A DNA stretch of 64,000 bases from an uncultured Actinomycetes bacterium (GTDB taxonomy: Bacteria > Actinomycetota > Geothermincolia > Fen-727 > JACVIW01). Every line of letters starts with the position of its first letter. Position 1 is the first letter of the stretch. The translations under genes and the position numbers were made by a program. The notes beneath the pieces were generated by a model. It made no database searches. It saw only the letters and a list, made by a program, of their open reading frames with translations, and was not told the origin of the DNA. Of this stretch, positions 1 through 64,000 are shown piece by piece. The stretch is from positions 9,028 to 73,027 of the forward strand of contig CAKZLU010000048.1 of NCBI GenBank assembly GCA_937127245.1, read 5' to 3'.

Positions 1-184
1 TCCACTCGTGCATCAGCTTGGAACAAGTATGTTTCTGGGCGGGCATTTGATAAGAAATTCGACAATTTTGCCGTGTTCAAACCTCGCTCTTTCTTGCGTA
101 TATTGTGTTGATTCTCATGAAAAACCATAATGGCTACCAGATGTTGCGCTCCGCGGTGGGTTTGGAGGAATTTGCTTGTACTAT

Positions 185-212
185 TTGACAAAAGGCTTTG
201 GCGTGTTAAAAT
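185..212 (+). promoter_or_regulatory. Consensus-like sigma70 promoter
   Basis: TTGACA (185-190), 16-bp spacer, TG at 204-205 (extended -10), TAAAAT (207-212). It points into a region with no convincing CDS. Confidence 0.55.
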
Positions 213-479
213 TATAAGAACGGTGATTTAGAAAGCCGTTATTTTTTTGCTCCAAAACATATATCCCCATGCATGAATCCCGCCTTTGATACCTTGATCA
301 GTCGGGCGAAATCACCCAAATGGGGGATGAGATTCTCATACTTAATGCAAGTCCTTTTTCCCATTATGAGGTATTTCTGATTGCCTTTCCGGGGACGAAT
401 CAAGAAGTGAGAGCCGAGGCAAGTATTATTAGACCTCATAGGTCTTGCCTCCTCTTCGTCCTCGGATCTCGTCTGAAGC

Positions 480-650
480 GAAGGGCTTGCCGAAATAGGC
501 TCAGAAAATTTTCCCCAGGTGGGGTAGGAGGAAGCGTACCTGCATCAAACCTCAGCACCGCCTACCCGCCCGCCTATCCCACCTGCCCTCCCCTAAAACT
601 CGAAAAATACTCGGTTTGCCCAGTGCAGCTATTTCGGTTATTGGGCTTTG
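480..650 (+). ncRNA. Candidate structured RNA with 6S-like rod and central bubble
   Basis: Outer stem CCGAAATAG 490-498 / CTATTTCGG 629-637; inner 13-bp stem CAGGTGGGGTAGG 516-528 / CCTATCCCACCTG 573-585 (one G-U on the + strand); A-rich asymmetric bubble between them. Folded by eye; no covariance-model search was run. Confidence 0.3.
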
Positions 651-756
651 TGCACCTTAATGAAGATTTCATAACAGAGCGGGAAACCCGTTTCCTGGAA
701 AAAATCCCTCATCGCTCTTATTTCTGATGGCAGGAAGTTGTTGTCGCCGCCGGCGC

Positions 757-1656
757 TCACACGGGGAAATTTTTCAGATTGAGGCAGCAGTGGTCCTTCA
801 TGTTTCGAGCTCTACCCAGTATCTCGAGAGCTATATTCTTGACCTGAAGGGGGTCGCCGAATTGTCTGTGCTCGTTGGTCACGACGGCTGAAGCTATCCT
901 CACGGTTTTTCCCTGTTTTCTTCTCTGTTGGGTAGCTATTTCAGGACATAGCTTGCCGAGGACGGTGTCAAACCTGCTCGTTACCTCTTGAAAAATCTGA
1001 CTGACTCGCACCGGCACGGTCAAAACAACGAAATCATCCTCACCGATGTACCCCGCAAATTCCTCACTCTCTATTGTGACATCGCAGAGGATCTCAGCGA
1101 GCGCCCTAATTAATTCGTTGCCTACCTCTATTCCGTATTTTTCGTTGACTACGCGCAGATTTGATATATCAAAATACATGAAGGCAAAGAACCTGCTTCT
1201 CTTTTGTATTCGTCTCCGCGTCTCGTCGTAAACTTGCGCTTTCCCCGGGATTCTTGTCAGGGGGTCAACAGGCATGCTGCTTTCTAATCTCGAGAGGAGA
1301 TTTTTTATCCGCGCGAAAAGTTCGTTCGAGTCGATTGGCTTTTGGATGTAATCGTCGGCGCCGATCTCGAATCCTTTGAGGATGTGATCGGTTTTTCCGA
1401 GCCCGGTAATTACTATGACGGGAATGAATTTGGTCGGCGAAGCGCTTTTAAACTGTCTGAGGATTTCCCACCCATCCATGTCTGGTAGCATTATATCGAG
1501 GAGTATTATGTCCGGCTCGTTGACAAGCGCTGAGGCAAGACCGGTCTCACCGTCAGGAGCTACGATGACTTCGTAACCCTCAAGCTCGAGACTGACCTTG
1601 ATTGTTTCAGCGATCGAATATTCGTCTTCGATCAGAAGGACTTTATTCCTTTGCAT
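757..1656 (-). CDS. Response regulator with C-terminal degenerate GGDEF domain
   Basis: REC domain (LLIEDE, LLDIMLP, ADDYIQKP), then DPLT and YIGEDDF in place of GG(D/E)EF. Confidence 0.85.
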   Translation of the reverse strand: MQRNKVLLIEDEYSIAETIKVSLELEGYEVIVAPDGETGLASALVNEPDIILLDIMLPDMDGWEILRQFKSASPTKFIPVIVITGLGKTDHILKGFEIGADDYIQKPIDSNELFARIKNLLSRLESSMPVDPLTRIPGKAQVYDETRRRIQKRSRFFAFMYFDISNLRVVNEKYGIEVGNELIRALAEILCDVTIESEEFAGYIGEDDFVVLTVPVRVSQIFQEVTSRFDTVLGKLCPEIATQQRRKQGKTVRIASAVVTNEHRQFGDPLQVKNIALEILGRARNMKDHCCLNLKNFPV

Positions 1657-1846
1657 CGTTTTTCATTCGATTTTGCTTTCGTTTGGTGGAAAACACACTG
1701 CTCAAAGCTTGGCACAATAACAAATTTTACACCTGCACTAATATTGCCGCTAACCAGGAAAAATGACGGGGCGGTCGTGGACTCTTTGTCGATGTCCGGA
1801 TAATTGATACCCCGGATGTTGCTTGGGTTATAAGAAAGGCGCTCAT

Positions 1847-2572
1847 TTAAATCAGACCTGCCCGTGAGAGTAACGCGCTGTCGGAGAGAATGTCTCTGAT
1901 CGGTCCGTCGGCGATGATTCGACCGGATAGAAGAATGACGGCGCGGTCGCAGATTTGCGCTGCCATATCGAGGTCGTGCGTCACCACAAGTTTTGTCCCT
2001 TTGAGCGTTTTAATCAATTCGGAGATTTCTCTTCTTCCCCTCGGGTCAAGGTTTGCGCCTGGTTCGTCCAGGACAAGGATTTCGGGTTCCATTGCCAGTA
2101 CGGTGGCTATTGAAACGCGTTTCTTTTCACCAAGGCTCAAATGGTGTGGGGACCTATCCTCCGATCCAGACATTCCTACCCATTCGAGCGCCCTCTTTAC
2201 GGAAAACTCGACAAGGTCTGGGGATATGCCCATATTCAGCGGACCAAATGCCACGTCCTCTTTAACCGTGGAAGAAAACAACTGGTCGTCCGGGTCTTGG
2301 AATACGAGCCCCACCAGGCGCCGTATTTTTCGGATGTTCTGCTTGTTGACTTCAAGCCCGTGAATTTCAACCCTGCCCTTTCCTTTCAGTATGCCGTTGA
2401 GATGGAGCGTAAGCGTTGATTTTCCAGCTCCATTCGGTCCCATAAGCGCAACTGATTCCCCTTTCCTCACGGTCAGGTTTATCTCCTGGAGGGCCAAAGT
2501 CCCGTCGGGGTATACGTAACTCAAGTTCTCCACTCTTATTGCGATCTCACTTTTAAGAGATATTATTTCCAA
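1847..2572 (-). CDS. cbiO: ECF-type Co/Ni transporter ATPase (CbiO/NikO)
   Basis: Walker [28 protein letters not shown] signature, LVLDEP; downstream of cbiM/N/Q. Confidence 0.9.
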
Positions 2573-2712
2573 ATTCTCTCCAATTGCGATTTTTCAAGTG
2601 TGCCCTTTCGAGCATGAAACATCAGCGTTTTGTCTAATTGCGCTCGCGCATAACAAAGTGTCGAACATTGATGATACTGGTAGTCAAGTAAGCGGGCAAG
2701 TTGAAAACTTCA

Positions 2713-3474
2713 TTACCAGAGCAGGCTAATTCTTGCGGAAACTGCCGTAAGCGTAATGAGAGTAAGAAAAACTACGTCCGCGCTTTTCATTTTTCGGTCG
2801 TGATAGCGCGGGAATGTTCCCTCAAATCCTCTCGAGCACATCGCCTGATAGACCCTTTCTCCTCTCATGTGACTTCTGATGAAAAGCGAGGCAATCATTT
2901 GTCCTATGGTTTTTGCCTGCCAAATCCATCTTCCCCGGAAGTTTCTCGAATCTCTCGCTCTTTTCATGCGCTCCGCTTCGTCGACAATGATGAAAACGTA
3001 TCTGTACATAAAGGAAGCCACTGTGGTAAAGAAACTTGGGACCTTTAGTCTTTCAAGCGCGCGCATCAGATCGGGGAAGGGTGTTGTTGACGAAAGAAGG
3101 ATCAAAGCGATGATCGAGATAAGTGATTTTACGCTCACGTTCCAGACTGTGATAAGACCCTCTTTCGAAACCTTGAGAAAACCTAACTCTAAGATGGTCA
3201 TACCCTCTTTCGTAAACGGTGTGACCAAGGCCACGATAAGGATGAAAGGAAAGACCACGAGGGCTCTTGATATGATATGAGAAGCCGGGACTCTGGAGGC
3301 AGTTGCGACGATAAATACGATCCCCGCGTAAACGACAAAACACCACCATGCTTCTGGAGGCGTTGAGACGCAAATCACAATTAATGCGAAAAGTGCAAGC
3401 GCCTTTGCTCGCGGCTCAATAGAGTGAACCGGGCTTTCAAGCCTGCTGTATTTGTCTATATAGTCATGTTTCAT
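2713..3474 (-). CDS. cbiQ: ECF-type Co/Ni transporter T component (CbiQ/NikQ)
   Basis: SPVHSIEPRAK N-terminus, multiple TM helices, FMYRY, RARDSR and AMCSRGF motifs. Confidence 0.9.
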   Translation of the reverse strand: MKHDYIDKYSRLESPVHSIEPRAKALALFALIVICVSTPPEAWWCFVVYAGIVFIVATASRVPASHIISRALVVFPFILIVALVTPFTKEGMTILELGFLKVSKEGLITVWNVSVKSLISIIALILLSSTTPFPDLMRALERLKVPSFFTTVASFMYRYVFIIVDEAERMKRARDSRNFRGRWIWQAKTIGQMIASLFIRSHMRGERVYQAMCSRGFEGTFPRYHDRKMKSADVVFLTLITLTAVSARISLLW

Positions 3475-3820
3475 CAGCGCTTGTTGTCTTGGAGCGTTTT
3501 GCCAGTTTCCTTAAGGCTAAGGGTATCACACCTATCATGACCGCCACCACGGCCGTTATTATCACACCTATCAGTCCCGAGAGGCTTGTCGCGAATTTTT
3601 CGTTCTTGACTTTAGGGAATTGATAGTCAGGGATCGGTGAGTGCTTCCAGGCCGGCTCTGTCTCTTCAGCCTTATTCAGGAAACCCTTGTCATCCGCGAC
3701 GCGCTCCAGACCATCAGGGCTTTCGCTTGCGTAAGGCGAAATGAATATCCCAAGTATTAGCGCGACCGCAAAGGAGGCTACTATGAAGGCTCCAAGGCTG
3801 ATTTTCATCTTTCTTGACAT
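3464..3820 (-). CDS. PDGLE-domain protein (NikN/CbiN-like ECF auxiliary subunit)
   Basis: SPYASESPDGLE motif and PIPDY between two TM helices; start moved to ATG 3820, which follows a GGAGG RBS. Confidence 0.85.
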   Translation of the reverse strand: MSRKMKISLGAFIVASFAVALILGIFISPYASESPDGLERVADDKGFLNKAEETEPAWKHSPIPDYQFPKVKNEKFATSLSGLIGVIITAVVAVMIGVIPLALRKLAKRSKTTSADET

Positions 3821-3838
3821 CGTAGGTCCTCCAGACAA

Positions 3839-4519
3839 TCAACTCACCCCCTCGCCTGCGTAGGGAAGCGATGGCGCTCCTGTGAAAGATGCCACAAGAT
3901 CAGGTCTCAGTTGTAGGACGATTGCCACAACGACCGTGGTTATCAGGGCTTCTCCGATGCCGATAATGCTGTGAACACCGACCATAGCAGGGAAGACGAC
4001 CTTAAACGGTACCGTGCCGGAGAAGGCGAGCTCAATGGAGCAAGCCGCAGAGGCTACCACGACGGAAAACCAGGCAAAGAACGCTGACGAAAAAAGAAGC
4101 GACCTTCTTTCCCCGAATCGGCTTAGCGCTTTCTTCGCAAGTATTAAGAGGTAATAGGACAGAAAACCGCCTATTATCCCCATGTTGAAGATGTTCGCGC
4201 CGAGGGCGGTCAGGCCACCGTCGGCGAAAAACAGGCACTGAACAAGGAGCACCACTGACATCACGAGGAATCCCGAGAAGGGTCCGAGAAGGACCATCGC
4301 GAGAACCGCCCCGAGGAAATGACCGCTCGTCCCCCCCGCCACAGGGAAATTAAGCATTTGAGCGGCGAAGATAAACGCCGCCGTAATGCCGAGAATGGGA
4401 ATTTTTTTCTCGTCGAGCTCTTCCCTCGCTTTGTAAAGAGCATAGCCCAAAGTACCCGTGGATGCTACGTAGGTGACTATGGAATTCTTTGGATCAAGAA
4501 AACCATCGGGTATATGCAT
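3839..4519 (-). CDS. cbiM: ECF-type Co/Ni transporter S component (CbiM/NikM)
   Basis: Diagnostic MHIPDG N-terminus at ATG 4519 with GGAGG RBS (4528-4532); FAAQMLNFPVAGGTSGH; ADGGLTALGAN. Confidence 0.92.
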   Translation of the reverse strand: MHIPDGFLDPKNSIVTYVASTGTLGYALYKAREELDEKKIPILGITAAFIFAAQMLNFPVAGGTSGHFLGAVLAMVLLGPFSGFLVMSVVLLVQCLFFADGGLTALGANIFNMGIIGGFLSYYLLILAKKALSRFGERRSLLFSSAFFAWFSVVVASAACSIELAFSGTVPFKVVFPAMVGVHSIIGIGEALITTVVVAIVLQLRPDLVASFTGAPSLPYAGEGVS

Positions 4520-4537
4520 TATTCTCGCCTCCTTCAA

Positions 4538-4597
4538 AATAAAAAACAAAAAACCACGAATGTCCGGTTTCATTCCGGATTCAGACCATCGTGGTCA
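4538..4597 (-). terminator. Intrinsic-terminator-like hairpin in the cbiM/nikM leader (candidate attenuator)
   Basis: Minus strand ACCACGA (4595-4589) ... TCCGG-AATGAAA-CCGGA ... TCGTGGT (4559-4553) followed by TTTTTTGTTTTTTATTTT, ending a few nt before the RBS. Confidence 0.65.
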
Positions 4598-4660
4598 AGT
4601 ATGCTTCCCTTATTCTACTTTTTAACTCGTTTGTCTTTTCGACTCATCGGGTCTTCTTGA

Positions 4661-4697
4661 CCCAGTAATTTTTACCATACGTAATCTGGGATGGCAA
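4661..4697 (-). promoter_or_regulatory. Candidate promoter for the cbiM/nikM leader with overlapping inverted repeat
   Basis: Minus strand TTGCCA (4697-4692), 17 bp, TAAAAA (4674-4669) preceded by TGG; CCCAG-N20-CTGGG inverted repeat at 4661-4690. Confidence 0.35.
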
Positions 4698-4842
4698 GCG
4701 TTCGCGTCAAGACTAATGCAGGTGCGTATACCGCGCTTTTCTTGAAGTGTGAATAGAAGCTAACTCTGGTTGGACGATTGCTTCACACAAACCAAAAACA
4801 GCCCCCCGGAAGAAAGAGAGTTAAGCGCTTTTTTGGGCCAAA

Positions 4843-5034
4843 TTAGTCTTGTTTACGCAGGAATATCTCGTGACCTACTAAATCCACTCGCTCTATTTTC
4901 GCGGTGATGAGCCTTTGCTCGCCGAAAAGGTCAGTGAGGAGTATTTTTTCGCCTTCAGGGTGGAGAGTCACCACGTTCTCCATGATGACTTCTTTCTCAC
5001 CGTCTTTGACTACGAAAACTATTGCCTCACACAT
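4843..5034 (-). CDS. cooT: CooT family nickel-binding protein
   Basis: 63 aa with MCEA N-terminus, IMENV, LTDLFGEQ and VDLVGHEI, typical of CooT. Confidence 0.85.
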   Translation of the reverse strand: MCEAIVFVVKDGEKEVIMENVVTLHPEGEKILLTDLFGEQRLITAKIERVDLVGHEIFLRKQD

Positions 5035-5470
5035 CTTGCGATTCCTCCCCTTCGACCGGTAGCCCGTAATGTTCCCTGACCATGTTGATCGCCTCTCTTA
5101 TAAGCTGCTGCAGGGGTTTTTTAACGGTTCCAAGGATATCAATTGGCGGGTTTGATAAAGGAAGAAGAATCTTCCTTGCCCGAGAGGAAGCGATGGCTGT
5201 CGCGATTGATGGGGTTACCTCGCCCATCATTGAGTTGGGAACCACAATTGACAGTGAGCCCATCACAATTTCCGCTTCGTTGATTGAAACCGCTATTGCG
5301 TTCTCGCCCGTTGCTCCGCGCGTGGCTTTAGCCTTCATCATATTTCCCGTGGCTATCGCGTTCGTTCCCAGCGCAATTATCTCGGCTTCCTCGGGAAGTG
5401 ATTGCCGCAGCAGTAGAACGATCTGAGTGCCAATGCTTCCGCCCATGCCGTCAACTACAGCGATGATCAA
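5027..5470 (-). CDS. DUF3842 family protein
   Basis: IAVVDGMGGSIG, ALGTNAIAT, GATGENAI, SMMGEVTP motifs. Likely TTG start at 5470 after GGAGG, overlapping the trxB stop. Confidence 0.85.
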   Translation of the reverse strand: MIIAVVDGMGGSIGTQIVLLLRQSLPEEAEIIALGTNAIATGNMMKAKATRGATGENAIAVSINEAEIVMGSLSIVVPNSMMGEVTPSIATAIASSRARKILLPLSNPPIDILGTVKKPLQQLIREAINMVREHYGLPVEGEESQDV

Positions 5471-6414
5471 TTGCTGCCTCCTTCGTACGGTTTTCGGGCA
5501 CCGGTCGACTCGAGGTAACCCTGAGCATTCATGGCTGCCTGCGCGCCTTCCGCAGCGGCGCATATGACCTGTTTTCGGCTGCCCGACCTTACGTCCCCCG
5601 CGGCGAAAACACCAGGTGCTGTCGTTTCGAGTCTGTCATTGGTCTTGACATAACCGTTTTCGTCAAGATCCACTTCCGCGGGCAGAAAACCTGTATTGGG
5701 CACGTTTCCCACGTAAAGAAAGACTCCGGAGACCGGTAATTCTTGCTTCTCGCCGGTAAGATTGTTGAGGATGACGGCGGAGCTCAGGGTTTTCTCTCCT
5801 CTCAATTCCACAAGCTCGCTGTTGAAGAGAAACTCTATCTTCGGGTTTGCCCGAGCCCGCTCTTCCAGGTACTCGGATGCGCGCAGTTCCGACCTTCTGT
5901 GAACCACTGTTACCTTGCTTGCGAATGAGGCGAGGTGGAGGCTTTCCTCAATCGCGGCATCGCCTCCTCCAACCACAATTATTTCGCGGTCGCGGAAGAA
6001 AGGGGCGTCACAGGTGGCGCAGTAAGATACCCCGCGACCGGTAAACTCAGTTTCTCCCGGAATTCCGAGCTTTTTGGGAGATCGTCCAGCGGTTATTATT
6101 GCAGACCTTGCCTCAAATGATTTTGCACCCGAAACCGCTATTTTTTTATCACCTTCAATGAGGAGCTGTTCAACACCCTGAAAACTGAGTATCTCAAGAC
6201 CGAATTTCTCCGCCTGCTCTTTCATCCTCTCCATTAAAGTGGCGCCTTCTATACCGTCCGGGAATCCTGGATAGTTTTCGATCAAAGGTGAGAGCATAGC
6301 CTGTCCGCCAACAGTCTGCTGCTCTAACAGCATGGCTTTAATTCTAGCGCGGCAAAGATAAATGCCCGCAGTGAGTCCCGCGGGTCCACCGCCAATTATC
6401 AGAACGTCCGTCAA
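5467..6414 (-). CDS. trxB: Thioredoxin-disulfide reductase
   Basis: IIGGGPAGLTA, IENYPGF, GVSYCATCD, VVGGGDAA, GVFAAGDV. Start probably TTG 6414 (the ORF extends to 6459). Confidence 0.93.
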   Translation of the reverse strand: MTDVLIIGGGPAGLTAGIYLCRARIKAMLLEQQTVGGQAMLSPLIENYPGFPDGIEGATLMERMKEQAEKFGLEILSFQGVEQLLIEGDKKIAVSGAKSFEARSAIITAGRSPKKLGIPGETEFTGRGVSYCATCDAPFFRDREIIVVGGGDAAIEESLHLASFASKVTVVHRRSELRASEYLEERARANPKIEFLFNSELVELRGEKTLSSAVILNNLTGEKQELPVSGVFLYVGNVPNTGFLPAEVDLDENGYVKTNDRLETTAPGVFAAGDVRSGSRKQVICAAAEGAQAAMNAQGYLESTGARKPYEGGSN

Positions 6415-6817
6415 AGAAAGACCCCCTTTTCGATTAAGACCCGGAACGCTTTGAATCATTTTAACATCTATGCCGTGATGGGGCGCGCGGGAACGTATGC
6501 CTTTTGCGCGCGGGAGAAAAGGGCTTGTATGTACCGGCAGAATGTTTGCGTCAAAACGTCTGGCACGTCTTGAGCGGGTTGAGCCGCTTCAAAGACATGA
6601 GTAACAGCCGGCGTGCCCGATGAACGGTCGGTCCATACCTTAGCCATCGAGTTGATTTTTTGGAGGTTTTGGTGGTTTCAAAATTTTTTCCTTACGACCC
6701 TTTTAAATCTGCGTAAGACGCCTTCGAAAGATAGTCTTATTCTTGAGATTTTGAACGCGAACCTGGCCGGGTGCGCTGTTTTATAATTTTTATGGTTCTT
6801 ATGGTGGGAATAACAAT

Positions 6818-7843
6818 ATGCTCGATAGGTATTTATCAATTCTTAAGAAAAAGAGTTACGCGCTTCATTGGCTGAGTGCCTCGGTGGGCTCGGGTCTTGA
6901 GAACGTTTCTCATTTTAGCGAGGAAGAGCTGTGGGAGGCTCATAGAGAGGGCATGATGAGGCTCGAGCGGCTGAAAAAATCCTCGACTGAGGAAAAGCTC
7001 GAGGAGCCCGGCGGTCTAAGCCTGCTTGATGTAAAGGTGGAACTTTCAAAAAGGATGCTCTCATCATGTCGTTTCTGTGAGCGTCGCTGCGGCGTGGATA
7101 GGACCGCCGGCGAGAAAGGGTACTGCAAGGTGGCGGCTGTCTCCCGTTACAGTTCCGATTTTCTCCATATGGGAGAGGAAATCGAACTTGTCCCGAGCCA
7201 CACAATCTTTTTCTCTGGCTGCACTTTTCACTGCGTCTATTGCCAGAACTGGGATATAGCTATGCATCCTGAATCGGGGAGGATCGCTGAGCCGTCAATG
7301 CTTTCAGCGGTGTTGATCGAGGGTATGTCGCAGGGATCGAGGAACGCAAACTTCGTTGGCGGGAATCCGGACCCTAATCTACACACCATACTTGAAACCG
7401 TGAAACTTGCGGGTTACCACGCGAGATTCCTTCCGATGGTATGGAACTCCAACATGTTCACCTCTCTTGAGGCGATGGACTTGCTTGACGGCGTCATGGA
7501 CATATACTTGGGGGATTTCAGGTACGGGAATGACGAGTGCGCCAATAAATACTCTGACGTTCAGGGATACTTTGAGGTTGTTTCGAGGAATTTCATGCTT
7601 GCCTATGAAAGAGCGGAAGTCATGTTAAGGCATCTTGTCATTCCAAACCATCTCCAGTGCTGCACTTTTCCCATAATGAAGTGGGTGAAGGAAAACATCC
7701 CAGACGTTTACTTCAATCTCATGTTTCAGTACAGACCCGAGTACAAAGCGCCTCTTTTCCCGGAGATAGACCGACGGCTTACATCAGAGGAGATAAGGGC
7801 GGCAGTGGAAATGGGGAAAGAACTCGGGATAAGGATGATGTGA
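6818..7843 (+). CDS. Radical SAM protein, PflX-like
   Basis: N-terminal CRFCERRCGVDR..GYC, CTFHCVYCQNWDI (CxxxCxxC), NFVGGNP, VWNSN, LRHLVIPNH. Confidence 0.85.
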   Translation: MLDRYLSILKKKSYALHWLSASVGSGLENVSHFSEEELWEAHREGMMRLERLKKSSTEEKLEEPGGLSLLDVKVELSKRMLSSCRFCERRCGVDRTAGEKGYCKVAAVSRYSSDFLHMGEEIELVPSHTIFFSGCTFHCVYCQNWDIAMHPESGRIAEPSMLSAVLIEGMSQGSRNANFVGGNPDPNLHTILETVKLAGYHARFLPMVWNSNMFTSLEAMDLLDGVMDIYLGDFRYGNDECANKYSDVQGYFEVVSRNFMLAYERAEVMLRHLVIPNHLQCCTFPIMKWVKENIPDVYFNLMFQYRPEYKAPLFPEIDRRLTSEEIRAAVEMGKELGIRMM

Positions 7844-7845
7844 AG

Positions 7846-8205
7846 CTATTTTTTCTCCGATTCGGTGTAGATTTTCACTTTCACGCTTTTTACGCCCATG
7901 TCTTTGAAAAGCTGTATGATGGATTTCTCCTGTTTGAGGGTAAAGGGATTTACCTCCCTTCTCCTGACCTCTTCCATGGGGATGTTGACATCGAATTCGA
8001 CATGCGAGTTTTTCACGACCTGCGAGATTCTATAATGCGCGCGATGTCCGGGTAGATACTGCACGAGCATTATTATGAAAACGACCAATGCCACAAGAAG
8101 GAGACTTATTATGTAAACGATAAGGCTTATCCTGATTCGTTCTTTCCCCTCCCGGCGCGCAGTTTCCGAATAAGCAACATCTTCTTCCCCTCTTTCGGTA
8201 ATCAT
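7846..8205 (-). CDS. Hypothetical single-pass membrane protein
   Basis: ATG 8205 after AAAGGGGG RBS; one strong hydrophobic helix (ISLIVYIISLLLVALVVFIIMLV); no family recognised. Confidence 0.6.
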   Translation of the reverse strand: MITERGEEDVAYSETARREGKERIRISLIVYIISLLLVALVVFIIMLVQYLPGHRAHYRISQVVKNSHVEFDVNIPMEEVRRREVNPFTLKQEKSIIQLFKDMGVKSVKVKIYTESEKK

Positions 8206-8621
8206 TTGAATACCCCCTTTCTGACTATTGTTGGGCGCCGGATAGCTGATAGTCCCTCGTGAAATCTTTTCACGGGTGGCTTTTATGTGCTTTATTCTTT
8301 TTATTTCTTGATTTCTATGTCGAACATGTTTCAGCCTTTCGGGCTGATAAACCAAATTTGCAAGACTAATAATAATTTTTTTCCGGGGTATTTATAAGCC
8401 TGGTTTCGGGTTCGTTTTGATAAACGGTCGAGTTCGGATTGTAAAAGTTATGTTAAAAGAAGATTACCGGGAACACATCCGAATTATTTTGGTCTAATAA
8501 TTAAGTGAGAAAGGGCAACATAGAGCCGATTCTGAGCGCCGAAGACGATAGGAAGAGGTGTGTTAGAATCAATTTGCCCATTGCCCAAATATCATCAAAG
8601 AAAAGGCGGGTGATTTGAGGC

Positions 8622-9989
8622 ATGGATGATTTTACTTCCGGCGAAAAGTACGACAGTCAGACTCCGCGGGCCTACGGGTCTGGCGCCGGGGAATTTTATC
8701 CGGGTTCAACGGGGAGCGTTAAGCCGTCGCCTCCTGGAGCCCGGGGCTCGAGCCCGGTCCCGCCGCTCTCCACGGGCTCTTACGCGGGAGAGGGATTTAC
8801 AGGCGGTCCTTCGGGCTTTCCCGGGGCAAGCGGCAAGCGCCAAGGGCGGTGGAGGTCATTTGCGATGTCTTTTGTCGCGGGGATTGTGGGCGCGCTTCTG
8901 GTGCTTTTGTTGTTTCCCTGGGCGTTCGGGGTTAACCCCGCTGACATAATCACTGGACGGCTTCGGAAAGCTTCATCCGGCGGGAGTTTAGTGGAGTCGG
9001 AAAAAACGGTGAAGGTTGTTAGTCCGGCGGGCGGTCAGATGACGGTTGCCGAGATCGCGAAAAAGATAACGCCGTCTATCGTGCATATCGACACAAAGAA
9101 AGTTCAGAGTTCCATTTTCGGTTTCGAACTCGGCGTCCAGGAAGGAACTGGTTCCGGCGTGATATACGATTCAAATGGATACATCCTTACCAACCACCAC
9201 GTGGTCGGGGATGCTACCGAGATTAAAGTTACTCTGGCGAGCGGAGAAGAACTTGATGGCAGGAAAATAGGGTCTGACAGAGATAATGACATAGCGGTTG
9301 TGAAAGTGGACAGGTCAAATCTTCCTGCGCTCGATATAGGAGATTCGGACAGTCTTATAGTGGGGGAACTGGCTGTAGCGGTTGGAAGTCCTTTCGGGTT
9401 TGAACAGAGCGTTACGAGTGGCATAATAAGCGCGTTGCACAGGAATGTTTCAGTGACCGTTGACACTGGCGAAACGATAGTGCTCACGGATTTAATCCAG
9501 ACTGACGCGGCGATAAACCCGGGGAACAGCGGAGGGGCTCTTTGCGACTCGAATGCGAAGTTAATTGGGATAAATACATTGATCGCCTCGCAGTCCGGGG
9601 GGTCTGAGGGCGTTGGTTTCGCGATACCGATTAAGACAGCGAAGAGGATAGCCGACGATATCATCGCGGGGCGCCCGATTTCCCACCCATACATTGGCAT
9701 AACCGGTCAAACCGTGAGCGAGGAAATAGCGAAAAAGTATGAGCTCCCCACGACAAGCGGAGCATATGTGACATCGGTATTCCCGGGGGGACCCGCGGAC
9801 AAGGCTGGAATAGTTCAAGGGGATATTATCGTGGGGGTTGACGGCAAGCAGATAAAATCAATGGATGACCTTATTGCCGAAATACGAAAGAGAAATGTTG
9901 GCGACTCCATGCTTGTTGAGTTCTACTCCGGTAAAAACAGGAAGAGCGCCCGGGTAAAACTTGAGGAAAAACCAAGAACGCTTGAATGA
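8622..9989 (+). CDS. htrA: HtrA/DegP-like membrane-anchored serine protease with PDZ domain
   Basis: TNHHVV, DIAVVK, QTDAAINPGNSGG catalytic triad; single TM helix; C-terminal PDZ; low-complexity G/S/P N-terminus. Confidence 0.93.
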   Translation: MDDFTSGEKYDSQTPRAYGSGAGEFYPGSTGSVKPSPPGARGSSPVPPLSTGSYAGEGFTGGPSGFPGASGKRQGRWRSFAMSFVAGIVGALLVLLLFPWAFGVNPADIITGRLRKASSGGSLVESEKTVKVVSPAGGQMTVAEIAKKITPSIVHIDTKKVQSSIFGFELGVQEGTGSGVIYDSNGYILTNHHVVGDATEIKVTLASGEELDGRKIGSDRDNDIAVVKVDRSNLPALDIGDSDSLIVGELAVAVGSPFGFEQSVTSGIISALHRNVSVTVDTGETIVLTDLIQTDAAINPGNSGGALCDSNAKLIGINTLIASQSGGSEGVGFAIPIKTAKRIADDIIAGRPISHPYIGITGQTVSEEIAKKYELPTTSGAYVTSVFPGGPADKAGIVQGDIIVGVDGKQIKSMDDLIAEIRKRNVGDSMLVEFYSGKNRKSARVKLEEKPRTLE

Positions 9990-10122
9990 ATTTAAACCGC
10001 GCCAGTTTTGACAGCGAGAATCATAGCCGAGGAGAAAGGCGCGCCTGGTCCGCCGCTTGAATCTTGACTGATTATTGTTAAAAGGTTGAATGCTTGGGAA
10101 TCCTGACTGATACGGAAAACGC

Positions 10123-11787
10123 ATGAGAGACGTAATAATTGATCTCATCGAGAAAGCCATAGGGGAGGCGAAAAGTAGAGGGATTCTTCCCAATGTGCCC
10201 GTTGCGAACATAGAACTTGAGCGACCGAAAAGGAAGGAGCACGGCGATTGGGCAACCAACATCGCTTTACTGGTTGCCTCACGCGCCAGTAGGCCCGCGC
10301 GGGAAATCGCTGAAGCGATTGTTGAATGCATGGAAAAAGAATCACAAATCCTTACTCAAATAGATGTGGCTGGTCCAGGTTTCATAAACTTTCGATTGAG
10401 CCCCCGTTTCATAAGACGTGTTCTTTTCGAGATTCATCAAAAGGGTTCGGATTTTGGAAAGTCATCGATCGGTGGAGGTCGGAGGGTTCAGGTTGAGTTT
10501 GTGAGCGCAAATCCTGTGGGTCCGCTCCACGTGGGTCACGGCAGATGGGCGGCTCTCGGTGACGCTCTCGCTAATGTTATGGGTTATGCGGGCTACAAAG
10601 TTGAACGCGAGTTTTATATCAACGATTACGGCAGCCAGATGGAGAAGTTCGGGCGCTCGATCTGCTCCCGTTACCTGGAGCTGGTCGGGAAAGAGTATCG
10701 TTTTCCGGAAGACGGATATGCCGGTGAGTATATAAAGGATATCGCAAAAAGAATATACGAAGAACACGGCGACGCTCTTGCGCATCTGGATGAAAGGCAA
10801 TTAGTTGACAGACTCATTGAAATGGAATACCCGCGGATGCTTGAGAGCATTAAAGGAACACTAAAAAGGATGGGTGTGGAGTTTGACGTTTGGTTCAGCG
10901 AGCGGGAGTTATATCGGAGGGGCGATGTTGATGAGACTCTGAGTATGCTCGAAGAGAAGGGGGAGGCTTACTGGCATGAGGGCGCACTCTGGCTTAAGAC
11001 TTCCTCTTACGGGGACGAAAAGGACAGGGTTCTCATAAGAAGTAATGGGGAGCCAACCTACTTCGCCTCTGATGTAGCCTATCATCGCGACAAGATGGAG
11101 CGCGGATTCGATCTTGTTATCAACATCTGGGGGGCTGACCACCACGGCTATGTCCCTCGTATGAAAGCTGGGATGAAGGCTTTGGGATACGACCCATCAG
11201 CTCTTGAGGTTATATTGGGACAGCTCGTCAAACTTTACAGAGGAGGGGAGCCTGTGACGATGTCGAAAAGGACGGGCGAAATCATTACCCTTGATGAGCT
11301 ACTTGACGAGGTCGGCGTTGACGCGAGCAGATATTTCTTCCTGCAGCGCTCGAGCGACTCACATTTGGATTTTGACATAGACCTCGCAAAGAAGGAATCG
11401 CCTGAAAACCCTGTATTCTACGTTCAGTACGCGCACGCAAGAATCTGCAGCATTTTGAGGTACGCGAAAGAGGTTGGGGCTGACGATTCTGTTCCAACGG
11501 AAGAGGAATTGGATTTGCTGAGCACCGAACCGGAGATGGACCTTTGTAAAAAACTCGGGGAGCTCGAAGATGTTGTTGAGTTTTGCGCGGAGAAAAGGGC
11601 GCCCCACAGACTTACCGGGTACGCTGAAGAGCTTGCCGCTTTGTTTCATGCTTTTTACAGAGATTGCAGGGTAATCAGCGATGACGCGGCGCTAACAAGA
11701 GCCAGAATTTTTGCGGTTAAAGGGGTCAAACAGGTTTTGATGACGGTGCTGGGCATGCTCGGCGTCAGCGCTCCAGAGGAAATGTGA
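10123..11787 (+). CDS. argS: Arginine--tRNA ligase
   Basis: VEFVSANPVGPLHVGHGR, WGADHHGY, MSKRTG, YVQYAHAR. Confidence 0.97.
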   Translation: MRDVIIDLIEKAIGEAKSRGILPNVPVANIELERPKRKEHGDWATNIALLVASRASRPAREIAEAIVECMEKESQILTQIDVAGPGFINFRLSPRFIRRVLFEIHQKGSDFGKSSIGGGRRVQVEFVSANPVGPLHVGHGRWAALGDALANVMGYAGYKVEREFYINDYGSQMEKFGRSICSRYLELVGKEYRFPEDGYAGEYIKDIAKRIYEEHGDALAHLDERQLVDRLIEMEYPRMLESIKGTLKRMGVEFDVWFSERELYRRGDVDETLSMLEEKGEAYWHEGALWLKTSSYGDEKDRVLIRSNGEPTYFASDVAYHRDKMERGFDLVINIWGADHHGYVPRMKAGMKALGYDPSALEVILGQLVKLYRGGEPVTMSKRTGEIITLDELLDEVGVDASRYFFLQRSSDSHLDFDIDLAKKESPENPVFYVQYAHARICSILRYAKEVGADDSVPTEEELDLLSTEPEMDLCKKLGELEDVVEFCAEKRAPHRLTGYAEELAALFHAFYRDCRVISDDAALTRARIFAVKGVKQVLMTVLGMLGVSAPEEM

Positions 11788-12629
11788 GGAAGATGCGCTT
11801 CGGTTATCACGTGAGGGTTAAAGAGAAGCTTGCCACCGCGTTGGATGAAGGCTCGACCGCCGGCTGCGATACCATCCAGATTTTTCCTGGTCCTCCTCAG
11901 CAGTGGGGAACACCGAATGTCAGTCGTGAGGATATTGAAGAGTTCAGGTCCCGAAAGGAAGAAACAAAGATAGATCCGGTGACAATCCACTCGATATATC
12001 TCGTAAATCTGGCTGCTCCTGATGAATCAATATACAGAAGGTCAATAGGGTCTCTGGTTAGCGCTCTTAAGAGGGCGGATGAAATAGGAGCTTACGCGGT
12101 CGTAACGCATATCGGAAACCACAAAGGTAAGGGTGAGGTTTACGGAATTGAGAGGATTGCCTCCGCTGTGACATCTGTATTTGAGAAGTTCAAAGGAGAA
12201 GCAATGCTCCTTTTGGAGACAACCGCCGGCTCAGGGACTTCCATAGGGCACACTTTCGAGCAATTTGGAAGCGTGTTTTCAAGCGCGGGTTTTCCCGAAA
12301 AACTTGGTTTTTGCCTGGACACATGTCACGTTTACGCGGCGGGTTACGATGTTTCATCTGTCGAGGGACTCGAAAAGACATTGGGTGATATAGATAAGAA
12401 TATGGGACTGGAAAGGCTCAAACTGCTGCATCTTAACGACTCCCTTGGTGGTCTCGGCTCCCGAGTTGACCGGCACGCTCACATCGGTGAGGGGAAAATT
12501 GGTCTGGATGGGTTCCGGAATATTGTCAACCATCCTCTTTTAAAAGAACTGCCGGCTATCTGCGAGGTGCCCTACGAATCTAACGGCGGAAAGGACATTG
12601 CCCTGCTCCGCTCGCTTGAGAACAAGTAG
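11784..12629 (+). CDS. nfo: Endonuclease IV
   Basis: HSIYLVNLA, LLETTAG, CLDTCH, HLNDS, DRHAHIG zinc-binding motifs. Confidence 0.92.
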   Translation: MRKMRFGYHVRVKEKLATALDEGSTAGCDTIQIFPGPPQQWGTPNVSREDIEEFRSRKEETKIDPVTIHSIYLVNLAAPDESIYRRSIGSLVSALKRADEIGAYAVVTHIGNHKGKGEVYGIERIASAVTSVFEKFKGEAMLLLETTAGSGTSIGHTFEQFGSVFSSAGFPEKLGFCLDTCHVYAAGYDVSSVEGLEKTLGDIDKNMGLERLKLLHLNDSLGGLGSRVDRHAHIGEGKIGLDGFRNIVNHPLLKELPAICEVPYESNGGKDIALLRSLENK

Positions 12630-12813
12630 CCTTCTCTCGCTTAGAAGTTCTTCAAGGGAAAATCAGTTGAATTCGTTTGGTGGTCAATTTTTCATGGCGT
12701 TGAGTTGCGCAAGCGCAGGATTTCGGAAGGATTTTTTCCCCGAAAGAACAGAAGAGGAAAAATTTAGCTGGTGAAAACCGGAAAGACCTCACCTCATTTC
12801 ATCAAAGCATTAC

Positions 12814-13080
12814 CTATTCTTCCTCCGAAACACTCATTTCGTGGATTTCGGATAGCCTCTCTAAAGCCGCCTCGCAATTGACAAAAGCGGTTTTGAGGGC
12901 GGAGGCGACATCCTCCAGTCTTACGGACACGACTGGCATCCCCCTGTTTTTGGTGATGTTCGCCCAGTGTTCGGCTGCTCTGGCTTCGTTCTTGATCCGT
13001 TCGGACATGCTTCTTAGTGCTGTCTTGTAAGGCACGAAATCAGGTTTGCCCATGTGCACTGCACACACCTCCGGTACCAT
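12814..13080 (-). CDS. Hypothetical small helical protein
   Basis: GGAGG RBS just upstream of in-frame GTG/ATG starts near 13059/13053; helical composition; no family recognised. Confidence 0.45.
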   Translation of the reverse strand: MVPEVCAVHMGKPDFVPYKTALRSMSERIKNEARAAEHWANITKNRGMPVVSVRLEDVASALKTAFVNCEAALERLSEIHEMSVSEEE

Positions 13081-13243
13081 GCTGGTGGAAGCTCTTGACC
13101 CACTTACAAACTGATGCGGGGTTCCTTCTAGTTACCTTATACTGTAAAGGAAGGCAGTTCCCTGCTATTATTCTATAAATATAGGGTTGAGGTTTGCTTT
13201 TCAGAATTAGGAAATTTTCGATTTTCACCAGTGGGAGGGCTTT

Positions 13244-14509
13244 TTGGACTACTTCGAATATAAGAATGGGGTCTTATATTGCGAGGATCTTAGAGTCTCG
13301 TCTATCGCCGAAAAGGTGGGAACCCCCTTTTATCTGTATAGCCATAACACGTTGAGGCGTCATTACCGCGTACTCGATGAGGCTTTTAGCGAAGTCCCGC
13401 ATATCATTTGTTTCTCCGTGAAGGCAAACAGCAATGTCGCGATTCTGAAAGCGCTTGCCAACGAGGGCGCGGGCGCTGATGTTGTCTCTGGCGGCGAAAT
13501 TTTCAGGGCTTTGAGGGCGGGAATTGAGCCCTCGAAAATCGTTTTCGCCGGGCTCGGCAAGACTGTCTCGGAGATTGAATACGCGCTTCGGGAAAAGATT
13601 TTGATGATAAACGTGGAATCAAGTGATGAGCTCATGCTCATAAACGAGCTCGCGCAAAAGATGGGCGTTGTGGCGCCGATCGCTTTAAGGGTGAATCCCG
13701 ATATTGATCCGCAAACTCACCCCCGCATCGCGACAGGCTTGAAGGAGAGTAAGTTTGGAATACCACTTGCTCAAGCGATGGCCGAATATGAGGTGGCAAG
13801 CAAGCTTCCGGGAGTAAATCCAATAGGAGTTCATCAGCATATAGGTTCCCAAATACTCCAACCTGGACCTTTTGAGGAAAGCCTTAAGAAAATAACAAAC
13901 CTGTTCAACAGTCTGAGGGTTTTGAACGTGGATATACGCTACATAAACATCGGCGGGGGCTTTGGGATTCAATATACCGAGGAAGAACCGCTCGGTCCGG
14001 ACAGATTCGCCGAAGCCATCATTCCCATCGTGAGGGAAAGCGGTTGCACGATCATACTCGAGATAGGCAGGATGATTTGCGGTAATTCCGGTATCCTGGT
14101 TACCAGAGTCTTATACAACAAGTCAAGCGGTAGCAAAAGGTTCGTTGTCGTTGATGCTGGAATGAATGATTTGCTGAGGCCGAGCTTGTACGGGGCGGAG
14201 CACAGGATTGAGCCCGTGGTAATTCGTCAAGGGGCTCCTGTTGTGGAAGTTGATGTCGTAGGTCCAATATGCGAGTCCGGGGATTTTCTTGCAAAGAACA
14301 GAAAACTGCCGAAGGTCGAGCAGGGCGACTTACTTGCCGTGTTCACCGCAGGCGCCTACGGTTTCACCATGGCTTCGAACTATAACTCTCGCCCCAAGCC
14401 TGCGGAAGTTTTCGTATCAGGGGACAAAGCGTTTCTAATAAGAAAAAGGGAAACATACGAGGATTTGGTGCGCGGTGAGGCGGTTCCCCGGGATCTCGAA
14501 CCGGCGTGA
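13244..14509 (+). CDS. lysA: Diaminopimelate decarboxylase
   Basis: FSVKANSN (PLP lysine), HQHIGSQ, NIGGGFG, VGPICESGD, GAYGFTMASNYNSRP. Confidence 0.96.
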   Translation: MDYFEYKNGVLYCEDLRVSSIAEKVGTPFYLYSHNTLRRHYRVLDEAFSEVPHIICFSVKANSNVAILKALANEGAGADVVSGGEIFRALRAGIEPSKIVFAGLGKTVSEIEYALREKILMINVESSDELMLINELAQKMGVVAPIALRVNPDIDPQTHPRIATGLKESKFGIPLAQAMAEYEVASKLPGVNPIGVHQHIGSQILQPGPFEESLKKITNLFNSLRVLNVDIRYINIGGGFGIQYTEEEPLGPDRFAEAIIPIVRESGCTIILEIGRMICGNSGILVTRVLYNKSSGSKRFVVVDAGMNDLLRPSLYGAEHRIEPVVIRQGAPVVEVDVVGPICESGDFLAKNRKLPKVEQGDLLAVFTAGAYGFTMASNYNSRPKPAEVFVSGDKAFLIRKRETYEDLVRGEAVPRDLEPA

Positions 14510-14739
14510 TTTTGTGCGCTGACACTGTGCCTGATTTCACATGTTTGCAGTTAACGGTCAATAGCTCTAAAATCGCACATCATTTACAGTGACCCCAAGC
14601 CTCTTCCCGCTTAGGCTTTCAATTATAGGAATCAGGCCGGGCGGAGTATTTTAACAGTTTGTTTTCTGGTTCACTGTGTTCATGACGGACAAAACCTCTG
14701 TACTTGTCGTTACGGGCTACTTTGTAAGGGAGGTTTTTC

Positions 14740-16032
14740 ATGAGCGGCGCTGTTGTCTCTATTGTGAGGATTGGCGATGACTTAAGGAGCGCTGCACGGA
14801 GGGTTCTCGATAGCGGCGGAGTTTCCGAACTCATAAGATCCAGACCCCAGGAGGTATATATCAAGGTCAACGCGGTGGATTTTAAGCCTTATTCCTTCAC
14901 CAGCCCGGAGGTCGTTTCGGAGGTTATTGATTACTGCCATGAGCACGGCGCGAAAAAGATATTCATAATGGATAACTCCACACAGGGAAATATCACGAGA
15001 CTTGTGTTTGAGATAAGCGGTTTTACAAGGCTTGCGGATTCAAAGCGGGCGGAGGCACTCTACCTTGATGAGGGTAAGCGCTCTGAGATAATGCTGCCCC
15101 GGATGGGGTACAGCGTGAGGGTTTCGGAAGTGGTCAGGCGTATAATCGATAACAGACCCCGTGTTTGCTACATAAATGTTCCGAGGCTCAAGACCCATTC
15201 AATGACTGTTTTAACCGGCGGAATCAAGAATCAATACGGCTTTATTGACCATCATGACCGTTCGGTTGACCATAACTATCTGCTACACAAGAAACTCGCC
15301 GACTTGTATTCGGTGATTCAGCCTGACTTCACTCTTGTAGATGGCACGGTTGCCACGATATACGGTCATTATCCGCCCGTCGCGCTTCATGATAAGGCAT
15401 TGGTGCCCTTAAACATACTGATTGGTGGAAGCGACACGCTTGCTGTGGATGTGGTGTGCGCGAGAGTGCTTGGTTACGAGTTGGAAGAGGTTCCACATCT
15501 TTTAGAGGCTGCTCGGGCAGGACTTGGCGTGTATGACCTTAAGGATATCAGGATTGAGGCAGATCCGCTTTCCGCTTTTAGGGAAAAGTATCCCTACGGA
15601 ATTTTCGACAAGTTTCCGCCAGATGTGAGAATAATAAGGGGTACGGAAAAGAACTGCCTTGAGGGGTGCAATGCCAATACGCTCGCGCTTCTTCAGGTGC
15701 TGTGGCTTGATTTCGGGGGAAAAGGAGGCTTTACGATCTTGATGGGAAAGGGCTTCAACCTAAAGGAGGTCGAATCGGTGGAGGGAAGAGCGTTTCTTGC
15801 CGGTAAGTGCGCTTATGAAGAGCTGGGTTCTTATCTTGAGAAGAAACTTGGGCGGAAGAATGTTCTTTTCACGAATGAATGCAACGACCTTGCTGGCATA
15901 ACCGCTTCTCTCACCAAACTTATGGGGGTAAGCCCGTTAAGGATGGTGCCGCTCAATCCTTTGAAATCATTTATGCTCCTTCTTAAGGCAAGAATTCACG
16001 GTTCAACCGCGAGAATCCCACCGCTTTTTTAA
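14740..16032 (+). CDS. DUF362 domain protein
   Basis: VYIKVN, PRLKTHSMT, GGIKNQYG, DTLAVD motifs; C-terminal Cys-containing extension (CLEGC). Confidence 0.8.
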   Translation: MSGAVVSIVRIGDDLRSAARRVLDSGGVSELIRSRPQEVYIKVNAVDFKPYSFTSPEVVSEVIDYCHEHGAKKIFIMDNSTQGNITRLVFEISGFTRLADSKRAEALYLDEGKRSEIMLPRMGYSVRVSEVVRRIIDNRPRVCYINVPRLKTHSMTVLTGGIKNQYGFIDHHDRSVDHNYLLHKKLADLYSVIQPDFTLVDGTVATIYGHYPPVALHDKALVPLNILIGGSDTLAVDVVCARVLGYELEEVPHLLEAARAGLGVYDLKDIRIEADPLSAFREKYPYGIFDKFPPDVRIIRGTEKNCLEGCNANTLALLQVLWLDFGGKGGFTILMGKGFNLKEVESVEGRAFLAGKCAYEELGSYLEKKLGRKNVLFTNECNDLAGITASLTKLMGVSPLRMVPLNPLKSFMLLLKARIHGSTARIPPLF

Positions 16033-16072
16033 CGAAGGGGCCACGCTGGTTTTACGGTTTGGGAGAGTTGAA

Positions 16073-16807
16073 TTGAGTGAAAAAAACATGCGACTTAAAG
16101 AAAAAGCGAAGGAAGTGCATCTGCGCCTTAGCAGGGCTTTTGGAGAGAAGCTTGTATTGAGCGGCAGGAGTCTTGTCCTTGAGCTAATTCACGCGATCCT
16201 TTCTCAGAATACCTCAAGAAAAAACTACAACCTTGCTTATGAAAGGCTTGTTGAGAGGTTTCCCACCGCTGCCGAGATCGCCAGCGCGGATGAGCGTGAA
16301 ATCGAAGAAGCCATTAGACCAGGGGGTCTTTCGAGGCAAAAATCTGCCGTGATAAAGTCGGTTCTTAATCAGTTGGAGAAGATTGACAAAAATTATTCAA
16401 TTGAGTTTCTCAAAGATTTGCCGGTTGACAGCGCAAGAGCTTTTCTTACTTCCCTCGGCGGTGTTGGACCGAAGACCGCCTCGGTTGTTTTAATGTTCGG
16501 CGCCGGGAAAAAGGTGCTCCCAGTTGATACCCACGTGTTGAGAACGGCTAAGAGGATCGGGCTCATAGGCGCAAATGTAAACACAAAGAGGGCTGAGCGG
16601 GAACTGGAGGCTCTATTTCCGCCTCGTTTAAGACCAGAGGTCCACCTTAATCTCGTCAGGCTTGGTCGTGAAATTTGCAAAGCTCGAGCAACCCTGTGTG
16701 AGATATGCCCGGTAAACCCGTGCTGCGATTGGTATGCTTCATCATCTTTGAGTAAAGTACATTCGCAGTCCAAAAATTGGGGTGAGTCTTTCAGAAAATT
16801 TGGTTAG
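16073..16807 (+). CDS. nth: Endonuclease III family DNA glycosylase
   Basis: ILSQNT, HhH GVGPKTA, PVDTHV, Fe-S motif Cx6Cx2Cx5C. Confidence 0.88.
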   Translation: MSEKNMRLKEKAKEVHLRLSRAFGEKLVLSGRSLVLELIHAILSQNTSRKNYNLAYERLVERFPTAAEIASADEREIEEAIRPGGLSRQKSAVIKSVLNQLEKIDKNYSIEFLKDLPVDSARAFLTSLGGVGPKTASVVLMFGAGKKVLPVDTHVLRTAKRIGLIGANVNTKRAERELEALFPPRLRPEVHLNLVRLGREICKARATLCEICPVNPCCDWYASSSLSKVHSQSKNWGESFRKFG

Positions 16808-16969
16808 TTAGTTTCCCGTGAGGTGTTTTAAAGCGGCTCGAGATTTGCAACCCGCAAGCGCTGTCGTTTCCTTGGGGGATACTGCTGATGATAGAATAAT
16901 CGCTATAATAATGTGGTTTTTGCATCTGGGAGAAATTTAACCTGCTTTTTGTGTTTGAGGGACCAGCCT

Positions 16970-18955
16970 ATGTCGTGGTTTTTAGAGCTGCTGGAAAAAC
17001 TAAAGGGGAGAATAGCTTCGCACGCGCTTGAGTATTTCTCCGGGGTTCCTGAAAGACTCTACGGAATAAAGGCGATAGATACCGTAAGCAAGGAGATGGA
17101 GTCAACCCTCGGAATGCTCATATCCTGCTTAAAAGGTAGCTCTCGCTCAAAGATAATTGAAAAATGGGAGACTATCGGACGCGAGTCATCGGAGCATCAC
17201 TATTCCCTTTCCGAGATACCCGATATTCCCGGCGCGCTGAAAAGCGCCATCTGGCACGTGGTTTTCGAAGAGTGTGAACGTGAGGGAAAACGGTTTTCCG
17301 AACTGATAGATTCGATGATGGATGTTGATTCATTGCTTAATGAGTGCTGGGCGGCGATGATCGAGAGTTACTTCTCGACCAGAGACATTGAGTTCATGAC
17401 GAAGAGCGCGAAAATGGAGGCGCTGATCTCCCTTTCGCGCGTTCTTTCCTCGGAAAAGGATAAAGAGAAGATTTATTCATACGTCACCGAAAGGGTGGCG
17501 GATATTTGCGGGCAGACAAGATGCACGCTTATGGTGGTTGAAAAGGGTGACACGCCATGCCCTGTTTCTTCCAATTTCCCCGAGAGCGTTCGTATGTTGC
17601 AATCCGTTCCACTGGCGAGACTCAAACTGGTCCTCGATGTTGTTTCCAAGGGTGAGCCCGCTCTCCTGGTCAGGGGTCCGCAATCGAGGCAGGAGATAAA
17701 TGACCTATTAAGGGCTTACGGGGCGTCCTCGCTTCTGGTGATTCCCGTGAGATCTGAGGACCGAACTCTCGGCATACTACTGCTTGACCAGGTAAGAGAG
17801 GGTGAGTTTTCAAAAGAAAGAATTGAGCTTGCCAAAGTGGCTGCTGATCACGTAGCGCTCGTTTTGGAAAAGAACCAGCTTTTGATTGAGGTAGATTCCA
17901 TGCTTAAGCAGCTTGACGCGATCAACGTTGTCGCTAAGTCTGTTTCGGAAAAACTCGGGCTGAAGGAGCAGCTTGAAACCTTTTTGGGCATCGCTTCCAC
18001 GATTCTCAAGGCTTCAGCCGCGGTGATTTTTCTTCCCGAGGAGATGTTTAACAGCCTGCGCGTCGCCGCTTCTTTCGGCGAGATTGAGCCGCCCCAAGGG
18101 ATGGCGTTGAACAGGGTTGCCGAGTGGGTGCTTGAACACGGAGAGTTGTGCGCTCTTGATCCCGAAACAATCCAGATGAGATTTGATAATCTGAGCATCG
18201 GTTCTAAAGTGTGCGCAGCTGTGCCCCTCATGGTAAGGGACAAACCTGTTGGCGTGATGGCGGTCGTCCGCGGTGAGCAGGAAGGACCTTTCCACCGAAC
18301 GGATCTCGAGGTTTTTTCCAATTTTGCTTCGCAGGCGGCGGTGGCAATAGAGAACACCCAACTTTATGAAAGACTTCAAAACATATATCTCGGGATAATA
18401 GCCTCCCTTGCCGCCGCGATAGAAGCGCGGGACCCGTATACTGTCGGTCACTCCGCTCGAGTGACTAAGTATGCCGTGGCGACCGCCGAAGCGATGGGAC
18501 TTTCTGATGACGAGTTAGAGGAAATCAGGCTTGCCGGTCTTCTGCATGACCTGGGCAAGATAGGAATTCCCGATGAGGTTCTCAACAAACCTGGACCTCT
18601 CACTGATGATGAATTTATGCTTATCAAAACGCATCCCGCCCTGAGCATGAGAATCTTAGAGCCTCTCCCGCATTTAGGAAGCATAGTGCCGATAATTTAC
18701 AATCACCATGAAAGATTCAACGGTTCCGGTTATGTTGAGGGAAAAGCCGGTGATAGCATTCCGTTGGGTGCGAGAATAATCGCTGTGGCGGATGCTTTTG
18801 AGGCAATGACGTCAGACAGACCCTACAGGTCTGCCTTATCAAAGGAAGAGGCTATAGCCGAGTTAAGGAAGGGCTCTGGCACACAGTTTGACCCGGAAGT
18901 TGTGGATGTATTTTTCAAAGTCCTTGAAGAGAGTTCAAAAACGCTCTCGGAATAG
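16970..18955 (+). CDS. GAF-GAF-HD-GYP cyclic di-nucleotide phosphodiesterase
   Basis: Two GAF-like segments; ARDPYTVGHS, HDLGKIG, HHERFNGSGY(V), IAVADAFEAMTSDRPYR. Start at ATG 16970. Confidence 0.88.
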   Translation: MSWFLELLEKLKGRIASHALEYFSGVPERLYGIKAIDTVSKEMESTLGMLISCLKGSSRSKIIEKWETIGRESSEHHYSLSEIPDIPGALKSAIWHVVFEECEREGKRFSELIDSMMDVDSLLNECWAAMIESYFSTRDIEFMTKSAKMEALISLSRVLSSEKDKEKIYSYVTERVADICGQTRCTLMVVEKGDTPCPVSSNFPESVRMLQSVPLARLKLVLDVVSKGEPALLVRGPQSRQEINDLLRAYGASSLLVIPVRSEDRTLGILLLDQVREGEFSKERIELAKVAADHVALVLEKNQLLIEVDSMLKQLDAINVVAKSVSEKLGLKEQLETFLGIASTILKASAAVIFLPEEMFNSLRVAASFGEIEPPQGMALNRVAEWVLEHGELCALDPETIQMRFDNLSIGSKVCAAVPLMVRDKPVGVMAVVRGEQEGPFHRTDLEVFSNFASQAAVAIENTQLYERLQNIYLGIIASLAAAIEARDPYTVGHSARVTKYAVATAEAMGLSDDELEEIRLAGLLHDLGKIGIPDEVLNKPGPLTDDEFMLIKTHPALSMRILEPLPHLGSIVPIIYNHHERFNGSGYVEGKAGDSIPLGARIIAVADAFEAMTSDRPYRSALSKEEAIAELRKGSGTQFDPEVVDVFFKVLEESSKTLSE

Positions 18956-19105
18956 AATGGCTTGCATGTCCAACCTTTTCTTGCCCGTGATTACCATTTT
19001 TGTTTGTTCGCTTCTCTTTGAATGACATTCCTCATGCGTTAAGCCCTCATTTTTAGGTTATTATCTTTGTCGGTAAGCGATGTCCCTTGAAAGGGGTGAA
19101 CCGTT

Positions 19106-19894
19106 TTGAAGATTGCGATTAGTGGAAAAGGTGGAGTAGGAAAGAGCACAATTGCTGCTGGCCTGGCCAGGAGTTTCGCTCAGGAGGGCAGAAAGGTTCT
19201 GGCCATAGACGCCGATCCGGACGCTAACCTTGCCGTGTCCCTCGGCATCTCTCCCGATACCGCGCTTAACATCATCCCGCTTGCGGAGATGAAGGATGTT
19301 GTGGAGGAGAGAACCGGCGCGAAAGTGGGCACTTATGGGCAAATGTTTAAAATGAACCCGAAAGTGGACGATCTCCCGGAAAAGATATGCGTGAATCACG
19401 AGGGCGTAAGGCTTTTAGCTATGGGGACGGTGAAGGAGGGGGGAGGCGGTTGTGTTTGCCCGGAGTCAGTGCTGCTTAAGGCACTCATGAGGCATATTTT
19501 GCTGGACAGAGATGATGTTGTCGTGATGGATATGGAAGCCGGCATTGAACACCTCGGCAGGGGAACGGCTGAAAGCGTTGACGCGATACTTATTGTCGCC
19601 GAGCCGGGGTTGAGAAGTATTCAGACCGCTCGAACCACGGCGAAGCTTGCAAGGCAGATAGGCGTGAACAGACTTTTCCTCGTGCTTAACAAAGTCGTGG
19701 ATGATGGCGAGGCGGAGAAACTTATCGAGGACATAGACGGAATAGAATATATCGGGATGGTTCACTTCAGCGAGAAGGTAAGGAAATCCGATCTTCAGGG
19801 AAAGTCTGCCTTTGACGTGGACCCTGATTTCGTCGAGGAAATCGAGAGCATAAAGGATGAGTTGAAACAGAGACTTGAGAGGGCTGTGGGATGA
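19106..19894 (+). CDS. cooC: CooC/AcsF nickel-insertion ATPase (CO dehydrogenase maturation)
   Basis: GKGGVGKST, IDADPDANL, GGGCVCPE, DMEAGIEHLGRGT. Confidence 0.92.
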   Translation: MKIAISGKGGVGKSTIAAGLARSFAQEGRKVLAIDADPDANLAVSLGISPDTALNIIPLAEMKDVVEERTGAKVGTYGQMFKMNPKVDDLPEKICVNHEGVRLLAMGTVKEGGGGCVCPESVLLKALMRHILLDRDDVVVMDMEAGIEHLGRGTAESVDAILIVAEPGLRSIQTARTTAKLARQIGVNRLFLVLNKVVDDGEAEKLIEDIDGIEYIGMVHFSEKVRKSDLQGKSAFDVDPDFVEEIESIKDELKQRLERAVG

Positions 19895-20733
19895 GTTCAA
19901 AGGGTTTTGAGATAATCCAGATTGAGCGGATAGCGCCTGATATATATGACGCAAAGGTCACCGCGCCCGCCGTGACACTGAGGGCGAAAGCCGGGCAGTT
20001 CGTAATAGTCCGAGTGGATGATAAGGGGGAGAGAATACCACTAACCCTCGTGGATTTCTCAAGCGATGATGGCATCATAGAGCTTATCTTTCAGGTTGTG
20101 GGTACTACCACAGACAAGTTCTCGCGCATGAAAGCTGGCGACTGTTTAGCGGATGTGGTTGGACCGCTCGGGCATCCCACTTTGGTCGAACGTTTCGGAC
20201 GGGTAATTTGTGTCGGCGGTGGGGTTGGGATCGGAGCGATCTATCCTATCGTCAGGGCGATGATCGAGGCTGGAAATGACATGGTGGTGCTACTTGGGGC
20301 GCGCGATAGGGAGCGCTTGATACTTCTTGAGCGAATAGAGCGTCTCGGCGTCACTGTGAGAACAGCCACCGAAGATGGTTCCGTTGGGGTCCGCGGCTTA
20401 GTGACGGAAATTCTTGCCGAAGAAATCCGGTCAAATTGCCCTGACAGGGTGATAGCGGTTGGTCCGCTTCCTATGATGAAGGCGGTTTCCGATTTAACCA
20501 GGGACTCACGTATTCCCACTGTTGTTAGCCTGAACGCTATCATGCTCGATGGCACTGGGATGTGCGGGACGTGCAGATGTGAAGTTGGGGGTAAGACGAA
20601 GTTCTCTTGCGTTGATGGTCCAGAGTTTGACGGCCATGAGGTTGATTTCGAGAACCTCGCGGTAAGGCTTTCGGCATATAAAGAGGAAGAGACGGTTTCC
20701 TGGCAGCGCTTTAAATTTCACGCAGGCGACTAA
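19891..20733 (+). CDS. NfnA/SudB-like FAD/NAD-binding [2Fe-2S] electron-transfer subunit
   Basis: AKAGQFVIVR, GERIPLT, VGPLG, GGGVG, DGTGMCGTCRC and CVDGPEF. Confidence 0.88.
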   Translation: MSSKGFEIIQIERIAPDIYDAKVTAPAVTLRAKAGQFVIVRVDDKGERIPLTLVDFSSDDGIIELIFQVVGTTTDKFSRMKAGDCLADVVGPLGHPTLVERFGRVICVGGGVGIGAIYPIVRAMIEAGNDMVVLLGARDRERLILLERIERLGVTVRTATEDGSVGVRGLVTEILAEEIRSNCPDRVIAVGPLPMMKAVSDLTRDSRIPTVVSLNAIMLDGTGMCGTCRCEVGGKTKFSCVDGPEFDGHEVDFENLAVRLSAYKEEETVSWQRFKFHAGD

Positions 20734-20767
20734 ATGAAAGGAGGAACTTTTCCTGGAATTTTCAGGA

Positions 20768-22273
20768 TTGATTGAGGGCAAAGGGAACAGAGAAAGTAAT
20801 GACGCAAATCCGCGCGTTAGGTTTGCCCCGAGTCCGACAGGAAGACTTCACCTGGGATCGGCAAGAACCGCGCTTTTCAACTGGCTTTTCGCGCGCGGAT
20901 CAGTGGGAACCATGGTTTTGAGGTTTGAGGATACCGACCGCGAGCGCTCAAGGGTTGAATACGAGAAGGATATTCTGGATTCCCTCAAGTGGATGGGTAT
21001 TGATTGGGATGAAGGTCCGGATGTCGGGGGTGAGTTCGGACCTTACAGGCAAAGCGAGCGATTGCCCTTATACAGGGAGTACGCGGAAAAGCTTTACGAG
21101 GCGGGCATAGCTTATCGGTGCTTCTGCGCGCCCGAAGAAATCCAAAGGCGTAAAGAGGAGACTATCCGGAAAGGTATATCCTGGCGTTATGACAGGCGAT
21201 GCCTCACCCTTGACGATGCTTCCGTGCGCAGATTCGAAGAAGAGAAGAGACCTTACGCTCTGCGGTTTAAGGTTCCTGAAATGAGCGTAAAAGTCGTTGA
21301 TTTGCTAAGAGGCGTGGTGCAGGTTGATTCATCAGAGATTGACGACTTTATCATAATGAGGTCAGACGGAAGCGCCGGATTTCATCTTGCCGTGGTCGTT
21401 GACGACATCACAATGAACATAACCCATGTTATAAGAGGGGACGACCATCTGACTAATGCAGTAAGGCATGTGATGCTTTTCGAGGCTTTTGGAGCAAAGC
21501 CCCCCGTGTTCGTTCACCATTCCCTGCTTATGGGTCCCGATGGAGCCAAGCTTTCTAAGCGGCACGGCGCCACTTCAGTATCTGAATTCCGGGAGCAGGG
21601 ATACCTTCCTCAGGCGCTGGTGAACTACCTTGCTCTCTTGTCCTGGTCTCCTGGAGACGAAAGGGAGATATTTACGCTTAATGATTTGGTACGGGAGTTC
21701 CGGATAGATAATTTATCAGCGAGCAAGGCCATATTCGATTTCGATAAACTCAACTGGCTTAACCGGCAGCACGTGAAGCTCCTGTCCTCGGAAGAGCTTG
21801 CGGATGCGGTAATCCCGTTTATTGAATCCGCCAACCTCTTTGAAATTTTGAACTTGCCCAGGGAAAAATTGATTATCGCCGTTGAGTCAGTGAGAAACAA
21901 TATCGAAAAACTCACGGATGCAATCGAACCGATCAGGATTTACACGGCCAAGCCGGGCGACTTTTCCTCCAAAGCCCTGGAAGAACTCAAGCGTTCTCCT
22001 GACGTCAGGCGGGCTCTTGAAATCTGCATCGATATTCTCGGCACCGAACGTGAGGCGGACGAGAGCGCGGCCGAAAAGATTGTGGAAGGCATGAGGGAAA
22101 GCGCCGCTTTAAAAGATTGGAAACCCAAAAGGATACTCTGGCCGTTCAGGCTTGCGGTTACCGGTAGCACGGTTGGGCCGGACCTCAAGTTTCTAATCAT
22201 GTTCTGGGGACCGGCAGGATGCGCGGAAAGGATAAGAGCAACGCTTAAGGTTCTTGATAATTTAGGGATTTAA
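20768..22273 (+). CDS. gltX: Glutamate--tRNA ligase
   Basis: RVRFAPSPTGRLHLG, HVIRGDDH, KLSKR. Confidence 0.96.
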   Translation: MIEGKGNRESNDANPRVRFAPSPTGRLHLGSARTALFNWLFARGSVGTMVLRFEDTDRERSRVEYEKDILDSLKWMGIDWDEGPDVGGEFGPYRQSERLPLYREYAEKLYEAGIAYRCFCAPEEIQRRKEETIRKGISWRYDRRCLTLDDASVRRFEEEKRPYALRFKVPEMSVKVVDLLRGVVQVDSSEIDDFIIMRSDGSAGFHLAVVVDDITMNITHVIRGDDHLTNAVRHVMLFEAFGAKPPVFVHHSLLMGPDGAKLSKRHGATSVSEFREQGYLPQALVNYLALLSWSPGDEREIFTLNDLVREFRIDNLSASKAIFDFDKLNWLNRQHVKLLSSEELADAVIPFIESANLFEILNLPREKLIIAVESVRNNIEKLTDAIEPIRIYTAKPGDFSSKALEELKRSPDVRRALEICIDILGTEREADESAAEKIVEGMRESAALKDWKPKRILWPFRLAVTGSTVGPDLKFLIMFWGPAGCAERIRATLKVLDNLGI

Positions 22274-22339
22274 GTTATTGGCGTGGATCGAAAAAAATCT
22301 TTGGAAATTGGGGTCAGCGCGAATATTTGAGCAGTTAAG

Positions 22340-23044
22340 GTGGTGTTGATGGCCGCAAGAAGGAGTGTTTGGGATATTCTCAAAAGGGGTTATGAACTTG
22401 TACGCATGGACATAGAAGCGGTTAAGGAACGCGACCCCGCGTCTCGAGGGACCCTCGAGATAATTCTTTCATATCCGGGACTGCACGCCATCTGGATGCA
22501 CAGGATCGCTCATTTTCTGCACGTAAAAGGTGTCCCGCTCATTCCGCGAATGCTTTCGATGCTTACGAGGCTGCTTACGGGTATCGAGATACACCAGGGC
22601 GCGAAGATTGGCGAGGGCTTTTTCATAGACCACGGAATGGGGGTAGTCATAGGGGAGACAACCGAGATCGGAAAAAATGTCACCATATATCAGGGAGTCA
22701 CGCTCGGTGGAACCGGCAAAGAAAAAGGTAAGCGGCATCCGACAATCGGGGACAATGTCGTAATATCGGCGGGCGCGACTGTTCTCGGTCCGATCAAAAT
22801 AGGTGATAATTCGAGAGTGGGAGCTGGGGCAGTTGTGATTCAGGACGTGCCCCCGAACTGCACTGTGGTTGGGGTTCCCGGAAGGGTGACGGTCAGGTCG
22901 GGCGAAAAGGTGACAGCCATAGACCTTCATCACGAGAATTTGCCCGACCCTGTGCTGGATATGTTCAAAGCTTTGGAAAGAAGACTCGACAGGCTCGAGC
23001 ACAGGATAGATGAACTTGAGAAAAAAGCGGAAAATAGCTCTTGA
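22340..23044 (+). CDS. cysE: Serine O-acetyltransferase
   Basis: [34 protein letters not shown]. Confidence 0.95.
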
Positions 23045-23153
23045 GGCAGAAGATTTGCGCTCAAGTTGGGTTTGAAAAAAGTGGAAGAAATGAAAAGTAA
23101 GCGGTCACTGGGAAAGGCGCTAATCGCGCCGTCGTTATATAGCGGGAGTTCAG

Positions 23154-24659
23154 ATGGCTATATACATCTATAACACTTTGACGAGAAAGAAAGAGGTCCT
23201 CAAGCCCAGGCAAGACGGGAAGGTGGCAATGTATGTATGCGGTCCCACGGTTTACAACTTCATTCATCTTGGGAACGCGCGGACTTTCCTAAACTTCGAT
23301 GTCATAAGAAGATATCTTATTTACTCCGGTTATGAAGTGACGTTCGTGCAAAACATAACCGACATAGATGACAAGATCATAAACAGGGCCAAGGACGAGG
23401 GCTTAAGCCCGTCGGAAATAGCCGCGAAGTACACCGCTGCTTTCGAGGAAGATATGAAGGCTTTGGGTGTTCTTCCGCCTGATATTGCCCCAAAGGCGAC
23501 AGAGCACGTGGACGACATGATAAGCGTGGTATCGGCTCTCGTCGACAAAGGCTACGCCTACGTCTCCGGCGGGGACGTCTATTTCGAAGTCTCCAAATTT
23601 CCGGATTACGGAAAACTCTCCAGAAGGGAGCTCGAGGAACAGCAGGTCACCGTTCAGTTTGATGAGGAACTCGAAAAAAAGAGGTCACCACTTGATTTCG
23701 CCCTTTGGAAAGCGGCAAAGCCCGGCGAGCCTTATTGGTCAAGCCCCTGGGGTCCGGGAAGACCGGGATGGCACATAGAGTGCTCGACTATGTCCATGAA
23801 ATACCTCGGAGAGGATTTTGATATTCATGGGGGCGGACTCGATCTCGTTTTCCCTCATCATGAAAACGAGATTGCTCAGGCGGAGGCGTACTCGGGGCGG
23901 AGGTTTGTAAGATACTGGATGCACAGCGGCATGCTGAACATAGATCAGGAGAAGATGTCAAAGTCTTTGGGCAATATCAAGCTTTTGAGAGAGGTCCTCC
24001 GGCAACACAACGCGGATACTGTTAGGCTCTTGATGCTCCAAACGCACTACCGCAGCCCCTTGAGCTTCAGCGATGAGAGCCTCGACGAATCGGCTGCTGC
24101 GCTCGACAGGCTAAGGACCTGCGTTTTCAATCTCAGGGACGCGGTAGCACGAATCGGGGATGTCGAAGATAGTGATTTAAGTTCCTACGAGGAGGAAGTG
24201 CTCAGGCGCGTTGAAGGAATTAAGAGAGAATTTAAGGAAGCGATGGATGATGATTTCAACACGGCGCTCGCTGTTGGTGCCATATTCGGGCTGGTCAGAG
24301 AGGCGAATTCATTCCTTTCTCATGCGCTGAAATTTAAAAGCCCAGGCTCTAAGAAAGTGATGGAGTTCTGTTTGAGCGCGATAGAGGAACTCACCGGCGC
24401 GCTTGGTCTTAAAGCGTTCGAAGCGGTACAGGTATCAGCCGGAGAAGGTTCGATTGAAGTGAGCGCACTCAAAAACACCGAAGAGATTGAAACTCCCAGG
24501 GTAGAAAGCCTCGTGGAGCTGCTTCTCGAGGTAAGGCAGAGCGCGAGGGAAAAGGGTGAGTACGAGATCGCGGATATGATTCGCGGAAGGCTTTCCGAAA
24601 TGGGAGTTCGAGTGGAGGATTTGCCGAGCGGTTACCGGTGGCGTCTCGAGAAGATTTGA
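23154..24659 (+). CDS. cysS: Cysteine--tRNA ligase
   Basis: MYVCGPTVY, HLGNAR, PGWHIECS, DIHGGG, KMSKS. Confidence 0.97.
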   Translation: MAIYIYNTLTRKKEVLKPRQDGKVAMYVCGPTVYNFIHLGNARTFLNFDVIRRYLIYSGYEVTFVQNITDIDDKIINRAKDEGLSPSEIAAKYTAAFEEDMKALGVLPPDIAPKATEHVDDMISVVSALVDKGYAYVSGGDVYFEVSKFPDYGKLSRRELEEQQVTVQFDEELEKKRSPLDFALWKAAKPGEPYWSSPWGPGRPGWHIECSTMSMKYLGEDFDIHGGGLDLVFPHHENEIAQAEAYSGRRFVRYWMHSGMLNIDQEKMSKSLGNIKLLREVLRQHNADTVRLLMLQTHYRSPLSFSDESLDESAAALDRLRTCVFNLRDAVARIGDVEDSDLSSYEEEVLRRVEGIKREFKEAMDDDFNTALAVGAIFGLVREANSFLSHALKFKSPGSKKVMEFCLSAIEELTGALGLKAFEAVQVSAGEGSIEVSALKNTEEIETPRVESLVELLLEVRQSAREKGEYEIADMIRGRLSEMGVRVEDLPSGYRWRLEKI

Positions 24660-24712
24660 AAGATGTTAGCGCACCGTTCGTTTGACTTCAGCCGCGTGGA
24701 GAGCGGATCCGA

Positions 24713-25468
24713 TTGGAAGAGTCTGAAAAGGTAGAGGGAAAAAACTCGGTTCTTGAGGCGCTTCGCGGGAAGCGGCGTATTGAGAAAATCCTGGTAGCCA
24801 GCGAGGCGAGAAAATTTGGCGCTCTGAAGACAATAGTAGACCTCGCGCGGAAGAAAGGAATACCGGTCAGGGAGGTTTCGAGGCGAGAGATATCAAGAAT
24901 TGCCCCTTCCGAGCACAACCAGGGGGTTGTCGCTTTTGTGTCGCCTTATCATTACGTAATGCTTGAGGATCTGACACAGAGCCGGATTGAAGAAAAGCCT
25001 TATCTTTTTCTTACTCTCGATGGCGTGGAGGACCCCCGAAACTTTGGTGCTCTCTTGAGGGTCGCCGAAGCCTCCGGCGTCGATGGAGTGATAATAGGCA
25101 AAAGAAGGTCAACTGGCGTCACCGCTACAGTTGTCAGGACATCGGCAGGGGCTGCTGAACACGTGAAAATAGCGAGGGTTGCAAACGTTTCAAATTCTCT
25201 TTTGAAGCTCAAGGAAGAAGGGATTTGGATTGTCGGTGTTGAAGTGGGTGGAAGCATCCCCTACTATCAGGTGGATTACACGAAGGATACCTGCGTGGTT
25301 TTAGGCGGGGAGGGAAAGGGACTACGAAGGCTTACCGCACAACAATGCGATGTTGTTGTAAGAATACCCATGCTCGGCAATGTCGAGTCTTTGAACGTTG
25401 CGACCGCCGGGGCGGTCGTGTTGTTTGAGGCGGCAAGGCAGAGGGCATCTAGTACGAAGCCAGCCTGA
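24713..25468 (+). CDS. rlmB: 23S rRNA (G2251-2'-O)-methyltransferase
   Basis: NQGVVA, LDGVEDPRNFGA, LGGEGKGL, SLNVATAG SPOUT motifs; follows cysS. Confidence 0.92.
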   Translation: MEESEKVEGKNSVLEALRGKRRIEKILVASEARKFGALKTIVDLARKKGIPVREVSRREISRIAPSEHNQGVVAFVSPYHYVMLEDLTQSRIEEKPYLFLTLDGVEDPRNFGALLRVAEASGVDGVIIGKRRSTGVTATVVRTSAGAAEHVKIARVANVSNSLLKLKEEGIWIVGVEVGGSIPYYQVDYTKDTCVVLGGEGKGLRRLTAQQCDVVVRIPMLGNVESLNVATAGAVVLFEAARQRASSTKPA

Positions 25469-25792
25469 CATGTGCCGCCTGCCTCTGGACTTATATTGAT
25501 TTTCAGGTCCTTTCTGGGGGCTTGGGTTCTGATTGTGCATTCAATCATTCTTAATCCTTGTAAAGAGCGCCTCTTATTTTGAGATTCCCCTTCAAAAGTC
25601 ATCCGCTTTTAAACCCGGTAAATTATTGAATTGAAGACCTCTAAACCCGCTTTTTATGGCGATTTATCTTGACTGTTCACCTAAAGGGGCGAAAAATATA
25701 GAAAGAAAGAGCATTTCACAAAGGCGGCGAGACCAATTACCGGATTTGGCGTTCTTGCTCTAAATCACGCAGTCTCTCGGAGGTGAGAGGAC

Positions 25793-26482
25793 TTGGTTGG
25801 GGCGCGGGTAATAGAACTTATCAATTACCCTCGCTTAAGCGACGAGGAGCTTGTAAGACGCGCTCAATCCGGTGACAGAAGAGCGCAGGATGAAATCTTC
25901 ACCAGATACGCCGATATGGTGAGGATTAAAGCGGGGTCGTACTACCTCATAGGGGCTGACCAGGAGGACCTTGTCCAGGAAGGTCTCATAGGTCTATACA
26001 AGGCTATACGCGATTACCGAAAGGACAGGGAAGCCTCTTTCAAGGCTTTCGCTGAGTTGTGCATCACAAGGCAGCTCATAACTGCCGTGAAAACAGCGAC
26101 TCGCCAGAAGCATATGCCCCTTAATTGCTACGTGTCGCTCACAAGTCCTCTGGGAGATTTCGAGGAAGAGGATAGGGTCCTCATGGACCTGATTACCTCG
26201 AATGAGACTGTTGATCCGATCGAAGTAGTGATTGGCGACGAGGAGGCGGAAAGCCTGCAAAGGGATTTCATAAAGATGCTTTCCCGGCTCGAGACCGAGG
26301 TGCTCAGGCTTTACATGGAGGGGCTCTCATATAAAGAGATTGCAAGAGACCTGGACCGGCAGGTAAAATCAATCGACAACGCTCTTCAGAGAATTAAACG
26401 TAAAGTTGAGCAGCACCTGAGGTTCCGCGAGATGCTTTCAGAGGGCTCATGCTTAAGACAGGTGAGCAGCGTGGCAGGTTAG
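25793..26482 (+). CDS. sigH: Alternative sigma factor, SigH (Spo0H-like)
   Basis: YYLIGADQEDLVQEGLIGLYKAIRD, TATRQKHMPLN, KSIDNALQRIKRK; conserved position after cysS-rlmB. Confidence 0.9.
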   Translation: MVGARVIELINYPRLSDEELVRRAQSGDRRAQDEIFTRYADMVRIKAGSYYLIGADQEDLVQEGLIGLYKAIRDYRKDREASFKAFAELCITRQLITAVKTATRQKHMPLNCYVSLTSPLGDFEEEDRVLMDLITSNETVDPIEVVIGDEEAESLQRDFIKMLSRLETEVLRLYMEGLSYKEIARDLDRQVKSIDNALQRIKRKVEQHLRFREMLSEGSCLRQVSSVAG

Positions 26483-26557
26483 CCGGCGTAGCTCAACAGG
26501 TAGAGCAGCGCACTTGTAATGCGCGGGTTGGGGGTTCGAGTCCCTCCGTCGGCTCCA
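26482..26557 (+). tRNA. tRNA-Thr (UGU)
   Basis: 76-nt cloverleaf: acceptor GCCGGCG/CGTCGGC, anticodon arm GCGCA-CTTGTAA-TGCGC, TTCGAGT loop, encoded CCA. Confidence 0.97.
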
Positions 26558-26680
26558 AAATATATTTATCAAAGAAGACAACGGTGCTTTGCACCGTTGT
26601 TGATTTTATGTTGGTATACTCTAACGAGACGTTGAGATCATTATCCCGGAGCGGATTTGCTCACGCGAGGAGGGAAGGAA

Positions 26681-27346
26681 ATGTTAAGAAAGAAGCGATG
26701 GGGAATAATAGTCGCGGTTGTTCTAATGTGCTTTGCGTTGCTTCTCGCTGGATGCGCCGAAGGCGAGAAAGCAACAAAAGAGACAGAAAAGAGCGCAACG
26801 CCGAAAGAAGCCGGTGAAGAGCTCCCGGAGGAGACTCTTCCCCCCGTTAAATCGCTTTCCGATTTCCCTGACGGGCAGGATGGCGATAAGGTTGAAGCAG
26901 TGATCAGAACCGAGAGGGGCGACATCGTTATACAGTTCTTCCCCGAGGTCGCTCCCGTGACAGTGGCGAGCTTCCTTCACCTGGCGAGAACCGGATTCTA
27001 TAACGGAACGCGCTTCCACCGCGTTGAACCCGGGTTTGTCATCCAGGGCGGAGACCCTTTGAGCAAGAATCCCGATGACCCTTATGTCGGGACCGGGGGT
27101 CCGGGATACAGGCTTCCGCCGGAATTCAGCGACAAAAAACACGAAACAGGGACTGTGGCCATGGCGCGAGCCGAGGACCCCTATTCAGGCGGGAGTCAGT
27201 TTTACATATGTCTTGCCCCTCAACCGAGTCTCGATGGACAGTACACGGTGTTTGGTCAGGTTGTCTCAGGCATGGATGTCGTCAATTCCATACAAAAAGG
27301 CGATCTCATAAAGGAAGTGATAATAAGACCCAGGTCGAGTGGTTAA
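26681..27346 (+). CDS. Cyclophilin-type peptidyl-prolyl isomerase, lipoprotein
   Basis: Lipobox LLAGC after a basic plus hydrophobic signal; FYNGTRFHRV, FVIQGGDP, VAMARA, GSQFYI, YTVFGQV. Confidence 0.92.
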   Translation: MLRKKRWGIIVAVVLMCFALLLAGCAEGEKATKETEKSATPKEAGEELPEETLPPVKSLSDFPDGQDGDKVEAVIRTERGDIVIQFFPEVAPVTVASFLHLARTGFYNGTRFHRVEPGFVIQGGDPLSKNPDDPYVGTGGPGYRLPPEFSDKKHETGTVAMARAEDPYSGGSQFYICLAPQPSLDGQYTVFGQVVSGMDVVNSIQKGDLIKEVIIRPRSSG

Positions 27347-27441
27347 AACGGGTGGGAAAAATATTTCATATACCCTTCCTGCCCTACGGTTGGGTTTTGG
27401 TTAAAGCGCTTGAAGGGCGCGTCCGAGAGGCGTTTTGAGAC

Positions 27442-28257
27442 ATGAAAAGAGCGTGCAAGGTCGCGGAGTTTTTCGAAGGGACAGAAGGTCCGGCAAGAAA
27501 ATTCATTGAACTTGACAAGGTCACGGTGGAACTCGACGGTCGTCTTGTGCTTAAAGACATTACCTTCACCCTACGGGAAGGCATGTTCCTCGGCGTTATA
27601 GGACCTAACGGAGCGGGAAAGACAACTCTTTTAAGGGCGATACTCGGCATGGTTATACCCGTAAGCGGCAGAATAAGGGTTCTTGGCATGAAACCGGATG
27701 AGCTTAAGCACGAACTCCACCACATAGGATATGTTCCGCAGCAGCTGCGTTTCGACCCTCTTTTCCCGGTTTCGGTTTTCGACGTGGTCTTAATGGGAAG
27801 GACTTGTTGCATCGGCACGCTCCATTTTCCCACGTGGAAGGACAAAGAAGCGGTCAAAGAAAGCATCAGGATGGTCGGTCTTGCCGGTCTTGAGAAAAGG
27901 CCCATAGGTCAACTATCGGGTGGTCAGCAAAAGAGGGCTTTTCTGGCGCGAGCCCTCTGCCTGGAGACAAGAATTCTCTTACTTGACGAACCGACGAACG
28001 GGCTGGATATTCCCGCGCAGATGCAGTTCATGGAGCTGCTTGCTGACCTGAAGGAGAAAATGCGCCTGTCAATCGTGTTCGTAAGCCATGATGTGAACAT
28101 ATTGGCGAAGTACGCGGATGAGCTGATTTGCATAAACAGGAGCATGCACCTGCATGGCAGACCCCAGGATGTCCTCGGAAGCGACCGCCTTGCCGAGGCT
28201 TACAGATGCGAATTCGAGTTTTTGGTAGGTCATCCGGTTTTAGGTGACCCCCTTTAA
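27442..28257 (+). CDS. Metal ABC transporter ATPase (ZnuC-like)
   Basis: GPNGAGKTT, IGYVPQ, LSGGQQKR, LLDEP, VSHD. Confidence 0.88.
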   Translation: MKRACKVAEFFEGTEGPARKFIELDKVTVELDGRLVLKDITFTLREGMFLGVIGPNGAGKTTLLRAILGMVIPVSGRIRVLGMKPDELKHELHHIGYVPQQLRFDPLFPVSVFDVVLMGRTCCIGTLHFPTWKDKEAVKESIRMVGLAGLEKRPIGQLSGGQQKRAFLARALCLETRILLLDEPTNGLDIPAQMQFMELLADLKEKMRLSIVFVSHDVNILAKYADELICINRSMHLHGRPQDVLGSDRLAEAYRCEFEFLVGHPVLGDPL

Positions 28258-28358
28258 GCTTTCTTGACCCGAAATCGGGGCTTGAGTAGAGAGGGAATAT
28301 GAGCGGTGTAAAGGTGATTAATGCTCGGATGACCGCGGTTGTTTTATCGGTGGATTAG

Positions 28359-29180
28359 ATGCTCGCTTATGGTTTCGGACAAAGGGCACTCATTGGTGGT
28401 ATATTAATCGGCATTACCTGTGCGACACTGTCCTTTTTTGTCGTGACAAGGCGGCTTGCTTTCGTAGGTATGGGGATATCTCACGCCGCGTTCGGTGGGG
28501 TGGCGATAGGGATAGTATCCGGACTGAACCCGGTTTTAACGGCGGGAGTTTTTTGCGTTTTGACCGCCCTGTTCATTGGATGGCTTACGCGCAAGGGAAA
28601 GATTTACGAGGACACCGCGATAGGTATCCTTTTTTCAGCTGCGATGGCCGGCGGCGTTCTGCTTGTAAGGCTTGCGAACGCCTATAATCTCGATTTGATG
28701 AGCTATCTTTTCGGGAGCATACTTGCTCTATCTTGGGCTGATGTAATCATTCTGGCGGTGATGAGTTGTCTTGTGCTGCTATTTCTTGTTTTCTTCTTCA
28801 AGGAAATCCTCTTCTTCATCTTTGATGAGGAGACGGCCACCGCAAGTGGGGTGCCCGTGAGATTTGTTTACTACGGGCTACTATTATCGCTTGCTATCAC
28901 GATAGTTATTTCAATCAAACTCGTTGGGATTATTCTCGTTTCGGCTATGCTCGTTATTCCGTCTGCGACGGGTATGCAGACTTCGAGGAACTACCGATTT
29001 GTCATTATCGTGTCCCTTATTGTCTCCGTGCTGTCGGTTATCACCGGGCTTTACCTTTCCTCGCGTTTCGACCTCGTTTCCGGCGCCTCAATAGTGCTTG
29101 TCCTCTTTGGTATCTTTCTTATAAGCCTGATTTTTTCTCCGAGGCGGAAATATGTTTTGAGGGTTTTTAAGAAGGAATAA
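28359..29180 (+). CDS. Metal ABC transporter permease (ZnuB-like)
   Basis: GISHAAFGG, EDTAIGI, LMSYLFGSI, VGIILVSAMLVIP; highly hydrophobic. Confidence 0.9.
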   Translation: MLAYGFGQRALIGGILIGITCATLSFFVVTRRLAFVGMGISHAAFGGVAIGIVSGLNPVLTAGVFCVLTALFIGWLTRKGKIYEDTAIGILFSAAMAGGVLLVRLANAYNLDLMSYLFGSILALSWADVIILAVMSCLVLLFLVFFFKEILFFIFDEETATASGVPVRFVYYGLLLSLAITIVISIKLVGIILVSAMLVIPSATGMQTSRNYRFVIIVSLIVSVLSVITGLYLSSRFDLVSGASIVLVLFGIFLISLIFSPRRKYVLRVFKKE

Positions 29181-29327
29181 GAACATGAGACCGTCCTCCG
29201 CGAAAAATGATTTTATTGAACTTGCGCAAGGCTTTTGCAAACCCGGACTGGTAATAATAGCGGTGTGATAATCTAACGGGCGCTCGGGGTCGCTTATTTA
29301 AAATTTGGGTATTTTAAGGAGGATGCA

Positions 29328-30125
29328 ATGTTTTCTCTCGAGGGAAAAATAGCGGTAATAACTGGTGCGGCATCCGGTATCGGAAAGGCGACCGCGGTAA
29401 GGTTCGCGAAGGCGGGGGCAAATGTCGTTTTGGCGGATACACAAGACGCCTCGCATGTCGCCGAAATGACAGGCGGTCTTTTCGTGAGAACCGATGTGTC
29501 CTCCGAATCCGATGTCAAAAATTTAATGGATAGCACCGCGGCTCGGTTTGGGAAGATAACCACCGTCATAAACAACGCGGGGATTGGCGGACAAGCCGTA
29601 CTTGTTGAGGGTATAGAGGAGGAACCGCTTGATAACTGTCTTTCGGTCAACTTAAAGGGTGTGATCTGGGGAATAAAGCACGCTGTGCCACACATGACCG
29701 AGGGCGGCTCCATAATAAATACCTCATCCTACGCGGGTCTTTACGGTACTCCCTCTTACGGAATGTATGTCGCCACGAAGGCGGCTGTGATAGGCATTAC
29801 CAGAACAGCCGCTCTCGAACTTGCGCAAAGGAAAATACGGGTCAACTGCATTTGCCCGGGCACCTGCGAGACCCCCATGATGGAAACGGAAAAGGCAAAA
29901 ATTGAGCTTGCCCTGACATCCTACCTCCACCCGCTTGGGCGGGCGGGAAAGCCCGAGGAAGTAGCGGCTCTCTACCATTATCTGGCGAGCGACGAAGCAG
30001 CTTTCGTGACCGGTCAGGCGATTAGCATTGACGGGGGAATGTCCGCCGGACCGAGCCTGAACGTGATAATCCCGCTTTACGAAAGGGTCACCAGCGAAAC
30101 GCTGAACATAGATGATTTCAAGTAA
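29328..30125 (+). CDS. SDR family oxidoreductase
   Basis: TGAASGIG, NNAG, YVATK (YxxxK), IRVNCICPG, IDGG. Confidence 0.92.
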   Translation: MFSLEGKIAVITGAASGIGKATAVRFAKAGANVVLADTQDASHVAEMTGGLFVRTDVSSESDVKNLMDSTAARFGKITTVINNAGIGGQAVLVEGIEEEPLDNCLSVNLKGVIWGIKHAVPHMTEGGSIINTSSYAGLYGTPSYGMYVATKAAVIGITRTAALELAQRKIRVNCICPGTCETPMMETEKAKIELALTSYLHPLGRAGKPEEVAALYHYLASDEAAFVTGQAISIDGGMSAGPSLNVIIPLYERVTSETLNIDDFK

Positions 30126-30231
30126 TTAATTAAACGCGAAATGCGCTCGTAACCTTTATATTGGGTGGCGTGACGATTGAGTTGATTGGATTTTTGTCTT
30201 GTTTGACGGGGGTGTATGAGAGTAAATCGGG

Positions 30232-31950
30232 GTGATGGAAATGGCCGAGATTGACGGAGGAGAGCTTTTATTAAGGTGCCTTGAAAAAGAGGGGGTAAAG
30301 AGAATCTTCGGGATCCCGGACAACGGTTACAACACCGTCATGCTTCATGCGAAAGACCATAACATCCGGTGGATAGCGCCCAGGCACGAGGCTGCGGCGG
30401 TTCACATGGCCGAGGGTGTTTTTAAGACCACTGGGGAGATACCGGTGGTTATGTCCGGCGCCGGACCGGGGACAGCGAATCTAGTTTCGGGAATAATTTG
30501 CGCAAGAGAAGAGGGCGTGCCGGTCATCGCGATAACCGGGCAGAGAAGAAGGGAGGTCATCTACCCTTCATGGCCGGGTGTTTTTCAGGGCACCGACCAG
30601 TATGACATCTTCAAACCGATTACCAAATGGAATGCCGTCGTTCATGACTGGTCGAGGATTCCCGAAATCATAGCAAGAGCTTTTCGTGAAGCGCTTACTG
30701 GCAGGCCCGGTCCCGTTCAGATTGATATCTCGGAATCGATTTTTCACGAAGTGAGGGAAGATAACACGGTGAGGATTTTAAAGCCGCATCAGTACAGATG
30801 TGAGAAACCCGAGATCTCCTCAAAGCAGGTGGAAAAGATTGCGCAAATCATTAATGGGGCGGGGACCGTTCTTCTGATGGCGGGAACCGGGGTCATTAAC
30901 TCCGGAGGTACGGACTCGCTTGTAAAGCTTGCCGAAATGCTCAGCTGCCCCGTTATAACCTCGATGGCCGCAAGGTCGGCTTTCCCCAACGACCATCCAA
31001 ATTTCCTTTTCGGACTTCAAAGAGGCGGGCTTGCCGCGAGAAGCGAGGCGGAGGTCGTTCTGGCGCTCGGCACGAGGCTCGGCGAGCTCGACCTTCCGTT
31101 TGACAAATACTGGGGCGACTACAGTTCGCAAAAAATTATCCAGATTGACATCGATCCAAGGAGTGTCGGGGCTAACAGGCCGATTTACATGGGCGTGGTC
31201 GCCGACGCTAAAAGCGCGATTGACGCTCTGATCGATTATTTCGAAGAGCGTGGGGTCGAGAAGAAAGACAGTGAGCTTATCAGAAAGTACAGGGAACTCG
31301 ATGAGGCGCAGATGCTTGAGTTCGCGGACATCCTGGAGCAGTACAAAGGCGAACGAATACACCCGGCGCATTCAGTCATAATTGCCCGTGAGGTCTTCCC
31401 GCCTGATGCGATAAACGTGGGGGATGGTGGGAACACAAGTCTTTTCAACGCCATATTCACAAGTTTCACTCGACCGAGAACGAGTCTCGGGATCTTTGAG
31501 TTCGGACATCTGGGAACGGGGATTCCCTACGCGATCGGGGCGAAAGCGGCAAACCCCGACAAGGAGGTCTATGTGATAACAGGGGACGGCGCTGCGGGAT
31601 TCAACTTCATGGAGATCGAAACCGCCGTTCGCGAGAACATCAAAATAAACGTAATAGTTCATGCGGAGGGTTCGTGGTGCATGGAGGAGATCGGTCAGAT
31701 CGCCACTTTCGGTGACCCATCAAAGGTGGTGGCATGCGAGCAGTATCCGGTCAGGTGGGATAAGGTTGCTGAAGGGCTCGGGGCATACAGCGAATACGTG
31801 GAGCGGCTCGATGAGTTAAAGGGGGCTTTCCAGAGGGCGAGGGACGCTTCTAAAGCCGCGGTGGTCTGCGTCAAGACCGACAGGCAGGCAAACCTGATAC
31901 CACCGGCTGCTGATATCTTCAGCCAGGTGTATACGGGTCCGCAGGAATGA
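30232..31950 (+). CDS. Thiamine pyrophosphate-dependent enzyme (acetolactate synthase / 2-hydroxyacyl-CoA lyase-like)
   Basis: RHEAAAVHMAEG, GPGTAN, GRPGPV, GTGIPYAIGA, GDGAAGF TPP motif. Confidence 0.88.
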   Translation: MMEMAEIDGGELLLRCLEKEGVKRIFGIPDNGYNTVMLHAKDHNIRWIAPRHEAAAVHMAEGVFKTTGEIPVVMSGAGPGTANLVSGIICAREEGVPVIAITGQRRREVIYPSWPGVFQGTDQYDIFKPITKWNAVVHDWSRIPEIIARAFREALTGRPGPVQIDISESIFHEVREDNTVRILKPHQYRCEKPEISSKQVEKIAQIINGAGTVLLMAGTGVINSGGTDSLVKLAEMLSCPVITSMAARSAFPNDHPNFLFGLQRGGLAARSEAEVVLALGTRLGELDLPFDKYWGDYSSQKIIQIDIDPRSVGANRPIYMGVVADAKSAIDALIDYFEERGVEKKDSELIRKYRELDEAQMLEFADILEQYKGERIHPAHSVIIAREVFPPDAINVGDGGNTSLFNAIFTSFTRPRTSLGIFEFGHLGTGIPYAIGAKAANPDKEVYVITGDGAAGFNFMEIETAVRENIKINVIVHAEGSWCMEEIGQIATFGDPSKVVACEQYPVRWDKVAEGLGAYSEYVERLDELKGAFQRARDASKAAVVCVKTDRQANLIPPAADIFSQVYTGPQE

Positions 31951-32087
31951 ACGTTTAAAATATCGAGATTTTTGTCTCACCTTTCCTGTCGTTTTCGCTT
32001 TATTCGGTTAGGGACGTCGTGAGCCTAAAATGAGAGTTGAAAGGGGGAAGCGGGTTTTCTTGTCTCCTGGATAAAAAGAGATGATTT

Positions 32088-35075
32088 TTGAGAGGAAAAA
32101 TTTTGGGCAATAGAACATTTCTAAGAGTCTCTTGCCTTTTCGTGGCTGTAAGCGTTGCGTTGTTGTTTCAGTCCGGGCTTGCAAGTTCTCAAGTTTCGCC
32201 AGCCGCGCCGCCGCGCTCAAACGATGTTCGCGCAAAGCGGGTACTGAAAACAGCGGGAGACCTCCTCCAAAGGATACAGAGAGCTTGCGAGAAAACGCGC
32301 GGGAAATTGATAACCAGCGTGACCGCCCCCCTGCGGCTCGGAAGCGCCCTTGAAGTGCAAAGCATAGAGGGGGAGGTTTATGAATACATAGTTCCTGTAG
32401 TCGATTTGGACTTTAGGACCCGGCTTGTAATAAGTGTTGACCCGAACGGAGAAAAATGGCGATGGTTTTCACAGTGGGGTTCACGCGAAGATTTTCCTCC
32501 CGTCTCCGCCAAAGAAGCTATCGAAAAGGCGAAAACCTTCTTGCGAAAGGACGGCATCAAGGGCGAGTGCGAGGATGCAGAAATGGTGCTTGCCCCGGAT
32601 AAGACCCTTTACTGGATGGTAAAGATTCTTGCCAACAGCAATGGCGGAAATCCGGATAGAGTTTACGTGCCCGTAATAAGTGAGGGAAGGATTCTTCGTG
32701 CTTCCGATTCTTGCCAGGTGGCAAAATGGGCAGAAGACTCCTGGTCCAAAGACCGGTCTTCCCCCGGTTCTGAGAGCCCCGCTAAACCATCTTATGGCAA
32801 AACCGGTCTGGTTGACGATGACCTTACCTCTATTTTAGCAGGCTCAAACAGCGGGGGCGAATCAAGAAAGACAAAGGCTGCTCCTCTTAATTACGAAATA
32901 CCCGATGTGCCTCATTATTATCAATCCACGAGTTACTGGTGCGGTCCCGCCTGTCTGCAGATGCTATTTGATTACTACGGCGAAAACGTAAGCCAGGCGG
33001 AGATTGCAAAGGTCGCGAACTCCAATTCTTCATACGGCGTTTACAACTCGGACCTGGTAAGAGCCGCGCACTTCTCGTCTAAGAGCACCGCTATACAGGA
33101 CCCTTCCTTGAAAGGGTACACTTCGCGCAAGACTGGGTACGGGGCAAATTACGCAAGATGGGCGAACGGCACCTCTCTTTACCCCAGTCGCTATACAGAT
33201 TTGAAAAATCTCATTGCCAACAACTTCCCGGTCCTTATTCTCACTGACTATAATTCGGGGCTAAACTCCGGACATTTCAGGCTTGTCAAGGGATACAATG
33301 ACAGCGTTGGCTACTTCACGGTTCATGATCCCTGGTATGCTGGCGCATACCAGGGTCCCAACGTGCACTTCAATCAGTCTTTTCTCGTCGATGACCTATG
33401 GCTTTATTCATCGCGCTGGGGAATGATAGCGGCGCCGTGGAGGGTTCTAGTGAGCAAGCCCGAAAGCGTTTCAGCCGGGGACGTTTTCACCGTTAAAGCT
33501 GACGTGAAATATCTTGGTCCAGCGCCAATGGATGGGAACTATGCCGTCTCATCGGCTACTGCCAGTATCACCGCCTCCTCCTCTGTCTACGCGCTCGTCT
33601 CAGGTTCGCCGTCTGTTTCTCTTACGAAAATAACCACCACCGGTTCCGAGGATCAGGCAACATGGACGCTTCAATCGCTTAAGAAAACCTCTACCGCAAA
33701 CATTGGCGTCAGAGCAACCGGGACCATCAACGGCTTTTCCTACAGTTATCCTTCCTATCAGGATGAAATCGGGGGGTACGGCGCGAAAGGGGGATCAAGC
33801 ACAACCTCAGGAAAGAGCGTGTGGTACCTTGCCGAGGGCTCGACCAACTGGGGATTTTCAACTTACATATCTATTGTCAATCCAAACACACAAGACGTCA
33901 CCGTGGCTGTCACCTACATGACTGAATCCGGCGCCGTGACGGGACCAAAGTTTAAGATGCCTGCCAAAAGCCAGGCTACGGTTGACCCCGCTTCCACGCT
34001 CGGGTCTGTGGACTTTTCGACCAAGGTGCGATGCGTTGAGGGAAAGACAATTGCCGTTGACCGTTGCATGATCTGGCAGGCAAACGGCGCGACCAGATCT
34101 GAGGCGCATTCTTCAATAGGGGTTACCTCCCCCTCCAAAGTATGGTATTTGCCGGAGGGCTCATCTTCCTGGGGTTTCGAATGCTGGCTTCTTATCCAGA
34201 ACCCAAACTCCAGGAAAGCTTTGTGCGAAGTCACCTACATGATTGAGGGCGGGTCGCCTAAGAGTTTCAAAAGAGAGATACCGCCAAATTCGAGGAAAAC
34301 GTTCAGCATGCTTCAGGACATTGGTAAAAAAGACGCCTCGATTAAGGTAAGTTCTGATGCGGGAGTCATCGCGGAAAGAGCAATGTATAGAAACTCGAGG
34401 ATATGCGGGCACGGATCGATCGGCGCGACGAGTCCCGCATACAACTTTTTTCTCGCTGAGGGTACAACCAATTACGGCTTTACAACCTATATCCTTGTGC
34501 AGAATCCATCAAGCGAGCCGGCGGAGGTAAACATCACCTACATGACCGAATCAGGTCCGACCGCTCATCCGGCTAATCCCATTTTGATGCCCCCGCTATC
34601 GCGAAAGACCGTAAGGGTAAACGATTTTCTTCCCCCCGTGGATTTTTCAACGCGGGTGTCCAGTAATAAAAAGATAGTTGCCGAAAGGGCGATGTATTGG
34701 TCTGCCGGCGATGGCGGGGGAGAAGCTTGCCACGACTCGATAGGATTGAGCGCTCCGGCAAGGGTTTTCTATCTGCCAGATGGTGACACCACCGGGGATA
34801 AGGAGACATACACGCTGGTACAAAACCCGAATTCTTCCGAAATAGTTGTTGAGGTCTCATATCTTACAGCCACTGGCAAAGGAAACGTCACGCTTGAAGA
34901 GGCAATACCGGCATACTCGCGGAGAACTTTTATTATGGCAGACATAATCCCCAATGGAAGAGCCGCAATCGTTGTCCGCTCCAAGACCTCGGGCAAAAAA
35001 ATTATGGTTGAGCGCGCCATGTACTGGAACAGCCGCGGTGCCGGGACCGACACTATCGGCGGTTTCAGCGACTAA
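32088..35075 (+). CDS. Secreted C39-like cysteine peptidase with four C-terminal DUF5719-like repeats
   Basis: Signal peptide; QSTSYWCGPAC, GHFRLVKGY, VHDPW (Cys/His/Asp); repeats starting WYLAEGST, WYLPEGSS, FFLAEGTT, FYLPDGDT, each with xNPN and ERAMY-like motifs. Confidence 0.8.
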   Translation: MRGKILGNRTFLRVSCLFVAVSVALLFQSGLASSQVSPAAPPRSNDVRAKRVLKTAGDLLQRIQRACEKTRGKLITSVTAPLRLGSALEVQSIEGEVYEYIVPVVDLDFRTRLVISVDPNGEKWRWFSQWGSREDFPPVSAKEAIEKAKTFLRKDGIKGECEDAEMVLAPDKTLYWMVKILANSNGGNPDRVYVPVISEGRILRASDSCQVAKWAEDSWSKDRSSPGSESPAKPSYGKTGLVDDDLTSILAGSNSGGESRKTKAAPLNYEIPDVPHYYQSTSYWCGPACLQMLFDYYGENVSQAEIAKVANSNSSYGVYNSDLVRAAHFSSKSTAIQDPSLKGYTSRKTGYGANYARWANGTSLYPSRYTDLKNLIANNFPVLILTDYNSGLNSGHFRLVKGYNDSVGYFTVHDPWYAGAYQGPNVHFNQSFLVDDLWLYSSRWGMIAAPWRVLVSKPESVSAGDVFTVKADVKYLGPAPMDGNYAVSSATASITASSSVYALVSGSPSVSLTKITTTGSEDQATWTLQSLKKTSTANIGVRATGTINGFSYSYPSYQDEIGGYGAKGGSSTTSGKSVWYLAEGSTNWGFSTYISIVNPNTQDVTVAVTYMTESGAVTGPKFKMPAKSQATVDPASTLGSVDFSTKVRCVEGKTIAVDRCMIWQANGATRSEAHSSIGVTSPSKVWYLPEGSSSWGFECWLLIQNPNSRKALCEVTYMIEGGSPKSFKREIPPNSRKTFSMLQDIGKKDASIKVSSDAGVIAERAMYRNSRICGHGSIGATSPAYNFFLAEGTTNYGFTTYILVQNPSSEPAEVNITYMTESGPTAHPANPILMPPLSRKTVRVNDFLPPVDFSTRVSSNKKIVAERAMYWSAGDGGGEACHDSIGLSAPARVFYLPDGDTTGDKETYTLVQNPNSSEIVVEVSYLTATGKGNVTLEEAIPAYSRRTFIMADIIPNGRAAIVVRSKTSGKKIMVERAMYWNSRGAGTDTIGGFSD

Positions 35076-35239
35076 CAGTTTGCTTCCTTCCAAAATAGAC
35101 GCTCATTTTTTCAAAAGAAGACTTAACCTCCCTGCTTGAAATTGATAGTATCCTTTTTCAGGCTGTGGGTGTTTTCACCGTAGGCCCTGAAATCAGTTTC
35201 GCGAAAGTGATTCTGTTGCGATAACGGGGGTCAGGTGAG

Positions 35240-37027
35240 ATGTTCGGGGATTTTGACGGTGCAATAAAGAGTAATATCGAGATTTCCGAGCGGGGACCGA
35301 TATCAGACAAGGTTATGCCGCTAAAGGAGGCGATCCAAAGGTTTGTTATGCCTGGAATGGAGCTCCATATCGGGCACTGCTACGCAAGACCGTGTGCCGC
35401 GATACACGAGTTGACACGCCAGTTCTGGGGAAAGGATCCTCAGTTTACCGTTAGCACGCTCGGGTTTACAGGAGATATGGTCATAATGTTTGCGGCAGGC
35501 TTGATAAAGAAAGCCATCGCGACTTTCTTCGGCGACTCATATCCGATGCCGGGACCAAACCCCGTATATCAAAAAGCTTACAGGGAAAATCTGGTCGAGA
35601 TGGAGAACTGGACCATACTCACCTTTTCGCTGAGGCTTCTTGCTGGTGCTCTTGGAATGGAATACATACCGGTGAGGTCGCTTTTTGGCACGACCATGGA
35701 GCGGGAAAACTCTGAGTCTTACAAGGTCTTGGAGTTGTCTGATGGGGAGAAGATCGGGTTTGCCAAAGCGCTCACTCCGGACATAACGTTTTTGCATGGT
35801 TGGGCGGCTGACTCTGCTGGAAACGTGGTGTGTGCTCCTCCTTACGCTGAGGGACCCGCATCAGCGCGTGGTGCAAAACTGGGCGCGATAGTGACCGTTG
35901 AAAAGGTTGTCTCGCCCCAGTTCATAAACCGCTACAGCCACTTTGTTAAAGTTCCATCATATCTCGTACTCGCGGTGTGCCCCGCGCCTTTCGGCTCACA
36001 TCCGGCCGGAATGTCGAACTACGGTTTGGAGGAAGAGTTCACCGGATACGAGGTTGACAGGGATTTCCTAATTAATTTGAGAAAGCAGTGCAGGGATGAG
36101 GAGAAGTTGAAGGCGTGGATAGAGGAATGGGTGCTTTCATGTTCCGATCACGAGGAGTATCTGGCCAAAATCGGACACGAGAAGATATGGTACCTTAAGG
36201 GAAAATCCGCCCAGGACGCATGGGAGTCGGAGCTGACCGACGCTTTGCCCACCATGAACGCGGGCGCGGATTTCAATCCAGTGGAGATGATGGTCGCGGT
36301 GGCCGGGCGCCTGATCGCGAAAAAAGCGCGGGAAAAGGGTTACAGAACCATACTCGCGGGCGTAGGCGCCTCCAATCTTGCTGCATGGATCGCTTATTAC
36401 CAGCTCATGGAGTCGGGCTTCGACGTTGACCTCATGGCTGAAGTCGGCTTTTACGGCTACAGCCCCCAGCCTGGTGACCCGTACATATTCAATCTTCGCA
36501 ACGTTCCAAAGTGCAGGATGCTCACCGACGTGAACGACGTTCTCGGCTCACTCGTGGGGGCTCCAAGCAATAAGTGCATCGGATCACTCGGGGCAGGGCA
36601 GGTTGACGTTGAGGGAAACGTGAACTCAACCGCGATACCAGATATGAAACTCTACCTTGTCGGATCGGGCGGAGCGGCGGATGTCGCCGCCGGCGCGAGC
36701 GAGGTGGTAATTTTAATCGAGCATTCGAGATTCAGGCTTGTTGAAAAGGTTCCCTACGTGACCTGTCCAGGTGATCGCATAAGCGCCGTGGTTACAACCC
36801 GGGGTTTGTTTGAAAAACTGGATGGCGAGCTTGTTTTGACGGGTTACTTCGCTTTACCCGGTCTTGAAGAAACCAAAGCGGTTGAAATGATTAAAGCCGA
36901 ATGCGGATGGGAACTTAAAGTGGCGAACAATCTTGAAAAGATTGTGGCACCTTCCCTGGAGGAATTGAGAGCCGTACGGATTTTTGATCCGCACAAATTT
37001 TTCCTTGGGAAGGGCGAGGAAAAGTAA
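35240..37027 (+). CDS. Fused alpha+beta family I CoA-transferase (glutaconate CoA-transferase-like)
   Basis: N-half ENWTILT, IHGWAADSAGN-type motif; C-half LMAEVGF, GAGQVDVEGNVNST, GSGGAADV, VVTTRG. Confidence 0.8.
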   Translation: MFGDFDGAIKSNIEISERGPISDKVMPLKEAIQRFVMPGMELHIGHCYARPCAAIHELTRQFWGKDPQFTVSTLGFTGDMVIMFAAGLIKKAIATFFGDSYPMPGPNPVYQKAYRENLVEMENWTILTFSLRLLAGALGMEYIPVRSLFGTTMERENSESYKVLELSDGEKIGFAKALTPDITFLHGWAADSAGNVVCAPPYAEGPASARGAKLGAIVTVEKVVSPQFINRYSHFVKVPSYLVLAVCPAPFGSHPAGMSNYGLEEEFTGYEVDRDFLINLRKQCRDEEKLKAWIEEWVLSCSDHEEYLAKIGHEKIWYLKGKSAQDAWESELTDALPTMNAGADFNPVEMMVAVAGRLIAKKAREKGYRTILAGVGASNLAAWIAYYQLMESGFDVDLMAEVGFYGYSPQPGDPYIFNLRNVPKCRMLTDVNDVLGSLVGAPSNKCIGSLGAGQVDVEGNVNSTAIPDMKLYLVGSGGAADVAAGASEVVILIEHSRFRLVEKVPYVTCPGDRISAVVTTRGLFEKLDGELVLTGYFALPGLEETKAVEMIKAECGWELKVANNLEKIVAPSLEELRAVRIFDPHKFFLGKGEEK

Positions 37028-37140
37028 AGTCGGCTTAAATTCATCAGCGTTATCAGCTCTCCTATGACAGAACTCGGATAAGTTTCCATATTTAATTCGC
37101 TCCTACTGCTTAGATAGGCTCACGTTAAGATTGGGATTGG

Positions 37141-37185
37141 GCGCCGCGCGTTACACCATTATCGGTGTTGGCGCGGCGTTTGGTT
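37141..37185 (+). terminator. GC-rich hairpin between convergent genes, probable terminator
   Basis: GCGCCGCGC 37141-49 / GCGCGGCGT 37171-79 with inner ACACC/GGTGT stem, followed by TTTGGTT. Confidence 0.5.
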
Positions 37186-37377
37186 CTGCACTATTCCCCA
37201 GCTAAAAAGCGATTTTGAAAACCCGCTCTTTTGAATCTTTTACTTCTTTTCATGCGGAGAACCTTCAATACGGGTTTTCCTCGGCGCTTCTTTCGGAAGA
37301 GCTTCTTCGCGGGGCTTGCCATTCGTTTTCAAGCGCTTCTTTCTTAAATTAACAACGCCGTATGAGTCATTTGAATG

Positions 37378-37575
37378 TCACTTGAAGCATTTGACGAACC
37401 GCTCGAATGAACGGTCGTAGGTACGTTCTACGTCGGCTGGAAAAGCGCACGCCGGGAGCTGCCTTTTGGAAAGATGATATTTTATGCACTCGCAGCACTT
37501 ACCCTTGCGGCTGCATGGTTCGTAGGTGCAGTTGCAGAAAGACATGTTCTGCTCGATGTTCGGACACTCGCTCAC
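37378..37575 (-). CDS. Small Cys-rich protein (DUF6485-like)
   Basis: [30 protein letters not shown] pattern; GGAGG RBS before a GTG start. Confidence 0.75.
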
Positions 37576-37811
37576 AGGCTCCTCCTTTTAATCTCCCTCG
37601 GTTTTTCCCCCTAATTCAGCTCCTTGATGACTTTCTTTTAATACATTTCGGTAAATATTATTACAGGATAACTTATAAGCGGCTTGGTATATATGAAATT
37701 GCAATAAGAGACACCATTGTTTACGGAGACTTGGTTATTATAGCGAAAAGACCTGGTTACAAGCCGACTGAAATTACTTGGCGTAATTCCTGAATGCCTG
37801 CTTGGGAAATT

Positions 37812-38891
37812 TTATAAATAATCCTCGCTGAGAATCTTTGGCTCTTTGTCACTGAGCTCGTAAAGCCTGACGCTTCGGTCAATCACCAGCCAGGTTTCGT
37901 TGGGTACATTATCCTCATTGCCGACCGTCCAGCAACCGCAATTTGCGATCAGGACATCCATATCCGGAATTCTACCGATACCCGGTCTGTGCGTATGACC
38001 GAAGACGAAGCAGTCAGCGTCGGGCTGTTCGAATAGGGGAAGCAAGCCTTTAATTTCGTCGTAGTTTTCGCGGATGAGGCTGTCGCGAAGCGGTGATTTA
38101 AGCATCTTTTCCGATCGGAATATTCGGGCGAAAAAAGACAGCAGATGATAAAACTTAAGCCCCTCGATGACTAATTCCGGTACCCACGGCATGACCGACA
38201 TCGCGCCGCAGAACGGTATGTTCGCCATTTCTATATCATGCAGGGTAACTTTTGCCCTTCTTCTTTTCATGATGAACCGACTGAGCCAGAAGGTGCGGAA
38301 CCACCCTCCTTTTGTGGCGTAGAAGTCCAGATGGTGCCCGTGCGCAAGAACCACTTTCCTACCGTTCATTATCCGCACGATGTAAGGATAAACCATTGGG
38401 AAGTTTTCACCCGCTCTCGAGTCGATCCCGCTTAAAACCGTGTCCCCGTAAGCCCTGGCCGGCATGAATTTTGGAGTCTTGAGCTTGCCTTGCATGATGC
38501 TCATGTCCATCTCGAGTCGGAATGCGTTCATAAACATCTGATGGTCGTGGTTGCCGGGGACGTATATGAATTTCTTTACGGCATCTAAGCTCGTGATTTT
38601 TTCGATAAAATATCTCGCGCATCTCAAAGCGGGCATGGGAGTTTTTACCCAGAGGTCAAGAATATCCCCGAGTAGAACGAACTCATCAATCTCCCCGATG
38701 CTGGAAACCGCTTCCGCGAATTTATCGACGCGCTTTCTGTTATCAAGGAGCTGGGTTTCGTCGCCGAAGTGAGTGTCGGATATGATGAGAAGCCTTTCCA
38801 CTTCGTTTTCGATCAGACAATTGAGATTGCTCGCCGCAAGGTTTTGGTTTTCGTAATTGCTCTCTTCGCGTCTTTGATTATTAATGTTCAT
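37812..38891 (-). CDS. Calcineurin-like metallophosphoesterase
   Basis: SDTHFG, LGDILDLW, PGNHDH, AHGH, FGHTHR, NCGCW. Confidence 0.85.
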   Translation of the reverse strand: MNINNQRREESNYENQNLAASNLNCLIENEVERLLIISDTHFGDETQLLDNRKRVDKFAEAVSSIGEIDEFVLLGDILDLWVKTPMPALRCARYFIEKITSLDAVKKFIYVPGNHDHQMFMNAFRLEMDMSIMQGKLKTPKFMPARAYGDTVLSGIDSRAGENFPMVYPYIVRIMNGRKVVLAHGHHLDFYATKGGWFRTFWLSRFIMKRRRAKVTLHDIEMANIPFCGAMSVMPWVPELVIEGLKFYHLLSFFARIFRSEKMLKSPLRDSLIRENYDEIKGLLPLFEQPDADCFVFGHTHRPGIGRIPDMDVLIANCGCWTVGNEDNVPNETWLVIDRSVRLYELSDKEPKILSEDYL

Positions 38892-39141
38892 ATCAATATC
38901 ACGCTCCGAATCATGCGGCTACATTAAGAATATCGAAAAAACGATTTAAGTTTCTTAACGACCTTTCATCCGGGTAACTTGTTAAAAGGGTTTTATAGCG
39001 TTAGCATGCGATAAAGGGAGCGCGTTTGAAGAGAAATAAGAGTTTCTTCGCCATTCATCTAACGGAATGTTTTTGGAAAAGCCTTAAGAGCGCATTTTGT
39101 CTTTTCTGAAAGTTATTTGTTAAGTGAAAAGCAAGCTCGGC

Positions 39142-40841
39142 ATGTTACTTTATAGGAAATCGTTTAAATTTCTTCCACCAAGAAGGGCGCTACTGATATT
39201 TTTTGTCTAATTTTTACAGCCATCGTTTTAGTGATTTTTTCGCAAAATCTAGCGCTCTGTCAGGATTACAGTTTCGAGGTTCCCAGACAGGAGGTTACCG
39301 CGCGCATCAATCAGGATTCATCCCTGAGCATCGAATATCGCATTACCTTTCGTAATACAAGCCCTCGCGTTCCCATAGACATTATCGATATCGGTATGCC
39401 CACTCAAAAATACATTCTTGAGAAGTGCTAGGCGTTTTTGGACGGGGAACCTATATCTGATATCAGACCGTCAACCGTGGTCTCTCCCGGGGTCGAGGTT
39501 CATCTCGGAAATAAGGCGATTGAGCCAGGGGATGAGGCTGTTTTCGAGTTCAGCGGGATAGTCCCGCAGATGGTGTTCCAGGATAAGCGCCGCCAAGGTT
39601 ACGCGTCGGTTAAGTTTAAGAACACCTGGTGGGATCACCGTTACGCCTACGGAAAATGTTATCTTCAGCTCAGCATTCAGTTTCCCAAAGGGGTTAAACC
39701 GAACGAAACTATCTATCACGGTGAGGAAAAGCCGCTTTTCACCGTTTCGAGTCAGGGTATAACTTTTACCTGGATTCATCAGGATGCTTCTCCAAGCCAG
39801 GGTTACCTGCACGGCGTCTCTCATCCCAGCCGTATACGTGACCGGAGTTTATCCGGAACAACCTCTCCCTGATTACACTCCGCCCCAAGCTCCTGGTACT
39901 TACGGCATGGAATATGAGTCGTCAGGGCCTAAGGATATCTTTGTCGCGGTGTGGTTGTCCGTATTCCTGGCCTTGATGATAGCAATTATCACCAGATTGC
40001 GGTATGTCCCGGTTGCCGTTAGGAAGCGGGGGAAGAAGCTTGCCTACATCCAGCCGAAGTTGTCTGTGGAGGGCGCCGGTCCCGCGAAAGACGTTTTACC
40101 CGTTGAGTACGCGGTGCTTGACCGCCAGGACCTCGACAGGATTGCCGCCATTGTTTTTTTCGAGATGGTTTTATGCGGAGTTGTTGAGATAGCCGGGGTA
40201 AGACCTTTGAGATTGACGAGGAGGGAAAAACCGTTGGGAGGTTTTCCCCCTTACTTCATTGATTTTGCCGAAGCTATACGCGAAGACGGAGAAGTGTCCT
40301 CTGATGCTTTACGAAAAGCGCTAACGCTCCTTATAGAAAACACGGAGGCAAAAGTCACGGGTTTTCACTTAAGGACACCGTTGAGAATTTCAAAGAACGG
40401 ATCTCAAAAGCCTGGCTTGAGGTAAAGGCAAAAGCGGACCACTCGGAGAGGGTTTCAGCTTTCATGAGAAATTTACCAACCTTAATCGCCGATGCCGGTT
40501 TCTCGGAGAAGGTTAAAGATACTTTAGGACATGGCTCATACCCTCTTAGCGGAGAGGCAATTGACACGCTCAGGCGTGCGGGTTGTCTTGAAGGCTCTGA
40601 ACTTGGCTCAATTTTGGAAGAGGGTAAGATTGAGGGAAGCAAGCTAGCACATCGTTTAGGCTCCTCATTTACTGGAATCCAGGACGGGCTTTTCCTTCTT
40701 ACCCGAGACATGGAGGAAGAGGTATTAAAAATGACCAATCCGGAGGAATACCAACGTCAATTGAGGTACAGAAGGTATTACGCAACGCGCTATGTTGGCG
40801 GCTCTGGATGCGCCTGCGCCTGCGCTGGAGGCGGTCGATAG
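39142..40841 (+). pseudogene. Disrupted membrane protein with C-terminal CACACAGGGR tail
   Basis: Four consecutive fragments join into one ORF: ATG 39142 signal peptide, frameshift in T6 (39199-39204), in-frame TAG 39429-31, frameshift near 39816-39822, frameshift in T4 (40362-65). It ends YVGGSGCACACAGGGR*. Confidence 0.75.
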
Positions 40842-40920
40842 AGGTAGAGGAAACTTCGCCCCGTTTGAGTTTTTAAGCGTTTAAGTTTTTACGCTGGGCA
40901 CCAAAGGTTTGTCGTGAAGG

Positions 40921-42317
40921 ATGGCTAAAGGGAAATTCTCAAGGATAAGAAATTTCAAAGGACCTTTCAGGGGGCTTGAGGAAAGGCTTTCAAAAGCCGA
41001 GGCGATACCTTCGGGTCTTTACCATTTCACCCTTGATGAGCAGGGCGTGCCGAGGCGCTTCCATTTGAGAGTGGAACCTGACGGGAAGGGTCTTTTAACG
41101 ATTGACGCAAGCAGAATAATCCATTTAAACGAAACCGCCACAGAGTATGTGAAATTGATTTTAGTGGGCGCAGATGAAAGGACGGTTGTTAAGCGCGTGC
41201 GTTCCCGCTATGCGGTTGACAGAAACAAGGTGCTTCGGGACCTAAAAGAGATTCGAGAGAAAGTATTGATTCTTGCGCATGACTGGAAGATATGCCCGAT
41301 AACTTTTTTGGACTTAGACAAAATCGAGCCTTTCACCACGCCGGTCAGCGTCCCCTACCGGATGGACCTTGCCCTCACTTACAGGTGTAACAACAACTGC
41401 GCCCATTGCTATGTGGAAAGACCCCGAAACTATCCAGAGCTCGACACCCAATCCTGGAAAAAGGTTCTTTCAAAAATCTGGGAAATAGGCATTTTCCATG
41501 TGGTTTTCACTGGCGGTGAGGCGACGTTACGAGATGACCTTGTTGAACTGATAGATTACGCCGAGAACGTTGGGTTCGTGACAGGTCTTTTAACAAACGG
41601 GCGCAGGCTTGTCCAGGACTCCCTAATGAAAGGCTTTCCGAAGCGGGGCTTGACCATGTCCAGATAACCCTCGAATCGCATCTTGAAAACGTACACGATA
41701 AAATGACCGGCTGGAGGGGGGCGTTTGAGGAGACCCTGGAAGGGATTCAGGTAGCGGTGGACTCCCCCGTTTACACTATCACAAACACCGCAATTACTTC
41801 CCAAAACAAAGAAACCATCGTCAAGACAGCGGAATTTCTTTGCGGTCTTGGTCTTGATGGTATCGCGATGAACGGGATCATATATACGGGTGGGGCGAGG
41901 GACGAGAGGTTAGGCGTTTCCGAAAAGGAGATGAGGGAGATACTAAAGAGGGTCCTCGATGTTACCAGGCGCGCAAACGTAAGGTTTATATGGTACACGC
42001 CCACCAGGTATTGCGAACTTAACCCTGTCTTGCTGGGACTTGGCCCAAAACAGTGTACAGCGTCTAAATACAATATGTGCGTGGAGCCAAACGGTGACGT
42101 CATTCCCTGTCAGAGCTCTTATAAGGTAGCGGGAAACATGCTTGCGGATGACTGGGAGTCAATATGGAATAATCCGGTATCCTTGTATTTCAGAGACCGG
42201 GAATACGCTCCAGAGGAGTGCAAGGAATGCGAGTTCTTTCCTCTCTGCGGGGCGTCATGTCCGCTTTCATATGAGAGCCGTTGCATACTCTGCTTTGAAA
42301 GCAAATCGTCAGGCTAA
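40921..42317 (+). pseudogene. Frameshifted radical SAM/SPASM maturase with N-terminal PqqD/RRE-like region
   Basis: HLNETA..Y.V RRE-like segment, CNNNCAHC, FTGGEATLR. One extra A in A3 at 41629-31 joins the two ORFs (MKRLSEAGLDHVQITLES). SPASM-type CTAS..CVEPNGDVIPC and CKECEFFPLCGASC. Confidence 0.82.
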
Positions 42318-42395
42318 AAGGTTTTCCTGCTCGGAAACCTGGATGCTCCTTTTTTAAAGTTGTCATGTGGTTAAAGGAAGCTCGCAGAGGGTCAT

Positions 42396-43223
42396 ATGTT
42401 TAGGGTTAGGCCGATGTTTGAATCCGCCGAGGAAGCAAGCCGCTTTTTCGCCCACCAGGCTTTGCGCACTTCCGCGATAAGAAGGGAATTATACAGGAGA
42501 GCCGGAATCCAGAGGATGAAATCCATACTTGATGCCGGTTGCGGCACCGGCGAGATAACCTCTCAGTTAAGGGAGATTACCACCGCTAACGTGACAGGCG
42601 TTGATATCGAAGAAATTTTTATAAAGTGCGCGCGATCTAACTATGGGGGTGTTGATTTCCGTTGCTCTGACTGCGCTTCTCTACCCTATGAGGATTGTTG
42701 TTTTGACATGGTGACATTCCACTTCTTCCTGATGTGGGCGCAAAAGCCATCTCGGGTTATCGGGGAGCTTTTGAGGGTTTTAAAACGTGGGGGAGTTCTG
42801 CTCGCGTGCGCTGAGCCGGACTACGGGGGTATCATCGAATACCCTGAAAACCGTGAGTTCAGAAAGGCGGAAGAGGAGGCTCTTCGCGCGCGCGGCGCTG
42901 ACACGAAAATAGGCAGGAAACTCGGATTTCTTTTAAGGGAAGCGGGGCTGAGCGTGAATCAGGGCGTTTTCGCCTCGGTAATTGAGGGACGGCAACTCGT
43001 TGAAGATCTCAGGTTCATGAAAGATTTCTATTTAAGGGATTTCACTCAAATAATGGATGAGAAGAGAGCCCGAACGTTGATCGAGAAAGAGATTAAAATT
43101 GCGGCGCGCGGAAAGGTGATGGTAACCCCCCCCTTTTTTGGGCGCTCGCAAGAAAGAATTAGACGAAATGGCACATTATTAATTTTTGCCGGTTACAAGG
43201 TTATGCGGTTTTGGCTTTCCTGA
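42396..43223 (+). CDS. Class I SAM-dependent methyltransferase (C-terminus possibly frameshifted)
   Basis: ILDAGCGTG, GVDI, LPYEDCCFD, VLKRGG, EPDYGG. An alternative frame after the C8T6 tract gives a compact WALARKN* end at 43162. Confidence 0.85.
   Translation: MFRVRPMFESAEEASRFFAHQALRTSAIRRELYRRAGIQRMKSILDAGCGTGEITSQLREITTANVTGVDIEEIFIKCARSNYGGVDFRCSDCASLPYEDCCFDMVTFHFFLMWAQKPSRVIGELLRVLKRGGVLLACAEPDYGGIIEYPENREFRKAEEEALRARGADTKIGRKLGFLLREAGLSVNQGVFASVIEGRQLVEDLRFMKDFYLRDFTQIMDEKRARTLIEKEIKIAARGKVMVTPPFFGRSQERIRRNGTLLIFAGYKVMRFWLS
43126..43139 (+). repeat. C8T6 homopolymer tract inside the methyltransferase gene
   Basis: CCCCCCCCTTTTTT read directly from the sequence. Confidence 0.9.
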
Positions 43224-43506
43224 ACTGCGGTGGTTTACTTTCTTCTGACCAATGGAATCTCGTATTTAAGGATTTTCGACTTAAGGCGGCTTTGTTTGCG
43301 TTGATCCTTTTCCCTTTTCAAACGCGCCGGGTGCTTTTATCAAATTGCCTTATTCGGTTGTAAGTCGCAGAAGTGAAGATACGGGAATTGATTCTTCTCA
43401 ATGCTTATTTGCGCAACTGGTGTAGTCTGGTCGTTAAGGAGTTTTTCAACTCAATAGAGACCGCATGGATGCGGTCGCATTATTTTAAGGATCACAAAGG
43501 GAGCTG

Positions 43507-45429
43507 TTGGAGATGAACGGACAAAAAAGTGACGAGGCTTTTCATTTTAGCCCGAGACCGAACAGAGCTTCAGAAATAAACTGGTTTCACTGGGGTATTG
43601 AGCCGTTTGAGCGCGCCCAGAGAGATGGAAAACTCATAATCCTGTCCATATCCGCTTCGTGGTGTCACTGGTGTCATGTGATGGATGAAACAACCTATTC
43701 TGACCCCGACGTAATACGGAAGATAAATGAGAATTTTGTGGCGATAAGGGTTGACAGCGACAGAAGACCGGACATAAACAGGCGTTACAACCAGGGGGGT
43801 TGGCCAACGACCGCTTTCCTTCTGCCGAGTGGCGCTGCCATCGCCGGTCTGACTTATGCCCCGCCTCAGTATTTTTCCGCACTGCTTGATAAATTGAGCG
43901 CACTTTACAAAAGCAGGCGGGAGGAAATTGAGGTCTGCTCAGTGATAGTTGAGGAGGAAACAAAATCTTTTCTGGATGCTTTCAAGTGCGGGGGCAAGAT
44001 TACGGATGAAATTTCTGATTGGATGGCGTCCGTCATAGAAAAGGACGCCGATCCGGATTTCGGCGGGCTTGGGCTTGAGCCGAAGTTCCCACCAACCGGC
44101 GCTCTGGAATTCTCAATTGCGAGGTTGGAGCGCCAGAAGGATGACAGGCTGCAAAGATTTGTGGTTGCCACGCTAAACGCGATAAGACTCGGGGGATTGT
44201 TTGATGAGGTCGAGGGAGGTTTCTTTCGTTACTCCACCGTGAGGGACTGGTCAAAGCCTCACTATGAGAAAATGCTCGAGGACAACGCCGAGCTTCTGCG
44301 GATATATCTTTCTGCGTCCCGCCTTCTTGGAAATCCGGAGTATGAGCAAACCGCAAGAAGGGTTATAGAGTATTGTCTTGATAAGTTATACCTCAAAGAT
44401 GTTCCTGGATTTTCAGGAAGCCAGGACGCGGATGAGGAATATTACCTCAAAAGTTTTGAGGGTAGAAAGGCTTTAAGCGCTCCCGCTGTGGATGAAACGC
44501 TCTTTGTTGACGCTAACTCCCTTATGATTTCGGCTCTCTCCTACGCTTCCGTTGTGCTTAATATGCCTTTCCTTCTTGATAGAGCCATGGAGATAGCTGA
44601 TTTTATTTGGTCCAATGGCTTTCATCCCTCAAAAGGACTATGTCACTACTTCCCGCCCATTACCCGCAGTCCTAAAATGTGGGGGGAGGCGAGGGATCAG
44701 GTCTTTTACCTGAAAGCCCTTGTCGACCTTTACCAGATTACGGGCCTGAGAAAATTTTTCGAAAGGGCCCTTCAACTTGGCGGTTTACTGCGCGATTTGT
44801 TCCTGACGGAGCATGGCTGGATCGGTGAGGCTTCTTCCGTCAAACGCGAGGAGGAAAGCGGGAATGATAAGTTTGACGAGGGGTTAGGCAAGGCTGAAGA
44901 AAAACTGAAAGGAGAGCCTCACGAGAATGGACCGTGCCTGAACTCTTGCGCTCGCGGGAACCTTCTATCCTGCCTGCCGGTTGATGCGCCGGATATGAAG
45001 GTCAACGGTATCGCGATCATCGCATTAGGCGCTTTGGACTGGCTTGTCCCTGTTGAGTTGACCCAGAATGAGGGATATGGCTTCGAAAATACAGCTTACG
45101 GTATCGCTGATTCACTTAAAGGGGCATACGAGCGGTTCTCGCATTTCGCCGCCTGGTATGTGATGGGCGTTCATAATCTTATCAAGGGGCGAATCGAGGT
45201 AAGGATTTCTCCGGAAGCCGGACCTGATGAGGCAAGCGAACTCATCAAGCGGTTCATACAAGTATTTGATCTGGCTACCGTCATCAGGCGCGAGAGAGTG
45301 GATGATTTCATCGAGACTGACTCGAAAACCCGCAGACCTCTTGCGGTGATATGCGCGCCTGGACGGTGTGTCCCCGTTTTCTCCATATCGGAAACTGAGA
45401 AAATCATGGAATCATTACGCACCGATTGA
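43507..45429 (+). CDS. Thioredoxin-domain protein, YyaL/SSP411 (DUF255) family
   Basis: WCHWCHVM, VDSDRRPDIN, GGWPTTAFL, GGFFRYS, PHYEKMLEDN, SQDAD. Confidence 0.88.
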   Translation: MEMNGQKSDEAFHFSPRPNRASEINWFHWGIEPFERAQRDGKLIILSISASWCHWCHVMDETTYSDPDVIRKINENFVAIRVDSDRRPDINRRYNQGGWPTTAFLLPSGAAIAGLTYAPPQYFSALLDKLSALYKSRREEIEVCSVIVEEETKSFLDAFKCGGKITDEISDWMASVIEKDADPDFGGLGLEPKFPPTGALEFSIARLERQKDDRLQRFVVATLNAIRLGGLFDEVEGGFFRYSTVRDWSKPHYEKMLEDNAELLRIYLSASRLLGNPEYEQTARRVIEYCLDKLYLKDVPGFSGSQDADEEYYLKSFEGRKALSAPAVDETLFVDANSLMISALSYASVVLNMPFLLDRAMEIADFIWSNGFHPSKGLCHYFPPITRSPKMWGEARDQVFYLKALVDLYQITGLRKFFERALQLGGLLRDLFLTEHGWIGEASSVKREEESGNDKFDEGLGKAEEKLKGEPHENGPCLNSCARGNLLSCLPVDAPDMKVNGIAIIALGALDWLVPVELTQNEGYGFENTAYGIADSLKGAYERFSHFAAWYVMGVHNLIKGRIEVRISPEAGPDEASELIKRFIQVFDLATVIRRERVDDFIETDSKTRRPLAVICAPGRCVPVFSISETEKIMESLRTD

Positions 45430-45683
45430 GGTTATGATAATTGGGATTCTGAGCCTGTCGAACTACCTTCCGGCGTGTCCGTGGAAAACAATTACCCATA
45501 TTTTATTTATCAGCGCAAAGTTGCAAAAAAGCTCCTCTTCGGAATTTCTTTTAAGGGTAGATATTAGTTATAGAATAAATCCTGAAAGACATTACCGAAA
45601 AGGAATTGCCTTAACCGGGAAGATATAGGGTGGATGTTGGGTTATGCAAGGATGAGAGGCGTTTCGAGCCGCGGGGTTGAAAT

Positions 45684-46775
45684 TTGAGTTCGCTTGAGAT
45701 TGGAATCGTAGGGTTACCTAACGCTGGGAAGACCACGCTTTTCAACGCGCTTTCGAGGGCCGGCGCTCCTGTTGCCTCCTTTCCCTTTACAACCGTTGAG
45801 CCAAATGTAGGAGTGGTCTCGGTTCCTGACCCGCGCCTTGAAAAGGTTGCTGATCTTGCCGGTTGCGAAAGGCGCTATCCTGCCAGCGTGCGTTTCGTTG
45901 ACATAGCGGGACTTGTGGAGGGGGCAAGTCGCGGTGAGGGGCTTGGGAACAGGTTCCTTGCAAGGATCAGGGAGGTTGACGCTGTTGTTCATGTGGTCAG
46001 AGCGTTTGACGCCCCGGACATCTCCCATGTTGCAGGAAATGTGGACCCTGTAAGGGATGCCGATCTTGTTGATAATGAGATCAGACTTGCGGATCTCGAA
46101 CACCTCTTAAGGCTTATTGAGAAAGCGAAAAGGGACGCCAAAAGGGGAGATAAGGATTCTACCGAGCGGCTTAACGACCTTCTGGCGCTTGAAAAACTGG
46201 TTGAGGAAGGAACAATCGACCACCGCGACCCTTCTGTTAGAAGGCTTGCCGATAATTTTCGCGGGGAGGGCATCCTTTCCCTTAAGCCAACGATAATCGG
46301 ATTAAATACTGGTGAGAATCAGGATGCCGCGCAATTTGTTGAAAGAATGGAGCGCTGGGCGGCACCCAGAGGGATCCCGGTAATTCCGGTCTGCGCCAAG
46401 ATCGAGGCTGAACTTGCCGAACTTTCTCCGGAGGAAGCGCTCGAGTTTGAGAGAGAGCTCGGGATTGAAGAGGAGAGTCTCGCCCGGGTAATTCGCGCAG
46501 GTTATGACATCCTCGGGCTTATAACTTTTTTCTCGATCGACTCTGGGGAATGCCGCGCCTGGTCTGTAAGGCGCGGAACGACCGCACTGAAAGCTGCCGG
46601 GAAGATCCACACCGATTTTGAGAAAGGTTTCATCAAAGCGGAGGTCGTCCATTATGAGGATTTCTTAAGGTGTGGAAACTTCCACAGGGCGAGGGACACG
46701 GGCTGTCTTCTGATCGAGGGCAAAGAGTATCTCGTGCAGGATGGGGATGTGATCCATTTCAAGTTTTCAAAGTGA
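45684..46775 (+). CDS. ychF: Ribosome-binding ATPase YchF
   Basis: GIVGLPNAGKTT, FPFTTVEPN, FVDIAGLV, AGKIHTDFEKGFIKAEV, QDGDVIHFKF. Confidence 0.95.
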   Translation: MSSLEIGIVGLPNAGKTTLFNALSRAGAPVASFPFTTVEPNVGVVSVPDPRLEKVADLAGCERRYPASVRFVDIAGLVEGASRGEGLGNRFLARIREVDAVVHVVRAFDAPDISHVAGNVDPVRDADLVDNEIRLADLEHLLRLIEKAKRDAKRGDKDSTERLNDLLALEKLVEEGTIDHRDPSVRRLADNFRGEGILSLKPTIIGLNTGENQDAAQFVERMERWAAPRGIPVIPVCAKIEAELAELSPEEALEFERELGIEEESLARVIRAGYDILGLITFFSIDSGECRAWSVRRGTTALKAAGKIHTDFEKGFIKAEVVHYEDFLRCGNFHRARDTGCLLIEGKEYLVQDGDVIHFKFSK

Positions 46776-46811
46776 ACGATTCGCGGGACACGAAGGCTTT
46801 TTAAAAGCCAA

Positions 46812-47645
46812 TTGCCGATTTTTTGGTTCCCCGCTTTCTCCCGCTTTAAGCTCTTTATTTTGCTAGGAAGCTTTTGTATAATAATTTTGGTTGCATTGCT
46901 TAAGCTTTCTGGTTCGTTCATGAACGATTCGCGCAAGGCTTCTATGATGAATAAGCGAAAGAAACTGTCGACTCCGCATATTGCCGAATTTTCAGAAGTC
47001 TCAGACGATGCGTTGCTCGCCCGCATTCTGGGGGGATGTTATCCCTCACCTCGGAAGTTAGATTTCGCAAGGCGCCTTATTGACAGCGCTGGCGGTGTTG
47101 GCGGATTTTCCGATATCGATTTTACTGAACTTTGTGAATTTGAGGGCGTTGGACCTGCCACCGCTTCCCGGATACTCGCCGCAGTCGAGTTCGGCTCGAG
47201 AGTGCTGAGCGGAAGGAAAGAGGGCGACAGGCTTAACTCGAGCAGGGTGGTATTCGACCGCTTCTATCCGTTGTTTGTTCGGGAAAGCGTTGAGGTCTTC
47301 GTTTGCGTTTTGCTTGACGCAAAGCTTCGGGTTATCGCTGCGAGGGAAATATCGAGGGGAACGCTCACCGCAAGCATAGTGCATCCGCGAGAGGCTTTCA
47401 GAGAGGCAGTGCGGAAATCGGCTTCCGCCGTCATATTCGTTCATAATCACCCGAGCGGTGACCCTGAGCCCTCCTTCGAGGACGTGAGAATCACAAAAAG
47501 ACTTTCTGATGTGGGGGAGCTTCTCGGCATTCCACTTATCGACCACATAATCATCGGGAGCGCCTCCTCTTATTACAGTTTCGCGGATTCCGGTCAGATA
47601 AAAGCCGCAGACCTCAAGGGCTCCAGATGCGTTTTCTTGAGATGA
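46812..47645 (+). CDS. radC: RadC/JAB domain protein
   Basis: HhH GVGPATA, ASIVHPRE, HNHPSGDPEPSFED, LIDHIII. True start is probably near 46945 (MMNKRKK). Confidence 0.9.
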   Translation: MPIFWFPAFSRFKLFILLGSFCIIILVALLKLSGSFMNDSRKASMMNKRKKLSTPHIAEFSEVSDDALLARILGGCYPSPRKLDFARRLIDSAGGVGGFSDIDFTELCEFEGVGPATASRILAAVEFGSRVLSGRKEGDRLNSSRVVFDRFYPLFVRESVEVFVCVLLDAKLRVIAAREISRGTLTASIVHPREAFREAVRKSASAVIFVHNHPSGDPEPSFEDVRITKRLSDVGELLGIPLIDHIIIGSASSYYSFADSGQIKAADLKGSRCVFLR

Positions 47646-47747
47646 GCAGCGAATTTGTTAGGATTATTGAACGCGAGTTTGTCGCGTTTGTGGTAAGACG
47701 ATTCAACGTGTCACGAAGATTGAGCAAAACGGCGCTCAGGACTCAAC

Positions 47748-48374
47748 ATGAAACATCTTGATTATTTGAGGCTGGCAAAAGAGATCATGGCGCACCCGAG
47801 GGTAGCTTTCAACGCATGGTATTTAAAGAGAAGAGGCGTTGCGATGGGTGAGAGGGTCTGGATTTCGGGCTGGGTTGACCTTGTTCTTGCCGGTGAATCC
47901 ACGCTTTCCCTTGGAAATGATGTCTTCATACCGAGAACAGTACAAATTCGCGGAAACGACAGAGGTCGGATAATCATCGGCGACAGTGTTTCCATAGAGT
48001 CTTGGGCCAGGCTTGCGGTGGCGCACGATGCTACCTTAAAAGTGGGAAACAGAGTCGGGATCGGTCCTTACAATATCTTTAATGCATTTGACGACCTCAC
48101 GGTTGGCGATGAGACGATGTTCGGTCCTTTCGTGAACATAAACTGCGCGGACCACGGGATTGAACTCGGCAAGCCGATGAGAGAACAAATGGGTACATAC
48201 GCTCCAGTCACCATAGGGCGCGACTGCTGGCTGGGGGCGCTGGTTGTCGTTTTGAAAGGGGTTACAATCGGGGATGGAGCGGTTATTGGCGCGGGGAGCG
48301 TGGTGACCCGCGACATTCCACCTTACACAATCGCCGCCGGCGTTCCCGCCAAAGTTATCCGGGAAAGAGAGTGA
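47748..48374 (+). CDS. Hexapeptide-repeat O-acyltransferase
   Basis: Left-handed beta-helix repeats, [33 protein letters not shown]. Confidence 0.88.
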
Positions 48375-48383
48375 AGAAGCTCA

Positions 48384-48872
48384 GTGAGGCGCAAGTATTT
48401 CAAAGGACCGATTCCAAATGGCGTTTCCATGTTGATATCATCACCGGACCGAACCTTATTTACAATCATAAACTGCACGAAAGGAACTGTTCTCGCTCAA
48501 AGAGCCGAGGTCGCTTCCGCTTTTCTCACCCGACTCCTTGGTCTTGCCTTTAAAAAGAGCCTCGATCCTGGTTCGGGGATGCTCTTTCCTTTTTGTTCAA
48601 ACGTTCACACTTTTGGCATGCGCTTTTCCATTGATGTGATTTTTATTGATTCCTCCTTAAGGGTTGTCCGCGTTATCGAAAGCCTTTCTCCGCGAAGGTT
48701 CTCCCCACTGGTCAGGGGTTCTTTCTGCGTGGTTGAGGTGGCTGAAGGCGACGCTTTCGAAAGCCAGACAAAAGGTGGGGATGAGCTTATTTTCGCACCC
48801 GTATGTGAAACCGCTACAAATGAGCTGGGTAGTAATCTGGTTTGTCCCGATTTTTCGGAAAGAAAGCGCTAA
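48384..48872 (+). CDS. DUF192 domain protein
   Basis: RLLGL, VHTFGMRFSIDVIFID, VVEVAEG. The start may be the internal ATG (MLISSPD). Confidence 0.8.
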   Translation: MRRKYFKGPIPNGVSMLISSPDRTLFTIINCTKGTVLAQRAEVASAFLTRLLGLAFKKSLDPGSGMLFPFCSNVHTFGMRFSIDVIFIDSSLRVVRVIESLSPRRFSPLVRGSFCVVEVAEGDAFESQTKGGDELIFAPVCETATNELGSNLVCPDFSERKR

Positions 48873-48904
48873 CGCCTCATTGGGTCGGTCGTGTTTTGAC
48901 GTTC

Positions 48905-49621
48905 TCACCACACGAGGTTTTCCGGCTCCTCCGGATTCTCGTTTTGAGTTATACTCGATATCTCGCCCGAATGCAATTTGACGACGGTATCAGCCATCTG
49001 GGCTATCGCGGAGTTGTGAGTCACCACTATGAAATTGCAGTTTTCCGCGGTTGCAATATCCCTCATGAGCCTGAGGATCATTTTGCCCGTGTCATAGTCG
49101 AGCTCACCTGTTGGCTCATCGCAAAGTACCACCGGCGGACGTTTTGCGAGCGCTCTTGCGATCGCCACTCGCTGCTGTTCACCACCGGAAAGCTGGCTCG
49201 GGAAATGGTCGGCCCTATCACCGAGCCCGACTTTATCGAGAATCTCAAGCGCCGAGCCTCTTTTTTCGCGGGGAACCAGATCGAGCGCCAATTCCACGTT
49301 CTCGCGAGCGGTAAGCGTTGGTATCAGGTTGAAGAATTGAAAGACAAAACCTACCGTTTCTCTTCTGAATGACGTAAGCTCTTTCTCGCTCAAGCGCGAG
49401 ATGTCTTTTCCGCCCACGACGATCCTTCCGGATGTGGGGGTGTCTATTCCGCCTATTAGATTTAGCATGGTGGTTTTTCCTGAGCCGCTCGGACCGAGCA
49501 CCACGACGAACTCGCCACGGCTAACCTTTAGGCTGACCTCTTTTAACGCGTGGACCTCGACCTCGCCCATCCGGTATGTTTTTGAGGCTTTATCGAGAAG
49601 TACGGTTATGTTGTCTTCCAA
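48905..49621 (-). CDS. LolD/MacB-like ABC ATPase
   Basis: [47 protein letters not shown]. Confidence 0.9.
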
Positions 49622-49659
49622 GACCTTACCCCTGCCGGAATAACCTGTCGCTTTCTAAG

Positions 49660-49678
49660 CTATGAAACCTATGAAACC
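49660..49678 (+). repeat. 9-bp tandem direct repeat in a divergent intergenic region
   Basis: CTATGAAAC CTATGAAAC C, about 40 bp upstream of the ABC ATPase start. Confidence 0.7.
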
Positions 49679-49898
49679 GGGTCTCTAAGGATTTTAACAT
49701 TTTAAACGGAAAACAAGAGAAAATAGACCCCGAGGGATTAGCCTGGTTTCTTGCAGGACATAGAATGAGCGCCTCCGAAGGCGGAAAGAAGAACGAACCC
49801 TGACCCACAGCATTTCATTACCTTTATGAATTGCCCGAATATGACTGTTATGAGCATTTATTTCATTTTCGGCCCAGAGTCCTATAAAGTCTGGTGTC

Positions 49899-51125
49899 TT
49901 GACTTCCGATACAGTTACAGGAAAGACATCCATGGCGGTGGTCGAATTGGAAGACAATTGCAAGATTCTTCTCGTAAGCGGAACGAACAGCATGGTGAAA
50001 ACTGTCGTCGGTATGCTAAATGAGATCTGCGGTGGCGGGTTGGATATTGAGCATAAGAAGAACTTTTCGCAAGCGAAAGGGCGGCTCAAATCTTGTAGTG
50101 CTCATGTTGTGCTTCTTGATGGCTTAGATTTGAAAGCTTCATTGAGTCAGACAGTGAGACAAATAAGGGAAATTTCGACAAGACCTCTTGTCGTTGTTGG
50201 GCCAAACGATGAGGCGCTGGCAATCAAGTGCATAGGGGCTGGGGCTGACGATTACATTTCCGTTTCGGAATTGTCCCCCTCTTTGATTAAAAGGGCCCTT
50301 GATTTCGTGATCGCCCGCTCAAAGCGAAATGAGAGCGGATTTTTATACGGTGATGATGATTCGAATTCCAGGGGCAATTCGAGTTTTCGTGAGCATATTG
50401 ACATGATTGAAATGGCTGCGCATGAATTGAGGCACCCCGCCACTGTGATTAAGGGCTACCTGACTCTTTTGAGAGAATACGGTGAGGCGATTGACGAGGA
50501 AACGAGAAAAGAGGCGGTCTTGGGAATCGAGGAGGCTTCCAACCGCCTCACCCGCCTGATTAACACGCTTCTTGATACGACGAGAATTGAGAAAAAACAA
50601 TTCCGTATTGTTAAGAAGCCAGCAAGACCCAAATCGCTTGTCTTGAGAGTGATCTCTGAAGTGCGTACGCACGGCGTGGGAGTTCCCATCAATCTGCTTT
50701 ATGCGGGAGAAACTGAATTCATAGAAGTTGACGCCGAAAGAATCAAGGACGTCCTGGCGATTCTTGTCGATAATGCCGTCAGGTACACCCCTTCAGGTGA
50801 GGAGGTTGATATATGGATTGAGGATGCACCCTCGGAGGTCATATTTAACGTGGCTGACAGGGGTCCAGGCATACCCGAGGAGGACAGGGATAAGATTTTC
50901 GAAAGATTCTATCGGGTGGAGGGAAAACCTTATGATTACAAGCCAGGGATAGGGCTCGGACTTTTCATCGCCAAGAATTATGTCAGCGCTCACGGTGGTT
51001 GGATTAAGGTTGAGCCGAGAGATGGTGGAGGATCTGTGTTTTCTTTCGGTGTCCCGATTGCCGCGGGTGAGATTCACGAGAAAGAGGATCCGCTGGGAAA
51101 ATTGCTTCGGAGGCTTGAGTCGTAA
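49899..51125 (+). CDS. Cytoplasmic histidine kinase with N-terminal atypical receiver domain
   Basis: REC-like (VVLLDG, GADDY, conserved Lys missing), AAHELRHP, LVDNAVRYT, DRGPGI, GIGLGL, GGSVF; no TM helix. Confidence 0.88.
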   Translation: MTSDTVTGKTSMAVVELEDNCKILLVSGTNSMVKTVVGMLNEICGGGLDIEHKKNFSQAKGRLKSCSAHVVLLDGLDLKASLSQTVRQIREISTRPLVVVGPNDEALAIKCIGAGADDYISVSELSPSLIKRALDFVIARSKRNESGFLYGDDDSNSRGNSSFREHIDMIEMAAHELRHPATVIKGYLTLLREYGEAIDEETRKEAVLGIEEASNRLTRLINTLLDTTRIEKKQFRIVKKPARPKSLVLRVISEVRTHGVGVPINLLYAGETEFIEVDAERIKDVLAILVDNAVRYTPSGEEVDIWIEDAPSEVIFNVADRGPGIPEEDRDKIFERFYRVEGKPYDYKPGIGLGLFIAKNYVSAHGGWIKVEPRDGGGSVFSFGVPIAAGEIHEKEDPLGKLLRRLES

Positions 51126-51533
51126 ATGGAGGAAACGAGTAAATACGAAAGTGACAGGAAAATAAGAATCGTGGTCATAGACGATGACCCAACAATCGTG
51201 AAAGTCGTGAGGATCATCCTTCAGACCAACGGTTTCGAGGTCATCGAAGCATTGAACGGCGCTGAAGCGCTTGACCTTGTGGAAAACGAATTGCCGGACA
51301 TCGTGCTTCTTGACATCATGATGCCGGAAATGGATGGATTCGAGGTTCTACGACGCCTGAAAGAAAATGAAGCCACAAAGGAAATTCCTGTTGTTTTTCT
51401 CACCGCCAAAACTGGTGCCGAATACGTAAACAGAGGTGTCGAGATGGGTGCCTCAGAATACATCATAAAACCATTTTCACCCGCCGCTCTTATCGCCAAA
51501 ATAAACGAGCTGACCGACTCGGGTAACGGATAG
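51126..51533 (+). CDS. Single-domain response regulator
   Basis: IDDD, LLDIMMP, FLTAK, YIIKPF. Confidence 0.92.
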   Translation: MEETSKYESDRKIRIVVIDDDPTIVKVVRIILQTNGFEVIEALNGAEALDLVENELPDIVLLDIMMPEMDGFEVLRRLKENEATKEIPVVFLTAKTGAEYVNRGVEMGASEYIIKPFSPAALIAKINELTDSGNG

Positions 51534-51683
51534 CTCCTTTTTTCGAATCGCTCTTGTCGCAGGCAACCCGGTCAGTTTCACTTCCTTGCTTCCCCATGTT
51601 AAGAGCCTTTTCAGGCGCGTCAACTGCTAAAATGTGAGAGAAAAAAGCAAACACGCCCCTTTTTTAAAGCGAGCTGCATATAT

Positions 51684-52556
51684 TTGTTTGAGCGGGGGGA
51701 TACGGGATTGCCGCAAGGGTATGAAGAGCTAAAGATAACAAGGCGCAAGGGTGAAAGCTCGGAGGCAGCCTCGGACCTCGTTGCGCGGGAATCCCCGCTT
51801 GAGATAGTTGTTAACGGTGAGGTTCTAACGACGCTTCTCAGGACCCCGGGGGATGATTCAGACCTTATTTTGGGTTTCTTGTATTCCTCAGGCATAATTG
51901 GCGGGATTGAGGATATCGAAAACCAGAGGAGCTTCGCTGGCGAAGAAGGCAAAAAGCCTTTCATTTATGAAGGCGATTTCCCCTCTTTTCTCCACTCATC
52001 AGCCAGTGCTCGCAGAGTGGAGATAACCCTTCGGTCTCGTTCAACTCTGTCGCTTGTCAGCTGGAATAGATTTTCCTGGGATTCCGGGATGTTGTCCCGC
52101 GCCGGGAGATTGGCGGCTTCGAGAAGAAAAGACCCGGACGCGCCGATTCAAGCCCTTTTCGATGCTCGCCTGATTATTAAACTCGGAGATGCGATGAAGG
52201 AAAATCAAACCTTATTCAATCTCACTGGCGGGACTCACGCAGCGGCTATTTTCACGAAGGATGGAAAAATCATCAAAGTCTTCGAGGACGTGGGCAGGCA
52301 TAACGCTATAGACAAGGCGATTGGCAACGCCTTGCGCGCCCGAGTTGATTTATATGACAAGGGGCTCCTTTTGTCCGGCAGGGCAAGCTCTGAGATGGTG
52401 ATAAAAACCGCCGTTTCCGGAATACCGCTACTTTGCTCCGTGTCGGCGCCTACAAGCCTGGGGGTTGAGCTTGCCGAGAAGCTCGGTCTGACGGTAGTGG
52501 GTTTTTTGAGAGAGCAAAGATTCAACATTTACTCGCACGAGTGGAGGATTTCCTGA
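51684..52556 (+). CDS. fdhD: Formate dehydrogenase accessory sulfurtransferase
   Basis: ARESPLEI, LRTPG, TGGTHAA, EDVGRHNAIDKAIG, LSGRASSEMV, SAPTSLGV. Confidence 0.9.
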   Translation: MFERGDTGLPQGYEELKITRRKGESSEAASDLVARESPLEIVVNGEVLTTLLRTPGDDSDLILGFLYSSGIIGGIEDIENQRSFAGEEGKKPFIYEGDFPSFLHSSASARRVEITLRSRSTLSLVSWNRFSWDSGMLSRAGRLAASRRKDPDAPIQALFDARLIIKLGDAMKENQTLFNLTGGTHAAAIFTKDGKIIKVFEDVGRHNAIDKAIGNALRARVDLYDKGLLLSGRASSEMVIKTAVSGIPLLCSVSAPTSLGVELAEKLGLTVVGFLREQRFNIYSHEWRIS

Positions 52557-52562
52557 TAGCCA

Positions 52563-53174
52563 ATGTACTGTTGTCTCATTTTAGCGGGTGGACGGGGAAA
52601 AAGGTTTAAGGGAAACAAGGCTCTCTTAAAGGTAGGAGGCAAATGGGTAATCGACATCCAGATCGAGGAACTTAATCCCCTGTTTGAAGAGTTTCTCATT
52701 GTGACAAATAGCGAGGATTACGGTCCCGTTAATTTTTTGGAGCGTGAAGGCGTTCGCGTCATTGAAGAAACCGTCAGTGGCCAAGGACCACTTGGCGGGA
52801 TTTTAAGCGGTCTGGAAGCGTCGCGCTACGATAAGAACTTCGTGATTGCATGCGATATGCCTTTCGTTAGAAGAAACGCGGTTTCCTATGTGCTGAAAAG
52901 ACTGGACGGTAGCGATTGTGACGTGTGCGTACCCCAAACCCCAAAGGGTTTGGAACCTTTATTTGCCGCTTACAGAAAAACATGTATTCCCGCGATCAAG
53001 GAAGAGATAAAATCTGGAAATCTGAAGGTCACCGGCTTCATGCATCGGGTGGTCGTGTGCGAAATAAGCTGGGAAGAATTGGAAATTTATGATCCAAGCG
53101 GTGCCATCTTTATGAACATAAACACGAAAAGTGAACTTGCCGAGGCGGAGAGGCTACTCGAGGGTTCGGGATGA
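52563..53174 (+). CDS. mobA: Molybdenum cofactor guanylyltransferase
   Basis: ILAGGRGKRF, KALL, GPLGGI, IACDMPF, EPLFAAY, NINT. Confidence 0.92.
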   Translation: MYCCLILAGGRGKRFKGNKALLKVGGKWVIDIQIEELNPLFEEFLIVTNSEDYGPVNFLEREGVRVIEETVSGQGPLGGILSGLEASRYDKNFVIACDMPFVRRNAVSYVLKRLDGSDCDVCVPQTPKGLEPLFAAYRKTCIPAIKEEIKSGNLKVTGFMHRVVVCEISWEELEIYDPSGAIFMNINTKSELAEAERLLEGSG

Positions 53175-53857
53175 AGGAATTCAAATTCCTCGCGACTGGA
53201 AGTACCACAGCATGGGACCTTGTGAATTACGTTTCTGATTCTTTGGAATACTTGCGAATTCCTTATACCTTAGAGGTTGAAGAGCAAATCGGAGGGGACG
53301 CGGCAGTCATAAGGGTAAGTTTTTCGGACAGGGACTCAGCCGGGAAAAATGGTGAACGGTTAAAGGGCGAGCGCTCCTCTCAGGAAAAGGAGAATGTTTA
53401 TGCTGACGCTCTTATGGTTTGCTGCCTTCGTTTTGAACGAGAGAAAGGCGCGCAAACTCTGCGCGATGGTTTTGAGGGTCCTTTCGATTATGTAATTGTT
53501 GAGATATCAAGCTCGGTTGACGGCGTGATTCAGATCGGGCTTGAGAATTTCTTAAAGGAATCCGGCTCAAAGAAAGTTCTCTTTTGGTCGGACCAAAAGG
53601 AAAAGATTTGCGCTTTTGAAAAAGTGTTTGACAGGGTATTACGCGGGATATTTACGGAATCGGAGGTTGCGATAATGCCTGAAGACATCCCCGAACAGTT
53701 GGTCGATAGGCTAAGAAACGAGGCCGTTGACCGGAAGTTGACTTGCACGAGAGCGCACGAAATAGCGCGGGAGCTGGGTTTACCGGTCAGGGTTGTGGGA
53801 AGGGCGTGCGATATTCTTGGTATAAAGATAGTAGAGTGCGAGCTCGGATGCTTTTAG
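53171..53857 (+). CDS. Hypothetical protein with C-terminal Cys-containing small domain
   Basis: ATGA overlap with mobA; C-terminal 60 aa LTCTRAHEIAREL..VGRACD.LGIKI..CELGCF; internal GGAGG RBS and ATG at 53675. Confidence 0.65.
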   Translation: MKEFKFLATGSTTAWDLVNYVSDSLEYLRIPYTLEVEEQIGGDAAVIRVSFSDRDSAGKNGERLKGERSSQEKENVYADALMVCCLRFEREKGAQTLRDGFEGPFDYVIVEISSSVDGVIQIGLENFLKESGSKKVLFWSDQKEKICAFEKVFDRVLRGIFTESEVAIMPEDIPEQLVDRLRNEAVDRKLTCTRAHEIARELGLPVRVVGRACDILGIKIVECELGCF

Positions 53858-54020
53858 CCCTGCGGTTCGGGCCCGGAGAGCATACACGTTTCGGCTTACC
53901 GAAGGACGAAGTGAAAACGGCTAGCTGTTATAATCGATATTCATCGTATAGTCCAAAAGAGTAATTCACATACGTTTTTGACGTCGCTTACAGAGGTCAT
54001 GCAATACCAAAGGAGGCAAA

Positions 54021-54269
54021 ATGCCCTTGGTGAAACTACAAGCCACTCTTGCAAAGGCAGCCGGTGAGAAGGAGTTCGAAGTTCAGGCCAGGCAAGTCTC
54101 CGAGCTTCTTGAGATTGTGGCTCGCCGGTACGAGGGAAAAGTTGACAAGTATCTTAAGAACGCTATCGTCCTGGTAAACGGGAAGAACGTGAATTTCATT
54201 GACGGCAGGGAGACGAAACTGAAAAGACATGATGTTGTCTCGATATATCCGCCAATTGGCGGTGGCTGA
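54021..54269 (+). CDS. MoaD/ThiS family sulfur carrier
   Basis: 82 aa, VLVNGKNV, C-terminal IYPPIGGG; GGAGG RBS. Confidence 0.9.
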   Translation: MPLVKLQATLAKAAGEKEFEVQARQVSELLEIVARRYEGKVDKYLKNAIVLVNGKNVNFIDGRETKLKRHDVVSIYPPIGGG

Positions 54270-54390
54270 TTTCGCAAACCGAAAGGAGCCGCTCGGCGGT
54301 TTTGATATCCATAAATTTGCGGGTTATACGGTGTTACGCCAATTTTTAAAAGCGTTTGAATTTGATAATTTACCTGGAGATTCGTAAGGG

Positions 54391-56592
54391 GTGGTTTACT
54401 TGCCCGAACTGTATAAAGAGCTCGGATTGAAAAGAGAGGAATATGAGGAAATAGTGAGATTGTTAGGCAGAGAGCCTAACAACGTTGAACTGGGCATGTA
54501 TTCTGTCATGTGGTCCGAGCATTGTAGTTACAAGAGTTCCAAGGTGGAATTAAGGAAACTGCCGACTAAGGGACCCGGCATAATCTTGGGTCCAGGCGAG
54601 AATGCGGGCGTGGTTGATATAGGGGATGGGATAGCGGTGGTTTTCAAGATGGAAAGCCACAATCACCCGAGTGCGGTCGAGCCGTTTCAGGGTGCAGCAA
54701 CCGGCGTTGGCGGTATCGTGAGGGACATTTTCACTATGGGGGCTCGCCCAATCGCGTGTCTTGACCCGCTGCGATTTGGCTCTTTGAAAGAACCGCGGAC
54801 GCGCTATCTATTCGAGGGGGTTGTCGCTGGAATAGCCTCTTATGGAAACTGCATCGGAGTTCCGACTGTGGGGGGTGATTTATACTTCGAGGAAGCCTAT
54901 CAGGAAAACCCTCTCGTGAATGTGATGTGTGTGGGCATCATGCCGAAGGAAAGGCTTATCAGGGCGAGGGCTTCCGTCCCCGGGAGCATCGGGGTCTTGA
55001 TTGGATCAAGCACGGGTCGGGATGGTATCGGCGGGGTTAGCGTACTTGCCAGTCAGGAGTTTGACGAGAGGAGCACCGAGAAGCGTCCGAGCGTCCAGGT
55101 CGCTGATCCTTTCACCGAAAAACTCGAGATCGAAGCTTGTCTTGAGATGCTCGAGAAGAACCTCCTTTTGGGACTTCAGGATTTGGGCGGTGCGGGCCTG
55201 ACCTGCGCGACTTGCGAAACTGCGGACCGCGGGGGCTGCGGTATGGACGTTGAAATCTCGAAGGTTCCGTTAAGGGAGCCTGACATGGAGCCTGTTGAGA
55301 TTATGATGTCTGAGTCGCAAGAGAGAATGTTTGCGATCTGCTCGCCCGAGAATTTGGATGAGGTTCTCTCGATATGCAGGCGCTGGGGGCTTAATGCCGT
55401 TCCCGTGGCTGAGGTGACAGAAGGGGATACGTTAAGGGTGCTCAAAGACGGGGAGGTTGTGGCTGAAGTGCCCGCAAGTTCGCTCGCGAAAGGACCTGAG
55501 TATAATCGACCCGCCAAAAGGCCAAGGTACCTTGACGATGTAAACACTTTTGATTTCTCAACCCTTGCTCTACCTTCCGATTTAGGGCAAGTCCTTGTGG
55601 CTCTTATCTCCTCGCCCAATATATGCAGCAGAAGGTGGGTATTTGAACAGTACGACCACATGGTCCAGGTTAACACAGTGGCTTACCCGGGTAGTGACGC
55701 GGCGATTTTGCGGGTGAAAGGCAGTAAAAAAGGTCTTGCATTGAGTTGCGACTGCAACGGACGCTATTGCTATTTGGACCCGTACGTCGGAACCCAGATT
55801 GCGCTTGCGGAGAGCGCGAGGAACGTGGCGTGTTCCGGGGCAAAACCTGTTGCTATCACTAACTGCCTGAACTTTGGAAGCCCTGAAAAACCGGAGATAT
55901 TCTGGCAGTTCAAGGAGGCTGTGAGGGGTCTTGCGGACGGGTGCGAAATACTCGGAACGCCGGTGGTCGGGGGAAATGTTAGTTTTTATAACGAGTCTTT
56001 CGGTGAGGCGATTTACCCCACCCCGATAGTGGGTATGCTCGGTGTCCTTGAGGATATAGACGAGCGGATTCCTTCCTGCTTTACCCGCGAAGGGGACCTT
56101 ATAGCCCTGATTGGCGTGACCAAAAATGAGCTCGGAGGAAGCGAGTATCTCAAGGTGATTCACGATGTCGTGGCGGGACCTCCTCCCGAGATTGATTGGG
56201 ATTCCGAGAAGGCTTTGATAGATTTCTTGAGGTTGGCGGCGAAAAGCAGGGTTATCTCTTCGGCGCATGACTTAAGTGAGGGAGGGCTTGGAATAGCCCT
56301 TGCCGAGGCGTGCGTTTCGGGTGGCATAGGCGCAAGCGTTGAAATTGACCACCATCTTCCTCTCCACGTATACCTTTTCAGTGAGTCTCAAGGCAGAGCG
56401 CTTGTAAGCTTCAACCCTGAGAAAAGAAAAGATTTAGAGGACATTGCCGACAGGAGCGGTGTCCTGTTTACTCTTATTGGCAAGACAGGGGGAACCCACC
56501 TCAAAGTGGCGCAGGCGTTTTCCATCCTGGTGGATGAACTAAGTGAGCTTTATTACACTTCGCTTGAAAAAATGCTTCACGGTGATTTATGA
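54391..56592 (+). CDS. purL: Phosphoribosylformylglycinamidine synthase subunit PurL (small type)
   Basis: WSEHCSYK, ESHNHPSAVEP, GAATGVGG, SESQERM, NCLNFG, GGNVSFYNE. Confidence 0.97.
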   Translation: MVYLPELYKELGLKREEYEEIVRLLGREPNNVELGMYSVMWSEHCSYKSSKVELRKLPTKGPGIILGPGENAGVVDIGDGIAVVFKMESHNHPSAVEPFQGAATGVGGIVRDIFTMGARPIACLDPLRFGSLKEPRTRYLFEGVVAGIASYGNCIGVPTVGGDLYFEEAYQENPLVNVMCVGIMPKERLIRARASVPGSIGVLIGSSTGRDGIGGVSVLASQEFDERSTEKRPSVQVADPFTEKLEIEACLEMLEKNLLLGLQDLGGAGLTCATCETADRGGCGMDVEISKVPLREPDMEPVEIMMSESQERMFAICSPENLDEVLSICRRWGLNAVPVAEVTEGDTLRVLKDGEVVAEVPASSLAKGPEYNRPAKRPRYLDDVNTFDFSTLALPSDLGQVLVALISSPNICSRRWVFEQYDHMVQVNTVAYPGSDAAILRVKGSKKGLALSCDCNGRYCYLDPYVGTQIALAESARNVACSGAKPVAITNCLNFGSPEKPEIFWQFKEAVRGLADGCEILGTPVVGGNVSFYNESFGEAIYPTPIVGMLGVLEDIDERIPSCFTREGDLIALIGVTKNELGGSEYLKVIHDVVAGPPPEIDWDSEKALIDFLRLAAKSRVISSAHDLSEGGLGIALAEACVSGGIGASVEIDHHLPLHVYLFSESQGRALVSFNPEKRKDLEDIADRSGVLFTLIGKTGGTHLKVAQAFSILVDELSELYYTSLEKMLHGDL

Positions 56593-56910
56593 CACCGTGA
56601 CGTGAGGGAGGAACGGAAGAGATGGAGAAGCTTTGCGCCTTTGGGAGATTTCAGACACTTCGGGAAAATCACCCAAATCCGTGAGTTCTTTCAGGGATTC
56701 TTCCTAAGATATCTTCCACCTTTTTAGTCACTGAAAGGTGGTTTCTGCTGAAAAAAGACGGCGGTACTGATTTCCCTTACAATTTGAACTTTGTTTTTTG
56801 AGAAATATCAGGTTTTCCAGGCATCATAAGAAATATAATAGTTTCTGGAGGGCAGAAAGATTCAGGCGTCTTTTCGCTGGTAAAGGAACAGGAATTATCG
56901 AATCACGGAA

Positions 56911-58353
56911 ATGGGAAAGATGAACGATCGCCTCGAGGAGGCATGCGGCGTTTTCGGTGTGCGGGCCGCGGATGAGGATGTGGGTCGCGTCACTTACTTC
57001 GGGTTGTACGCTCTTCAGCACCGCGGTCAGGAGAGCGCCGGTATAGCGGTTACCAGTGGTGAGGGAATAATTGTTGTTAAGGACATGGGGCTTGTCTCCC
57101 AGGTTTTCTCGGAAAACAGTTTTGAAAACCTAACTGGGTACATGGCAATCGGGCATGTGAGATATTCCACTACGGGCTCTACCTACTGGGAAAACGCGCA
57201 GCCCACATACAACATGAGCAAGTTTGGTCCCATATCGATTGCTCACAATGGAAATCTGGTTAACACTGATGAACTTGTGGACTGGCTCTCCTCGCGGGGC
57301 GTAAGCCTTACCGACCTTAACCCAAGAATGAAAACTTCCACTGATTCCGCGATCATAGGGGGGCTTTTGAGCTGTTCGGGCGCTGACTCTTTGGAGGAAG
57401 CGATCGGTGAGATGTTTCCCCGTCTCAAGGGCGCGTATTCACTTGTGATCTTAAGCGAGAAAAAACTTTACGGAGTGAAGGACCCCTATGGCATAAGACC
57501 CCTCTGCATCGGTAGAAGGGATGGGGATTACTTTATTTCGAGCGAGAGTGCGGCTTTGGACGTGGTTGGGGCTAAATTCATGCGTGAGATCAGCCCCGGT
57601 GAGCTGGTTAGCATTGACGAAAACGGCGTCTCGTCAAGATATTTCACCGAGCCTCAAAAGCCTTCGCTGTGTATTTTCGAGTTCATTTACTTCGCAAGAC
57701 CTGACTCAATTCTCTATGACCGGCTTCTCTTTGACGCGAGGAAGGAAATGGGTGCGCACCTTGCAGAGGAAGCCCCGGTTGATGCCGATATCGTCATACC
57801 CGTTCCGGATTCAGGCGTGCCAGCGGCGATTGGGTTTGCTGAAAAATCAGGAATTCCCTACGGGGAGGGGCTCATAAAAAACAGGTATATTGGCAGGACT
57901 TTTATCCAGCCCACGCAGTCGATAAGGCAACTTGGTGTAAAGTTGAAACTCAATCCACTGCGCCCGATCATCTCAGGGAAAAGGCTTATCGTGGTTGATG
58001 ATTCTATTGTCAGGGGAACCACGAGCAGACAGATCGTATCGATTCTTAAGGAAGCGGGAGCGGCTGAAGTTCACATGAGGATAAGTTCCCCGCCAATCCG
58101 ATACCCTTGCTTTTATGGGATAGACACCGCGGTGAGGAGCGAACTCATCGCCTCGAAGCTTGATGTTGAGGAAATAAGAAAATTCCTTGGGGCTGACACA
58201 CTCCATTATTTGAGTATGGAAAACCTGATAAAATCGTGCGGTTCGCCAAAGGAGAAATTCTGCACCGCCTGCTTTGATGGAGCATACCCGATAGAAGTGC
58301 CGTCCGGTCTCAAACTATCCAAGTTCAGGCTCGAAGAGGAGAGCAAGGTTTGA
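56911..58353 (+). CDS. purF: Amidophosphoribosyltransferase
   Basis: EEACGVFG, LQHRGQE, HVRYST, HNGNL, VVDDSIVRGTT, YGID, FCTACF. Confidence 0.97.
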   Translation: MGKMNDRLEEACGVFGVRAADEDVGRVTYFGLYALQHRGQESAGIAVTSGEGIIVVKDMGLVSQVFSENSFENLTGYMAIGHVRYSTTGSTYWENAQPTYNMSKFGPISIAHNGNLVNTDELVDWLSSRGVSLTDLNPRMKTSTDSAIIGGLLSCSGADSLEEAIGEMFPRLKGAYSLVILSEKKLYGVKDPYGIRPLCIGRRDGDYFISSESAALDVVGAKFMREISPGELVSIDENGVSSRYFTEPQKPSLCIFEFIYFARPDSILYDRLLFDARKEMGAHLAEEAPVDADIVIPVPDSGVPAAIGFAEKSGIPYGEGLIKNRYIGRTFIQPTQSIRQLGVKLKLNPLRPIISGKRLIVVDDSIVRGTTSRQIVSILKEAGAAEVHMRISSPPIRYPCFYGIDTAVRSELIASKLDVEEIRKFLGADTLHYLSMENLIKSCGSPKEKFCTACFDGAYPIEVPSGLKLSKFRLEEESKV

Positions 58354-58536
58354 GGGTCGCGACGCGGGCTGATGTAAATAGCTTGATTGGCCAAGAGCAC
58401 TCTGATTTGTTCTTTGCTTCGGCTAAAGCGATAAGCCTCAAGGTTTTTGATTTTTTGTGACGCTTACCTTTCGGGATAACTCTTATGAAGCGTAAATACA
58501 TGCGAAATTTGCCGGTCCTATAGGAAAAGAGGCGAC

Positions 58537-59571
58537 ATGGCGGAAGAAAAGACATACAAATGGGCGGGGGTTGATATAGAGGCGGCGGATCAGGCCATCT
58601 GCAGAATAAAACAGTTGGTTGAAGAGACTTTCCGCCCAGGCGTGCTCTCTGCGATTGGTGGCTTCGGGTCGATGTTCGAAATCGACCTTGCAAAGTTTGA
58701 GCGACCCGTTTTGGTCTCATCGACCGACGGCGTGGGTACCAAGATAAAACTCGCTCAAATGCTCGGCAAGCACGACACTGTTGGAATTGACCTTGTGGCG
58801 ATGTGCGCGGATGACGTGGTGACATGCGGGGCTGAGCCGCTCTTTTTCCTCGATTACATATCGACTGGCAAAGTGGTGCCGGAAAGAATCGCCGAGATAG
58901 TGAGCGGAATAGCGGCGGGATGCAAGAAAGCGAACTGCGCGCTCGTGGGTGGCGAGATCGCCGAGCACCCCGGAGTATTGCTTGAAGAAGATTATGACCT
59001 TGCCGGTTTTTGCGTTGGGATTGTGGATAAGGACCGCATAATTGACGGATCGAGAGTGGAGTCTGAGGATAAGATAATAGGAATCCTTTCGTCCGGACTG
59101 CACTCGAACGGATATTCGCTTGTAAGAAAGTTGCTTTTCGAATCGGGTGATTTCAATCTGGACGACCAGCTCAAGCAATTTTCGAAACCGCTCGGGCTCG
59201 AACTGCTCACGCCTTCTATCATCTATGCGCCTGTCATTTTGAAACTTGCCTCTCAGGTTGAGGTAAAGGCTGTGGCCCACATAACGGGCGGTGGCATGAC
59301 AGAAAATCTACCGAGGGTAATACCTGAAAACACCGACGCTCTGATATATCTCGGGTCATGGCCGATTCACAACATATTTACCTTCATCCAGAGGGTGGGG
59401 GACATTGACCTTTTTGAGATGCTTCGAGTTTTTAACATGGGCGTGGGCATGGTTGTGATTGTTCCGCCTTCCGATGTGAGGAAGACGCTCGAGATCCTAA
59501 GTTTAAGCGTTTACCGCGCTTTTGAGATTGGCGAGATTGTCGAGGGCTGCGGGAGAGTTCAGTATCGTTAA
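58537..59571 (+). CDS. purM: AIR synthase
   Basis: YKWAGVDI, STDGVGTK, GGEIAEHP, SGLHSNGYSL, AHITGGG, FNMGVGM. Confidence 0.97.
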   Translation: MAEEKTYKWAGVDIEAADQAICRIKQLVEETFRPGVLSAIGGFGSMFEIDLAKFERPVLVSSTDGVGTKIKLAQMLGKHDTVGIDLVAMCADDVVTCGAEPLFFLDYISTGKVVPERIAEIVSGIAAGCKKANCALVGGEIAEHPGVLLEEDYDLAGFCVGIVDKDRIIDGSRVESEDKIIGILSSGLHSNGYSLVRKLLFESGDFNLDDQLKQFSKPLGLELLTPSIIYAPVILKLASQVEVKAVAHITGGGMTENLPRVIPENTDALIYLGSWPIHNIFTFIQRVGDIDLFEMLRVFNMGVGMVVIVPPSDVRKTLEILSLSVYRAFEIGEIVEGCGRVQYR

Positions 59572-59733
59572 TTTGATTTACTCGTTCTTGAGCCAACGCG
59601 AAAACGCTTTGGCCTTTTTGGAATTTGCCACCGCGGGTTTGGATTGGCTCGCTTGAAGGGCTCGCGTCTTTTGATTCTTTTTGGATTTACGCAAAGCTAA
59701 AGCGCGTATTATGGCGGGAAAAGGAGCGCTTCG

Positions 59734-60369
59734 GTGGTGAGCGAGGAAAAGAAAATCAGAATCGCTGTTCTCGCTTCCGGATCCGGCACGAACCTTGAGG
59801 CTATTGCCAGGGCGGCCGAATCTGGCGAGATACCGGTTGAGATTTCGCTCGTATTAAGCGATAACCCCCAGGCCTACGCTCTTGTGAGGGCAGAGAAGCA
59901 CAACATACCCACAAAGTGCTTTCTCATTTCAGATTTCCCGAGCAGGGAAGCGTTCGACAAAGCCATTGCCGATGAGCTGTCGGCTGCGGGAGTTGAACTC
60001 GTTGTTCTTGCCGGCTACATGAAACTTGTCGGCGGCGAAATACTATCAAGGTTTAAAAATCGCATAATGAACATCCACCCCGCGCTTCTTCCCTCCTTCC
60101 CTGGGACGCACGGGGTTAGAGACGCGCTTGAATATGGAGTTAAAGTGAGCGGCGTAACGGTTCATTTCGTCGATGAGGGTCTGGACACTGGACCCATAAT
60201 CTTGCAAGAGGCGGTGCCGGTGTATGACGGTGACGACGAAGAGACGCTGCATCAGCGGATACATCAGGTCGAATACCGGCTGTACCCGCTCGCGATTAAA
60301 CTTTTTGCTCAGGGTAGGCTCAAAGTCGAGGGCGGAAGAGTGAGGATAATCCCCGCTGAGGATGAATAG
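59734..60369 (+). CDS. purN: GAR transformylase
   Basis: LASGSGTNL, VLAGYMK, NIHPALLPSFPG, VHFVDEGLDTGPII. Confidence 0.97.
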   Translation: MVSEEKKIRIAVLASGSGTNLEAIARAAESGEIPVEISLVLSDNPQAYALVRAEKHNIPTKCFLISDFPSREAFDKAIADELSAAGVELVVLAGYMKLVGGEILSRFKNRIMNIHPALLPSFPGTHGVRDALEYGVKVSGVTVHFVDEGLDTGPIILQEAVPVYDGDDEETLHQRIHQVEYRLYPLAIKLFAQGRLKVEGGRVRIIPAEDE

Positions 60370-60923
60370 CGCTGAATTCTCTTCGGCGTAATTTGTCAAC
60401 GCCCTTTCTAATCCATATCTGTGTGCTCTTTCGCATTTACAAGACCGGCAAGGCTTAACGCCTGATCCTTGATTTCCCGCCTACACATTTTTTGCCCATT
60501 TTGAATGAAGCCATCACGCGAAAACCGCTTGTCGGTTGTTTTCAAAAGCGCCTGGGAGATTTCGCTTGAGTAATTAAGCATGTGTCATTTAGTAAGAAGC
60601 TCCACTGTTGTATAATTGCGCTTCAAAAGGGATAGTTATCTGCGCCCGAAAATTTTGGGAGCTTGCGTTTCCGAGTGACGGAAGCAATATATCCCGAAGG
60701 TGATAATCTCTTTAGCGATAAATCTTCAACGCTTTAATGGTATGAGGAAAAAATCTTGGCTTGCCGATTGCCTGAATTCATGTGCTCGCTTTTTGACAGA
60801 GGTATCACGTGGCTATATTAGCATGCGGACTCATACGCTTACGTAATGCGCCTTTGCCGGAGGACTCAAGCTTAAGAAGATAACGGTCGGATCAACCTAG
60901 TTGCACGAAGAAAGGGGTGTGGT

Positions 60924-62525
60924 ATGCCGAAGATCAAAAGGGCAATCATAAGCGTGTCCGATAAGAAGGATATAGTCTGGTTCGCGAAGGAACTCTCCCT
61001 GCGCGGTGTTGAGATTATCTCGACCGGAGGAACTTACAAACTTCTCGGGCAGGAAGGAATAAAGGTTATCCCTGTGGTTGAGGTCACGTCCTTTCCGGAG
61101 ATGCTCGATGGCAGGGTAAAGACGCTCCATCCAAAGATCCACGGGGGAATTCTCGCCGACAGGAATAAATCTGAGCATTTAAGGCAACTCGATTACCAGA
61201 AGATTCAACCTATAGATATGGTTGTCGTGAACCTTTATCCATTCAAGGAGACGGTATCCAAACCAGGTGTCACGAGGTCTGAGGCTATCGAGCAGATAGA
61301 CATTGGCGGACCGGCTATGGTTAGAGCCGCGGCGAAGAACCACGAACATGTCGCTGTTGTGGTAAATCCTCAGAGGTATCCCGAGATCATCAGGGAGATG
61401 AAAGAGAGGGGTGGAGAAATAAGCATTGAGACCCGCAGGCTCCTTGCGGTTGAGGCGTTCCGCCATACCGCTGAATATGACAGGATGATATGGGAATATT
61501 TATCCTCTGAGGTTTCAGGCTCCGATGCAGGGGTTTCGGAAAGCTCTCCGGGCGAACTCGAGGAAGATGTCCTATTTCCCTCGCGTCTCGAACTCACCTA
61601 CGACAGGAAAGCCATCTTGAGGTACGGCGAAAACCCGCACCAATCTGCGGCTCTCTACTCTGAACGTCCGCCCATAAGCGCTTCTTTGGCCACTGCGCCT
61701 CAATTGGCGGGTCCCCAGATTTCCTTCAACAACCTGCTTGACGCGGACGCCGCCTGGAAGTGCGCACTTGAATTTTCTGAACCAGCTTGCGTGATTGTGA
61801 AGCACAACAACCCGTGCGGTGTGGCGGTTCACCAGGACCTTTCACAAGCGTACAGAAGGGCTTATGAATGCGACCCCGTCTCAGCATACGGGTCTGTGAT
61901 CGCCTTGAACCGTAAAGTCACGGAAGCTTGCGCAAGCGCCATGAAGGACTTGTTCATCGAGGTGCTCGTGGCGCCCGGTTATGATGATGACGCGCTCGAA
62001 ATTCTCAAAGAGAAAAGGGATTTGAGGATTATCTCGCTTGAGGGATGGGGTTACGAGAAGTGCGAAATGCGTGATTTCAGGAAGATAGACGGCGGTTTGC
62101 TCGTACAGGATGCGGACAGGGACGAATGCGATCGAGAAAAGATGAAAGTGGTCACCACGAGAGAACCTGATGACCGCGAATGGAGAGACCTCCTTTTTGC
62201 GTGGCGCGTATGCAAGCATGTCAAGTCAAATGCCATAGTGCTTGCCCGTAACCTCGCGACCGTGGGGATTGGGGCTGGACAGATGAGCAGGGTTGACGCC
62301 GCGGCGATCGCCGTTGAAAAGGCGGGAAGCGACAGGGTGTCTGGGTGCGCCGTAGCAAGCGACGCTTTCTTTCCTTTCCCGGACGCGGTTCAAAAAGTGG
62401 CTGAAGCGGGAGCGGTCGCGATTATCCAGCCGGGAGGCTCAATCAGGGATAAAGAAATAATTGAGATATGCAACCGCTATCAGATCGCGATGGTTTTCAC
62501 CGGTATCAGGCATTTCAGGCATTAA
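60924..62525 (+). CDS. purH: Bifunctional AICAR transformylase/IMP cyclohydrolase
   Basis: ISVSDK, STGGT, GRVKTLHP, IDIGGP, LRYGENPHQ, KHNNPCG, ASDAFFPF, FTGIRHFRH. Confidence 0.97.
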   Translation: MPKIKRAIISVSDKKDIVWFAKELSLRGVEIISTGGTYKLLGQEGIKVIPVVEVTSFPEMLDGRVKTLHPKIHGGILADRNKSEHLRQLDYQKIQPIDMVVVNLYPFKETVSKPGVTRSEAIEQIDIGGPAMVRAAAKNHEHVAVVVNPQRYPEIIREMKERGGEISIETRRLLAVEAFRHTAEYDRMIWEYLSSEVSGSDAGVSESSPGELEEDVLFPSRLELTYDRKAILRYGENPHQSAALYSERPPISASLATAPQLAGPQISFNNLLDADAAWKCALEFSEPACVIVKHNNPCGVAVHQDLSQAYRRAYECDPVSAYGSVIALNRKVTEACASAMKDLFIEVLVAPGYDDDALEILKEKRDLRIISLEGWGYEKCEMRDFRKIDGGLLVQDADRDECDREKMKVVTTREPDDREWRDLLFAWRVCKHVKSNAIVLARNLATVGIGAGQMSRVDAAAIAVEKAGSDRVSGCAVASDAFFPFPDAVQKVAEAGAVAIIQPGGSIRDKEIIEICNRYQIAMVFTGIRHFRH

Positions 62526-62727
62526 GGGAGCATTTAAGGAGAATTCCTTGACGGAATAAACTCGCGCGAGTTTTGCCCTCATCGGCGCTTGAGCTTATCT
62601 TGTCGCTAGAGGGTCTCCATTTTGGATAAATTCTTGACGGCACTTTTTCAATCTAATTTTTGCTTTTGATGAAGATTTCTTTTGCGCGCCACTAAAACAA
62701 ACCGTAGATTTCCTTTAAAATATTGGC

Positions 62728-62803
62728 GGGCCAGTAGCTCAGTTGGCAGAGCACCGGACTTTTAATCCGGGTGTCGGAGGTTCGATTCCTCCCTGGCCTA
62801 CCA
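62728..62803 (+). tRNA. tRNA-Lys (UUU)
   Basis: 76-nt cloverleaf: acceptor GGGCCAG/CTGGCCT, anticodon arm CCGGA-CTTTTAA-TCCGG, TTCGATT loop, encoded CCA. Confidence 0.97.
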
Positions 62804-63900
62804 GGTTTTCCCTACAGTTCACCGAAAAACAAAGCCTGAATTTTTTCCCGCCCTGCGCCGAGGTGCAAGATCTCGCGCGCAATTTCTTTTCTGATGCTCA
62901 ATCTGTTCGATTGACTCTGTTTGATCGATTTTTCATGGGTTCGAGGCTCTCTTTTCCTTTCAAATCGTTTTCGTGGATATCCGTCGACTCCGCGCAATCC
63001 AAGCTTCATGATGTTGGGGCGTTAGATTTAATTTGGAAAAGGTTTATATGAAACGCTCATCTAAGTATCCTTGAAGAAAGCGGGGCGTTTGGATTCTTTG
63101 GCGCACTGAGAAGCCCATCTTTCCAAAAATTCTCTCTTCTCTTATCTCAAAAAAGCAGGATAACATTTGTTGCGAAAGATTAACGTCAGAACAACGTATT
63201 GATAAGGTTTTGGGCGGACGAAAGTGATAGAAAAGTAAGAAGTCCTTAGTCTTGCCGGGAATTGAGCGTAACGGAATTGACTCGAATCCGAAATCTCAGC
63301 GATTTTTTACGTGTTTCACCTTTTCAGCTTATACATTAACAAACGTGGAAACCCTATGGTCAGAGTGAGAAAGGTGTGGGAATCTGTTATCACGCTATTC
63401 TTGCCCGCGCTGATACTTGCCAGTTTTGGTGGGCCGCTGCCGCGTTTTTAAAAAGTGTGAAAGCCCGCTTTTTGAAACTAAACATTTCCTTCTGGAAAGG
63501 AATTGTACACTTGCGGTATTCCGAAAAAATAGACAGGGACAAACATACCCTGCGGGTGACGAATTCAAAAGTGTTCATCTCCTTATTTACTGAATTGCTG
63601 GACCGCAGATGTCTACGCAAGCGTTTTGCTGAAAAGTAGCGGGTTCTTTTGAATTTATTGCGCTGTTTTATAGTGGGGATATCTTCTTCGAGCACGAAAA
63701 AATTAAGAGCCAGCCTGCTGGTTTGGGAAAATGCACTCCCTTAGGGTTGAACGCACAGGAAGGCGCTCTTTTCTCTTAGTTCGATGTTGAAAGAAATCTT
63801 TTAGGTTTGCGTTTTCTCGTTTGATAAGAGCCTTTTATGGTTTATAATCCTTCCCAATAAATCCGCTAAGAATCGTTCTTGTAACTCCAAGGGAGGGCAT

Positions 63901-64000
63901 ATGGGTAGTGTCAAGGACCTCGTTAAAATTGAAGAACCCACGGATAGCCAGACAGGTATAGCGCGCTTCATTTTTTCCGACCGTTATTCGGTTTTCGACT
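63901..64000 (+). CDS. purC: SAICAR synthetase, 5' end only (runs off the window)
   Basis: GGAGG RBS, then MGSVKDLVKIEEPTDSQTGIARFIFSDRYSVFD, matching the GSVKD..FSDRYSVFD N-terminus I recall for one PurC subfamily; pur cluster context. Confidence 0.75.
   Translation, partial: MGSVKDLVKIEEPTDSQTGIARFIFSDRYSVFD

Follow-up and report, generated by a model that had tools for sequence, protein, structure and literature searches.

A conserved leader RNA predicted to control nickel-acquisition genes in anaerobic bacteria that lack NikR

Background

Nickel is essential for CODH/ACS, hydrogenase and urease. We know of no mechanism that controls nickel uptake in anaerobes lacking NikR. One comparison at the level of physiology is NikR repression of nik operons, which shares target genes, and presumably the physiological signal, with the system described here. 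In contrast, NikR is a DNA-binding ribbon-helix-helix repressor, whereas the present system acts on RNA, after initiation of transcription.

Two classes of leader RNA also bear comparison. Cobalamin riboswitches (RF00174) located before cbiMNQO operons are, like the leader described here, terminator-bearing structures upstream of a CbiM-family importer. However, the cbiM genes that they precede encode cobalt importers, whereas the operon studied here adjoins a gene for CooT and belongs to a nickel-type regulon. The NiCo (czcD) riboswitch (RF02683) is likewise a cis-acting leader RNA tied to nickel and cobalt homeostasis, but it is a four-way junction that binds metal and turns exporters ON, whereas the present element comprises one to three mini-hairpins located before importers.

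CooT has been described only as a nickel-binding accessory protein of CODH, with a function that was called unclear (PMC6006190). The CooT dimer binds one Ni, with a Kd of 9 nM, via Cys2 (PMC6006190).

The element was found in a stretch of 64,000 nucleotides from an uncultured Actinomycetes bacterium (the window). Comparative sequence analysis suggests that it represents a previously undescribed attenuator family that governs nickel acquisition in anaerobic bacteria without NikR.

Results and discussion

The leader and its gene neighbourhood

The leader lies between cooT and an importer operon with the gene order nikM-PDGLE-cbiQ-cbiO (Table 1). The operon extends down to position 1847, and its second, third and fourth genes match Pfam PDGLE, CbiQ and ABC_tran. 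About 190 nucleotides downstream of cbiO, on the same strand, is a gene for a response-regulator/GGDEF diguanylate cyclase (757-1656, minus strand), which is not at the equivalent position in the relatives inspected. On the upstream side, the start of the DUF3842 gene immediately follows the stop of the thioredoxin-reductase-like flavoprotein gene (5467-5470). A metagenomic protein, P0069, contains Pyr_redox_2 and DUF3842 domains fused in a single chain, which hints at a functional tie of DUF3842 to redox chemistry.

Table 1. Features of the leader and of the adjacent genes, in order of transcription (positions in the window)
Feature	Position	Strand	Basis
trxB-like flavoprotein gene	5470-6459	-	
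DUF3842 gene, 147-aa form, begins right after the trxB-like stop	5027..5470	-	Pfam DUF3842 E = 3e-48; 147-aa homologues
cooT (type 1), 63-aa CooT-family nickel-binding protein, directly upstream of the leader	4843..5034	-	Pfam CooT E = 5e-23; PDB 6FAN CooT E = 2e-11
325-nt gap between cooT and cbiM/nikM, contains the leader		-	
Sigma-70-type promoter: TTGCCA (4697-4692), 17/18-nt spacer, TAAAAAT (4674-4668)	4668..4697	-	Promoter scan
H1: 5-bp hairpin GGGUC-AAGAA-GACCC, 5' end of leader, A-N-G-N-A pentaloop	4649..4663	-	Fold and compensatory changes
Variable linker	4597..4648	-	Without conservation in alignment of 27 leaders
Mini-ORF MSRKDKRVKK (10 codons) in linker, this genome only	4647-4615	-	Sequence
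GUC-GAAAA-GAC hairpin in linker, this genome only	4643-4633	-	Sequence
H2, antiterminator hairpin: GACC-ACGAU-GGUC, family consensus RGCC-ACGAA-GGCY	4584..4596	-	Fold and covariation
Intrinsic terminator: ACCACGA (4595-4589) pairs with UCGUGGU (4559-4553)	4536..4595	-	MFE structure
H3: variable hairpin CCGG-AAUGAAA-CCGG inside terminator stem	4564..4578	-	Leader fold
U tract UUUUUGUUUUUUAUUUU, 17 nt, U-rich, 3' of terminator stem	4552-4536	-	Sequence
Shine-Dalgarno GGAGG	4532-4528	-	Sequence
cbiM/nikM, ATG 4519, N-terminus MHIPDGF (range includes Shine-Dalgarno)	3839..4532	-	Pfam CbiM E = 2.7e-63

A preliminary description of this leader had proposed a minus-strand promoter, and the promoter scan finds it; the transcript probably starts a few nucleotides before H1. 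The first of the two small hairpins in that description, GGGTC-AAGAA-GACCC, corresponds to H1, whose pairs covary among relatives and which takes no part in the terminator in the leader fold. The second, GUC-GAAAA-GAC, exists as described, as does the 10-codon ORF, which has no Shine-Dalgarno sequence. However, neither is conserved, and both are therefore outside the element.

The proposed terminator, with its U tract a few nucleotides before the cbiM ribosome binding site, is also present. Only 4 nucleotides separate the U tract from the GGAGG sequence, a space too small for a promoter after the terminator, and expression therefore requires read-through. The alternative fold of the left terminator arm that had been noted (GACCA-CGA-TGGTC) is H2. 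The 5' arm and loop of H2 double as the 5' arm of the terminator, so the two structures are mutually exclusive.

Folding indicates that the leader is more stable than shuffled sequence (z = -2.7). A transcript truncated before the 3' arm of the terminator is predicted to fold into H1, H2 and H3. In the full leader, the terminator is the minimum-free-energy (MFE) fold, with a local energy of -18.6 kcal/mol versus -4.1 for H2 alone.

Comparison with known RNA families

Searches with Rfam 15 returned no matches to any family, either for the window leader, even at E <= 10, or for five other copies at E <= 0.1. These negative results include the covariance model of the NiCo riboswitch (RF02683) for the window leader and the five other copies, at the same thresholds, and that of the cobalamin riboswitch (RF00174) for the window leader. 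The same Rfam tool, run at the gathering threshold as a positive control, detected RF00174 at two cbiM loci elsewhere in the phylum, which indicates that such scans detect known leaders at loci of this kind. Full-text literature searches on DUF3842, on CooT together with RNA, and on nickel riboswitches or nikM turned up no account of either the element or DUF3842. These results agree with the original suggestion that the leader is undescribed and distinct from cobalamin and NiCo riboswitches.

A family of covarying hairpins

When the leader was used in a DNA similarity search, matches in relatives were confined to the same genus. The family was recovered instead by collecting cbiM orthologues, and leaders from 30 relatives were compared. 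These share a common plan, which consists of a -10 box, H1, an unconserved spacer, H2 (RGCC-ACGAA/ACGGA-GGCY), a variable H3, the sequence (C)GUGG(C), and a run of Us. The box resembles TATAAA or TATAAT and is located 8-14 nucleotides upstream of H1. In an alignment of 27 orthologous leaders, H1, H2, H3 and the alternative terminator are all backed by compensatory changes. Cells pair in about 90% of cases, and shuffles never reach the observed covariation. Terminator pairing is 87.5% across relatives, again with compensatory changes. Conservation among cbiM/nikM orthologues, which the preliminary description had proposed to check, is thus strong and accompanied by covariation.

A covariance model built from the 27 leaders (R1) yielded 62 copies in the collected loci, from Actinomycetota, Chloroflexota and Bacillota. 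In the 62-copy alignment, which was fitted to R1 and with which an independent MAFFT alignment agrees, 92.7% of cells pair, the covariation score is 0.545 versus 0.217 for shuffles, and G-U pairs are frequent. All five pairs of H1 exhibit compensatory or double changes, with 95-98% pairing. The inner two C-G pairs of H2 are invariant (60/60 and 59/60), and its outer pairs covary. All four pairs of H3 covary, and this hairpin is missing from some copies (e.g., L082, L090 and L194). The element is a conserved family, not a chance fold.

The loops are also constrained. Among the 62 copies, the H2 loop is ACGAA in 39, ACGGA in 13 and AUGAA in 3, such that 52 have one of the first two; the ACGAU loop of the window is a singleton. 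H1, which is usually at the 5' end of the transcript, resembles H2 and follows the same A-N-G-N-A rule (AAGAA, ACGAA or AAGUA). In both hairpins, the strand-specific letters A1, G3 and A5 are conserved on a Y-R closing pair. The number of hairpins per copy ranges from one to three, with H2 alone in some (G311), and the linker between H1 and H2 is 10-57 nucleotides long across the 62 copies.

In the family, pairing of the CCACG(A) of H2 with (U)CGUGG immediately 5' of the U tract makes H2 and the terminator mutually exclusive. At one locus (L042), the terminator uses the 3' half of H2 rather than the 5' half, which implies that the hairpin is the conserved element and the terminator is an exchangeable read-out.

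Because H1 directly follows the -10 box, in the classical position of an operator, the repeats might instead function as DNA: a dimeric repressor would bind these inverted repeats over the transcription start, and the RNA folds would be incidental. However, the stems vary freely yet retain pairing, often through G-U (e.g., 17 U-G combinations at one H1 pair), which would be mismatches in DNA. Moreover, the loop is strand-specific and lacks symmetry, every H2 comes with a complementary 3' arm and a U tract, and copies also occur between genes within operons. The G-U pairs and the strand asymmetry rule out DNA operators, and we give this explanation next to no weight.

Several variants of the arrangement were observed. 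In one family of the same class as the source organism (loci L043, L046, L047, L050 and L051), cbiM is preceded by a tandem pair of complete units with their own terminators. In members of the same order (loci L024-L039), the sequence GCCACC follows the U tract about 60 nucleotides before the cbiM start, and the Shine-Dalgarno sequence is GGAGGUGG. The four elements GGCCAC (H2), GGUGGC (terminator 3' arm), GCCACC and GGAGGUGG form a chain that, judging from these sequences, would couple the choice between H2 and terminator to sequestration of the ribosome binding site, and thus combine transcriptional and translational control. The window leader does not have the GCCACC extension. In two GC-rich genomes (G097 and G111, loci L187 and L196), cooT is followed by hairpins of the form GGGCC-UCGAA/GCGAA-GGCCC and then by cbiM, without a U tract. 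These may be a translational or Rho-dependent form of the switch.

Distribution, regulon and relation to NikR

Of 401 Actinomycetota genomes sampled, R1 matches 50, with a lowest E-value of 1e-19. One match, in G201, is a Lys/Ala-rich coding repeat and was removed as a false positive, which leaves 49 genomes. A weak match in G239 proved to be the ftsZ terminator, and exact-core matches inside genes are coding sequence. R1 also matches cbiM leaders in one Anaerolineae MAG and two Bacillota MAGs.

Genes downstream of the element encode nikMNQO-type importers, ZnuA-type and FecCD/Peripla_BP_2 ABC importers, CobN with ChlI/ChlD-type chelatase subunits, a CooC-like P-loop protein, a class I SAM methyltransferase, His-rich proteins and large secreted proteins. 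These genes are a metal-acquisition regulon of the nickel type. Tandem copies occur, and the maximum is five copies per genome, a number reached in one small genome. A second copy in the source genome (G000), outside the window, is located at C29:151338-151421 (locus L082), where it heads an operon for a SAM methyltransferase, a CooC-like P-loop protein and a FecCD-type ABC importer. Its H1 is degenerate, its H2 is UAGCC-ACGAA-GGCUA, and its terminator is a perfect CCACGAAGG/CCUUCGUGG hairpin.

Locus L083 (G322 contig C134, 20 kb) contains four to five motif copies within 20 kb. These head a ChlI/ChlD-like pair with CobN, a Trep_Strep membrane protein with an ABC ATPase, and giant secreted proteins. 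In this genome of 1.4 Mb, the locus resembles an island in which a nickel-type regulon is densely packed.

NikR_C was found in none of the 24 motif genomes tested, which include the source genome, and a tblastn search of the source genome for NikR was also negative. Conversely, none of 15 cbiM loci with an adjacent NikR gene, from many phyla, carries the motif. The motif system and NikR therefore appear to be alternatives across genomes. Of the nickel or cobalt link that was originally suggested, the link to nickel is supported both by the set of downstream genes and by this mutual exclusion with NikR.

These distributions bear on the possibility that the leader responds to no dedicated signal. 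A partial terminator might simply fix a low level of expression, possibly under global regulation, or the 10-codon ORF might direct leader-peptide attenuation; the leader does contain a strong terminator, and a mini-ORF is present at 4647-4615. However, a passive terminator cannot account for the conservation of H1 loop letters across phyla, and both the restriction to nickel-related operons and the mutual exclusion with NikR argue for a specific signal. The mini-ORF, besides having no Shine-Dalgarno sequence, is absent or different in relatives; a leader peptide is ruled out because the ORF is unconserved. We regard attenuators of these kinds as improbable. In a relative of the same genus (L023), the equivalent spacer between H1 and H2 holds a 9-codon, Cys/His-rich ORF (MCESNHHCQ, versus MSRKDKRVKK in the window), which is probably due to chance.

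Proposed mechanism

The element works on the known terminator/antiterminator principle. H2 would be transcribed first and form before the terminator, and the 3' arm of the terminator would then displace it by default, with the result that transcription stops before nikM (OFF). Termination is expected to be the default because H2 is far weaker than the terminator. Read-through (ON) would need H2 to be held closed by something. Because loop letters are conserved also on H1, which is outside the terminator, the sensor of the signal presumably reads the hairpin loops, and binding would correspond to the ON state. The varying number and spacing of the near-identical hairpins are less suggestive of a ligand pocket than of an array of sites, probably bound by a multimeric protein. 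An importer should be ON during nickel shortage, which fits a trans-acting factor that is active in its metal-free form, and not the binding of Ni2+ to the RNA. We consider it somewhat better than an even chance (roughly 0.55) that a trans-acting factor opens the attenuator at low nickel. The system would thus stand in for NikR.

Alternately, the hairpins might be a riboswitch that binds Ni2+, Co2+ or a small metabolite without any protein and thereby sets the choice between H2 and terminator. As in many riboswitches, there is a conserved covarying structure with an expression platform and tandem copies, and the element is associated with metal-uptake genes. Also, the candidate proteins discussed below look unsuited to RNA binding. 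However, the recognizable element is the antiterminator hairpin, so a ligand would turn the importers ON, the opposite of what nickel should do. The conserved core amounts to no more than a hairpin of 4-5 bp with a pentaloop, and copies with H2 only, or with two or three hairpins separated by 10-57 nucleotides of unconserved spacer, are unlike a fixed pocket. In addition, the conserved letters sit in plain duplex in the terminator form. We therefore view direct ligand binding as unlikely, although less so than the passive attenuators considered above. The preliminary description had left the choice between attenuator and riboswitch open; the attenuator stands, but the riboswitch is unsupported, since the architecture and the ON logic favour a trans-acting factor.

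The DUF3842-CooT pair as a candidate factor

If a trans-acting factor opens the attenuator, it might be encoded near the motif. Among the motif genomes, CooT is present in 49 of 49 and DUF3842 in 48 of 49, versus 83 and 65, respectively, of the 401 genomes overall. Fisher p values for this co-occurrence are very small, but the genomes are phylogenetically non-independent. Outside the window's class, the overlap between motif and pair is 19/19, and DUF3842 is present in all three motif genomes from other phyla. In one of the latter, the DUF3842-CooT pair is part of the nik operon, with another CCACGAAGG hairpin after it. DUF3842 is always directly upstream of one cooT copy, and is strictly paired with the type-1 form of cooT.

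The converse comparison involves 17 genomes (besides G038) that have CooT but not DUF3842, and R1 finds the motif in none of them. Eleven of the 17 have cbiM, with a credible motif copy at 0 of 13 cbiM loci. Wherever a regulator was visible at these loci, it was NikR or a cobalamin riboswitch located upstream.

The position of the genes is also conserved. In at least 12 lineages outside the window's order, 20-200 nucleotides separate the end of cooT from the motif downstream of it, and the order DUF3842-cooT-[motif]-nikM, considered as layout only, occurs here and in at least 12 other lineages. In several genomes scored negative by the strict search, divergent motif copies are found 3' of cooT. 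A counter-case is one family of the same class whose DUF3842-CooT pair adjoins no motif copy.

The known chaperone role of CooT could explain much of the co-occurrence, because CODH is present in all 24 motif genomes tested. For the same reason, the occurrence of CooT without CODH in motif genomes fails as a sign of a non-chaperone role.

The proteins themselves give no obvious indication of RNA binding. A DLFGEQK motif is the main difference between type-1 CooT, which is acidic (median pI 4.9), and the second CooT paralogue. Residue counts give DUF3842 a net acidic character as well. Its predicted model (pLDDT 75) has a generic Rossmann-like fold with a glycine-rich loop, and the best Foldseek matches are UbiX, FtsZ and NAD-binding domains, with a TM of about 0.5. 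A PDB sequence search with DUF3842 was empty. Judged by fold and charge, neither CooT nor DUF3842 exhibits an RNA-binding signature or fold.

The pair of DUF3842 and type-1 CooT, with putative RNA-binding activity, is nevertheless the leading candidate for the trans-acting factor, if a tentative one. Apo CooT could permit antitermination and nickel-loaded CooT could abolish it, with CooT acting either itself or by controlling DUF3842. Perhaps, then, type-1 CooT and its obligate partner DUF3842 form a nickel-sensing RNA-binding antiterminator, in which the apo form holds the ACGAA-loop hairpins closed and Ni(II) at the Cys2 dimer interface abolishes this activity. We advance this specific model as possible, with clearly less confidence than the involvement of some trans-acting factor.

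In other families, the motif is often followed by the gene for a further small protein. This helical protein of about 80 amino acids begins with MC(x)xG(I/V)N, has no Pfam match, and is encoded after cooT or the motif and before cbiM (loci L084, L098, L099, L101, L184, L186, L188, L191 and L194). Its Cys2 recalls the nickel site of CooT. The MC..G.N form is absent from the source genome, and the protein therefore cannot be a universal factor. A homologue without the Cys is encoded in the window at 12838-13059 (minus strand), and its product is 39% identical to the version encoded after the second cooT paralogue in a relative.

Significance

The element is a new cis-regulatory RNA family with members in at least three phyla. 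Among the genes of the nickel regulon that it defines are those for poorly understood CobN/ChlID chelatases, ABC importers and a methyltransferase. A new mechanism of metal homeostasis would follow whether the RNA itself or a nickel-responsive RNA-binding protein is the sensor, and in the latter case the protein would be a metalloregulator of a new kind. If the proposed role of CooT and DUF3842 is correct, the pair would be the first metalloregulator known to act via protein-RNA antitermination, and a function would be available for DUF3842 and for CooT homologues of unclear role. The element could also yield a compact nickel-responsive genetic switch.

Comparison with protein-dependent attenuators

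The RNA layout most similar to that of the element is found in the dual-hairpin antiterminators targeted by ANTAR proteins such as EutV, NasR and AmiR. Both have a pair of small hairpins whose loops contain conserved residues, separated by a variable linker, and in both the downstream hairpin overlaps an intrinsic terminator. In those systems, the binding of a dimeric factor leads to read-through. The shared layout raises the possibility that an ANTAR-domain regulator of the EutV/NasR/AmiR/PdtaR kind binds both hairpins here, and the source genome does contain one ANTAR gene. However, ANTAR domains (PF03861) are present in 259 of the 401 genomes of the phylum yet at least 18 of the 49 motif genomes do not have them, and this lack of co-occurrence largely refutes an ANTAR factor. 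The loops also differ. According to Ramesh et al. 2012, ANTAR target RNAs reportedly have hexanucleotide loops with a conserved A at position 1 and G at position 4, whereas the element has A-N-G-N-A pentaloops (A1, G3 and A5) and some copies consist of a single hairpin. Finally, the regulon relates to nickel, not nitrogen. An ANTAR regulator is thus a very improbable explanation.

The proposed trans-acting factor also recalls the HutP/hut and PyrR/pyr systems of Bacillus. As in those systems, the gene for the candidate regulator is located upstream, and the binding site and terminator lie between it and the regulated genes. Also, a small ligand-binding protein would putatively set the choice between terminator and antiterminator. 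In contrast, the proteins are unrelated, since CooT is a beta-barrel and DUF3842 is Rossmann-like, and RNA binding by either is hypothetical. Moreover, the factor would bind hairpin loops in the element, in place of the UAG repeats or PyrR binding loop of those systems, and the signal would be a metal.

Follow-up and report, generated by a model that had tools for sequence, protein, structure and literature searches.

The three genes analysed here, which encode a membrane protein with a Cys-Ala tail, a radical SAM (rSAM) enzyme and a methyltransferase, are probably a decayed copy of a widespread and uncharacterised cassette, in which the intact enzyme would modify the tail in place. They lie within a 64-kb stretch of DNA from an uncultured Actinomycetes bacterium, and this whole stretch is referred to as the window. 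The tail motif and the pairing of the genes are beyond chance, and they recur in hundreds of unrelated genomes.

All three genes are co-oriented on the + strand (Table 1). The first-pass annotation, made from the letters of the window, had identified them correctly as a membrane protein of ~560 aa, an rSAM enzyme and a methyltransferase, and had their positions right. An intact orthologous locus, L001, served as the reference for lesions, identities and lengths. The membrane protein gene is legible only as four joined pieces; tblastn with the L001 protein against the window finds it as three HSPs, 46-69% identical and spread over two frames, and the family HMM matches the four pieces in order among the window ORFs. 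The window rSAM is 76% identical to that of L001, and its two pieces score 341 and 366 bits with the family HMM. The methyltransferase is 65% identical to its L001 orthologue and also matches PF13649 (68.8 bits), so that a Rossmann-type SAM-binding domain is present, in keeping with the class I type assigned to it earlier; membership in the DVU_1556 family (NF045667) was rejected, the score being 66.8 bits where 155 are needed. A DUF255 thioredoxin-like gene lies downstream, syntenic in the window and L001.

Table 1. Features of the cassette and its lesions, in window coordinates
Feature	Position	Strand	Remarks
Cys-Ala-tailed type-I membrane protein, probable pseudogene	39142..40841	+	~565 aa read through
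Tail CACACAGGGR, C-terminal, one-block form	40809..40838	+	Stop codon 40839-40841
RRE-radical SAM-SPASM enzyme, one break	40921..42317	+	~465 aa read through; PqqD, Radical_SAM and SPASM Pfam matches
RRE (PqqD-like) segment of rSAM	41092..41250	+	PF05402, residues 58-110, 27.8 bits (cut-off 23.4)
CxxxCxxC radical-SAM cluster motif, CNNNCAHC	41386..41409	+	C160, C164, C167 invariant in alignment A2
SPASM domain, conserved Cys for two auxiliary [4Fe-4S] clusters	42012..42233	+	Pfam SPASM 41.2 bits, TIGR04085 45.2 bits
Class I SAM-dependent methyltransferase	42396..43223	+	Methyltransf_11 (PF08241) 79.8 bits
Lesion 1: frameshift, T6 run	39199..39204	+	Cuts start and signal-peptide n-region (ATG 39142) off the rest
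Lesion 2: in-frame TAG nonsense codon	39429..39431	+	Tyr in L001 (EKCYAF vs EKC*AF)
Lesion 3: single-base indel, frame 0 to 1	39819..39831	+	Conserved GVSFPxxYV motif (GVS/IPAVY, slash at the break); tblastn HSPs change frame
Lesion 4: indel in T4 run, frame 1 to 0	40362..40365	+	Conserved KxKGFS motif
Lesion 5: rSAM indel in A3 run	41629..41631	+	LMK/RLSEAGLDH (slash at the break)
Lesion 6: frame slip in C8T6 run, methyltransferase 3' end	43126..43139	+	Compared with L001

Read through from the N- to the C-terminus, the membrane protein begins with a signal or anchor helix and a beta-rich outer domain. One strong TM helix (IFVAVWLSVFLALMIAIITRL) then leads to a cytoplasmic domain and finally to the tail. 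This is the layout described in the first-pass annotation, from the signal peptide and extracytoplasmic domain through a single TM helix to the CACACAGGGR end. The helix is followed by 6 K/R within 15 residues, and the charge after it is thus positive-inside. In the AF2 model of an orthologue, a beta-sandwich (81-265) precedes the TM helix (294-330), the cytoplasmic domain (354-582) and the tail (583-608). The pLDDT of the tail is <50, and the model predicts it to be disordered and cytoplasmic. In intact copies, the cytoplasmic domain is helical and a flexible Gly/Ser linker precedes the Cys-Ala repeat. Foldseek finds a resemblance of the outer domain to ribophorin I and to the N-domain of M1 peptidases.

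The enzyme combines the CxxxCxxC motif of a partial TIM barrel, a two-cluster SPASM domain and an N-terminal RRE, as is seen in RRE-dependent rSAM-SPASM peptide maturases. The Radical_SAM match of the window copy scores 51.3 bits. The PqqD score is barely over its threshold. The three cysteines of the cluster motif are invariant in the 64 homologues of alignment A2, as are seven cysteines of the SPASM region (369, 383, 401, 438, 441, 447, 451); the SPASM-type cysteines noticed in the first reading are borne out by two models above cut-off, Pfam SPASM and TIGR04085. The N-terminal RRE proposed there is likewise supported by the PqqD match, by the predicted fold and by structural alignment. In the AF2 model of an intact orthologue (pLDDT 87, pTM 0.87), the RRE region (36-124) is made up of strands (36-73) and then three helices (75-124), and the best Foldseek matches in the PDB are SuiB (5v1t; E=8e-16, 435 columns including the RRE), SkfB (6efn), PqqE (6c8v) and CteB (5why).

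The enzyme falls below the cut-offs of the named NCBIfam families PqqE (TIGR02109), StsB (NF045574), SCIFF (TIGR03974), ACGX (TIGR04340), anSME (TIGR03942), SkfB (TIGR04403) and MftC (TIGR03962). For intact orthologues, the best NCBIfam score (PqqE or other) is 115-135 bits, against cut-offs of 381-525, and the window pieces stay under every NCBIfam equivalog cut-off. TIGR04463 is absent among the 25 best NCBIfam families listed for each of six sequences scanned.

The family to which the trio belongs is large and uncurated, with 1,269 clusters at 50% identity, and 120 full-length homologues of the membrane protein were found. Carriers in the sampled sets include Chloroflexota, Actinomycetota, delta-proteobacterial MAGs, Cloacimonadota, Acidobacteriota and Zixibacteria; for one rSAM with 50% identity, the annotated source is a Thermoplasmata archaeon. 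The membrane proteins are 24-60% identical, and their tail, almost invariably (CA)3-5-G-(CA)3-GGGR with the core CACACAGGGR, is more conserved than any other part of the protein. The number of Cys blocks varies (1, 2 or 3), and the Ala positions are as strongly conserved as the Cys positions.

The genes for the membrane protein and the rSAM are linked in both directions. Starting from the tailed protein, a cassette-type rSAM is present in 64 of the 71 judgeable GTDB genome loci, usually 0-100 nt downstream, and all seven metagenome loci from diverse homologues (7/7) have an rSAM beside or near it. Starting from the rSAM, at least 62 of the 80 closest metagenome homologues lie just downstream of a Cys-X-repeat tail. 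The rSAM start commonly abuts or overlaps the stop of the membrane protein, and the gaps are mostly 0-100 nt. Five genome loci (L013, L016, L022, L044, L058) have a perfect tail and no rSAM within 3-10 kb, while downstream of the tail in L029 there is only a paralogue-type rSAM. Conversely, at least six rSAM and methyltransferase pairs (L095, L100, L109, L117, L121, L146) have no tailed protein in the 2.9-6 kb examined upstream. The expectation that tailed homologues adjoin both enzymes therefore holds for the rSAM, and tails do not usually occur without it, but it does not hold for the methyltransferase, a frequent and not a constant partner (47/80 genome loci). Most lineages also have a zinc-ribbon partner in the membrane and a second, paralogous rSAM-like protein.

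Because the rSAM adjoins a membrane protein with a near-invariant Cys-Ala tail, the target of the enzyme is probably a whole protein, modified at its tail, and not a small peptide, and we infer that the tail is the enzyme's substrate. In an intact cassette, the RRE would dock upstream of the tail and the rSAM would act directly on the Cys-Ala repeat, in place, most likely introducing several thioether cross-links from Cys to carbon; the methyltransferase, if present, would then add methylation, and the product would remain tethered to the membrane protein. Thioether cross-linking is our best guess for the chemistry, with two precedents, StsB and CrpC, whose substrates are the CxCxC core of StsA and the protein CrpA, respectively. 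More tentatively, the cassette may represent a phylum-spanning, undescribed system of post-translational modification, in which a receptor-like membrane protein would have its invariant cytoplasmic (Cys-Ala)n-GGGR tail converted by the RRE-rSAM-SPASM enzyme and its partners, either to a protein-bound poly-thioether ladder or to a cofactor or metal site rich in sulfur, with the number of blocks (1, 2 or 3) setting its size.

It is rather unlikely that the tail instead stays unmodified and forms a metal or iron-sulfur site, its alternating thiols lining a single face of a strand, while the rSAM loads or assembles the cluster or acts elsewhere. CxCxC and other Cys-X-Cys repeats are classic thiolate metal ligands, and runs of this type would be typical of such a ligand set; the variable number of Cys blocks is what a modular ligand array would give. 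However, Ala is as conserved as Cys, and would be needless in a pure ligand array. The perfect tails of the five loci where no rSAM is nearby, and the DUF255 thioredoxin-like gene downstream, also fit a metal site, but the enzyme bears a peptide-recognition RRE and has peptide cross-linkers as its nearest structures. The two-way linkage (~90% from the tail side) again points to a pair of enzyme and substrate.

Whatever the tail becomes in intact cassettes, the system is very probably dead in the window, because the cassette bears six frame-breaking lesions. Five of these, a TAG codon and four single-base indels, fall in the genes for the membrane protein and the rSAM, and the sixth lies at the 3' end of the methyltransferase. 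At lesion 1, frame 1 reads MLLYRKSFKFLPPRRALLIFF and then a stop, and frame 0 goes on as LIFTAIVLVIF... At lesion 6, the last ~10 residues of the methyltransferase are replaced and 21 are added (frame 0 ...VTPPFFGRSQE), while the alternative frame PPLFWALARKN* agrees with ...TPVFWALARK in L001. The window tail is also eight residues shorter than that of its clade, in which the relatives all have CACACACAGCACACAGGGR. The one-block form occurs in L103 and P0039 as well, and since in L103 it adjoins an apparently intact rSAM, the shortness of the tail does not in itself prove decay.

The first-pass annotation had treated the broken frames as repairable, and there is a small chance that they are assembly or sequencing errors and that the living organism has an intact, working cassette. 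Of the five indels, four occupy homopolymer runs (T6, T4, A3, C8T6), where errors of long-read sequencing typically arise. The cassette contains only 86 of the 1,229 runs of >=4 bases in the window, yet all four run-associated indels fall in these 7% of runs, for which (86/1229)^4 is about 2e-5. Neither the TAG in place of Tyr nor the indel at 39819-31 is a homopolymer error. Similarly split rSAM genes are known from the long-read MAGs L008, L027 and L087; in the window, however, no split genes were found outside the cassette among the genes checked, other suspect ORF pairs being separate intact genes, and five flanking genes agree in length with their L001 orthologues (995/996, 595/595, 359/359, 640/642 and 363/363 aa). 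The window copy keeps all conserved catalytic motifs, but it has accumulated extra substitutions at conserved columns. It deviates from these columns more than the family median, and its membrane protein and rSAM share 3-5 points less identity with the outgroup L002 than those of L001 do, while the flanks are equal. The evidence thus favours a decaying pseudogene cluster, and a product is therefore unlikely in this genome. Loss of the cassette by decay beside intact neighbours would mean that at least one lineage can do without it.

RRE-rSAM-SPASM enzymes normally act on small precursor peptides, and some of the rSAM and methyltransferase pairs lack a tailed protein nearby. It is nevertheless very improbable that the real substrate is a small unannotated precursor and that the adjacency of the membrane protein is coincidental or regulatory. 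In the intergenic gaps, no plausible, Cys-rich or conserved short ORF was found, as had been said of the precursor at the outset, so the leader-plus-core peptide that usually lies near such maturases is missing from these gaps. The distance from the membrane protein stop to the rSAM start leaves mostly 0-100 nt or none, and the sole conserved small partner is the zinc-ribbon protein, which has 110-140 aa and two TM helices and is not precursor-like.

The tail is also conserved at the level of protein. The same peptide is encoded by 86 distinct DNA sequences in 86 loci, which between them use both codons for Cys, all four for Ala, six for Arg and all three stops, and this argues for protein-level selection on the tail. 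The window tail is a simple hexamer repeat in its DNA, but conservation as a (TGCGCC)n element with a role as nucleic acid is refuted by the free synonymous variation in 86/86 loci, and is hardly conceivable.

To our knowledge, RRE-bearing rSAM-SPASM enzymes are known almost solely as makers of small modified peptides. Here, this machinery is tied, in more than 1,000 sequence clusters, to a full-size membrane protein and its tail. A modified tail would represent a new modification at the protein level, and it might act in anaerobes as a signalling module or tethered cofactor of a new type. Cultured, harmless carriers exist, Bellilinea caldifistulae GOMI-1 and Leptolinea sp. HRD-7, and make modification of the tail testable.

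In the families and literature searched, no Pfam or NCBIfam model and no publication describing the system was found. DUF2207-type membrane proteins are laid out similarly: a signal peptide and a beta-rich outer domain are combined with TM helices, and the C-terminal end is rich in Gly. UniRef labels one homologue 'DUF2207 domain-containing'. The tails of DUF2207 proteins are Gly-rich and not Cys-Ala repeats, and neither five full-length homologues (P0002, P0022, P0055, P0103, P0112) nor the window pieces have a match with E<=0.1 to PF09972 or PF20990. Haft's ACGX system (TIGR04340) reportedly pairs an rSAM-SPASM enzyme with a substrate of short Ala/Cys/Gly repeats. The ACGX peptides are small and stand alone, whereas here the repeat is the tail of a membrane protein; the rSAMs score weakly with TIGR04340 (62-72 bits, cut-off 400). 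SuiB, SkfB, CteB and PqqE have the same order of three domains as the orthologue model, but only 16-22% sequence identity to it, and their substrates are short precursors (SuiA, SkfA, SCIFF and PqqA, respectively).

The StsA/StsB/StsC system of Streptomyces sparsogenes, and also BlaA/BlaB, combines an rSAM-SPASM enzyme and an RRE with a substrate that has Cys at every second position; the candidate tail is likewise CxCxC with Gly. StsB forms S-to-C-alpha thioethers (sactionines) that join Cys2/4/6 to Gly in a hairpin, in the CxCxC core of StsA (PMC10288494). StsA, however, is a free, short precursor that bears a leader, whereas the Cys run of the cassette forms the C-terminal end of a membrane protein of ~560 aa; in Sts the RRE stands apart as its own protein, and here it is fused to the enzyme. 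The rSAMs do not belong to the StsB family, scoring 78-84 bits where NF045574 requires 625.

The absence of any characterised system, as first claimed, holds for the trio in the curated families and papers searched, but not for rSAM-SPASM enzymes acting on whole proteins, which have been published for CrpC/CrpA (PMC13692751). In Methanococcus voltae, the RRE-rSAM-SPASM enzyme CrpC installs thioether (ranthionine) cross-links on the large Cys-rich protein CrpA encoded next to it (PMC13692751). The likeness to this pair (TIGR04463 family) lies in an RRE-rSAM-SPASM enzyme beside a whole-protein substrate, which in the present case is a candidate only. QhpD/QhpC provides a further example of an rSAM-SPASM enzyme acting on a whole protein. 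CrpA is soluble and has ten 17-residue repeats with CxxQ/D motifs, in contrast to the single short (CA)n tail that the cassette described here carries on a membrane protein.

Searching with the protein read through the breaks in the window's membrane protein gene gave over 120 full-length homologues at 24-60% identity, nearly all with a C-terminus of GCACACACAGCACACAGGGR or CACACAGCACACACAGGGR. Among 1.84 billion cluster representatives, 1,269 clusters pass E<=1e-3 in a profile search, and 459 pass 1e-30. Every member of the window protein's own clade carries the tail CACACACAGCACACAGGGR, from which the window's tail differs; one-block tails resembling that of the window occur at locus L103 and in the homologue P0039. 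Three-block tails, such as SCACACAACACVCACVSCACACASGGVG, make up 15 of the at least 62 tailed ORFs found upstream of homologues of the cassette's radical SAM enzyme (rSAM). In 13 three-block variant loci (L128, L130, L133, L137, L140, L143, L152, L155, L156, L160, L161, L166 and L167) Val, Ser, His or Asn occupies some non-Cys positions (e.g., ...SCACACAACACVCACVSCACACASGGVG and ...SCVCACHACACACACVSCACACAGGGAR), and the rSAM gene lies directly 3' of the tailed gene. Since tails of one to three blocks exist, the constant element is a Cys at every second position, ending in GGG and a basic residue, and a fixed hairpin conceived for the two-block tail is not adopted as a general model.

Selection acts on the tail as a peptide rather than as DNA, judging from its coding sequences: 86 loci have 86 different tail DNA sequences, with synonymous codons used freely and all three stop codons represented. 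This dismisses conservation of a DNA-level repeat. An Asn-Pro motif is also conserved 20-25 residues before the tail; beyond the window's clade it usually reads TNPxP.

The first-pass annotation had asked whether tailed homologues consistently adjoin rSAM genes across genomes, and this linkage is seen from both sides. On all seven contigs of diverse homologues, the rSAM gene adjoins that for the tailed protein or lies close to it, and a methyltransferase is also encoded on five of the seven. Among 80 tailed-protein loci on GTDB contigs, sampled at one genome per species, a cassette-type rSAM is present in 64 and the methyltransferase in 47; the rSAM start is typically 0-100 nt from the membrane-protein stop, or overlaps it. 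Of the remaining 16 loci, nine could not be judged owing to contig ends and in seven the rSAM was scored as absent; at one of these seven (L077) an rSAM fragment is interrupted by a masked run. In the opposite direction, a Cys-X-repeat-tailed ORF ends just upstream in at least 62 of the 80 closest rSAM homologues on metagenome contigs. Exceptions exist on each side: the tail occurs without a nearby rSAM at L013, L016, L022, L044 and L058, and rSAM-methyltransferase pairs have no tailed protein within 2.9-6 kb upstream at L095, L100, L109, L117, L121 and L146. At L117, the genes upstream encode a 4Fe-4S membrane protein and a 5'-nucleotidase.

Further genes lie in or near the cassette. In 74 of the 80 GTDB loci, the gene for a two-TM protein of 110-140 aa with a C-terminal zinc ribbon immediately precedes the tailed gene or overlaps it; this gene is absent from the window, its closest intact relative L001, the outgroup L002 and a further locus, L003. 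A second, divergent rSAM-like paralogue, with weak PqqD, Radical_SAM and SPASM matches and 200-400 bits on the rSAM HMM, is common inside the cassettes of Anaerolineae and absent from the window's clade (window, L001 and L002). Divergently upstream of the window cassette are genes for a DUF6485 protein and a metallophosphoesterase; the pair has the same position in L002, and the phosphoesterase is also found in L001. Three genes upstream, a Peptidase_C39_2 and DUF5719 protein is syntenic in L001; some RiPP leaders are processed by C39-type peptidases. Directly downstream of the methyltransferase, a Thioredox_DsbH (DUF255) protein is syntenic in L001 and not in L002. Elsewhere, the window encodes another, unrelated radical SAM protein with Radical_SAM and Fer4_12 domains.

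In Pfam, the rSAM pieces of the window hit Radical_SAM, SPASM and PqqD, the last at 27.8 bits against a cut-off of 23.4. The L001 enzyme was modelled with AlphaFold2 from 64 homologues (pLDDT 87.4, pTM 0.87); the model has an N-terminal domain of a beta-sheet and three helices, in agreement with the RRE that had been read there from the sequence, and its best PDB matches are SuiB (435 columns aligned), SkfB, PqqE and CteB. On these Pfam matches, the predicted fold and the PDB matches, the enzyme is judged a genuine RRE-rSAM-SPASM protein like the peptide maturases. Neither the window pieces nor four intact orthologues reach any NCBIfam equivalog cut-off. The three structural hallmarks of RRE-rSAM-SPASM maturases are present, and the fourth, a short leader-core precursor, is missing. 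The methyltransferase is of the usual class I type; its best named relative is the DVU_1556 family, with a score under the cut-off.

The membrane protein, searched as pieces and as intact homologues, matches no Pfam or NCBIfam family. The model of an intact orthologue, P0002 (pLDDT 82.9), has an anchor or signal helix at the N-terminus, followed by an outer domain, a TM helix, a cytoplasmic domain and the disordered tail. Foldseek identified only the outer beta-sandwich, which resembles ribophorin I and the M1 peptidase N-domain; the cytoplasmic domain gave no functional clue. Positive-inside charge past the TM helix places the tail in the cytoplasm, and thus within reach of an oxygen-sensitive Fe-S enzyme. 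In five homologues of ~770-840 aa (P0241, P0242, P0246, P0249 and P0251) the profile match begins near residue 240, hence these proteins have an extra N-terminal region. Intact orthologues of the membrane protein include those of the cultured Bellilinea caldifistulae GOMI-1 (L069) and Leptolinea sp. HRD-7 (L067).

Locations of the cassette genes, lesions, neighbours and model domains
Feature	Sequence	Position	Strand	Remark
Whole cassette	window	39142-43223	+	three genes, one orientation
Membrane protein, frameshift in T6 run	window	39199-39204	+	splits start codon and signal-peptide n-region from remainder
Membrane protein, in-frame TAG	window	39429-39431	+	Tyr in L001
Membrane protein, single-base indel	window	~39819-39831	+	within conserved GVSFPxxYV motif
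Membrane protein, indel in T4 run	window	40362-40365	+	comparison with L001
Tail CACACAGGGR	window	40809-40838	+	membrane protein
Radical SAM enzyme	window	40921-42317	+	one break, A3 run at 41629-41631
Methyltransferase	window	42396-43223	+	frame slip in C8T6 run at 43126-43139
Peptidase_C39_2 and DUF5719 protein	window	32088-35075	+	995 aa
DUF6485 protein	window	37378-37575	-	65 aa, Cys-rich
Metallophosphoesterase	window	37812-38891	-	359 aa
Thioredox_DsbH protein	window	43507-45429	+	640 aa
Second radical SAM protein	window	6818-7843	+	341 aa
Beta-sandwich	P0002 model	81-265		confident
TM helix	P0002 model	294-330
Winged-helix/helical domain	P0002 model	354-582		cytoplasmic
Disordered tail	P0002 model	583-608
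Zinc-ribbon gene	L004	5576-6007
Zinc-ribbon gene	L007	5672-6007
Zinc-ribbon gene	L005	2510-2860
Zinc-ribbon gene	L006	1994-2335
rSAM-like paralogue	L005	4411-5727		many Anaerolineae loci have one
rSAM-like paralogue	L006	4667-5965
rSAM-like paralogue	L067	13044-14228

The three co-oriented genes proposed in the first-pass annotation are present in the window, where the membrane protein is readable only after joining four pieces. Break positions were set by comparison with intact L001, which shares synteny with the window across eight genes. The frame slip in the methyltransferase replaces the last ~10 residues and adds 21.

Whether these breaks are decay or sequencing error was judged from the distribution of lesions. 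No sequencing run searched contains the cassette, and the one run that shares 9% of its words with the neighbouring gene gave only a 35-base unrelated piece. Sequencing error calls for caution. In three long-read MAGs (MFD bins; L008, L027 and L087) the rSAM gene is in two or three ORF pieces, probably through homopolymer errors, which warns against reading frameshifts as decay. In the window, all four run-associated indels fall in the cassette, which holds 86 of the 1,229 homopolymer runs of at least 4 bases, and the nonsense codon and the indel in GVSFPxxYV are not homopolymer-type events. Five flanking genes have exactly or nearly the lengths of their L001 counterparts (window/L001: 995/996, 595/595, 359/359, 640/642 and 363/363 aa). 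Other suspected frameshifts (6818/7657, 25793/26449/26657 and 48384/48842) proved to be separate intact genes. Flanking proteins of the window and L001 are similarly identical to L002 (71.8 vs 71.2%; 59.0 vs 58.4%), and the window's membrane protein and rSAM have diverged from L002 by 3.3 and 5.1 points more than those of L001. At family-conserved columns the window sequences deviate more often than the family median. Together, these comparisons make a recent pseudogene cluster the likely state of the window cassette, and its own copy is very probably dead. A recoded sense TAG and programmed frameshifting are both rejected, since the three genes have lost their frame at five independent places and intact orthologues occur elsewhere.

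On balance, we favour the tail as the substrate of the rSAM, as the first-pass annotation had suggested for the full-length membrane protein; that reading is partly supported, with a strong association in both directions and a chemistry that is still a proposal. The main rival, in which the tail serves unmodified as a ligand array for a metal or Fe-S cluster, appears unlikely. A hidden short precursor is rejected for the window locus, where a search found no such ORF, as had been noted from the sequence.

If the tail is the substrate, the RRE would dock on the segment preceding it, where the Asn-Pro motif lies, and the rSAM would modify the Cys-Ala repeat while the tail remains bound to the membrane protein. 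Multiple Cys-to-carbon thioethers would be the most likely chemistry, because they are the usual product of RRE-rSAM-SPASM enzymes on Cys-rich cores; thioethers specifically are a less secure proposal than the tail as substrate. The methyltransferase may add one more methyl group.

A search of the available literature found no paper on the Cys-Ala tail or its pairing with an rSAM. Protein-level rSAM-SPASM substrates are exemplified by QhpC and the sulfatases. A recent result adds CrpC, which cross-links CrpA, a large Cys-rich protein encoded next to it (PMC13692751). With such a protein-level substrate already in print, the cassette is not categorically new. The nearest sequence precedent for its tail is the CxCxC core of StsA, in which the enzyme StsB links Cys2, Cys4 and Cys6 to glycines (PMC10288494).
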